Shown here piece after piece: positions 1 through 64,000 of a stretch of DNA of 64,000 bases (its first letter is position 1; every line of letters starts with the position of its first letter). The stretch is from Hydrolagus affinis (lineage: Eukaryota). A model generated the notes under the pieces. The model did no database searches and was not told where the DNA came from. It was given only the letters and a program-made list of their open reading frames with translations. Location of the stretch: NCBI GenBank assembly GCA_012026655.1, contig JAAILG010000932.1, positions 1 through 64,000 on the forward strand, read 5' to 3'. The position numbers and the translations under genes are program-made.

Positions 1-14023: not shown

Positions 14024-14218
14024 CAAAACACAAAATACTGCAGACGCTGGAAACTGAAACAAACAGAGAGAGTTGGGAAAACTCCGCAGGTCGGGCAGCA
14101 TCTATGGAGAAAGGAAAGTGAGTCAACGTTGGTCAGAAGGGTCTTGGACCCAAAACGCTGACTCACTTTCCTTTCTCCAACAGATGTTGCCTGGCTTGTT
14201 CTTTGACATTTGTTTCTG
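14024..14218. mobile_element. Penelope-derived palindromic element (inverted pLTR halves)
   Basis: AAATACTGCAGACGCTGGAA...GCAGGTCGGGCAGCATC start; perfect 21-bp inverted repeat at 14105-14125 / 14159-14179. Confidence 0.7.
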
Positions 14219-14469
14219 ATCTTGCGGCAGGTCTGTACTGGTCAATGACCTGAAAAAAAAGTGCATTAGTGAGCCAGGATCCCAGTCTACCTGCCGAAGC
14301 GTAATAGCACTTTTTCCATTGCATGACACTGTATGCAGCACAGTGTAGAAACTGGGGTTGCTTTCAGTTGGAGCTCTGTAAAGTAACTATTACTGGCTTA
14401 CTATATCCCTGATCACATCCATCAGCTCTGTTTTCAGCCACTTTCTTCACGCCTTATACTCACTCTTAA

Positions 14470-14600
14470 TTTCCCCCACAAAATACTGTATATAGTTAAT
14501 TCACATTGCAGTATACAGTATTCTGTGAAGCAGTTTGAGACATCTCAATGACCTGATGAGGTGCTATATCAAATGCAAGGAGTATTATTCATATTATTAT
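14470..14600 (+). mobile_element. SINE 3' fragment followed by a (TA)n microsatellite
   Basis: CAGTATTCTGTGAAGC...ATCAAATGCAAGG tail. Confidence 0.75.
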
Positions 14601-14662
14601 ATGTATATATATATATATATATTATATATATATGTGTGTATAATATATATATTTATATATAT
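14598..14662 (+). repeat. Imperfect (TA)n microsatellite
   Basis: Directly visible. Confidence 0.9.
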
Positions 14663-15489
14663 CACAGGCTGGCTGGGTTTTACTTTGACCACATTGGACC
14701 TGCTGGAATTAACTATTTGAAGTCATGGTGCCACAGGCCGTTCTAAATTACTACTGGGTCCTGTGCACCGATATGTCACAAATTGCAGTCCTGCAGTCCA
14801 GGTATTCTCGAGTGATTTTGACAATTCCGAAATGCCTGCGTCACCATTGCTCAACAAGAGGAATCGGATGAGCAAGGAAGCAACACATTGTGGGTCCCCG
14901 CTACTCACTGAATAGCGTCTATGATACAAGCTCCCCCACCCCTCTCTGTCTTGGCCTTGCAGCTTCGAGCTATTCTTGTGGAGGACCATAATATATAATC
15001 AGAAAATAGTAAGTCACCACCTCCCCTACCCCCCCAAGCAAGACCTTTAGTCTTCACTGATGCACAACTAGCTAAGGAATTTCATTCCCTTAATAGAGTG
15101 GTAAGTGGCTGTGGGCAATAAGTACGTTTTACAACCACGGTTATGGGCCTTCAACCTTCCAGCTAAGATTTCCAATTTATCTGCTGAGCTCTGTTGGGCT
15201 GAGTGACTCCCTAGAATACCGGAGTTTCTCTAAGCAATTATTAAATTATCAAAAAAAAGGGTTTAAATCAGGCGGCGCAGAAATAAATCAATCTCCAGCC
15301 TCTTGTTAGGAGTTTGTTATTATTTGTTATTTAGGCCTCAATACCAGTGATATGATTGGTTATGTTTAAGCTCTCACATGGAAGTGGTGAAGTTGGCAGT
15401 GAGTGCGTTGTGCGTTGGATGTTGACAAGGTGCAGTTATTGTGCCAATGATTTCCCACGTGTTCATATTTGAGCTGAGCAGAGCTTTCC

Positions 15490-15675
15490 TAGAATCATAA
15501 AATTATAGAGCACAGAAGGAGGCCATTCGGTCCATCGTGTCTATGCCGGTTCTTTGAAAAGAGCTGTCCAAATCAAACTCACTCCCCCCGTGCTCCCCCC
15601 ATAGCCCTGCAAACTTGTCCTCCCCAAATAATTTTCTACTTCTCTCTTAAATGTTGTTATCGAATCAGCTTCCAG
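15490..15675 (-). mobile_element. CR1 LINE 3' end
   Basis: GGACCGAATGGCCTCCTTCTGTGCT UTR and TATGATTCT tail. Confidence 0.88.
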
Positions 15676-16104
15676 AAGTAGAGGAAATCCAAGGAAAACC
15701 TGACTCCAGCACAATGGGACATCCTCCTGACATTATATGTACGTCGAGGCATTCTCAAATACACAGAAATAATTATAAATGGCCCTGGACTAGAAAACAA
15801 CTGTTACCCAGGGCAGCTGCTCCTTATCTCTAACCATAGACTCTCAATAAATCAAAAACTCGACTTCTTGCTGTTACTGTGTTGGTTGGGATCTTGATCA
15901 GCTGAGCAGGATAATGCCCAAAACATTGATATAGATCAGTAGTACTTTCACTTGAGAGAAAGGATTTAGCTCTTGAGGCACCATCCTGCATAAAGGGCAC
16001 TATATAAATACAAGTTGCTGTCGTTGTGATGTTTTTATTTTAAAAAACAAATAGCTGTGGCAATGCAAAAAACGATAGATTGCAATCCTTCTTACTTTGA
16101 TGGA

Positions 16105-16474
16105 ATAATAATAATAATTATTATTATTTTTCCATTTGATATAGCCTGCACCTTCGACACGCCTCCAAACGCCTCACAATCCTGCAAAGTGAATTGACTA
16201 CAATTAGTGGACGAAGCTCAGCAGCCAATTGCGCACAGCAGTGTCCCACAAACAGTGTTGGATTGAGTGACCTTTTTTGTCTTTTAATGAAAAAAGGCAT
16301 TTTTTCAACCCCCAAAAAGGCAATCAGTCAATCGCCAGCAACCGGGTTCCTACTTACTGCGAGGTAAACAGAGACGTGTGGAGTAAGGAATCTTGCCCAA
16401 TGTTTCGCCCTGTTGGGAATCAAACCCAGGTCTCTTGCTTGTGAGGTGAGTGCTCTAACCATTGCGCTACAGGA
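16105..16474 (-). mobile_element. tRNA-derived SINE, diverged variant with an extra internal segment
   Basis: Reverse-complement head at 16380-16474, body at 16190-16270, (ATT)n tail at ~16105-16126. Confidence 0.8.
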
Positions 16475-18265
16475 ATAAACAGGACATTCCACAGTTCCAT
16501 TCATTTTCCTTCTTGCGTCTAAGAAAGGAATGTATGAATGTGCTGAAAATATGTGGAACTTTAAAGCAAAGCCACTGATATTTTTAAAGAGCTTTGTATC
16601 TAGTCAATATTTGTATATAGCTGCTTACACTTTAAATCAGTGGAATAATATCAGATTCATGTACTGAATCAATGAGATATCAATTCACTATTTTTATTTT
16701 CCTACATATTTTGCTCTGCTCATCAAGAGGAGTGCCATCGGTGCTGGGGAAATGGAACACTTTCCCACTTTTTACACCCAAGCCTCAAGGCAATGTTTTC
16801 AATCAGTAACAAACACTTAAGTGAAAGGTATTAATTCTAAACGATATAATTATAACATATTATTATATCTGGTTATTTTTGTTCTTTAGTGGTTCTATCA
16901 TTTAAATCACCCTTCAGCATTCATTTAGGCACATATGAATTTTTTTTAATTTTAAATGTCAGCTAAAGAAAACAGCTAGAACTAAAAGGATATAAATATC
17001 TCCTTGCGTTGATAGCACCGGAAAGTGATTGTACGTCTTTTAGGCTCTGTGTCGGTGTGTGTGTCTTTATTCACATGAGTCGTGCTTTTTAACAATGACC
17101 AAGTAGGCAAATAATTGTACAAATTCCAGATTAAAGGCAAGTGAAAATCCAGATCTTTATCGCTCAATCCCCCAGCTTTTAATTTTCTTTTCTGTTCAAA
17201 GTCTCAATCTTTTTTAGTCCCTTTTTTACCAAACAAAACAAAACACACTCCAGCCCTGAGGCCTGTAGTTGATGGTTTCCTGTCCTGTTGAGCATTAGTG
17301 ATTTTTTCACATCACCTGGGCCCCACCAACCAAGCTGCTTCGGGCTACAGAACGTTTGCGTTAAGTGGTGGCCTTTGACATTGTGACAAGTAATGTCTGT
17401 TTTCAGCAGAGGACATGGCATAACGACATTTATCAGACATTGTTCCTCGAACAGCTCCATCGGGTGAAATCAATCTTAAATGCAGTCGAGCGGAGACCAT
17501 GCCGCAAAGGGGATCCTTAGTACTTTTTATTCAATTGTTATTGGGAAGCAATACCCTAAAATGTGTCTCCTTCAGGGTGCTATAATTACAAAGCTATTAC
17601 CTGTTTAAGAAAAATAATGTGTTATTTATCAAAATGTTATCTAAGAGAGTGATATTCGCCACATGGGAAGTTAACTCTTTCTTGTTAACGCGGCAAAACG
17701 GTTAGGTGGCTCCTGGGAAACACGTACAATTGGAACGTCACACCTCAAAGGGAGTGGAGAGAGAGGAGTGGATGGGTGTCCTCTCATCACTGGGACTCGA
17801 CTGTTAAAACCCAGCCTAGACTGATGGATGGATAGACTGTCTTTGCTCCCTGCTCTCTGTAAAAGTCCTCAGGGAAATGGGCAAGTCCATAACTCAACAG
17901 TAATTTGGGAATCTAGCTCAGTTGGGCCAGAAGGATCCCTGCTGTGGCCAATGGCAATGTTACTTTGGTGCCAGTAGAGGGTGTTCATCTGCTGAAAAAA
18001 AATAAGATGTTTCAATCAATGTAGGCTTTAAATCGACAATTAATTGTCAATCTCACCAAGTATGGTGACAGGATGAGAAGTGGTAAATATTAGATAGCTC
18101 CAGTCAAAGACGCTCTTTGAGACATCTCAAAGATGTGATACGGCATTAAATCAAACGCAAAGATTGTTATTATTACTTTGCTGTGGTGCACTGTTGGAGC
18201 AGAAGAAGAGTTTTACTCTGCCTTTAACCTTGATCATTCACTTCTTTGGTTGTTCATTCGTGAAA

Positions 18266-18587
18266 CTCCTGGAGCTCAGTGGTTCGAGCACTCGTTTTAC
18301 AAGCGTGAGACCTGTGTTCGAATCCAGGCAGATCAGGGTGAAACCATGGGCAAGTTTCCTTACACCACATGCCTAATAATAATACATCCCCCAAAAAACC
18401 AGGAATAAATTGGTCATTTCCAACCACGATGGTTTGTGGGACAGTGAAGTGTACAATTGGCTGCTGTATTTCACCCACAAACATACAGTCAATTCACTTT
18501 ATAGTATATCCATGAAGCACTTTGAGACGTCTAGAATACGTGAAAAGCTACATCAAATGCAAGGAGTATTAATATTCTTATTATTAT
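18266..18587 (+). mobile_element. tRNA-derived SINE, full length
   Basis: Head GAGCTCAGTGGTTCGAGC...GTTCGAATCC, conserved body and tail. Confidence 0.92.
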
Positions 18588-21500
18588 GAGACATTGTTGT
18601 CTGCAAATTGGATGTTTACAAGATATACATATATCCTATGGTGAGCTTTGAGTTGTCTACATGAAAAGTGCTCTGTTAAGTAAAAGGATTATTTTTATTG
18701 TTATTATTATTAACCATGTTGCTGTTGTCTGAGGAGTATTTGAAGCTGACATTAGCTATAGTGAGTACTCTGGTGAGTAGCTCAAGTAGCTCAAAGCCTT
18801 GGCAGTGGAGGTTTGGTGTAAAATGAGTTTGGGAGAGTCCCACTTCAGTTCATTGTGGTTGTGAGCTCAAAGCATAAAATTGCACTCAGATCAGCACCAG
18901 ATTATACCAAATTAGCAACCTCACTCAGAGAGATTATGAGATGGCTAGTGTGAGTTTGTCAGATGTTGTGGCCAAGGCACATTGTTGGCAATAGAACAGA
19001 AGGAGTTTTGCTTCGCATCTAAGTTACGCTAGAACTGACCAGAGAGCGGCATTGACATTGAATGCCAGAAATAGGAAAAAATATTTGACGTTCCAGTATT
19101 GACACCTAGATAAGCCCGGAATTCACCCCCAAAAAACAAGCAATGGAAAGAATGAAATGGAACCTGCTATGTCTAGATGATGAAGTATTCAAAATACGAC
19201 TGAGAAAACGACCAATTGAAAATTGATGACAAAGTGCAGCTGTCCGTGCTGTGAGGATTTTTATACAAAGAAGCGGTAACAAATTTATTTGATTGACCAC
19301 ATAAAGAAAGCTGCAGAACGCAAGCAAAGGGAAATCAGACCATAAGTCATTTTGTGCAAAAGATTTAGAACATTACAAACCCTGGACTTTCACATTTCGC
19401 TTCACAACATCCGAGAAAGTGAATGTTCTTGCTGTTTCCAAAATCTTTTCACTCTCTCAGCTGCAGATTAGATGCAGGTTTTAAGTAGATTTAACCAAAA
19501 AAAACACTTCTAAGCAGAAAAAAAATGGTTTGCAGTTCAGAGACTGCAGGCGATTCATCATAGAAATTAGGTTTCTCAGGCAACATGGACTGAATCCCTT
19601 TTTTTGCCGTGTCGACTATTTAATTCATAATATGGAAAATGTAAATCGTGTTTGAAAAAAAGCATCTCTTTCAATTTAGTGTGAAGGCATTTGGAGAGCT
19701 GTAATTCATCTTCAGAAAATAATAAAAAAATGAATTTACTTTTTCATACAGTGGGTTCCAAAGAAGAGATTGTTTGAATTGCGTGGGTCGAGAAGCAGAG
19801 CCCTTTAGATACAAGCGATGAAACACAAATTTGCCTTATTAGTACGTCTGTCAATTTCACTTTGATTGAAAAGGTGCCAATAAAAGTTAATCCCAGTAGG
19901 GACAAAAAAAACTGTGTTATCCAACAATTACCTTAACTATTTAAATGAGGATATTAAATTATTTGGAGAATAATGAAGGATCTCCTGTAGCTTTGAGTCA
20001 TTACCTACAGAATGCATTACTTCCTTAAGCTTAAATACAAGAGTTTGCAGCTTTAGCAATGGCAATTTTGCATTGTTCAGACTATTGAGAATCAGAGAAG
20101 GCTATGTACTGCTTGTTTGTACTCTGAGTGTGTTAAAGAATTATTCAAGCAATGAACATGGCAGATGGCCCTTGCCCCAGTTATGCTGCCACGTGTATCC
20201 AGAGCCACAGATGTGCTGACTACTTTCACTACTCGATTGAGAGAGAAAATATTCCATCAACCAAACAGGGTACAGCACTCCACAAGAAATCAGGACAATT
20301 TCAAGACTCTGAGCTTTTATTTATGAAGTGTGGCTTGCAGAGCTAAAGTTGTTTTTATTGGTTAAAAAAAATAAACTGGGGAATATGCATGTCTTCAGTA
20401 TGTTGAGAAGCACAGATGATGTCCATATTAAAAGGCTATTTGACAAAGACCATGAAAGCAGAGAAAAAGCAAATAGTTTTAAAACTAGAGCTTTTAGTGG
20501 AAAGAGAGATTAGAAGAATTCTGTTTCTCACATGGTTAATATGTGCAAACAGCTCCAGTTGTTGGGGAAAATGAGTTTCTTCATAAAGGATAAAGATCTG
20601 TTTGGGAGCTGTATGGGATACAGTGATTGAGGCGTAAAAAATCTATTGTGCATAGAAAAGGAAGATCGAATAGTAAAGATGTGATGGGATGGTTGAATGT
20701 TCTGGAGTTTGTGTTTAATTGCCTTTGGAGATCAGGGAGTACTGTTCTCTGGGAACATGGGTGGGTGGGTGGGGTGTAGTCCAGCAGACCAGGTTCTGCT
20801 CCTGGAAGGAATGGGTTCATTGAGCTCACTGATCTCAATCTGTAACCAAATTCACTGATCAATTCCAGAAATCCACAGAGCAAACAACAATCTGAATGGA
20901 GAAGAAGCAGGGACTGCAGCAAAGGTACTGCGCAGGAGAGGGTTAACTGGAATAACTGCACGGCGGAATTTAATGGAGCATTTAGTCTCCAATTAAACAA
21001 TTCAAATTCATAGACTGATCATTTATACTTATACTTTATACGCTAAGTATTCAGTGAATTATTTTATAACCATTAATGACTAATTCTTTTTCTCAGCTTT
21101 GTAGTTAATGAATCACTGTTATTCCACTGAGAAAACTAAACCCAGGAGCTTAACAGACCTTTTAGAAAATGTTCTTTTATGCAAGTTTAACTTTTGCTTA
21201 ATACTTAAAGGAGTGGAATTCATTCGTTTCCTGTAATTGTTTTATTCGCATAAAGATATACTTAACCTCATCTTCCGAAAAATATTACAGTTTTAATTTT
21301 GTTTGTAGAAAAGAAACTTTGTAAAGACCTGGCGTATATTTCTTTCAAGACACCTGGAACGGAGAACCAGGAGATATGAAGGGTTCCTAGATTTAAATTC
21401 TGCTTGGCTTTGTGATATGAAGGTCTTCAGGATCCACATGACATTTAATCCAATGAATACCAAGAAGATATCAAAGGCTACACCATAAAACAGGCCAGGG

Positions 21501-22524
21501 TGAAATGGAAAACATTTCTGATGAAGTATGGATACTCTACTGAAATTGGGGCTACTGCATGGATTTGGGCAGGGCAGAAAAAGTTGTAACTCTATCTCAT
21601 CCACATTGTGACTGGCCTGGACTGCTTAATGATAACAATGGGAGCATTTAATGTAAAAAAAAAGTGTTCTATTTACCAACGCTGACATAGAAATTCAAAT
21701 AGGCTAATGGTACCAGAATAAGATTACAAAATATCTTAATTTATATGTTAAGTACGTAATTCCAACCTCACTATGTATAAGTGGAACTAACTACAGTACC
21801 TTTTTTTAATGAGCGCAAAATTCACTGAAGACAATGAAGATAAAGCTAAATCAAGTATCTTCACTCCAAGCTACGTCCTGTGTTCTCAAACCTAGATTAT
21901 AAAATAAATGGAACTAAGAATCTCAGCAATTAAGGATGACCCAAGTGTTAAACCAGTGAACTGCAGACTCAGTCAGGAACTTTGCCTCAAATGGCATTCG
22001 CACTCTGGTGCACTTATTGGATCAGCCTCCTTCATTCTTTATTGTATATAACACAGGCGAGTGAGTGTGTCAGATACAAAACACATCTCAGGGTTCACAG
22101 GTCAGCAAGCTTTGTTTTGTGTTTATCCAAACCCTTCAATGTGTTGCTGTCTCATAACTCACTCCAGCCAATGCATCCTTTGGGATTCAAACTCAAGCTT
22201 CCTCTTCAGGAGTTCAAAGCTGTAGCTTGTGGCTACAGTGTATTTTATGGTAGCCGCAGAACTCCTGCAAGCTGATTATTATGTTACTATGATTACCGCA
22301 TTATTCACACCTCATTCCAGAGCACAATAGGGGCAGATGTTTGCATGAGCTTTTCACTTGCACAGAAAAGCAGCCTTCAGACAAGGATTAACTTACTTCT
22401 GTCCTCATATGATATTTACTACTGTAATATTGAACGGAAACAAAGACCAGGAAAAAGAGGAAAAAATATGATAATAACAATGTATGTGAATACAGTCATG
22501 TTGATTAGATTAGAAATAGGTTTA

Positions 22525-22890
22525 CAAAAACACAAAATACTGCAGATGCTGAAACAAAAACAGGAATCGCTGGGAACACTCAGCAGGTCAGGCAGTATCT
22601 ATGGAGAAAGGGAAAGTGAATCAATATTTGGGGTCCACAACCCTTCGTCAAAAGTGGGGCATGTTGGGAGGGAGAGGCTTTTAAGGACTAACAGGGAGGG
22701 GGAGGCAGGACAAGGAAGACAGTGGAGAAAATGGGTTGGAGGGCAAAAGATGATGTGTTAAAGAGGTGTTAATGTTGTGAAACAAAAGCGGGGATCGCAA
22801 CAAAACTGGAGAGAAGAGATGTTAATAAGGTTAAAACAAAGCGGGGTGAATTTTGCTGCCTGTTCCCAGCGATTTCAGCTTTTGTTTTAG
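22525..22890. mobile_element. Penelope-derived element, same family as 14024
   Basis: AAATACTGCAGATGCTG...CTCAGCAGGTCAGGCAG start; inverted terminal GTTCCCAGCGATTTC. Confidence 0.7.
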
Positions 22891-23574
22891 AAATAAGTTT
22901 GTCCGTAACAATTATTCACTTTCCTTTCCCTTGTTTATGAAAAATAAAGTTTCATTTGCTAGCGAATTTGGGAGGGTGTGAGATGTAAATGCTGGCAATT
23001 CTGTATAATACTCCTGCATATTTTGCACCCAGGCTGAATACCAAACGCATCCATGTCAGGCTCCCAAAACAATCTGTTATCCCTATTGTCCCTCACCCTA
23101 TTGTCCCTCATGTCACTTTCCATTTTGAATACAGCAATCATGTATGATTTATCTTTCTGAGTAGGGTTACCAATTGGGCAATTCAAGGTCACTTCTACAC
23201 TGTTGACCTATGGCCACATTAATGTGGGTTGTCGTATCCGCAACTCGTGCCACTTAGTGGAGACTTTCTCTCCTCAAGCCACATTAGAATGGAGACCAAA
23301 TCTTGTTGGTGAAAGGACTAATTTTTATGTCTGGAAGACATGATGAGGTGCTATATCACATGTGTGGATTACTATTATTGTAACAATTGCACCACCCAAC
23401 TGTTTTCTATTGTTTTTTTAAAAAAAACACAGAGAACTACTAACAGAATTACCAATAAAACAGATTAAAAGAAAGTTTGCACAGCATTGACAGTCAGACT
23501 GATGCACATTCATCAACATCCTCCTCCTAAACTACTTTGACTGTGTGATCTATTACCACATCCTGGTCTCTTGT

Positions 23575-23845
23575 GCTTAATAATCCCTCAAGAAAAACAA
23601 ACAATAATAAATTGGTCATTTCATTCCACGACTGTTTGTGGGACACTACTGTGTGCAATTGGCTGCCACATTTCGCCCACAGATATACAGTCAATTCACA
23701 TTACTGTATAATCTGTGAAATGCTTTGAGACGTCTAGAACACATGAAAAGCACTATATCAAATGCAAGGATTATTATTATTCTGTGAAGCGCTTAACGTC
23801 TCAATGGCATGATAAGGTGCTACATTAAATGCAGGGATTATTATC
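23575..23845 (+). mobile_element. 5'-truncated SINE followed by a second tail
   Basis: Body and tail to ~23780, then another CTGTGAAGCGCT...AATGCAGGGATTATT tail. Confidence 0.85.
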
Positions 23846-24225
23846 ATAAATTCACAAATTAAGAATAACTACTGAGATCAGGAGAGCTACACTCATGCAG
23901 CGAAATTGTGTTGCCAATTGAGAATCAGTCAGGAGAAGAGCAAAGAAATGTAGTATTTGATAACAATGGAGCGTGGGACAGGCATTGAAGATGCAAACTA
24001 TTCAACACAATCTTCATTGTTAAAAAAAAATCTGAAATTACCAGCAGCTTCTGTAAAGTACAACAATTGATTTTGTTTTGAAAATGAATGTCCTTAGCAC
24101 AATGCGAATAACACAGTGTGCGTCACAAAATATGAAAGGTAGGCCTGATTTGCTTTGATTGTACCCTTTTATAATATCTCTTGGATCAATAAAGGAACTC
24201 TGAGTTCAAAGTGAAGTACATTCTG

Positions 24226-24368
24226 GAGTCCTGTCGTAATTAGAACACTCGCCTTGTAAACGAGAGATCTGGTTTTGATTCCCAGCGGGTCAGGACAAAA
24301 CATTGGGCAAATTTGCTTATTCTACACGCCTAACAATAATCCCTCAAAAAGAACAATAATAAATTGGT
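24226..24368 (+). mobile_element. SINE 5' half, fused to an inverted copy
   Basis: Head GGAGTCCTGT... through AATAAATTGGT, then an abrupt switch of strand. Confidence 0.85.
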
Positions 24369-24371
24369 AAA

Positions 24372-24641
24372 TACGTCTTCTAGGTGTCTTAAAGTACTTC
24401 ACAGAATATACTGTAAAGTGAATTGACTGCCTATATGTTGGCGAAACGCGGCAGCCAATTGCGCACAACAGAGTCCCACAAACAGTCGTGGATTGATATG
24501 ACCAATTTATTATTTTTTCGCGGGATTATTATTAGGTGTGCGGAGTAAGGAAACTTCACCCAAGGTTTCGCCCAGCCTGGAATTGAACCCAGGTCTCTCA
24601 CTTGTAAGGCGAGTGCTCTAATCACTGAGCCATAGGACTCC
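24372..24641 (-). mobile_element. tRNA-derived SINE lacking its extreme 3' tail
   Basis: Reverse-complement head ends GGACTCC at ~24641; body conserved. Confidence 0.9.
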
Positions 24642-24793
24642 ACATGAGGGGGAAAGGGAAGGGGGATACACATTCTGGTGGGTGAAGCCTCCCTGTTGCG
24701 TATAAACATAGTTGCATGGACAAGTTCAGTTTCCTTGGTGTTGCTTTGCTCTCTGTGGGTAACTGTGTCTTTTCTGATAGGATAATTGCAAAT

Positions 24794-25190
24794 TCATAGA
24801 ATCATAGAATTTTACAGCACAAAAGGAGGCCATTCGGCCCATCTAGTCTGTGCCGGCTCTTTGCAACTCAATCCCACTGCCCCGCTCTCTCCCCATAACC
24901 TAACAGGCCTGTTCTCCCTAAATAAAGATCTAATTCCCTTTTAAAAGCTGTTATCGAATCGGCTTCCACCACCTTTTCAGCCAATGCATTCCAGATTCGA
25001 ACAACCCGCTGAGTGAAAAAATTTCTCCTCAGCTCCCCTCTGCTTCGTTTTGAAACTGTTTTAAATCTGTGACCACGAGTCACAGATTCACCCACCAGTG
25101 GAAACGTTTTTCCTTATTCACCTGTTGAATTCCCTGATGATTTCATAAACCTCTATTAGGTCTCCTCTCAACCTTCTCTGTTCCAAACAG
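24794..25190 (-). mobile_element. CR1 LINE 3' end
   Basis: TRGHRFK...RRNFFTQRVVRIWNAL...AFKRELDLYL ORF2 C-terminus; GGGCCGAATGGCCTCC UTR; (TTCTATGA)n tail. Confidence 0.95.
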
Positions 25191-26364
25191 AATAAAGAAA
25201 TACCTTTTTTCAATTTGAGTTACTTACGAGTTGCTAACTTTTTCATTAAACTATCGACTACCATCCAGAAAGCAGGCTTTGTGACGTACATTAATCTACT
25301 GTTTTATCCAATAGTTCAGGATTAATATTTCAGTAACAACACTACCCTGATGTTTGAGTAGCTAAGGGTTCATTTGCTTTAGCCAGCCACAGTCTATAGA
25401 AACATCTACCCAATGCACATTTCATCATGTTGTGTCATTTAATAAAAATGATTCATGAGACTTTGATTGAAAATAAATGAAAAGCAAATGAAGTTTTAGT
25501 TTATGATAATCAAAGGAGCACACTGTGAGCCTGAACGGGTGTATGGTGGATTATTTTGATGAGGCGAACTTTAACAAGGGCAGTCACACCAACATTTTAT
25601 TGTCGTGTGTACCGAGAAAAGCATGTTTGATAAGTATGAAAGAAGACCTCAGGAAAATTCAATGGCTATAACATGACAGGGTGGTGCACTGTCCAGCTCC
25701 ACTCCACTAAAGACACAATAATAAAAGCTTTATTGCTTGTAAATTTTAATAACTACTGTTCTGAAATCTCTCTGAAATCTGCTTGAATGAGCAAGTGTTT
25801 AAATACAAATTTAGATCTGAATTTTGGATTCACAAACCCAAGCCTTAGAGATAGCTTGTTACACATTGGCAATGACTGCATAAAATCAACAGAGGCAAAT
25901 GTGTTTACTGACTAATGTTCTTGTTTTAACTTGTAATCCACTAGATTATGTGTGAATGGGCAATGCTTCCTTTGAGAATTAGTCATTCCGATTGAAACAT
26001 TTGTTAGGGGATTGGGGTTGAGCAATGGGTTAGAATGCTCTTCCTTCATCTTGTGACTTGGGTTGGAATGAAGGTCAGGATGATAGGTTGATAGAGTTTC
26101 TAGCAGGTGCTTTTCAGAAGATGAAGCACATTGTTTAGTCTGTGTAAAGGGAACTTTATTCTATATCTATCCCATTCTGTTACTGATCTAGGAGGTATTG
26201 GGCACCCAAAATGGAAAACAGTTCCTCAGCAGGAACATAACACCTGTGCTTCAATGAGCACAAAACATTTCCAAAATTAACATCAAATCATTTAATATTT
26301 TGTTAATAAAACAACACCTTGCCTTTGATATAGCGTCTTTCACTCCAGGAGGATGTACATGTAA

Positions 26365-26595
26365 TAATGATAATTCTTGCATTTGTTATAGTGCTTTTTA
26401 CATCTTCTAGACAACAACAACAAAATTACATTTATAGAGCGCCTTTCACGTCGGGAGAATGTCCCAAACCACTCAAAGTGCTTCACAGAATACACCATAA
26501 AATGAATTGACTGTATATTTCGTGGGGGAAACATGGCAGCCAATTAGGCACAGCAGTGTTCCACAAACAGTCGTGGATTGAAATTACCAATTTTT
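26365..26595 (-). mobile_element. SINE 3' half with a nested L2 3'-tail fragment (~26412-26468)
   Basis: SINE tail interrupted after TTCTAGA by CAACAACAACAAAATTACATTTATAGAGCGCCTTTCACGTCGGGAG. Confidence 0.85.
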
Positions 26596-26604
26596 CAAAT
26601 AAGT

Positions 26605-26765
26605 ATAGCATAGGAACAGGAGTAGGCCATTCAGCCCCTCTTGCCTGTTCTGCCATTCTATAAGATCATAGCTGATCTGTACCTAATCTCCAATTATCCA
26701 CCTTTACCCCATATCCCCTGATACCCTTAGCTAACAAAGATCTAGGCATCTCAGTCTTGAAAATG
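26605..26765 (-). mobile_element. CR1 LINE 3' end (second subfamily)
   Basis: GGGGCTGAATGGCCTACTCCTGTTCCTATG terminus. Confidence 0.85.
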
Positions 26766-29117
26766 CCTCAGTTCCCTAATTGTTTAACCAGTTTTTAACA
26801 CACTCTGAACAAATATTATTTTCCAGATGACTGTTAAAATAAACAGTTTAAGAAATAAAGTTTGATTTAAATAAAACACATGTCACTTGGAGTACCCACA
26901 TTGCCCTTGATGATGAATGGAAGGGACTCGGTTAAAGAGACATTTAAGAGAAATGTGTAATTATACATTACTATATAGATACAAAAAATTATAGCACATC
27001 CATCAATACATTATTGCAACTTTAATACTGGTCAGTAAGTGACTGGATTTCTATGTCAAGCAAACTGGCCCCTGTGTTTGGTGCATTCAGTTAATGTTGC
27101 CTGGAATCTATATGTGGCTTGTTTTTTATTTTGAATGTGTGTGATTCACTAATGCCGATCACTGTCAGATTATCTGCTTTACGCTCCTCTTACTTCAAAG
27201 TTTGTGACATATAAATTACATTGGCAAGTTAACAGAATACAGCCATGACATTAAGAAGATTTACAGCAGCATGTAAACTCCAAAGTCCCACTAAATCAGT
27301 TAATTGTGTGGCCAAGGTGGCTAATAGTTTGGCTCGGTAATTTTTTTAACCAAATAGTATTGACTGTAAAAAAAAATCTTGGATTTGGTCCCACTGCTTT
27401 GAAAGTTCATTGCTTTGGAAATTGCTGTACATGCACAACCAAAACGAGGCATGAAAATGACCTAAGATACAGCCAATGAGCCAGGCTGTCTGGTCTGTCA
27501 TCAGCAATGCATCGGACTGCAAACCCATCTGGCTCAGGAATCAGATATCCAGGTCCAACACAGAGTCAACTCAGCTCTGAAACTCCACTTGCTTTCTTCC
27601 CCCACCCATTTAAGAGAACAGCCAGTAGTTGGCCATTTAAGCCACGTCTATTGTTAGAAGTCAATAGAAGACGGCAGGTGGTGTCACAATTACCCAACCT
27701 TTAGCCTCACCTGAACCTCAACGTCAGTACAAATATTGACTCAAATTAAAGACATTGCTTTACCCTTTAGACCAAAAGTCAGCATTTTCTTCATTGTCTG
27801 TGGGCAGCAATCTATGTTCCTTCATCTGTCAATGTCATTCACAAAAGTCTGTTGCCCACTGATGCAAATTAGAGGCAAATAGTTGAAACCACTTTCTGAA
27901 TCAAACTCGCCAATCTAGGTTATTTTAAAATGTATCGATTCCCTCCAATTTTTAGGCCTTCTCTGCTGTTTGCACTAACTCCCTCTGAACAAACCAACTC
28001 CCACCAAAAGTTTCCATATACGCCAACAAGTAATCATTCTTTATTTTAAACCCAGAAAGGGAGTGTTGGCATTTTAGCAGATTCCAATCTCGTCTTCACT
28101 GACATCGACACCCTCTCCATTTCCCATCTGAGCTTTGTCTACACACCTCAACCAGAAACACAAACTCTACCTGACTTTCTCCTCCCAGGTCATAGATGCC
28201 ACGCAGCAGACAGAACATCCCGAGATTAGCCAACTCAGCACACATCAGGAGTCCAACCTGTGACTCCCCAGGTCTGTGTGGGGCAGAGTAACACTGGGCA
28301 GTCAATTTACCAACCACATCACCCAAGAAGCTTCAGTAATTTCAGGTAGTTTAGTGATAGGTTGTAATGTTATTTAGTACCAGCCTGGGCTACATGAAGC
28401 ACTAACATTATTCTGGGACATTGTATAATACAAGTTAACATTTACAACAAACTGATGCAGCGTAATTGTAAGTAGCTGGAAGCAACTCTATCTCAAAACC
28501 ATTCACCAGACAACATACGAATCCCCATCTGTATGATAGCACTGTAGATGTGTATGTAGCTCCCCCTTGTGCTCATAGATATAGTTCTGCATTGCTCCCA
28601 TAAGATCTGTTAGAAATGCAAGAAATCCAACGTGGGAACCTCCCTGTCTCATCTTTCCAGCAACTTGTTAAGGCACAGATGCCGACAAGTTATATAATCT
28701 GAAAAAGAAAAAGCATAATTTCTTACAATATTTTCCATCGGTGCGATTCAACAGCAATGCATTTCATCATTTTCGATAGACACAATAATTGAACCGCTCG
28801 GAAATATCAAAAACAGTATAAAGGTAGGCTTAAATCTGCCTTGGAGCAAATGTAATCTTTCACAGATCCCATTAAACCTTCCCGGTTAGAGCAAGAATAT
28901 TCAAACGTCTTCTTAATTATTATTTCCAACAGTGGAATTAAAAATAGATTCATTGTGAGCCCCCGCTACACTTTTGCTAATGAAAACATGCCTTTTCACA
29001 TGATCTGTAACACATCAAATGCTACAGGATCAGCCAAGGTGTGGTAAAGAGACAGGTACCTTTAACACGTGAACCTCAAGTAGCAATGTGAGCCTTAGAG
29101 ATTCAGAAAGGGTGGAT

Positions 29118-29410
29118 TATAATAATTATAAGAATCCTTGCATTTGATATAGCGCTTCTAGATGTATTGAAGCCGAATATACAGAATGTACAGTAAGTCC
29201 ACAAACCAAGGATTAAATAGCTTTTGACAAGGTTCTTCCTCGCAGCACACTTTATTGAGGATAATAACAGCAATAATAGAATATAATCCTTGTATTTGAT
29301 ACACCACCTTTTCATGTTCTCGAGATGTCTCAAAGCACTACACTGAATACACTGCAAAGTAAATTGAGCAAAAGGCAGCAGCCAATAGCCCACAAACAGT
29401 CGTGGATTTG
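29118..29410 (-). mobile_element. Two stacked SINE 3' fragments
   Basis: Reverse-complement tails at ~29118-29165 and ~29270-29410. Confidence 0.75.
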
Positions 29411-29483
29411 CTGAAACAAATGCTTATAAGCAATCAGACAAGCACCAGACCGTTCCTATTAAAGTCCGCAAATTTACTGTGCA

Positions 29484-29733
29484 GTCATGTAGCTCAGTGG
29501 TTAGAGCACTCGCCTTACACGCCTGATCATAATCTCTCAAAAAGAACGATAATAAATTGGTCATTTCAATCCACAACTGTTTGTGGGACATTGCTGCGCT
29601 TAATAGGCTGTCGCGTTTCGCCCACAAATATACAGTCAATTCACTTTACAGTATATTCTGTGAAGCGCTTTGAGACGTCTGAGACTTCGAGATGTGAAAA
29701 GTGCTATATTAAACGTAAGGATTATTATTATAA
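29484..29733 (+). mobile_element. SINE with an internal deletion in the head
   Basis: GTAGCTCAGTGGTTAGAGCACTCGCCTTAC joined directly to the body; intact tail. Confidence 0.88.
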
Positions 29734-30253
29734 TGATTAATAAACTGGATGTTGCATATTGCCAGGAGCAGAGTCATTAACATATCCATAAATGAGGAAC
29801 AATGGCAACCTGTTGTGAATGAAGGAGAAGTTTGGACCATGTGGAGAATGATCCACAACATCCCTGGGGGCCAAACCTCATCAACTGTTTCTTTGTCTAA
29901 GACTTGCTTTATTTCTTCTCCCAAAAGACGCTACAAATTGACTCTGGACCTGCAATTTCATACCCGATTTGCTGTTTCTTTATCTGTGAATAAGAAGTGA
30001 TTTTTAAAAATCATTATTAAATTTCAGTTTGTATAGTGCTAAAGTAATACAACTGTCATGAGACAAATACATTGTGATACAAAAGTGCTTTATTTTTGAA
30101 CGTTGATTGTATAATTTAATTGTGTTATGGTGTGTGTCAGCGCTATCCCAAACCCAAATGAATGCTTACTGTTGATACTAGGTTACTCTACCAAGACACT
30201 GCCCCTTGTGAAGGGCAAGTTGTTGTTGTAGGACTGCTCAAGGGGTAACCACA

Positions 30254-30315
30254 GTTTCTTAGCTTTCTAATGCTTTTGCTATTTGCATTCTTTGTGGTTT
30301 ATTTGGCTTATTACT
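30254..30315 (+). repeat. 62-bp direct repeat, copy 1
   Basis: 60/62 identical to 33170-33231. Confidence 0.95.
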
Positions 30316-30821
30316 ATGAGCTGAGGGAGTCATGACAATAACAAGCCCAGGGTCAGGCTGGATCACTTTCCCCACAACTTTATCTTGAGTTCTGTGTTTC
30401 AGTCCCAGAGATGAAGTTCTCTGCATGAGAGCAACTAGTACATGACTAGCATGACTTCCACTCGTCGAATCCTTAATGCTCCCTGAATGCCACTGAAAGA
30501 GGGGAATCTTGACTTGGTGCTGCTCCTCAATGTGGATTCACACGACGAGTCATATCCCACTGTCACAAAGCCACCTGCTATACGTGTCGGAAGTTTGGGA
30601 TAGAAAAAAATCAAAACCAGCCCCAACTGCTAACTCGGAACAGTGACTGACATTTTCCATTTCAACACAAGAAATATTCTTATCGGAGGCTACCGTTTCC
30701 TTCACGAACTTTGACGTTGCAACAACATATATAGTGAATTGTGACTCCATGGCGTTTCGGAAATCCGTGGCCACACAGATCTGAGACTTAGACTTTTCCA
30801 ATCTCTGAAAATCTGCATCAA

Positions 30822-30881
30822 CTACAACAACAAAATTACATTTATAGAGTGCCCTTCACGTTGGGAGGACGTCCCAAGCCA
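30822..30881 (-). mobile_element. Short L2 3'-tail insertion with a probable 17-bp TSD
   Basis: Flanked by CTGAAAATCTGCATCAA (30805-30821) and CTGAAATACTCCATCAA (30882-30898), 14/17 identical. Confidence 0.8.
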
Positions 30882-31879
30882 CTGAAATACTCCATCAATA
30901 ATTTGCAGGAGTATTTTCAGGTCCACTGCAGGGTTAACAACTTGCATCGTCACCCACCTGGTGTTCTGAGTCCTACCTCCTCTGCAGCCTGGCTGTTCAT
31001 TCACGTTGGCTGCTATTAAAGCACTAAAATCAACAGAGTTACTTATATGTATGGAATATGCACAGCGAATGGCAACAGAAACATTCATGCAAAAACATTC
31101 AAAGCCCCCTTTAACACAGGTGGAGTGTTTTGCCTGAGGTGCCTTGAGATGGGAAGAAGTGTCAGGTCTATAGCACTGAGATCTCTTGTCTTGATGGGCA
31201 CAAAATAATCTGACATCTCCAATTTGTAATTTACAGACTGGGAAATGAGCATAGAGACGGGATAAGTCCAGGTATCAGTGCAGAAGGGGTGATAGTCACC
31301 TCATCTCCTCCAGCATCTACTGCCAAAGTCAGGAATACCACTAAGTTGTGATCTGACAGCAAAGCATTTCAGACCCATTTCTGAATAATGCATCAGTTTC
31401 TGCCTCCTCCCCCACACCCCCCACTACCACCAATATCTCCAGCACGAAAGGGTGAGATCACCTACCTGTGCTTCTGATAGGACATCCGGTGCAGCCCCAT
31501 CCATCATACCCAACACTACCACTTATCATGACCTGACTCCCTGGTAAAATGTAGATCTCTTGCCTGCATTCAAAACTACTAGTCTGTTGTGTGGGATTAT
31601 TTTGATGAACTGAATTACTCTGTTCCCACAGCAACAGAGGTATTAGCAGAGGCAGGCGATGGAATAGCCATTTGGGAGCAAGCCCATTAAAACAACACCT
31701 GCAGACAGAGCATTGCCGAGGAGTGATGCTGATGAGGCTGTCAACGTCCTTCTGCACAGACTGTTTGTGCCGTGTCTCCTCAACTTGCTGTTGATGTCTC
31801 GGCTAAGGTTGCTTTATCATCGCCCCCATCCTTCTACGTTGCGATTACTGTTCGAATTTCAGGTGATCAGAATATGGGT

Positions 31880-31921
31880 CTGGATGCGAGCCATCAAACC
31901 CACTGGATGCGAGCCATCAAA
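31880..31921 (+). repeat. Tandem duplication, 19 bp identical, period 23
   Basis: CTGGATGCGAGCCATCAAA occurs twice. Confidence 0.9.
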
Positions 31922-32305
31922 GTCAGCAGAAAAGCAGAGGTCATCACTAAATGAGTCCAATTTGATTTATTCAAAAAATCAGTTTCTTCGTTTTCTATAT
32001 ATTATTTTAATTTGGGCATCTAGTCTGAGGCCATGGCTTTGGCTTTGGATTTTGTTATGGGGTGGACGGCAATTGCTATTTGAGTTATTGTTAAGTACGT
32101 GTCCTGGTTCTCTTGTAGTTTTCTCAGTCTAGGTGGCCAGTGTTGAAAAAGGATGTCTAGGTCCTATCCCTGAAGGACAAATAGTAGCATGATTCCACTT
32201 CAGTGAGGTGACACCATCCAATCCCTCCTGGTTTTAATGATCAAACAATGGAGGCTTGCTCTCTCAGTTATTGTCATCTGATTTGATCAGTGCCTTGGGA
32301 AGTCT

Positions 32306-32572
32306 TTAATAATAATCCTTATATTTGATATAGCGCTTTTCATGTCTTCTAGATGTCTCAAAAGTGAATTGACTGTATATATTTGTGAGTGAAACGCAGC
32401 AGCCAATTGCACACAGCAGTGTCCCACAAACAGTGGTCAATTGAGTAACAAAATAATGATTTTTTTTAGGCATTATTTTAAGGAAACTTACGCAAGGTTT
32501 CACCCTGCCGGGAATTGAACCCAGGTCTCTCGCTTGCAAGGCAAGTGCTCTAACCCCTGAGCTGCAGGACTT
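32306..32572 (-). mobile_element. tRNA-derived SINE inserted in the transposase relic
   Basis: Reverse-complement head, body and tail; adjacent plus-strand L2 tail remnant at ~32575-32616. Confidence 0.9.
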
Positions 32573-33169
32573 CCGAAATGAAGGGCGCTATAAAAGTGTG
32601 ATTTGTTGTTATTGTTGAAGTTACGTTAGAATATAAAGAAACATGGCATTAATTAAGAGCCTTCAACTGATAAACAAACAAGCACAACATCTAGTCTATG
32701 CGTGAGTCTCACAATTCCCAATGACACCTCAGTTTGTCATATTTTTCCCGTTACTCTTTTCAACCTTGGTGTTTCAGTGAATTTATAGACCTGTACTATT
32801 AACCTAGGTTCCCAATTTTTAAATTGAAAAGAAAACAAATCATGGTCGATTGTTCTTGAGGGAATTATTGATTTTGTTTTCTCGTTCCTGAAGATAACAT
32901 TCCGTTCTTCCTCCTGTCAGTCAGTTGGGAAACAGACAAGAAGATAGGATGTCTGATGCTGGGACCATCCCAAATGCCCAGAGGGCGGAGGATCAGTTGG
33001 AGCCAATTGCCATTAAGTGAGAAAAATGGGAAGAAAGAAACTGTTGTACTTAATACAGGAGAGTTAAGGAAAAACAGTGTTGTTTGGTGGGTCTGCACTG
33101 CTGACTAGAAATGTATCCTTTGCAAATCTTCTCTAAAGCTCTTTCATTCCAACCCAATAGTTTCTTCCT

Positions 33170-33231
33170 GTTTCTTAGCTTTCTAATGGTTTTGCTATTT
33201 GCATTCTTTGTGGTTTATTTTGCTTATTACT
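33170..33231 (+). repeat. 62-bp direct repeat, copy 2
   Basis: 60/62 identical to 30254-30315. Confidence 0.95.
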
Positions 33232-36169
33232 GAACAGAAACTGAACATGTTGGGGGGAGATCAGAAGGATTAGTGATGACTTTTGACCTTGGGAGAAGAA
33301 AAGGCAACTGATACTTCAAAGCTAAGGCCTAAAGAATGAAGAGGAAACAGAGGATTATGGGTGACATGATCACCCTACAAAGGATGTGAAGTTTTGAGTA
33401 AGAGATTCAGTGGGATTTAGGAGAACACTCAGCTAATCCAGGATTGGTGTTTAAGCAGTATTGCAGGGAGAATTTAAAGCAGCTTGAGTTCAGAGTGGAC
33501 TGGATTAATTTATAAATAAAAATAAAAGTATAACCCCTGCCATCATAACAAGATTTTTTTTAAATAACCTTTATGACTTACCATTATGAAACTGCAGTGT
33601 ACAATAAAAACTGATGGCAAGTTCTGGCGTTATTCAAAAATGGTCTGATTTACAAGACATTAAAAGATGTTGTTTCATCAACGTTCAGTTATGCTAAAAT
33701 TAGCTATTGCAATCTATTAAATTCTTGTTTTGTCACCTAATGTTGCTTTTTTCAGTACAGTAATTTCATCAACCCACTGATGCTTTTCGGTGGGATTACG
33801 ATGATTCCATATTTTATTTGTAATGTGAAAAAAATATATAAAGATGTTAGCACACTTCAAAGCTCTGCCAGCTTCTTATGGACAACTGTTATCCAGTGTT
33901 AAGGTTACAGCTTCTGGCAATACTGTATATAGTGCTGATACAGACAGCAGAATATGAGAAGGTACGAAAGAGGAAGTTTACAATCCATCTGTCAAACTCT
34001 TTTTACTGTTTAATCTGTGTGTGGGTCTGACTCAAACCTATGAAAATATTGTCTTTCCCACCTGTCGTAATTTTGAAATGCTTCAACAGAATCTGGATTC
34101 AATGCACTCACTGATAATCTAGGTAGTTACATGTAGGCTGTGGTTGCTTTGACGCAATGCCATTTGACCAAATTCCTGGTCAAAAATGTCTCCATATCCA
34201 ACCCACAGATTTCCTGTATGATTTTCAAAAGCTTGTGTCCTACTCCCCTTAACCCAATTCCGTCTAACCACTCGCTCTTTGATCAAAGACATCACCTTAA
34301 ATACATTGTTCTTGTTTGAGTCCACTCCATTATTGATACACCCCATTCAGTTTAGGTACCACACCATTAATGATCCATTTTATGTACCATCCTTGCACCC
34401 TCTCAAAAATGAAATCAAGATGTTATCTCCTACTTTGATTCATTTGGGGTAAATTTCCCAACTGAAAACTGCTGGATCACTGGTCAAATAGGAAGACATG
34501 GGCTGTAAAATGCATATAAGTCTCCTGATTGGTGCTTACCTTGAGCTGATCACGAAACATGATGGGAATTTCCATCATGAACATGCTGCCTCTTCTAGGC
34601 ATCAGCGTAAATTTGACCCCTTTTGTGGGACGTCAATCCATCATTGCATAATCCTATGTAAGAGTCTTTTGCTAATTTGATAAAACTGACTTCAACATCG
34701 TGATGATCAACAATTATTCTCTGATCTCTTAAAATATTCTGTTAGGTGTCAACACCACTAACTGACTGTCTACCAGATACAACCAGGCCTTTCTAATGGT
34801 TTGTCTGCGACAGCATTCATGGGAAGGTGGGAAGGCAAACAAACGTTTGACCGCATTGACCATTTTACGAGTTTGGAAAGTACAATGCAGGCAGCAAGTT
34901 GCCCCAAAAGATTTTGAAATGGAAACCAGACGCCAAATATCAGTTGTTAAAAACCAAAAGTCTATTTTTTTTATTGAGGTGGAAGTATTATATATTACGT
35001 TTATGGATTCATTTTAATCATCATTGAAGCAAGCAGCATAACTCAAACCGCAGCCACAGCCCTCCCCTCACCACCTGCTCAGTTATGTCTCTAAGTCAGA
35101 GATCGCTTTAAATTGACACACAAACCTAAAGCCTGTCATTGGGTTAGTCAGCCGTTTAAAAGACTGCAGAAATGGTTTGGTCTTTTCTGAGATGGGTCAA
35201 TTTATTATAGACTTCTAAGCATTATTTTAACAGCTAGCACTTTTTACAAAATAAACTAAACCCTACATAGCCGTAAAACAATCCATAGCCTTTCTGTTCC
35301 TTTAAAGAGCCAGCCTTATAAACAATATATTTTAATTCTTGCCCAGGATTACTTAATAGATTTGAACAATCAATTGACTTTCCTTCCTTTGACAATCACC
35401 TCACACCAAGATGGGGTTGAATTTAATTTACAAGTCAATCCTGATTAAAATATTTGCCCTGAATTCAAATTAAAATGTGTAGGACAAGCCTCTGTACTAG
35501 ATGTGTTTATAGGGAAAGGTTATGTGCTTGACTGGCAGGCAGAATTATAAAGATTCAACACTCAAATCATTGATTTTAGACCATACATTTACCAATTCAA
35601 TCTCAAGTGATGTTTGGTTCCCAATAGTTTCTCCATGAGGGATAGGAATTAAAGATCTCTTTTAGAAATCTTCAAAGCATTTTATTGAAAAATACGAATT
35701 GGGAATTGAGTTCAAAGATAGTGATTCAGTTGATCTGTTCAGATAATCTGATTATAAACACTGAAGAAGAGACTATCCATTGTGTTGGTGAGGGCATAAA
35801 ATCCAGAAAGATCACAGGTTGGAATGTCTGATCTGGAGTGAATTAGTTGAGGTGATAGGAGGGGATTGTCTCCGGCTAAGAAGAGGGAAAGTTATCCAGG
35901 CTTCTCAGATCACCATACAGCAATTTCCTTGTTTATTTCAACATTTTACATTTCCGGATTTGAAACATTAGCCAAAATTGAAATCTGGGATTTGAAGTAC
36001 TTGTTTACACATTAGAAGAGATGTGCTTGTTCATGTTTCTAATAAACTAATAAACTAATCCAATTTCAGGTTTGCCAACCAGAATTCTAAGTGTAAGAAT
36101 TATAAATGGGCCCAGCTCACCTACGTGAATAAATATAATTTCCATCCAACAGGTTTTATAAAAAGTATA

Positions 36170-36480
36170 AGACCAATTACAAAGCCATTCAAGTGAACAG
36201 ATTTGATTTGTACTGTGAGACTGATCTCAAGCTTATTGAAGTGAACAGTTTGTTTGAAAGGTGAAGTTAGTTACAAGGTCATTGATATGAACAGAGATAG
36301 TTACACGGTGAGGCTGGCCACAAGCTTACTGAAATGAAGTAAGTCTGTTTATAGACTGAAACTTACTGCAAACCCCATTGAAATGAATGGTTGTTTCACA
36401 AAGTGAGACCAATTACAAGTCCATTAAAATGAGTTGAGCTGGTTTATAAAGTAGGATTGCAAATCCATTGAAATGAATAA
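36170..36480 (+). repeat. Diverged ~47-bp minisatellite, about 6.5 units
   Basis: Units recur at ~36170, 36217, 36263, 36310, 36358, 36405 and 36453 with consensus GTGAGACnAnTTACAAGnnCATTGAAATGAAC. Confidence 0.75.
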
Positions 36481-36879
36481 AATGAGACGCAGAAAGAGGT
36501 CAAATAAAAATCCAAAGTCAGCGAAAATTACTAAAAATAAGTGGGGATTTCCAGCTCTAGTTAAAGGATTTTATTTTGAAAACGAACATAATATTGTTTT
36601 TGGGGAAAGGGAAATTTCCAATAGATCCTAATCTGAATGTTTGATTCATTTAATTCACTCTATCCACTTTCTGTGTCACTTAATTTTTCACAGCTCTTAA
36701 GATATTATTAAGTTATGAATTGTTCCTAAAAATGTACTTTCTGTTTTTCAGTTAATAACAGCATTAATATTGAGTGTTCTATGAAATTTCACAATGGAAA
36801 TATTTCTCACAAACGCTCAGATATACTGAAAAAATAATATCGACTGTTAAACTTGGTCCTCCAATGCACGACTGGATGT

Positions 36880-37075
36880 ATATAGTCAGAGATACCATCA
36901 TTCAGCTGAGGCATTAATCTGACCATCTAAGTGGACATTAAATAAACCATTTCACTTTTGGGGAAGGGAAGTGAGCTTCTCTCAGGGTCCTGGCCAACAA
37001 TCCCTCAAATAAAATCGATCATTCACTCCATGACTGACTGTTTTGGGATAAGGCTGGACACAAATTGGCTGCCAA
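36880..37075 (+). mobile_element. Old Deu-domain SINE fragment
   Basis: GTGGACATTAAA...GGTCCTGGCCAACAATCCCTCAA...AAATTGGCTGCC resembles the recalled Deu consensus. Confidence 0.6.
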
Positions 37076-38549
37076 TAATTATTTGAATTATTTCACGTAT
37101 CTTCTCACAGAGCACAATCTCTTATAACATAATAGTGTTAGTCAAACGATTAAGCAAATTTCGAAGTATTGTAAGTTGCAAAATTTATGAAATGCTAGAA
37201 TTCTTATTGTTTCACATCAGCTAGTTTTAGATGAATTCATTCTCCTTTGGAAAGCGTGATAAATTCAGAATAAAAGAAGCATAAAAGATACAATGTTGGG
37301 CAATTTTTTTAAAAAAAACCCAAGGTGAATAAAACAAGAACAGTGAAATCCTAGTAAATTCACTGTCAAAGATGAATTAGAAGCCCATAAATAGCATGCC
37401 TTTGTGATCTGACGACACCAACTCACTTTAACACGCTTTCCTGCAATTATTCCAAAGATATACCTTAAATTGCGGATAAAGGAAGAGAGAATATTGAGGT
37501 ATGCAAAACGACACTACACCAAACCAAAGTTCAAAGGGAATAGAGCTTGTTTTCTTTTTTAAAACACCCAGAGGCAATTTAGATAATCCATCAGACAGAC
37601 GCAAGCAAAAATGATATATTTGACCTCATTGTGTGTGTATTTTGAGAATTTTTTTATAATGAGTGCCCTGGTAATATTTCACTGTACCTCATGTATAATA
37701 AGTAGAAATTCACAGGCCTTTATGATAAATTGCCAGGGTAACAGAGGGACACCTAGTTTGCATTTCAATACAAGCAAGTGCCAGATCCTTATTTCATTAC
37801 TGGCCGACACATCAGTGGACGGATTTTAATTTGCTTATGGAAGCATGTATCCGTGGAGACCTGGGCTGGCTTCTCTACACAGGAAAATTCAGTGTCAAAC
37901 TGTTAAGTTCTGGGCTGGCTGGTATCACTGGTATATTGCTGAATAAACAAAAATGGCAAGCTGTTGTAATTTTAGTAGAGCTCAGTTATGAATGCAGGGG
38001 AATCAAATTATCAAGCACATTTCATCGGTACAAAACAATATTTGGTTTAGAACCATAATGTCTAGAGTAAACAGTGCTGGGTTTATTCTATTCAAGTAAA
38101 TTAATTTTCTTTGCCGTATCAATTCATATTTCACTTGAGAAGTGGAAAATATTTCAAATGATGGGGGTCTGAATTGTGGCATTTTTTAATGGAATTCCAC
38201 ACTACAGAATCCGAGATACATGAATGGGAACTCCTTACAGGACTTGAAGTACGTCACACTGAGCTCTAAATTTGTGAGGTCTCTGGTTCTCCATTCATTA
38301 CGTTTAAAGTTTACAGTGTCCTACACTATATCTCACTCCAGATAGCCCTTACACTGTATGTAAGATATTCAAACCTGTCGGTTACATTCCAGCCTGCAAC
38401 TCAGTCCTTTATATAAATTTTTCTGTGTCCAAACTCTCTAAACATCTGAAAGAAAAGCCCCTCTGTCCATTCTCTTTTGAAACGTTGATTTTATAATTGG
38501 CTTTATTGGCTTTATCACCCCCAAAATACAGTCACTCCACTTTAGTTCA

Positions 38550-38940
38550 GTAGTTCAGTGGTTAAAGCACTCGCCTTACAAGCATGAGGCCTGTGTTCAA
38601 ATCCAGGCAGATGAGGGTGAAACCTTGGGCAAGTTTCCTTACTCCACACACATGCCTAATAACAATCCCTAAAAAAAAATGTTAAAATTGGTCATTTCAA
38701 TCCATAACTGTTTATGGAACCTCATAAACCACTTGGCTGCCGCATTTCGCCCACAAATATACAGTTAATTCACTTTACAGTATATTCTGAGAACTGCTTT
38801 GAGACGTCTAAAAAAAATGTGAAAAGCGCAAAATAAAAATGCAAGGATTATTAATATTTACAGTATATTCTGTGAAGTGTTTTGAGACATCTTCACAATG
38901 TGATAAGACTCTGTATCAAATGCAAAGATAATTATTAATA
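38550..38940 (+). mobile_element. SINE plus a duplicated tail
   Basis: Head TAGTTCAGTGGTTAAAGCACTCGCC, body and tail to ~38856, second tail to ~38940. Confidence 0.88.
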
Positions 38941-39216
38941 TTTATTAAAATTTTATTTTGAGAAACATTTTGAAAAATAGGTTAACTGTAGCACATTTAA
39001 ATAACCTCAAACATTTACTTAGCATGCTATGAAGAAAATGCATTTGTTAAAATAGAAGATGGGTTTATTTTGCGAAGGCTATTGAGTTGTGCTTTATTCT
39101 TTTGTGTTCTTTTGGTCTTGAAAGCAAGAAACAGAAATAGTGCATTAAACTATCAAGTCTGCTTCTTCCAACCTCACCCGAAACCTAGCATGTACTTTGC
39201 TTAACCACTATATTGT

Positions 39217-39513
39217 GGAGTCCTGTAGCTCAGCAGTTTGAGCACTCGCCTTGCAAGCGAGAGATCTGGGTTTGATTCCAAACAGGGCAAAACCTCGGGC
39301 AAGTTTCCTTACTCCACGCATAATATTCCCGCCAAAAAATAACAAATTGGTCATTTCAATCCACGATTGTTTGAGGGACACTTGTGCACAATTGGCTGTC
39401 GCGTTTTGCCCACAAAATATAGTCAATTCACTTTACAGTATATCCTATGAAGCACTTTGAGACTTCCAGAAGACGTGAAAAGCGCTAAATCAAATGCAAG
39501 GATTATTAATATT
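39217..39513 (+). mobile_element. tRNA-derived SINE, full length
   Basis: GGAGTCCTGTAGCTCAG head to GCAAGGATTATTAATATT tail. Confidence 0.92.
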
Positions 39514-41129
39514 ATATCTCTTCGAGAAAGCTATTATACAAACACATCCTGAATCCAAAAGGCAATGAAACAACAGAATAGCTGTCTATCCCCACACCCG
39601 CTTTCCAAATCTACCCTTCTTTATTCTACAGTTAATATTCCTCAACCTCTACTGCAGCTCCAACAATTCAAAAATCATTCTGTTCTGTGGAACATTATTC
39701 ATTTCAGTGTGTACCTATCTCTTTGTCTTCCAGTACTGTTCTCGAGTTGATACCTGTTGGTAGTTAATCATCATAGCATCACTTATTTGTCAGACTCTGT
39801 TCCACTTGATCTAAGAAATCTAAGAAATCGGAAACGTGATGAAGTGTAAGCCCCAGTGATGCTTTCTCAACTCTCACTGAGGCGTAGAGTAGCCAAATGA
39901 CAATAAGACTTGTTCAGCATCTCCCCCACATGCGTCAGTAAATAAATCCCTACCTGTTGTGAGACAACTATGTTCCTTATTGTAGCTGCTACACATTATA
40001 TCAAATGTCAAGTTCATCTGCATTGTCTTCCTTTCTCTTCTGCTCAATGTTCTCTTTTGTTGCACCTTGCACCTTCTTCACTGAGGCATGAAAGGAATCC
40101 GTTCTCCTATCACTATGGCATGGCATTTCTTATAGTAAATTATAATCCCAAACAATATGTTTTTTTTACATCACTCATAGATACAAAAGATAAAATAGAC
40201 ACTTCTGGCAAAATGGATAGCGAGCAAATATTGGGCAGACCTATCACAGCTTGAACAAAAAGTTTGAATACTGGGCTCCATCTTCATGAACTTTACATGG
40301 ACAAAGGGGAGAGCTTCATTGTAAAATAGCAAGGACTCCAGTGACTTCAAATAGTTTCAGTAGATTTAAGACTTTCCCTTTTTCTTATTTCGAAGTCATG
40401 GTTCGGATTCAAATAAATGCACAGAACTAGAACACCAGCACACGTTTGTACGAACAGTATTGACTGCTTTTGCAAATCAGTCCATGTAAATAACACATCA
40501 TTTAATTAGTCTAGTGCAAGAGCAGTAAATTGTCACCAAAGTTATCGGAGGAGCTGCGGTCTGAGAACCAGACAAATTGTGTTCGTGATGGAACTGCTGT
40601 TCATCTGTCAGAGAAGCACACAAATAACATCTGTAAAAATGTCTCTGATTTAGTTACAAATACCATGCAAATGATGTAAACGTTATTGCAGAGACAAACA
40701 CATCCATAGATTCAAATTATTTCACTGCCTTGCATCTTAAAACACGACACAGAGGAATGGCATGGTAGAGTTACAGAACCCAAGGTTGTGAGTGATTTGG
40801 ATTTATACCAGTCGAGATAAGATCAGTAACAGAGGGTGTTGAATGGGACTAGTTACTGAGCCTGACAGTGGTATCTATCATATGACGATCACTAACACCA
40901 GTGATCGCCTCGGACAGTACTTATAATGGGAAATCACATTATAGACATGTAATGGAAAGTGTTAGTGATCAGCACATGTTCGACCTCAGTGTGAGGGAGC
41001 AGGATTAGCATCAGTAGTCATTAACACATGACGATGGCTGGCAGGAGTTACCAGCACCAACATTTCAAAGGACGTTAAAGCTGAGCCCGTGAATTGGATA
41101 AATACTTGAGGGAAAACAATATTAAAAGT

Positions 41130-41238
41130 GTTGGAAGAACAATCAGTAGAATGGGATTGGAACTGTACGGAAACTCGTACTAGTATAGACACGATGGGCT
41201 AAAACAGCTTCCTTCTGCGCTGGAAACATAGTATGATT
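41130..41238 (+). mobile_element. Degenerate CR1 3' UTR
   Basis: AGACACGATGGGC...CCTTCTGCGCTG...TATGATT. Confidence 0.55.
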
Positions 41239-42765
41239 CGAAAGGAGTAGTTTTACCATCAATAGAAATACAGGGGTCTGTGTTCATATTGCTGATCATT
41301 TCTTACACCCGTGAACTACGGGATTTACTGCTCTTCTTAAACAATGGCTATGCTTTGCGGCTGTGATATTGGTTCTGCATAACCGCAGAAGAGAACAAGA
41401 CATGATAACCCAGTTGTTAATTTTTATCTGAAAGGACGCATTCCTTAACTACTCTTGTTAAGGTATTGTTCAAAGAGTTGTTACAATGCAGCTTACTCTG
41501 AGGTCCACGCTCCCTGGTTTCTGCTCTTACCTCTTTTTAATTGGATTACTTGATGTCATCTTGTAAAACAGGTGAAATTCCTGAATCTGCAAGTCTCATC
41601 GCTGATTAATTTCCACACACCACCCCCCCACCCCCACGGCAGCAGAATTACACTGTATCCAGCGTATTACACTGTACCCAAATACATGGGAGGCCATAAT
41701 ACAGTATTTGGCAAACATGATACTTAATAAAAATATTGATTTCAATTTTCCTTCACATGGTAATTGACCATAATTAATCAACTGCAAAATGAGTTGTTAT
41801 TGTAAAGAGTGTAGATATACTTGCATATACTGTGTAAATTTACACATCTGTGACTATATTCCTATTAGCGACTGTTGAAATAGTTGTCAATAATCTTTGT
41901 TTCTTGGTGTGTTGCAAGGTTCTAAACAGACCGAGTGCAGCAGAGTGGGTTAACACACTGTCTTATTACCACTGGGCTGATGGTGTTAAAAGTTTCCTTC
42001 CTGCTGGAGAATGCAAAAATGAGCAGTCTCTGCACAAGACAAGATGCAATCATTCAGCATTAAATTGGGAAGTGCGGAAAGTGGAAACATTCACACTACA
42101 GTACTCTGATATTGCAATTATGACACATTTTTACATCAGTGCAAAAGGAAGTCTGCTCACCATCTGGCTATGAGATACCTTTCCTAGAAGTGCTGGGGGC
42201 ACAGGTAGAAGTGGATATTTATCCCAGGATACAGGAATTTTAGATTGGGACAGAGAAATAGAAATGAAATGGAGGTGAGAGTACAGTATTTATAAAAGAT
42301 ACGATGGAGGCAAGGGAAACAACAACAAATTACATTTATAGAGCGCCTTTCACGTCGGGAGGACGATATCATTATAAGTAAACTCAGGACGAGGAAACGG
42401 TGTAAAACAGTGGTGAGTATTATGTCGACACCCTGTCTGTAATGAATGTAAATGCAAACCACGTAAAATGAAAAACCTTAACTTACACAGAAAATGAGAG
42501 AGGAACTGCAGTAAAAAAAAATAGGGAACTGGCACATGGTCCATTTAATGTTTTTAATATAGCACCTTGTTACATCGGGAGGACGTCTCAAAGTGTTTCA
42601 CAGGAATTACTATAAAGTGTAGTGACTGTGTAATTAGAAGCGTAATATTGGGAAAAAGCAAACCCTACGTGAATTATTGAGAAATAGGGTATCACCAACT
42701 TGAATAGTGAATGGTTTCTTCTGCATAGTGTATCATAATGAGTAGCAAACCTGGGAATACTGTAC

Positions 42766-43075
42766 AATAACAATAATAATCCTTGCATTTGTTATAGCAC
42801 TTTTCCTGTCTTCTAGACGTCTCAAAACACTTCACAGAATATGCTGTAAAGTGAATTGACTGTATATTTGTGGGAGAAATGCGGCAGCCAATTGTGCAGA
42901 GCAGTGTCGCACAAACAGTCGTGGATTGAAATAACCAATTTATCTTTTTTTTTTACGGACTATTATCGGGCGTGTCAAGTAAGAAAACTTGCCCAAGGTT
43001 TCCGCCCTGCCTGGAAATGAACCCAGGTCTCTCGCTTGTACAGCAAGTCCTCTAACCACTGAGCTGCAGGATTCC
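42766..43075 (-). mobile_element. tRNA-derived SINE, full length
   Basis: Complete reverse-complement copy. Confidence 0.92.
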
Positions 43076-44029
43076 ACTGTAAGATAGTCAACAGAGTAAC
43101 CTCTATATATTAGAGGGGAATGGTATGCTGCAGGTTTGTCCAGAATAATCTGCAGCAGAAAGCATGTTTGTTTTTCAGCAACAAGATAAAAATGTTCATC
43201 TGTCCTGAAAGGGTTGAGATATATAGCAATTGGTGGCAATTTAATAGACAGGTTGCTATTAGACGCGGTGTTACACACTTTCTGACCTCTTTAATAGAAG
43301 GTTAGTGATGATGAATTGTTTAGCAAATATACCGACGGAGTTCAAACATTCACCAATGAATATTTAAATCAAAATGTCATATTAATCGCACCTGCTTTTA
43401 AATTGTTTAGCTCCTAAATATAAGAGGACAGTCCCTTCTCCCTGCAAACCAAAAAGGAGTATTTTCCTAATAAGAAGCATTTCATTGAAAATCGCTTTTG
43501 AAGGGAACAGCTGCCTTAAGGAAGTTCAGTGCAAGAAAATTGCTAACACCACCGTGCAGCTTTTTTTTTCGTAATCTCTGAGCCCTAATGTGCTGGCGTT
43601 AAGTATCCAATGTCATTTTAAAAACGATAAACAGGGAAGTGATAGTGTTAATTTTTATATATAATGAGATTGACAGAATCCAGCAAATGGAACTGAAAGT
43701 TTAAACACTGTTTATCACTGCTTGGGAAAGTGGATTAAAAATGATTGAGTAGAATCTGCCTAGCTACAATTAATTCTTATAATGTAATTAAAAAACTCAG
43801 TACTCTAGGAAATCAGCATTTAATGAACCATGACATTGCTTTTATTCTTCGTACAAGAACAGTTTATTAAACCAAGAACACCTCCGATCAAATATCCCTT
43901 ACAGGGCTGAAATAAAATGAAAAAGCCTTGCGGTATATGTGTGTAAAGGACTATAGTTCTCTGCTAAAAATGAAAAGCAAGAACTTCTATGAAATATTTT
44001 CAATGACCTCCTCACGCCCCATCCATCAG

Positions 44030-44760
44030 TCAGACCAGCTCATTATTCTAAGTAGGAAATTCTATTCTTCGACATTATGGCACCATCAGTTGCAATCTGC
44101 ATGCCAATTACTGGGACAGACCCCATGATACTAGAAATGGAAATGAGCTGTCAAGGAGGGCTTGGGCACCCAGGGCTGCTCTCTCACTCCGTCACGGAGG
44201 CGCTGACAGGGCCCACTGGAAAATTAATCTCAAAAATAAATGCGGCAACTTTTAGTGATTTTCAGCACATTTCTTAATCCACCAGAGGGCAGGTTCTGTA
44301 AAGTTTATGATAATTGCAAGGGAGAACAAGATCCACGATAACAAAAGGACATACTGTGTGATGAATGTTAGACTAAGGGCAAGTGGAAATGAAAGGCTGA
44401 GGTCTTGTGTTTTCCTGTGGCTTTTTTTTTCCACACTCGCTCTCTCTCTCTCTCTCCTCTCTCTTTTGGACCGAGTAAATGCCCACTCTCAATATTCACC
44501 CTCAAGAACTTTCACTCAGTTGTGTTGTGTGCATGATTGAGTGCAAGTGTTGTAAATACACATAATAAATTATTCCCAAGCACAATTATCCTTTATGGTG
44601 CTAATTAGTCTTCTTAGAAAGGCTGTCAACAATTGAAAACATTTCACATTGAGCATTTCTGCAAATCTACATGAAGGATTGTGCAATAAAAGAAGCGCAT
44701 AAAATAATCACCAATTCAAAGTCACAGAAGTGTTATTAATGTGGTTTTATTGGCGATACA
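44030..44760. promoter_or_regulatory. Candidate CNE cluster
   Basis: Unique sequence with TAATTA/CTAATTAG, TGTCA, ACAAT and TTTATGG (Hox/Cdx-type) motifs. Confidence 0.4.
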
Positions 44761-47700
44761 ACAGTACAATACTAGAATATAGAGTTGATCTTACTTTAAT
44801 GGTTTTCACTTGGAAATCTCAGTGAAGGACCATGCATGACCTATAGTACCAGACATAACTAAGGTTGGAAAGAGTTAGAGGAAATGAAATGAGTCAACAC
44901 TGACTGGAGATCATGGGAGGAATGGAAACTCAGTCAAGCAAGTTTCGCTTAGAAAGAAATGAATTAAGATTGGGCAGTTGTGTGATAAGTTTTAATTTCA
45001 ACACAGTGACCCAAGGAGGGGTGGAAATTGTAGGGAGGTACATCTGGAGTTCGGAAGAGACAAGAATATTTATTTTTTTTAAAAGCAGTTTTGGAATTTG
45101 AAAGTTCTGCTTTAATCTCAGCTAGGTCATTCATACATTGGATCTTTGGGAGACTAAAATATTTGGGCGTCGATCATGAAACTGATTCATCTACAAGTTC
45201 ATAGATTTGATCAAGTTATTGGACGATGGAGGTGGCAGAATATTGCGGCATGAGTCAAAAGAAGAGAAAACTGAAAGGATGAAGCAAGTATTTCCTTTGA
45301 ATGTGTCAGATCATCCTGTTAATTTCCCTCTCTTTCTGATCCCCCATCACTTCTTGCACTGTTCCCACTTCTGATCACAAACTCATGACCTCCTGCTGGA
45401 ATGTACGTGTGGGAATATTGGGTGAAGACAGGATCAGGTTTAAGCTACGTTGACTAAACTATCCTTACTCACTGCCTATCCTCACACAGATGCACTAAGA
45501 GTTGTCCATAGTAAAAACATTTTTCAAGAACAGTTGGGATTCTCCTTAATTCATGTCAATGTGAGAGACGACACCAATCCTGTTCTGTGTGAAGGTGTTA
45601 TAAATCATACACTGTATCACGATGATAATGAGCATAAAACAATCACACAGAAATTACATTTTTTGTAGTATTCAATATTTTATTGAGTCTTTAATTGCAC
45701 AAATTAGTCATCACCCCTTCTCAGCTAATGATAGGGTTGAAGAGCTGTTGGAAGGGAAATCTTACTGAGATGATAGGGGCATTACATTTTTGGGGATGCC
45801 GTCTCAAGCACAACCTGAAAAGTTGATGCTAGTCATCATTTATACTCTATCCCGTTTACAACATCCTTAGGGACTCAAAGAAGCTCTTACTGTACAACTG
45901 ACTGCTTTGTAACTACTGTAGTACATTTTTCTCTGCTCTCCTGAAGGTATTGATTCACGCCACAGGTACAGTTTCATCCACCATCCAGGCTTTCCTACAG
46001 ATGGGGTAATAAAAGATTTGTAGCTGGGAATGGCTCGGTATTATTACAAGGATTGGATGGCACCAAACTGATTGTCCAACTCCTCACCCATACTCCCAAC
46101 GGAATATGTTATGGCTCAATAATCCAATCCTAACAAACTATTTAATCTCTTCATCGTTCACTGTGTAAAACTGTAAAGTCTCTTAGATCTTTTCAGTTTC
46201 CAGCACCATGTAAACAGGAAGACACATTATAAACATGGCGTGTGATGGGTATTGGTGTGACACATGGCAGGTCAGTAGAAACAAGAGGGAAGTGTAACTC
46301 ATGAGCAAATGTGGATCTCTCAAATTACAGTCAGATGATAGATTGCTGCCCACAAACTACCCCTCTCTATTGTGCATGTTTTATTCAGTCACAATTCAAT
46401 AGCTTGTCTGCATATCCATAGTGGGGCTCTGGATTCATTACTGGTGGTGCAGAGGGGGGGAGGGGTCTGCTTCTATCTTTCGCGTCTTTATGACCAAATA
46501 CAATCCATCACGCAGAAAGAAAATAATGCACACAGTCTAAATGATAGCTAAAGATGAAGTGATGTAATTTAAAATGTAATAAATGAAAGTTACAATTAGA
46601 CTGGAAGACATTCTGGTATCGTCTAATAAGCACACAGCAATATTAATCAATATGATTTATGCTGTAAGTGTTGAGACAGAGAGAGAGAGAGACTAGGTGC
46701 TGCAGTTTCTTTTGTCATATTTGCATGTGATTAAAAAATGTATTGTCGAATGATTGCATCATTCTAATACAGTGACTGTATTACACATGCTGCATATTGT
46801 TAGAGATGTACTTGGACAAAATGGAAACTGTGCAGAGAACCTTATCCAGCTAGAAGTATCCTGCAGACTTCAGAGCAACACTAAGCCTCCAAGTCTCATT
46901 GATCAACCAAACTATTTGCAATGCTTTGGACTGTTGCTCACCGGCCTGTCTTTACCTTAAATGTTTTCACGAAGCCAGGTCAGAACTAAAGTATCTTCAA
47001 TGATACTTTTTTGGGGCATTATAGCTTAGCGACCTCAGTAGGATGAAAGATGAGTAGACTCATTGAGCTTTTAAACAAGAATATCTTATTTTCCAAGTCA
47101 ACTGAATGACTCAAGTTTTTATAAATGTTAGTACACCAATAACAACAATTGGTACTTATATAGCATCTTTCATATCTCAAAGCAGCTTACAGAGAACGCA
47201 CGGGAGCTCCAGCTGGAAGGGGGATAGGATGCAATGAAACAAAATTCAATTCTTGTACATTGTGTAAGCAGATCTGATCTAAGTCAGAGATCGGACTTAA
47301 GATGGATTTCAAAAACAGAGAGGGAAGGAGATGAGACAGAGAGAAAATAAATTAGCAGGATGATCTGACACATTCAACAACAACAAAATTACATTCGTCA
47401 GGCGCCTTTCACACCAGGAGGATGTCCCAAGGAAATATTTCAAAGGAAATACTTCCACCTCTGCCATCCATTAATTTGACCAAATCTATGAATTTGTGTA
47501 TAAATCTGGGCCGTGAGCATCGCCAAACATCCCGGCTGAGGCAAATCATGCCATCACACAACTTTCCAATAGGATTCATCTTTTCCCCCTGTCTAACCCA
47601 TGAGCGATAGGGTCACTTTTAGTGTCCTTTACTTTATTATACGGACAATACGTCAAACCTATGCCTCAGTTCCAATAATAAGCTTCAATCTAAACAGGAC

Positions 47701-48999
47701 ATTTTCATTATAATTAAAGCAGAGATTACAGTCTTTGCACAATGGGTGGGGGCATGGAATAACAAAGCTTTCATGCAGCACAAATTGCGGCATTTATTCT
47801 TCCCGGAACTAAACGTTCCTAGTCTTGAATGTCCTTGTAACCTTCAAAGAAGGCAAAAGAATTCAAAGCCACCGAGTATACAATGTACTGCGCAGCCTTT
47901 TTTTTTAAAAACATGCGCATACACAATATCCCTCACATTAGCTGTGACTGCTTCATGTACATTTATTCTGCTGAATATTATTCATTTCAATTAGGGAAAT
48001 GTAAGGCCAAAATAATATTCGAAGATTAGATTTCGGCAGCAACAGCAACCCAACGAATGCAAATAGTTTACAGCCATTTGGCAATGACCACATTTCCTGA
48101 GAAAGCTTCAATAAAGTAAATCAAATTCCCAATCAGTGTCATGTCCACTAACTACACTCCATCAAACGGCAATGAAACACAATTTGAATCTTGTACCTCG
48201 TAAGCAGATCTGATTCGATTCACCCAACACTGGGGTTATTAAACATAAATGAGATCAGTCGTGACACACTATGGTCAGAAGTATTGTTGCTTGTTCATTA
48301 CTTTAATACGCTGGTGACACCTGAAGATCCTTTCTTTGTTAACATTGTCTTATATACTCTTTTTCTCCCACACATCCCACTCTCATTTCTAAGCTCTTAG
48401 TCATACACGTGCTGGCTCTCTCTGCGAGATGCAGTAACTCTCATTATCAGGCTCTCAGTCTCTGCCTCAGTACGCAACGCACCTCATTAGCAGGCTCTCA
48501 ATCATTTTCCTCTTTCTCTCACACACTTTGTGTGCTGTTTAAACTGATAACTCGAGCATGTTCAGCGGAGAGAGCTGCTAGCATGTTAACAGAAAATAAA
48601 AACTAAGAAAAAAAAGGAGATAAATACCTTCAGTACCACATAGAATTTGGGATCTATTAATGATTTTTTTAACTTAAAGTATCTTAAACACCTCACTCCA
48701 ACTCTAGAGATTTGTGTATTGAATTCTCCATAGGTCCATTCATTTCTGTCAATTGTGAGATAATAGGGGCAATTTCCAGTTCAAGGTCTGTTATTGGTTG
48801 CAGAGTTTATTAATAGTCCATTCTCATTCCTTTCAATGTCATTCTGCTCTTCATTTAACCCGTTATTTAACTTTACCATCCTTTATACGCCAATATCTCA
48901 AATCCAATCTCCGGATGTCCTACTTTACTAATCTTTGAGCCGTCTCATTATTGTGGACAATAAATTGTGTGTTACTTGAATTCAAGTTGTATGTTTGTA

Positions 49000-49165
49000 T
49001 TTCAATCCACGACTGCTTGTGGGACACTGCTGTGTGCAATTGGCAGCCACGTTTCACCCACAAATATACAGTCAATTCACTTTACAGTATATTATGTGAA
49101 GCACTTTGAGACATTGATAGCTGTGAAAAGCGCTATATCAAATGCAAGGATTCTTATTAAAATTA
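49000..49165 (+). mobile_element. SINE 3' half
   Basis: TTTCAATCCACGACTG...GCAAGGATT body and tail. Confidence 0.85.
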
Positions 49166-49369
49166 TATTTATCAACTCAGAGATGATATTACAGTAATAA
49201 AGCTAATCTGATCATTCTAGAGATTCCTTTACTACTCTAATAACTGATAATTTAATAACTGATAACATTAATAAATGGAGAAAGTTTGATAGGCTAGTTT
49301 TCTTGTTTTAAGTGGCCTGTTCCATGTTCCTATTTAATAACGTTCTTACCTGAACCAAACTCCACTCCT

Positions 49370-49785
49370 CGATTATCCTTGCTGCCTGTCCCGGAGAGGA
49401 TCGATTTCAAGATCCTCACTCTTGTTTTCACATCCCTCCACTCCTCTGCACCCCCTACCTCTCTGGCCTCTTCTCTCCTCAAAACAGCACTCGCTGCCTT
49501 CACTCCACCAGGTCTGGCATCCTCCTTGTCCCCTGAATCCTCCGCTCCACCATCGGTGGCCGTGCCTTCAGCCACTACACCCCGAGGCTCTGGAACTCCC
49601 TTCCTCATTCCGTTCGCCTCTCCTCTCTTCCTAGTTTCAGAACTCAGCTAAAGAGTTTCAACCTCGCATTCTGTCATCTTCTTCCCCCTCCCCCTGGCTC
49701 GGCCCCAGGATCCATTATTGGGGAGCGCTCTGAGACGCCGTCCAGCGTGGAGGGCACTGTATAAATCCAAGTTGTTGTTGTTGTT
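49370..49785 (+). mobile_element. L2 LINE 3' end
   Basis: LPVPERIDFKILTLVF, 3' UTR stem-loop GACGCCGTCCAGCGT and (GTT)n tail. Confidence 0.9.
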
Positions 49786-49787
49786 AC

Positions 49788-50010
49788 TAATAATAACCCT
49801 TGCATTTGATATAACGCTTTTCACGTCTTCTAGACACCTCAAAGCGCTTCACAGAATATACTGTAAAGTGAATAAACTGTATATTTGTGGGCTAAATGTG
49901 GCAGCCAATGGCACACAGCAGTGTCCCACAAACAGTGGTGGATTGAAAAATGGCCAATTTATTATTGTTTTTTTGAGGGATTATTATTAGGCGTGTGGAG
50001 TAAGGAAGCT
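49788..50010 (-). mobile_element. 5'-truncated SINE, tail-to-tail with an L2 end
   Basis: Reverse-complement body and tail abutting the (GTT)n of L2. Confidence 0.88.
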
Positions 50011-50844
50011 TTTTAGCAGCATTGTCAGCCAATATTTAATTGCATTTGCTGCGAGTTTGCTAATTTTCAAAACCCAAATAAAAATAGAAAAAGCACATTG
50101 AGAATATTCACACTGAATCTGATACGTAATCTGCTGTCCCCGAATGTTGTAAACAGCAGCTCGGAGTCAGTGAGAAATTCCACCTTAGAGTGTCCACAAT
50201 ATGACAAATTCTTAAATATAAACTTGATTTTGAAGGTCGTGTTTCCGTAAGATCTTTTAAGAACTATACCAAACAAAACAGCTTCAAAGTTAAGACTGAA
50301 TTCTGCAACATAAAGAGAGTAAATGTAAACTGAGGTGGAATTTATTTTAGTCTTTAGGGCATGGAATTCCAGATGCTGGGCAATTAAGACATCTTTTGAT
50401 ATAGTGGCAGCAATTTTTTTTTAATGTCAATATGTGGCTGTCCAAAACCTACAAATCCACCAAGTACAGTTTGAAAATGCAAAATAGTTATAACTAGTCA
50501 ATAAATAGGTAACAAAGAATTGCCTCAATTACCATTTTACATTTATATTAAACATTGTCCTTTATCTCTGAGCAGAAAATGTACAGAACCGGCTATCAGA
50601 GAAGACTGGAGTCATCATAGACTTGTTGGCAATCTAAGGATTAATCATGGTTGGGTTTTCAATTAATTGCAACAATCAGAAAAGCAATTCTCAGAACTCA
50701 AGCCCTGATCTCACCTCTTGACCTTTTCCTCTCCTGCCCTTGTTCAGTATTATGGCAACCCTCAGTATTCACTTGGCAAAAGCAGACAACCTTTTGTGGT
50801 GCAAAACTGAGGTGTAAACCCTCCAATGCCTGACAGAGCCAACA

Positions 50845-51500
50845 AATCTATATGCTCCCTCTAGGTGATGTCATCTGCAGACATAGACGTTCCACATGTA
50901 TGCAGATGACACCCAACTCTATTTCTCCACCTTACTTTGAAACCCCCAGTCCCCTCGTGTACTATCAGCCTGGCTGTCAGGAGTTGGATGAGCGCAAATT
51001 TCCTGCAGATGAATGTTGACAAGACGGAAGCCATATTCTTTGGTTCTCGTCATCGTCTTCAGTCACACGGCTCCCATTTACTCCACCTACCCGACCCGCC
51101 CCTAAAACTCTCCAAACTCGTACGCAACCTTGGCGTCAGGTTCGACCCCCAACTGTCCTTCCTCCCCCACATCCGGTCCCTCACTAGCACTGCTTTTTGC
51201 TACCTGCAACATATTGCCCGTCTCCGACAATACCTCACCCCAAAAGCCGCTGAAACTCTAGTCCATGCCTTTGTCACCTCTCAGCTGGACTACGCAAAGG
51301 CACTCCTCTCTGGTCTCCCCTTCACCACAATCCATAAAATCCAGCTCATTCAGTTCTCACCCACACCAAACTTTGCTCCCCCATTACCCCAGTCCTTGCC
51401 AGACTTCACTGTCCGGAAGGGGATCAATTTCAAGATCCTCACTCTTGTTTTTAAATCTCTCCACACCTCTGCACTATCTAAATCGAAGTTGTTGTTGTTG
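50845..51500 (+). mobile_element. L2-clade LINE fragment (RT C-terminal part, internal deletion, tail)
   Basis: YMLPLGDVI..FHMYADDTQLY, WMSANFLQMNVDKTE, VRNLGVRFD, LVHAFVTSQLDY, FKILTLVFK; (GTT)n tail. Confidence 0.93.
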
Positions 51501-51939
51501 AATGCATCAACATTCCAGGCATATAGGATCTGAACGGTATATGAAGGGATCCCACACACCACAGTGCAGCACACAGGTAAAACCCTCTGTAAAATTTGCT
51601 CGACACAGAGACAGCTTCCTCCCTGCTGTCAATTTGAGTTAGGCCTCTCAGTGGATCCAAGCACTCCAACTAGGGAGTAATGGACTGAATATAGTGGCCT
51701 TATTCAATATAAATTCACTGTGAATAATACAGAGCTATGAAGTGGATAGGGTTGATTTATTATTTAGCAAAGTAGCACTCAGCCACAACTTTGCCAAGCT
51801 GTTTTAGTCTATGCTTAGCTTTGGACAGTAAACAGAGAGAAGTTTAAAGGATTTTGTTTAAAAAAATATTTTTGTAAATGACTGTTCAGAAGATGGGAAC
51901 TGGCTTGCATATACACATGATTTTTTTTAAATGTTTTTA

Positions 51940-52100
51940 GAAATTGGTCACTCTATCCATGACTGTGAGGCACTGCTGTGCGCAATTCATTGCTGTATTT
52001 CACCCACAAAATATAGTCAATTCACATTTACAGTGCATTCTGTGAAGCGCTTTGAGACGTCTCGAGGCACTATATTAAATGCAAGGATTATTATTATTAT
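51940..52100 (+). mobile_element. SINE 3' half
   Basis: AAATTGGTCA...GCAAGGATTATTATT. Confidence 0.85.
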
Positions 52101-52594
52101 CAACAACATCAGTGAAAGAGGCTAAACGGGAGTGACTGACAGATCAGGGACAAAAAAAACATCTTTGCACCATGGTGTTCAAAGAGTTAATGTTATACAT
52201 TTTGCATTAAATGACATTCAGTGTTAAAGCGCTGTTTGACCTCTCTGCTGTTTTATCTGGTTGATACATGGCCCCCTCGCTGTGAGCTATTCAAAGTCTG
52301 ATTTCCCCTAAAGAATAGTTTGTTTTCTTCCATCCATCTCCCTGCTTTCACTGGCTGGCTGCTGATAGTGTCATGTAATGTCATTCTGAAAGATGGCACC
52401 AGAGCCTGCATGTCATATATCATTAGATTACATCTTTTCAGAATCTTGCCTTCCGATTGGGGCAGCATTATAGTGTTCCTGATTACTTCTGGATGCCATT
52501 TGCTGTCTGGCCTTGTTGTGTTTCTCAGTTCTCTAAGTCAGCCTAGATATAAATCTGCATCTTACTTACATAAACGGAGCATAATAGACAACCA

Positions 52595-52770
52595 AGTGTG
52601 AGTTACAGGCTGGGATCTAATTGAGGCTTTAGATGGTTTACAAACACACAATAATGTACACCCGGGAATGAGTTACAGGGTAGAATCTAATCAAGAGGAT
52701 TCAGATGGTTTAATAGAATAATAGAAATGAATAATAGAATAATGGATACCCAGGATGGAGTTACAGGTTT
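52595..52770 (+). repeat. Diverged ~70-90-bp tandem repeat (GAGTTACAGGnTGGAATCTAAT...GATGGTTTA...ACCC)
   Basis: GAGTTACAGG occurs three times; related motifs lie in the 3116/5411 repeats and at ~3270. Confidence 0.7.
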
Positions 52771-52929
52771 AGTATTGTGGAATCAAGAATACAAGCAATT
52801 TGCTTTCATCCAAGTCTATCCATCCGGAATCCAACAGTCCCACCTGACTCTGCTCACGGTGACAGTCAACAAAGGCTGAATATCAAGGAAAGTTAAGACC
52901 TGCTTTACATAAGATAACCTGGGGTTTCT

Positions 52930-53345
52930 CCAGCTCAATGGGAAGTGTGTTGGCTGCTGTGGTACTGAGCATTTCAGGCCATAAAAGTCTCAGGTTCAAT
53001 CCTTGATCAGTGCTGATTTATTTGATCTCAGTCAAGTGACAGTAAGGGTATTGTAATTGCTTTCATTGCCCCTGGGCTACAAAGGAGAAAACAACCTCAC
53101 TGTTCAGGCATTCAGTCATTTCTCTTGCTAAGTGCAAGTGTGGACAACACGAAGCTTGGCTGTGACAACCCTGTTCTTTCCCCCTCCATTACCTCCCCCT
53201 CACCAGCCCCACCACCTCCACCACCACCACTAGCTGGCACTCAATAGCCTGGCTCACAATTAAACAGCAGCCACTTAACTGAAGCGCAGGAGAGTACAGG
53301 CACACGTAGAACCTGATCCTGACATGATTCAGTAACTAGAGGAGA
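52930..53345 (+). mobile_element. Ancient tRNA-like SINE relic; related copies at ~5720, 11570, 13670, 28170(-), 35780, 45390, 55140 and 60990
   Basis: Recurring motifs GTACTGAGC, CAGGTTCAATCC..TGTGCTGA.TTA, GCTTGGCTGTGA and GGCTCACA shared among diverged copies. Confidence 0.55.
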
Positions 53346-54069
53346 GTTAAGGCAAAGGAAATGTCAGTTCTTACACATAAACAGATACGCTTTTCAACTG
53401 CAAACACGAGTATTCCCTGGGGACATTTGAGTCCAGCTTTTTGAGTAATACTCTACAATTGGATCAAAATGCTGAGAACAGTTTGCAAGGTGCAAAGCAT
53501 TTTATGGTTCAAGTATTTTTCAGGTTTGTGCCACATTGGAGTCCCACAGCGCTTTCAATACAGAACAAATTAAAAAGCCTGTGTGTGTGTGTGTGTAACC
53601 AGCAACAAACACCCGTAAAGGTAACAACATTGAAATTCCTTTACAGTTTGTTGTACAAATTAAGAAATAAAAAGCTACTGACTGCCTGCTAGAAACTCAA
53701 CTGCAGATATTAAGTCTGGTAGGGATATGGCAGCTCTCAGCTATCGGAAGCAGAAGATTATGGTCCAGTAAATATGCAGAATACATTTCAAGTAGACAGG
53801 AAATTTAAATTGTATTTTTATCACTGAATCAGTACATGCTTCCTACAGAGATTGTAGATGACTTAATCCTCAGACCACGGAAAGAATGTTCACCATTTTA
53901 ATAAATATGTTGATATCCAACACAGAACAACTTTTTAAAAAAAATATGGTCAGTTCCTCGTACGTGCAAATCAAATTATTCCAAAGTAAATATAAAGCTC
54001 TTGATCAAATTTACTTTCAGCAGGAATTTCTATTTCACTCTTGCTACAATCATCTTTAAGAAACATGCA

Positions 54070-54310
54070 GTGAAGGGTAATGCTTAGGGATATTGTGAAT
54101 ACTGTCCTGTCTAGTGGACCTGGGTTCTAAATCCTGCCCCGACTGATAGATTGAAAGACTCCTCCATCTCTGGGCTGCCCCTATACCAGACATGAATTGG
54201 AATCAACAGGGCAATCTCAACCCAATTCTTAGAGTGGATGAGTCCGTAAGACGAGGCTTGCCATAATCCGCCATTAATTGGAAAAAAAAATTGGCAATTT
54301 CTCTCAACGA
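54070..54310 (+). mobile_element. LF-SINE-like relic; related fragments at ~17760-17960, 18810-19105 and 26010-26280
   Basis: GACCTGGGTTCTAAATCCTGCCCCGACTGAT..GAAAG, TCTCAACCCAATTCTTAG and AATTGGCA motifs resemble the recalled LF-SINE organisation. Confidence 0.45.
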
Positions 54311-55949
54311 AGCAACAAGAAGCCAGTTCCAGCTCCTTCCACACAACACACAAACTCCTTCCAACTGTGGGCTCCACCTACCTGGGTATTTTCGGGGAAA
54401 GTTGTGTAAAGATGTTCCTTGTCCTCCCCCTCCCAATAGGAAAGTAAAAACTCCAGCATATGTGTCCCCATCTCTCCATCATTCATCCTGGTCTCCTTCC
54501 ATCATCTGCAGATTACAATTGTGTTTCTTCCCTCTGGTTTGCCACCTTTCATGATCGTAACAAAACACACTTCACTGTGTCTCTTGGGAGTATTCACAAT
54601 ACAATTCCTAATGTGCTCTCCAAGTAAAACTTGTTCACATGTAATTCCTAATGTTTTCGTGGAATACTGATGCCACCTAGTGTTGTAATGTCCTGAATTA
54701 ACAGGCTTTTTATCCCTCTTCTAGTGACTAAAGGAGCCCTGTCATAGGCTTCTCTGCTGATGGGACTCTCTTCCCTCACCGGCCAGGAATTAGTCCCCAC
54801 AGTAACAGCTTTTTACTCTGTACATAGGATCCTGTCTTGTGATAAATGTGCTGTTCTGCACCTCCATTCACCAATTGCTCTAATTGTTCAGGCAGCCTCA
54901 CAACACTCACCATCAAGACTCTTCTATGAATAATAGTCATTTAGGCCAGACCAGCGATGCCTGTAGAATCTTGTCACTTGTGCAAGAAAAAAGGAAACCA
55001 ATGTGCTCAGGTGAGGAAAATGGAAGGGGTTAATATTGGTGAGAAAATAAGATACCTCAACTGTGTCCAACCAAAGGAATAACTTGCAGAATATTGAAAT
55101 GAGACAGAGTTCATACTCTAAAGGCTGCAGTGGGTAAATGTATTTAGTGATGCGTATTAGTCCATACTAACCCACATTCATTCCTTGTTCTGAGCCTATC
55201 TAACCAATCTCACCCAAGGCAGCAGTGAGGATATTACATAAGGCCAACATGTTTGGCCTCAGTACCCCTCAGCCAGGCAGTAGTGGTGACATTAAATTGG
55301 AACTCAGTGTTGCTGAGCAAGTTAAGGGAAATACAAAAATCATAGTTTCCATTCTTCACTTCTATCCAGTGTCCTCCCTTCCCATTTTATTGGGAATATG
55401 TGTAAATGTTTAGTGGGGAGTGTCTGCATAATGCTGATAGCTATTTTTAGCTATTTTTCTGATGTGCTAATCAGACATCAGAACACATTCAGCCTGTACT
55501 TCAGCACAAGTCAACGCTTTCAAGAAAGGAGCAGAAAAAGAATGAGACACAATGAAAAGCCCAGAGGCTAAGCTCACTGTGGTTTGGCATTCCAAGCTCT
55601 AATTAATGTAGCTGCACATCCAAACTACCACAGCAATCAACCCTAATGTGTAAAAATAACTGCTGGTTTGAAGACTTGTTCCAGTGACCCAAAAGTACCT
55701 GTCAATGTCAGGTCAATTTCATAGATGCAAAAATAACCAAGCAAATGTAATAATTGTATAGCAGAGATTGTGAAGAAGAGAACATCAATAAATAGATCAG
55801 GGCAATAAAATTAAGAAATGATCAAGATGGAATAATTACCGTCATTCCAACAGAGGGCTTTGTACTTGCCTTTTGTTGTAGATTTCAATGTGAGCTTATT
55901 AAAAGGCCACACACAAAAAAAAATATTGGAACTGGAAGTCTCGCAGTTT

Positions 55950-56400
55950 AATGGGAAAACTACCTCAATGGGTATGTTAAACATTGTTCAAGTGCTGTCA
56001 TAATTAACAGTAAATCAGGAAAAGCAGATTTTCAACTATTAATAGCTGTATCATTAATCAAAATGCAATCATCAGCTTCCATCTGTAACTGTGTTTGATC
56101 AAACTTGTTTAAACTATCAGCGAGACTAATTGCCTAATTCATCTCAAGTTGTGGAGAACCCGTACTCACAGACGTATCAGCCAATATTTCTCCTCTTTTG
56201 TCATTACAGTCATTTTCTCTCATTAGTTAATTTGTCTTCCTTTTAATACACCCAGTGCGCTGGTATAATTACTTCCTCTGAAACACTTCCCTTGCTTTGC
56301 TAACTCCAGTGCAAAATCGGAAGAGCGGAATTCGATGATGATATGAACATCTTTCTGCACCATTAAACCTCGCTTTCAAAATAATCATGCTCCCGTTGTG
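55950..56400. promoter_or_regulatory. Candidate CNE
   Basis: Unique, TAAT-rich with TGTCA and CATTGT motifs, no coding signal. Confidence 0.38.
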
Positions 56401-56646
56401 TTCAAAAGAAAACTTCCTAAACAGCTTCACATTCACTTTCAAACCATCAACAGCTGCTCTACCGGCACTCTAGGTTTTTTCTTCCTCACCACATCGATGG
56501 CAAATACTGCATTTGTTTACTTTTTGCCAAGACATTTGTTTAACCGGATGACAGATTGGTTCACACTTCACCAAACAATGTTCTAGAGCACTGAGGTGAC
56601 AATGGACAATATAGTGGTCATTGGCTCTGCCTTAAGTTGGATTCTA

Positions 56647-56762
56647 CTTTCACCCACAAATATACAGTCAATTCACTTTACAGTCTATTCTGTGAAGCGT
56701 GTTGAGATGTCTAGAAGACGTGAAAAGCGCTATATCAAAATGCAAGATTATTACTATTATTT
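56647..56762 (+). mobile_element. SINE 3' fragment
   Basis: CACCCACAAATATACAGTCAATTCAC...tail. Confidence 0.85.
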
Positions 56763-57208
56763 TCATAGTTAATACACAACCAACAAGGGATCAAACTTAC
56801 AAAGTATGTGTGCCTCGGTTTTACACTGGGCAATAAATTTAGCATTCGATTGATTGAGGGATGGTTTCTGTCCTTTCACACCAAATTTAATCAGCTGCTA
56901 CAGTTTGCTAAACAGTTCACCTACAAAAATCAGTCACTGCACTTCATAGATATATGCTGTGAAGCACCTTGAGACGTGTCTCGATGACATAATCAAGCAA
57001 CAACAACAGCAAAATTACATTTAGAGTGCCTTTCACGTCGGGAGGACGTGCCAAGGTGCTGAACAGTTAGATTATATATGTATATAGATATATATATAGT
57101 ATATAAATATATATATAAGCACTATATCAAATCCAAGGATTATCATTTAAGATACAGTCTCTGTGTGTGTATGTGAGATGGAGAGCAATAAATATATCCA
57201 TTCACACG

Positions 57209-57214
57209 TTTATT
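57209..57214 (-). promoter_or_regulatory. Candidate distal poly(A) signal AATAAA for the long DZIP1L isoform
   Basis: AATAAA ~1.25 kb downstream of the 58459 stop; the intervening UTR contains two N gaps. Confidence 0.35.
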
Positions 57215-57306
57215 ATTTATAAACCTTGACATTTATAATGGTCCAAATCTTACATTCACAGGCAAATGTAAAAAAAAGTAAGATATCACAAATGTAAACT
57301 CATTAG

Positions 57307-57440
57307 NNNNNNNNNNNNNNNNNNNNNNNNNNNNNNNNNNNNNNNNNNNNNNNNNNNNNNNNNNNNNNNNNNNNNNNNNNNNNNNNNNNNNNNNNNNNNN
57401 NNNNNNNNNNNNNNNNNNNNNNNNNNNNNNNNNNNNNNNN
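57307..57440. other. Assembly gap (134 N)
   Basis: Run of N. Confidence 0.99.
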
Positions 57441-57878
57441 ATCAAAACATCCTGGATCATTGAAAGGAAACAAACATTAAAAATAAGATCCTTTGAAACA
57501 GTACCAATCAGAAACTGCAAGTAATTTCCCCTTGAGAATGATTTTTTAAAACAAAACCAAGAGGTTTAACACGAATAATTGTCATCTTTAAATCTTATTA
57601 TAAAGGCAAAGCACGTAGCTCTCTTTTTTAGAGGATGAACTGCAGAAGGACGAGCCTCCTCTCTGTAGCGTATAATTCAATGTAGAGTACCACCAAACTT
57701 TCATTAAGAAATCGATGCAAGAAAATCTACAGCGTTCGTGGAGCAAAAGGAATGAATCATATAGTGCAAACATCAATTTGTATTCATAATTAGAAAATAC
57801 CTGGGCTACACTGGGCAAAAATGGCAAGAGGAAGGGATACACACACTTATCAGCTCAGCCTGATATAATTAATGAGCA

Positions 57879-57978
57879 NNNNNNNNNNNNNNNNNNNNNN
57901 NNNNNNNNNNNNNNNNNNNNNNNNNNNNNNNNNNNNNNNNNNNNNNNNNNNNNNNNNNNNNNNNNNNNNNNNNNNNNN
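57879..57978. other. Assembly gap (100 N)
   Basis: Run of N. Confidence 0.99.
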
Positions 57979-58458
57979 GGGAGAGGAAATTGAATGATAT
58001 TTTCCTCTCTCCACAAAGCATTTAAACCAGCATAACATCTGTATGGCCTTTCTTGACGATTCGCTAACAGGGGCAAATGTGGATATGACGATAAGACATT
58101 CCAACCACCTCACTGCTATTAATGTACCCAATTATGTACCACATATTAGAATCCAAAGTTGCACTTCAGGACACCTGAGATCAGACATAGAAAAGGTTGG
58201 TTTGTGAATTGGGTAGCTTTTGGTAGCTTCATCCAGATTAAAATTGAAATGTAATGGACAGATATGTTACATCATTATATATAAATGCAAAAGAACAACA
58301 TAAAGGTTTCAAGTGAATGATAATGATTAACAGTGAAGTATTGTGTGCAACGCTGCCTTTATCCCAATGCTCACACGTTCCCTTATTGCTGGCTCTGAAC
58401 AGGCAACATCATCAGCACTGCAGTACACCAGGAATGGCTCTCTTAGATACGTTAATGT

Positions 58459-58550
58459 TCATGGAAAATTGAACTCAGAGTCACTAACATCTGTAACTGT
58501 TGCGAAACTGCTGCTCTTCAACGAGCTCCTGGTACCAGTCTCCTTCATCC
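58459..58550 (-). CDS. DZIP1L: Putative terminal coding exon of DZIP1L (GMKETGTRSSLKSSSFATVTDVSDSEFNFP*)
   Basis: Strong acceptor CCTCCTTTTTATTTTTACAG|, phase 1, 92 bp to TGA. Resembles the recalled C-terminus of paralog DZIP1 (STLKSSLVTVTDWSDTSDV). Confidence 0.78.
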
Positions 58551-59892
58551 CTGTAAAAATAAAAAGGAGGGGAAATGTAACGCTTTCATCCTCAAATAGA
58601 GTTTGTTCTACTGCTCTTTCGGTAGGTCAACCATGTCTTCAAAAATAACTTCACATATTTCTTATTTCCATTTGACGTTGGATTCCTTCATGTAGAAGCA
58701 AAAAATAATAATAATTTGGTCACTCAACCCACAGCTAAATCAAATGCAATGATTATTATTTAATATATAAAATTATAGCACAGTATTTAATATTTAAAAT
58801 TATCTTAATTTAAATTATATTTAATATAAACCATATTTATCAAATGCCAGGATTGTTGTTATTAGTACAGTATAGCATAACGAAGACCCACAACAATTGC
58901 ACCATGAATGAGGAGCGAGGTGCGAATGGAACTCCCATTCACGATGCCGGCCTGAGGACGGTTACAGTCTGATCCTAGTCTGTCTCTAACCCAGCACTTT
59001 AAAAGGATAAATCACAGTAACAAAGGATGACTGAGAACTATCCGGAGCACAGAATGATAGCCACTGTGTGATCTATTGCCTCTGTCATAGCTCCCCTCTC
59101 CCCCCACCCACCCCTATTTTATTCCTTCTTCAAATTCATTTTCTCCAGTCATCGTTCAATTGACTTGTTTCCTGTGGACGAGTGAAACCTAATTTACAAG
59201 AGAAAACAAATGCAAGTAACTTCAGTCTTGTTTCCCCTTTGGAATGGGGGATATCCAGGTTCCAAACAGCCTCCAGAATAATTGCAGCAGCCGTGCACTC
59301 TGATGTCTTTCACGAAAAAAAAGATAAGTCTGTCTTCCTGTCAGGGCTTAATCATTTAGCACTACATTTATCTTAATTTTCAACGGTTACATTTGAAATT
59401 TTGTAATAATGTGAAATCTGTCAATCAGGGCTGATAATTATTCCTCATGTCAATTCCCTATTCCAATCAGTCTGGTACTACGGACTCTTACCTATGTCAA
59501 TTGCTGCTAACGCTGGCCTCTTATCAGCAAGAGCAAGAGGTCTATAATCAGAGTTTGAAACTTGAAAGTATGTGCAATCATATTTATCTGGCTGTGTGGG
59601 AATATATTTGCCTAAGCCTGACTGAACACTGTTTTCAGAATTTAGCTTTGAGTGACTTCAATGTTTTAGGACTAACTGAAGAGCAAATTGTAGTAGATTA
59701 AGGCAAAATGTGAGCTAAAAATGTGAGCTGCTGTGCACCGTTTCCCAACACATTTTTCAATGCGAAAATTGTTTAAAAAGATACAAAAATGGTTTGACAG
59801 GCGTTTCAGCAAACACATATCATGCCCCTTTCATCCTGTAATACATGTTCCAAAGCCAGCGTTAGGATGCTCTATTCTGCTTTTGAGTATGG

Positions 59893-60003
59893 TTTGCCCA
59901 CAAAATATACAGTTAATTCACTTTACACTATATTCTGTGAAGCGCTTTGAGATGTCTGAAAGACATGTAAAGTGCTGTATCAAATGCAAGGATTATTATT
60001 ATC
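59893..60003 (+). mobile_element. SINE 3' fragment in a DZIP1L intron
   Basis: Conserved body end and tail. Confidence 0.85.
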
Positions 60004-60241
60004 ACACAAATCAATTGAAATAAACACTGAATTTCCCTTACAATTACATCTTCAGTTACCGCAGACAACACATCATTACATGCGGCAGCAATAATAATAA
60101 TAATAAAATAATGAATAATAATGCCTGGTAAAGACAGCCGCAGAAACATAATGAAAGATCGACACAGGGAAAAACACATGCAAACAGCAAAATTTCACCA
60201 CTGACTCCGTTCATGAGAATTGCCACCAAACGTCCTGCAAC

Positions 60242-60365
60242 TAACAACAACAACAAAATGACATTTCTAAAGTGCCTTTCACGTCGGGAGAACGTCCCAA
60301 GGTGCTGAACAGTCAGGGGTCGGGACCCGAGCACGGGGGGAGGGAGGGATGAAAAGTTAGGTGTC
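60242..60365 (-). mobile_element. L2 3' end, one of the longer copies of the short L2-tail family
   Basis: Same CTTGGGACGTcctcccGACGTGAAAGG tail as the ~60-bp copies at ~10447, 12367, 26412, 30822, 42318, 47375 and 56996. Confidence 0.85.
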
Positions 60366-61402
60366 TGGTCACCTAACAGGAGACCAGACACACAGCTTAG
60401 TCAGATCTCTGTTCAATTGCATTAGTATAAATAGCATGAGAGTTCCAGTTGTCAACACTAATAATGCATTCATAATGATGCTTCAAATCTTCAGACATTA
60501 CTTAATTTCCAAGAGAGGTGCTTTGTGGAAGATTGGTGTGGACGTGCCAATTCACCTTCTCAATGTTGTCAGATTGAGCCAACACTGTTGCGTGAAAGCA
60601 CATGATAACTCAATGGAGTTGCTTTGGAGAGAAATCCTGGTTCGGAAGTGACCAAAGGCTGAGCATAATGGGCTCTTGCATTCCCTAGCGATTCCGAACC
60701 AGCAAGGGAGTAACACAAGGCGATATCTTCTACAACCCAATTTGCTAATCTCTGTGTAATGATGGTTTTACATAAAATATTTTTTTTTTGGCCAAACATA
60801 GAAATTGCCCAGACTGGCAGAAATCTTTTGTTCCCCCTCTCAAGAGATGCTAATGCTCTTTGAACAGCAACACAAGCAGACTAGCAGACTGGCTTCCAAT
60901 GAAAACACATGCTGGCAGGTTCAGGGTTTCAGGGTTATGCTTCCTTCAGACAAATAAAACTCGAGGAATATCCACGATGGGAGTCCATTGAGTAGCATAG
61001 GAGAGTCCCAGGTTCAATTCGCTGCCTGTGCTAATTTAGCTCAAAGCACCAGGGATGACAATAGAACCAATTAGGTAGGCTTGACGCAAAGAACATGGAG
61101 AATTAGATGGAACAAGTCAAATGCACTGGCAAAGTCTGCCAGGGCTGTGCTTTGCCAGGATCAGGTGGCTTTGGATCAACTCCCAGTTTGGAACGTGGGT
61201 TAGGTCTGAGATAGGAGATTCTAGGGAAGCAACTAGTGTTAAAACAGGGTTCAAAAACAATACAAAATGATTGTGACTCTCTGCAATCTATCTTTTCAAA
61301 TATTAAGAGTAATTATGCTTCAGTCCACCTTATGCAAAACATAGGTGTGTAGAGATAGGACAAGGTACATTTAAAATCATGCCGACAAAAAAATAATAGT
61401 GG

Positions 61403-61408
61403 TTTATT
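61403..61408 (-). promoter_or_regulatory. Proximal poly(A) signal AATAAA for the short DZIP1L isoform
   Basis: AATAAA on the minus strand ~40 nt past the predicted TAG, followed by a U-rich/GU tract (ATTATTTTTTTGTCG). Confidence 0.5.
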
Positions 61409-61445
61409 TTACAGCGTCAAAGCTGAGCATTGCAAACAGTGTTCC

Positions 61446-61632
61446 CTACCAACCAGTTCCCCCCACCTCGACTGCCAGAGGAACTCCACACACTGGTTCC
61501 CTGAGACACACTCGGTTCTACACCTTGTCTGGTCAATCCCATTGGTTTGGAATTCCTTTCTTTCAAAGCAAACTCTTCCGATACGTCCTCAATGGATGAG
61601 ATATCCAAGTCACTCTCTTCATCATCTGACAG
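61446..61632 (-). CDS. DZIP1L: DZIP1L exon (LSDDEESDLDISSIEDV...GTSVWSSSGSRG); 3' boundary uncertain
   Basis: Acceptor CTTTCTCCATCGCCAG|, phase 0; matches human LSEDESDLEISSLEDL. As read, the frame stops at 61417. With one G fewer in the G6 run (61459-61464) it ends GTGW-TAG at 61446. Phase-1 donors possible after 61467 (as read) or 61454 (if G5). Confidence 0.88.
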
Positions 61633-62019
61633 CTGGCGATGGAGAAAGAGCATATCGTAATCCGAGGATACTACAATTGTACAAATTCCATTCATAATAA
61701 TTCTCGAAATTGATGTAGTACCATATCACATCGCTGAAATGTCTCAAAGCACTTCACAGGATTTGCTGTAGGGTATAATGGACTATGAATTGAACTTGTC
61801 AGTTTCAATCTGAAGACGCTGAAAAATCAGGCCCAGTTTTTTGAGGCCTCATTTATTGGAGCTCATGAATATGTAACCTTCTCTTAATTTTTAAACACAG
61901 TCCATGCCTCCCTCCTACCACAAGGTAAAGTCAAATATCCTTATCACCTTAGATTGCACTGATGTCATCCCGAATAGCACTCTGCACATGCAACCTCCTT
62001 GTCATCTTGTTTTTTGGTA

Positions 62020-62131
62020 TATTTGCCCACAAATATACAGTTAATTCACTTTACAGTATATTCTGTGAAGCGCTTCAAGACGTCTAGAAGACGTGAAAAG
62101 TGCTGTATCAAATGCAAGGATTATTATTATT
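62020..62131 (+). mobile_element. SINE 3' fragment in a DZIP1L intron
   Basis: Near-consensus GACGTCTAGAAGACGTGAAAAG tail with (ATT)n. Confidence 0.88.
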
Positions 62132-62303
62132 ACATTGGCACAATGAATTATTTCTGGTTCCATGTCAAATATCACTAACTCAATATTTCTATCCTCTTGC
62201 TGCCTGAAATTCTCATTTGACCGCTTTTTCCCCTGTTACTTTCCGTTTAATTTCCTCCCAAAAATGTTCTAGGTTGGAATTGACCCGACACACATTTGGG
62301 TAC

Positions 62304-62452
62304 CTGCAGCTTCCTGACGACGGAGGTTTCCTTTGGAGAGGCAGCAGGTACGGCTTGAAAGGTGGGTAGGATTCTCACCCCCCCGACAGGCTTCTTCGCT
62401 GGTGAGCTCGGCTGCTTCTCCAGACTCCTGATCATGGTCTGCACCACACTAC
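62304..62452 (-). CDS. DZIP1L: DZIP1L coding exon (GSVVQTMIRSLEKQPSSPAKKPVGGV...RKLQ)
   Basis: Polypyrimidine acceptor CCCCTTTTACCAG|, donor CAG|GTACCC, 149 bp, phase-compatible with both neighbours. Close match to recalled human DZIP1L GTLVQSMVKNLEKQLEAPAKKPAGGV. Confidence 0.93.
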
Positions 62453-62974
62453 CTGGTAAAAGGGGAGGCACAAAAACATCACTCAACACAGAAGCCAACA
62501 TGTCCGCTATCACACTGTCTCAATCAACAGAGAGTCAAATACTGATATACAATCACAATATACCATTCCCCACCCACCCCCCACACAAACACAGACTGTC
62601 TGCTTACAAATAAGTGGGCGGATTACAGTGAATCTTGAAAATTCACATCATATGCAAAGTACTCAGCAAAAAGTGCTCATCAATCTGTTCTGCACTTCCA
62701 GATTGAGTTACATTTCAGATTTCGAACATTTACAAGTTTTCTTTTTATCTAAAGCAGAACGCGGTCTCCTAATCATTTCCTTTGTTTTGCGGATCACGGA
62801 TTGTCTGTGGCAAGAAATCTATTTGTTCAGAGCCGGAGAACTGTTTACCTGGACAGAGGAAGCAACGAGTGTTCCCTAACCACGGCTCGCTCACTGTTGC
62901 TCTGTAAATCACTTCCAGACCTTCTGGCTTCCATTGAAACTTGGAGCACTTCCCTGCACATGCAGCAATACACG

Positions 62975-63005
62975 TGTGTATGTGTGTGTGTGAGTGTGTG
63001 TGTGT
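62975..63005 (+). repeat. Imperfect (TG)n microsatellite in a DZIP1L intron
   Basis: Directly visible. Confidence 0.85.
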
Positions 63006-63063
63006 CTGGTAATTAAAGACTTACAGCTCAAATAAGGTTTTAAGGAGGAATGTTGTGGATTAC

Positions 63064-63278
63064 CTTGGGGTGCACGAGTGGCTGAAATCCCAGTGGATGG
63101 GCTTAAAGGGCCCGTGGAAATGTCAGTGTCTGACCAGTCGTCATCAGAGCTAAGAACTGCTCGGCTCGGCTTCGGTTTGGACTGGACCACATGGATCTTT
63201 GTTGGGTCTCTGTGGCCCGCGCTGGTAACATAGGCACTGTCCACAATCGATTCATCTTCAGAAGTGAACGGAGGCGTG
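63064..63278 (-). CDS. DZIP1L: DZIP1L internal coding exon (TPPFTSEDES...DDDWSDTD...RAPQ)
   Basis: Acceptor TGTTTCAG| before 63278 and donor CAAG|GTAATC after 63064; 215 bp, phase 2 in and phase 1 out. Peptide matches recalled human DZIP1L motifs STPPFSSEEDS and DWDWSDTE. Upstream exons were not identified in the window. Confidence 0.92.
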
Positions 63279-64000
63279 CTGAAACACCAGAGCATATACA
63301 ATCATCAGAGATAAGACTAGGAGGAAAATCAGGTTTCCTCCTCATACCTAGACAATGCTGCCCAGAGATTGGAGGGTTCAGCAGACACAATGTGTGTGGC
63401 TTTGCATTTTGCTGCGTACATTACAGGGGGATTCTCTGATGAAACATGAAGAAACTAGTTCACACATGTGCTCACACTATTGTTTCAAAGTGGTGGGCAC
63501 CACTGGTCTGGCCAGGCAGGACCAAGGTCTCAAGTCAACTTCAGACAGAAAAATATCAGTGAGTGGAGCTTTGGTTGCATGAAGGATGGAATCCACCTTC
63601 AGGCAGAACCAGCTCACGTATTGCCACCAAAGCCAATAGAAACACAGCAAAGCCAGCATCCCTGACCGCTTCCTAATGAATCCAATCATTAAAGCAATCA
63701 CTCTTATCGGAAGCAGCAAATCACTGTGTTATTCGATTGATCTCCTTATCAGACTAGGGACAGGCGGCCAGACACCAGCCACTCCAGCTGCACGTCACTC
63801 GTCTGACAGTGTCACTCAGCAAACACTGGCGATGAATCTTTCACAGAGCTTTAATATGGAAGGAAAGGCGCAAAATTGTTAACAATGCAACTTTGGGCAC
63901 AAGAGTCATTCTCCCTGGTTATTAGATTAGTTTATCGTGGAGTTTTTCCATTACGAAAGCTCACCCGCTCAGGTCAGCAAATTCAACAGATAAGGAATCA

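Follow-up and report, generated by a model that had tools for sequence, protein, structure and literature searches.

A predicted fossil BED zinc finger of the ZBED6 type in a 2.85-kb block bracketed by a direct repeat

The window, by which we mean the whole 64,000-nt stretch of DNA analysed here, looks like vertebrate non-coding DNA, with a GC content of ~39% and many tRNA-headed SINEs. Two copies of a 62-nt direct repeat, 97% identical and 2916 nt apart, bracket a block of 2.85 kb (30316–33169) that holds the remnant of a BED zinc finger, a SINE and dispersed repeat tail pieces, one of which continues beyond the SINE to 32613 (Table 1). The GC content of the block (43.0%) lies above that of its flanks (39.6% and 36.6%) and within the top 2% of windows of the same size. 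The 62-nt repeat is absent from an earlier sequence-only reading of this DNA, which had suggested a dead multi-finger ZBED gene or an unusual transposon at this position.

Elsewhere in the window are two related fragments that, by their motifs, we take to be 3' pieces of CR1-like retroelements (~24900–25200 and 15600–15800, both on the minus strand), and two presumed L2-like reverse transcriptase fragments on the plus strand (50910–51533 and 49298–49651). Two segments near the right end of the block, 32990–33160 and 33240–33480, were considered as further CR1 pieces and rejected, as their alignments to the CR1-like piece at ~24900–25200 were not significant, with scores near or below the null mean and ranks of 13 of 852 and 96 of 3192. 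Two acidic open reading frames on the minus strand (61417–61725 and 62909–63301) resemble the last exons of DZIP1L; they gave no match in Pfam, the Atlas or the PDB. In mammals CLDN18 lies downstream of DZIP1L, and an intact claudin first-exon motif was not found in the 60 kb downstream of the DZIP1L-like frames. A claudin-18 remnant in the 62-nt repeat or in the region of the MALALD string, suggested by a likeness, was likewise dismissed for want of Pfam, PDB or motif support. The host loci of ZBED genes in Table 1 of PMC3606216 are DHRSX, CD96, AGGF1, ALG12, ZC3H11A and LRRC61; DZIP1L is absent from that table.

Table 1. Features in and around the bracketed block, with window coordinates.
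Feature	Position	Strand	Remarks
62-nt direct repeat, left copy	30254–30315	+	60/62 identical to right copy; no third copy in window
Weak finger-like candidate (S..W, KATC..C, H...H, near-correct spacing)	30524–30668	+	16.3–16.7 bits; null median for 3.9 kb 16.2–17.0; not significant
Dispersed repeat tail piece	30813–30889		Up to 8 overlapping matches elsewhere in window; peptide look-alikes stem from the repeat
Weak finger-like candidate (S.AW.F)	30975–31097	+	16.4–17.3 bits; not significant
Weak finger-like candidate	about 31115–31225	+	9.1 bits
N-terminal BED finger motif (S.VW..F), SVVWDYF	31583–31603	+	Six-frame motif scan
C-terminal BED finger half, C..H	31621–31713	+	Other frame than SVVWDYF; phmmer, hmmsearch, profile alignment
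Stop-poor frame, loose likeness to start of hAT catalytic region	31769–32080	+	31 bits uncalibrated; 16.1 bits calibrated
MALALD	32033–32050	+	String located in translation
GDTIQ segment GDTIQSLLVLMIKQW	32207–32251	+	String located in translation
tRNA-headed SINE	32305–32574	-	tRNA-Ala-like head 32500–32571; 68–77% identical to 7 other window copies
PRF	32803–32811	+	String located in translation
Former C-terminal block, fits N-terminal half of a BED finger best (SVVW...C..C)	33067–33135	+	16.7–17.7 bits; not significant
WW...LCKSSLKLF	33085–33144	+	String located in translation
62-nt direct repeat, right copy	33170–33231	+	7-nt copy of the repeat's first bases directly before

At 31583–31713 on the plus strand lies the broken remnant, ~130 bases long, of one BED zinc finger, which is dead and of the ZBED6/ZBEDX type. 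The N-terminal motif of this finger, SVVWDYF, is the sole six-frame match to S.[VAL]W.[HFY]F, a pattern expected by chance ~1.4e-4 times within 60 nt upstream of the C-terminal half. Just before it, in the adjacent frame, KTTS (31572–31583) matches by eye a K-T-T-S lead-in that precedes some of the reference fingers, with P0081 and P0040 used for the comparison. The C-terminal half retains the first cysteine, the SRG insertion and the HLG.S.L..HL...H helix with both histidines, and its second cysteine has become serine (AGC), leaving the four-ligand signature of BED fingers, Cx2CxnHx3-5H/C (PMC3606216), incomplete. The spacer from the phenylalanine to the first cysteine measures 17 nt, as against 11 codons in 83 of 83 measured reference fingers, the mark of a frameshifting net deletion that split the N-terminal motif from the C-terminal half. 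With this deletion and the loss of a zinc-binding cysteine, the remnant is unable to encode a working zinc finger today. In the helix, nine of 16 codons specify the ZBED6-type consensus and all seven others lie one base change away from it (product of chance 7e-4), the pattern expected of DNA decaying without selection. Stop codons occur in the block at the same rate as across the whole window (44–55 per ~950 codons in each frame; window average 5.5%), with no open frame. Taken with the frameshift and the lost cysteine, this upholds the earlier description of the finger as a dead fossil.

Database searches identified relatives of the finger. With the 34-residue stretch 31615–31716 as query, phmmer returned four proteins at E≤1e-3 among 1,835,955,588 cluster representatives, searched without a word index; the best E value was 5.3e-6 and each protein had 3–6 matched stretches. 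Three of the four are named: coelacanth ZBED6 and two four-BED proteins, one from the tailed frog Ascaphus truei and one from the painted frog Discoglossus pictus (the fourth, without a name, was left out of further comparison). An hmmsearch of the finger gave an iE value of 6.9e-6, the next best being 0.27. The W..F motif had been left out of the phmmer query and therefore provides independent support; tblastn sum statistics linked it to the C-terminal half. Pfam, which the sequence-only reading had named as the place to look for zf-BED and Dimer_Tnp_hAT, contained neither for the six whole frames of 30300–33300, for 28 pieces or for 15 further pieces, with the zf-BED gathering score reached in none of them, and the bare finger retrieved nothing from the PDB or a word-indexed search and nothing usable from the Atlas. 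Since Pfam was silent, we tested the claim with relatives of the finger instead, building a profile from 86 distinct fingers in 44 of 54 named matches after dropping 10 redundant mammalian ZBED6 proteins. The profile aligned end to end over 31583–31713 (model columns 6–53) at 38.0 bits, compared with at most 25.0 bits on 30 shuffled strands, a score that is partly circular because the reference fingers had been retrieved with the window finger. A profile that included the window finger matched the ZBED2 structure 2DJR at 1.9e-5, a match driven mainly by three reference rows.

If everything here, the finger included, were a chance likeness, the silence of Pfam, the PDB, the Atlas and the word index would be expected. 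That explanation, to which we assign a negligible probability, is refuted by an E value of 5.3e-6 against 1.84e9 proteins with three named matches all from one family, by the independent upstream motif, and by the absence of the finger motif pattern from all 200 shuffles. The best of the BED fingers picked out in the sequence-only reading is thus real, and it belongs to the SRG..HLG.S.L..HL...H type that ZBED6, ZBEDX and ZBED4 carry.

All 54 named matches that carry this finger type are annotated as cellular genes of lobe-finned vertebrates and none is labelled a transposase; they were drawn from 323 word-sharing candidates, a set biased by its words towards ZBED6 and ZBEDX. Sharks, rays, chimaeras and ray-finned fish are absent from these 54. 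In a per-finger comparison, amniote and coelacanth ZBED6 came closest to the window finger (mean 70), ahead of the amphibian four-finger proteins (mean 58) and ZBEDX-type fingers (mean 53); the amphibian proteins head the phmmer results because four domains are summed. In a tree of finger halves, the window sequence sat on a long, unsupported branch near ZBED6, and we claim no placement from it. The SRG..(H/N)LGTS.L.RHL helix occurs in mouse ZBED6 and chicken ZBED4, with a close variant in frog ZBEDX, in the supplementary alignment of PMC3606216.

The highest per-finger scores against the window finger come from ZBED6 of coelacanth, turtles, crocodile and mammals, which shares with it the SRG insertion and the helix at 44–50% identity over 32 residues. 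However, ZBED6 has two or three fingers, whereas the window has one detectable finger, no catalytic or dimerisation region and a broken frame. Mammalian ZBED6 lies in an intron of ZC3H11A (PMC3606216, Table 1), of which there is no sign in the window. Latimeria chalumnae ZBED6 (P0005, 1543 aa) shows an internal triplication: a module made of a finger, a linker and the start of a core occurs three times in tandem, and one full core follows. The amphibian four-BED proteins of A. truei, D. pictus and Ambystoma mexicanum, annotated as ZBED4-like or ZBED6, have the same finger type and no hAT core, but they are intact, with four well-preserved and mutually similar fingers, while three further fingers are undetectable in the window and no linker aligns. 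By Pfam, these proteins (P0004, P0006 and P0042) have neither a core nor a dimerisation domain, a design that does not appear among the ZBED architectures in the accessible portion of PMC3606216. ZBEDX/ZBED6-like proteins of the LRRC61 locus and ZBED4 share an RG..(H/N)(L/F)GTS-type helix with the window finger, as seen in the supplement to PMC3606216 and in our matches, though ZBEDX-type fingers score lower and ZBED4 was compared by eye only.

The sequence-only reading had proposed up to four BED fingers, of which it called the first three weak matches. The latter judgement was sound, as the candidates scored 9–17 bits, within noise; only one finger is significant. Scored with a profile lacking eight held-out fingers, the candidates at 30524, 30975, ~31115 and 33067 reached 16.3, 17.3, 9.1 and 17.1 bits and the main finger 33.3 bits, and the best match reached at least 17.2 bits in 11 of 39 other window segments. 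The summed score of the top four was equalled in three of the 39, so that together the extra candidates are mildly high and give no more than a hint. Aligning the finger candidates of the window de novo with one another produced no coherent result, and these alignments were set aside. One of the next-best profile matches (~21 bits) falls at 26517–26573 on the plus strand, within a SINE and within the null range. When the held-out fingers were made to decay in 200 simulations, 0%, 4% and 23% of them fell to 17.5 bits or below with 0.25, 0.35 and 0.5 substitutions per site, respectively, which makes it unlikely that the candidates are three sister fingers of equal type and age. As the profile was made without ZBED4 or transposon fingers, more divergent finger types could escape it.

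These candidates bear on the main rival to our preferred reading: that the finger belonged to a dead domesticated ZBED gene consisting of fingers only, on the pattern of the amphibian proteins that lack a core, or to a displaced fragment of such a gene. The candidates at 30524, 30975 and 33067 would then be more divergent sister fingers, and the product a DNA-binding factor that lost its function. The top two phmmer matches and a third relative have four zf-BED domains and no hAT domain, and all 54 named matches with this finger type, drawn from the 323 word-sharing candidates, are annotated cellular genes. The candidates are spaced 0.45–1.5 kb apart, about the linker size in the amphibian proteins, SVVW occurs twice on the plus strand within 1.5 kb, the block is GC-rich and, as described below, terminal inverted repeats are missing. 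Set against these points are the simulations, in which same-type, same-age sisters fell to 17.5 bits or below in no more than 23% of runs (the candidates score 9.1–17.3 bits), the greater per-finger closeness to amniote and coelacanth ZBED6 than to the amphibian proteins, and the lack of a named shark, ray or chimaera protein among the 54 matches. On balance, a finger-only gene is possible but unlikely. A more specific proposal, which we regard as distinctly improbable, is that the ZBED6 clade included a transcription-factor gene, not described before, with several BED fingers and no core, and that this gene died here although relatives may keep an intact copy.

A larger claim of the sequence-only reading was that peptide fragments follow the finger in the order of a hAT transposase. 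Every peptide string it quoted is present on the plus strand in the stated order, and the codon-aware score of 31769–32080 before calibration, 31 bits, exceeded that of 40 of 40 shuffles. Unrelated sites, however, reached up to 58.5 bits on this scale, PRF occurs 22 times across the six frames of the window, and against a decayed-protein background the 31-bit match proved to be an effect of the stop-poor frame and was discarded. On that background the best core pieces scored 16.1 and 14.7 bits; of 100 column-permuted profiles, 61 and 76 did at least as well. A chain test that permitted large deletions also stood at the null median: scores as high arose in 32 and 44 of 60 permutations, and likewise in 65 and 70 of the 103 other segments. 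As a positive control, substitutions and indels were introduced into the cores of two held-out coelacanth proteins, which were then divided into blocks of 150 nt. With 0.25, 0.35 and 0.5 substitutions per site, 40/40, 40/40 and 32/40 runs scored at least 23 bits, compared with 14.9 bits for the window. Frameshift-aware alignment with ZBED6/ZBEDX-type profiles thus detected no hAT DDE catalytic core behind the finger, and because the controls were recovered, a core of this type is either missing or has decayed well beyond the state of the finger. Since neither ZBED4 nor an active hAT transposase contributed to the profiles, a core of more distant kinship could escape them. The C-terminal dimerisation domain was not found by Pfam or by the chain test. 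Placed on the dimerisation WW, VVWWVC ranked 839th of 127,966 placements, and the best alignment of the supposed WW C-terminal block, weak and no better than chance, is with the first part of a finger, not with that domain.

The full model, in which a gene or transposon with several fingers extends to 33165 and retains, in heavily deleted form, a hAT core and a dimerisation domain, could also draw on two hand-picked pieces ranking fifth and sixth of about 128,000 placements and on an L-L before PRF in the adjacent frame, seen by eye. Yet ranks of this kind are to be expected when about 640,000 column-by-position pairs are available, the model requires two deletions of several hundred bases, Pfam offers no match, and the signal vanishes upon calibration. 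We consider the full model very improbable; for ZBED6/ZBEDX-like cores it is largely refuted.

Direct signs of past mobility are also missing. Terminal inverted repeats had already been reported absent, and our search for them together with 8-bp target-site duplications agreed: no convincing pair was identified, and five loose candidates (2 mismatches in 12, duplication 6 of 8), two involving SINE tails and none starting with a hAT-like end, compare with 0–4 in 10 shuffles. Real ends could have been erased by decay. The 64-kb window contains no second copy of the finger region, so that, with ends and target-site duplication also lacking, nothing directly shows that the sequence once moved. The locally high CpG density noted earlier holds as a count, 14 in 30461–30770, matched by 0.34% of 310-nt windows (three such spots); it is confined to that one patch, the observed/expected ratio of 30560–33165 being an ordinary 0.39 against 0.38 for the window. 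We rejected the patch as evidence, given this average and its distance of 0.8 kb from the finger, which itself holds one CpG.

The 62-nt repeat, at 97% identity, appears much younger than the contents of the block, the SINE being 68–77% identical to its kin; it is therefore not the scar or target-site duplication of a hAT insertion. Lacking TG..CA ends, of the wrong length and younger than the enclosed SINE, it was excluded both as a long terminal repeat and as a hAT target-site duplication. Two events could account for it: copying of the 62 nt by themselves, or transfer of the whole block to this place. In the latter case the block would be genomic DNA copied from elsewhere, SINEs included, and the finger's present neighbourhood would be uninformative on its origin; this is compatible with a transposon relic or a gene. 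The way in which a unique repeat brackets the block and the step in GC content at its borders speak for such a transfer, which we nevertheless hold to be fairly unlikely, as copying of the 62 nt alone explains the data equally well. In addition, a second young pair lacks a GC contrast on one side, and short local copies may be common. This second unique direct repeat (3116–3215 and 5411–5510, plus strand) is 100 nt long, 96% identical and 2295 nt apart, the same pattern, suggesting that such copy events are not rare in this genome.

We favour the view, with a probability of roughly 0.55, that the finger once stood at the 5' end of an ancient Ac-group hAT element, whose lineage also yielded ZBED6 and ZBEDX, and is now a relic decaying neutrally. 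The BED finger of a hAT transposase binds the subterminal repeats of its own element during cut-and-paste transposition. That these are short repeats of the element ends is described in PMC10368747. Active hAT elements carry one BED finger and tandem fingers arose after domestication, according to PMC3606216, and the single finger found here accordingly counts for a transposon relic. Ac-family elements such as Hermes and zebrafish hAT-6/7 have a single N-terminal BED finger, as does the window, but inverted repeats, an 8-bp target-site duplication, a DDE core and a dimerisation domain were not found here. One finger, no core and no ends are best explained if an old hAT element of the ZBED6 lineage, with its interior deleted, left this relic. 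The restriction of the finger type to cellular genes of lobe-finned vertebrates among the 54 named carriers counts against such a relic, as do the two top matches, four-finger proteins without a core, which show that a core-less gene architecture exists. Under the relic reading, the element would have inserted long ago and lost its core by deletion, or been a non-autonomous deleted copy from the start; its ends would have become unrecognisable, SINEs would have inserted later, and a much later repair or copy event may have produced the 62-nt repeat. Of the earlier account, one dead ZBED6-type finger stands, and the multi-finger gene and the transposase are unsupported.

The finger is most likely an ordinary ancient fossil, a small one that implies no new mechanism, and its interest lies in its type. 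ZBED6 is described as functional only in placental mammals in PMC2780926; databases also name it in coelacanth, turtles and crocodile, beyond that printed range. A literature search, with most subscription journals outside its scope, returned no such locus for ZBED6 in cartilaginous fish, sharks or coelacanth, or for hAT elements with tandem BED fingers. In a cartilaginous-fish host, the relic would demonstrate that this group, too, had the transposon lineage from which ZBED6 arose, and it would provide a locus for asking whether that lineage was ever domesticated there. Were the finger instead part of a dead multi-BED gene in such a host, it would push the ZBED6-type finger back to the jawed-vertebrate ancestor. 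Separately, the window contains short low-copy repeats at 7014–7059 and 7264–7309 and at 45184–45344 and 47231–47506, apparently inverted pairs and not derived from SINEs, which are possibly the ends of other small DNA elements.
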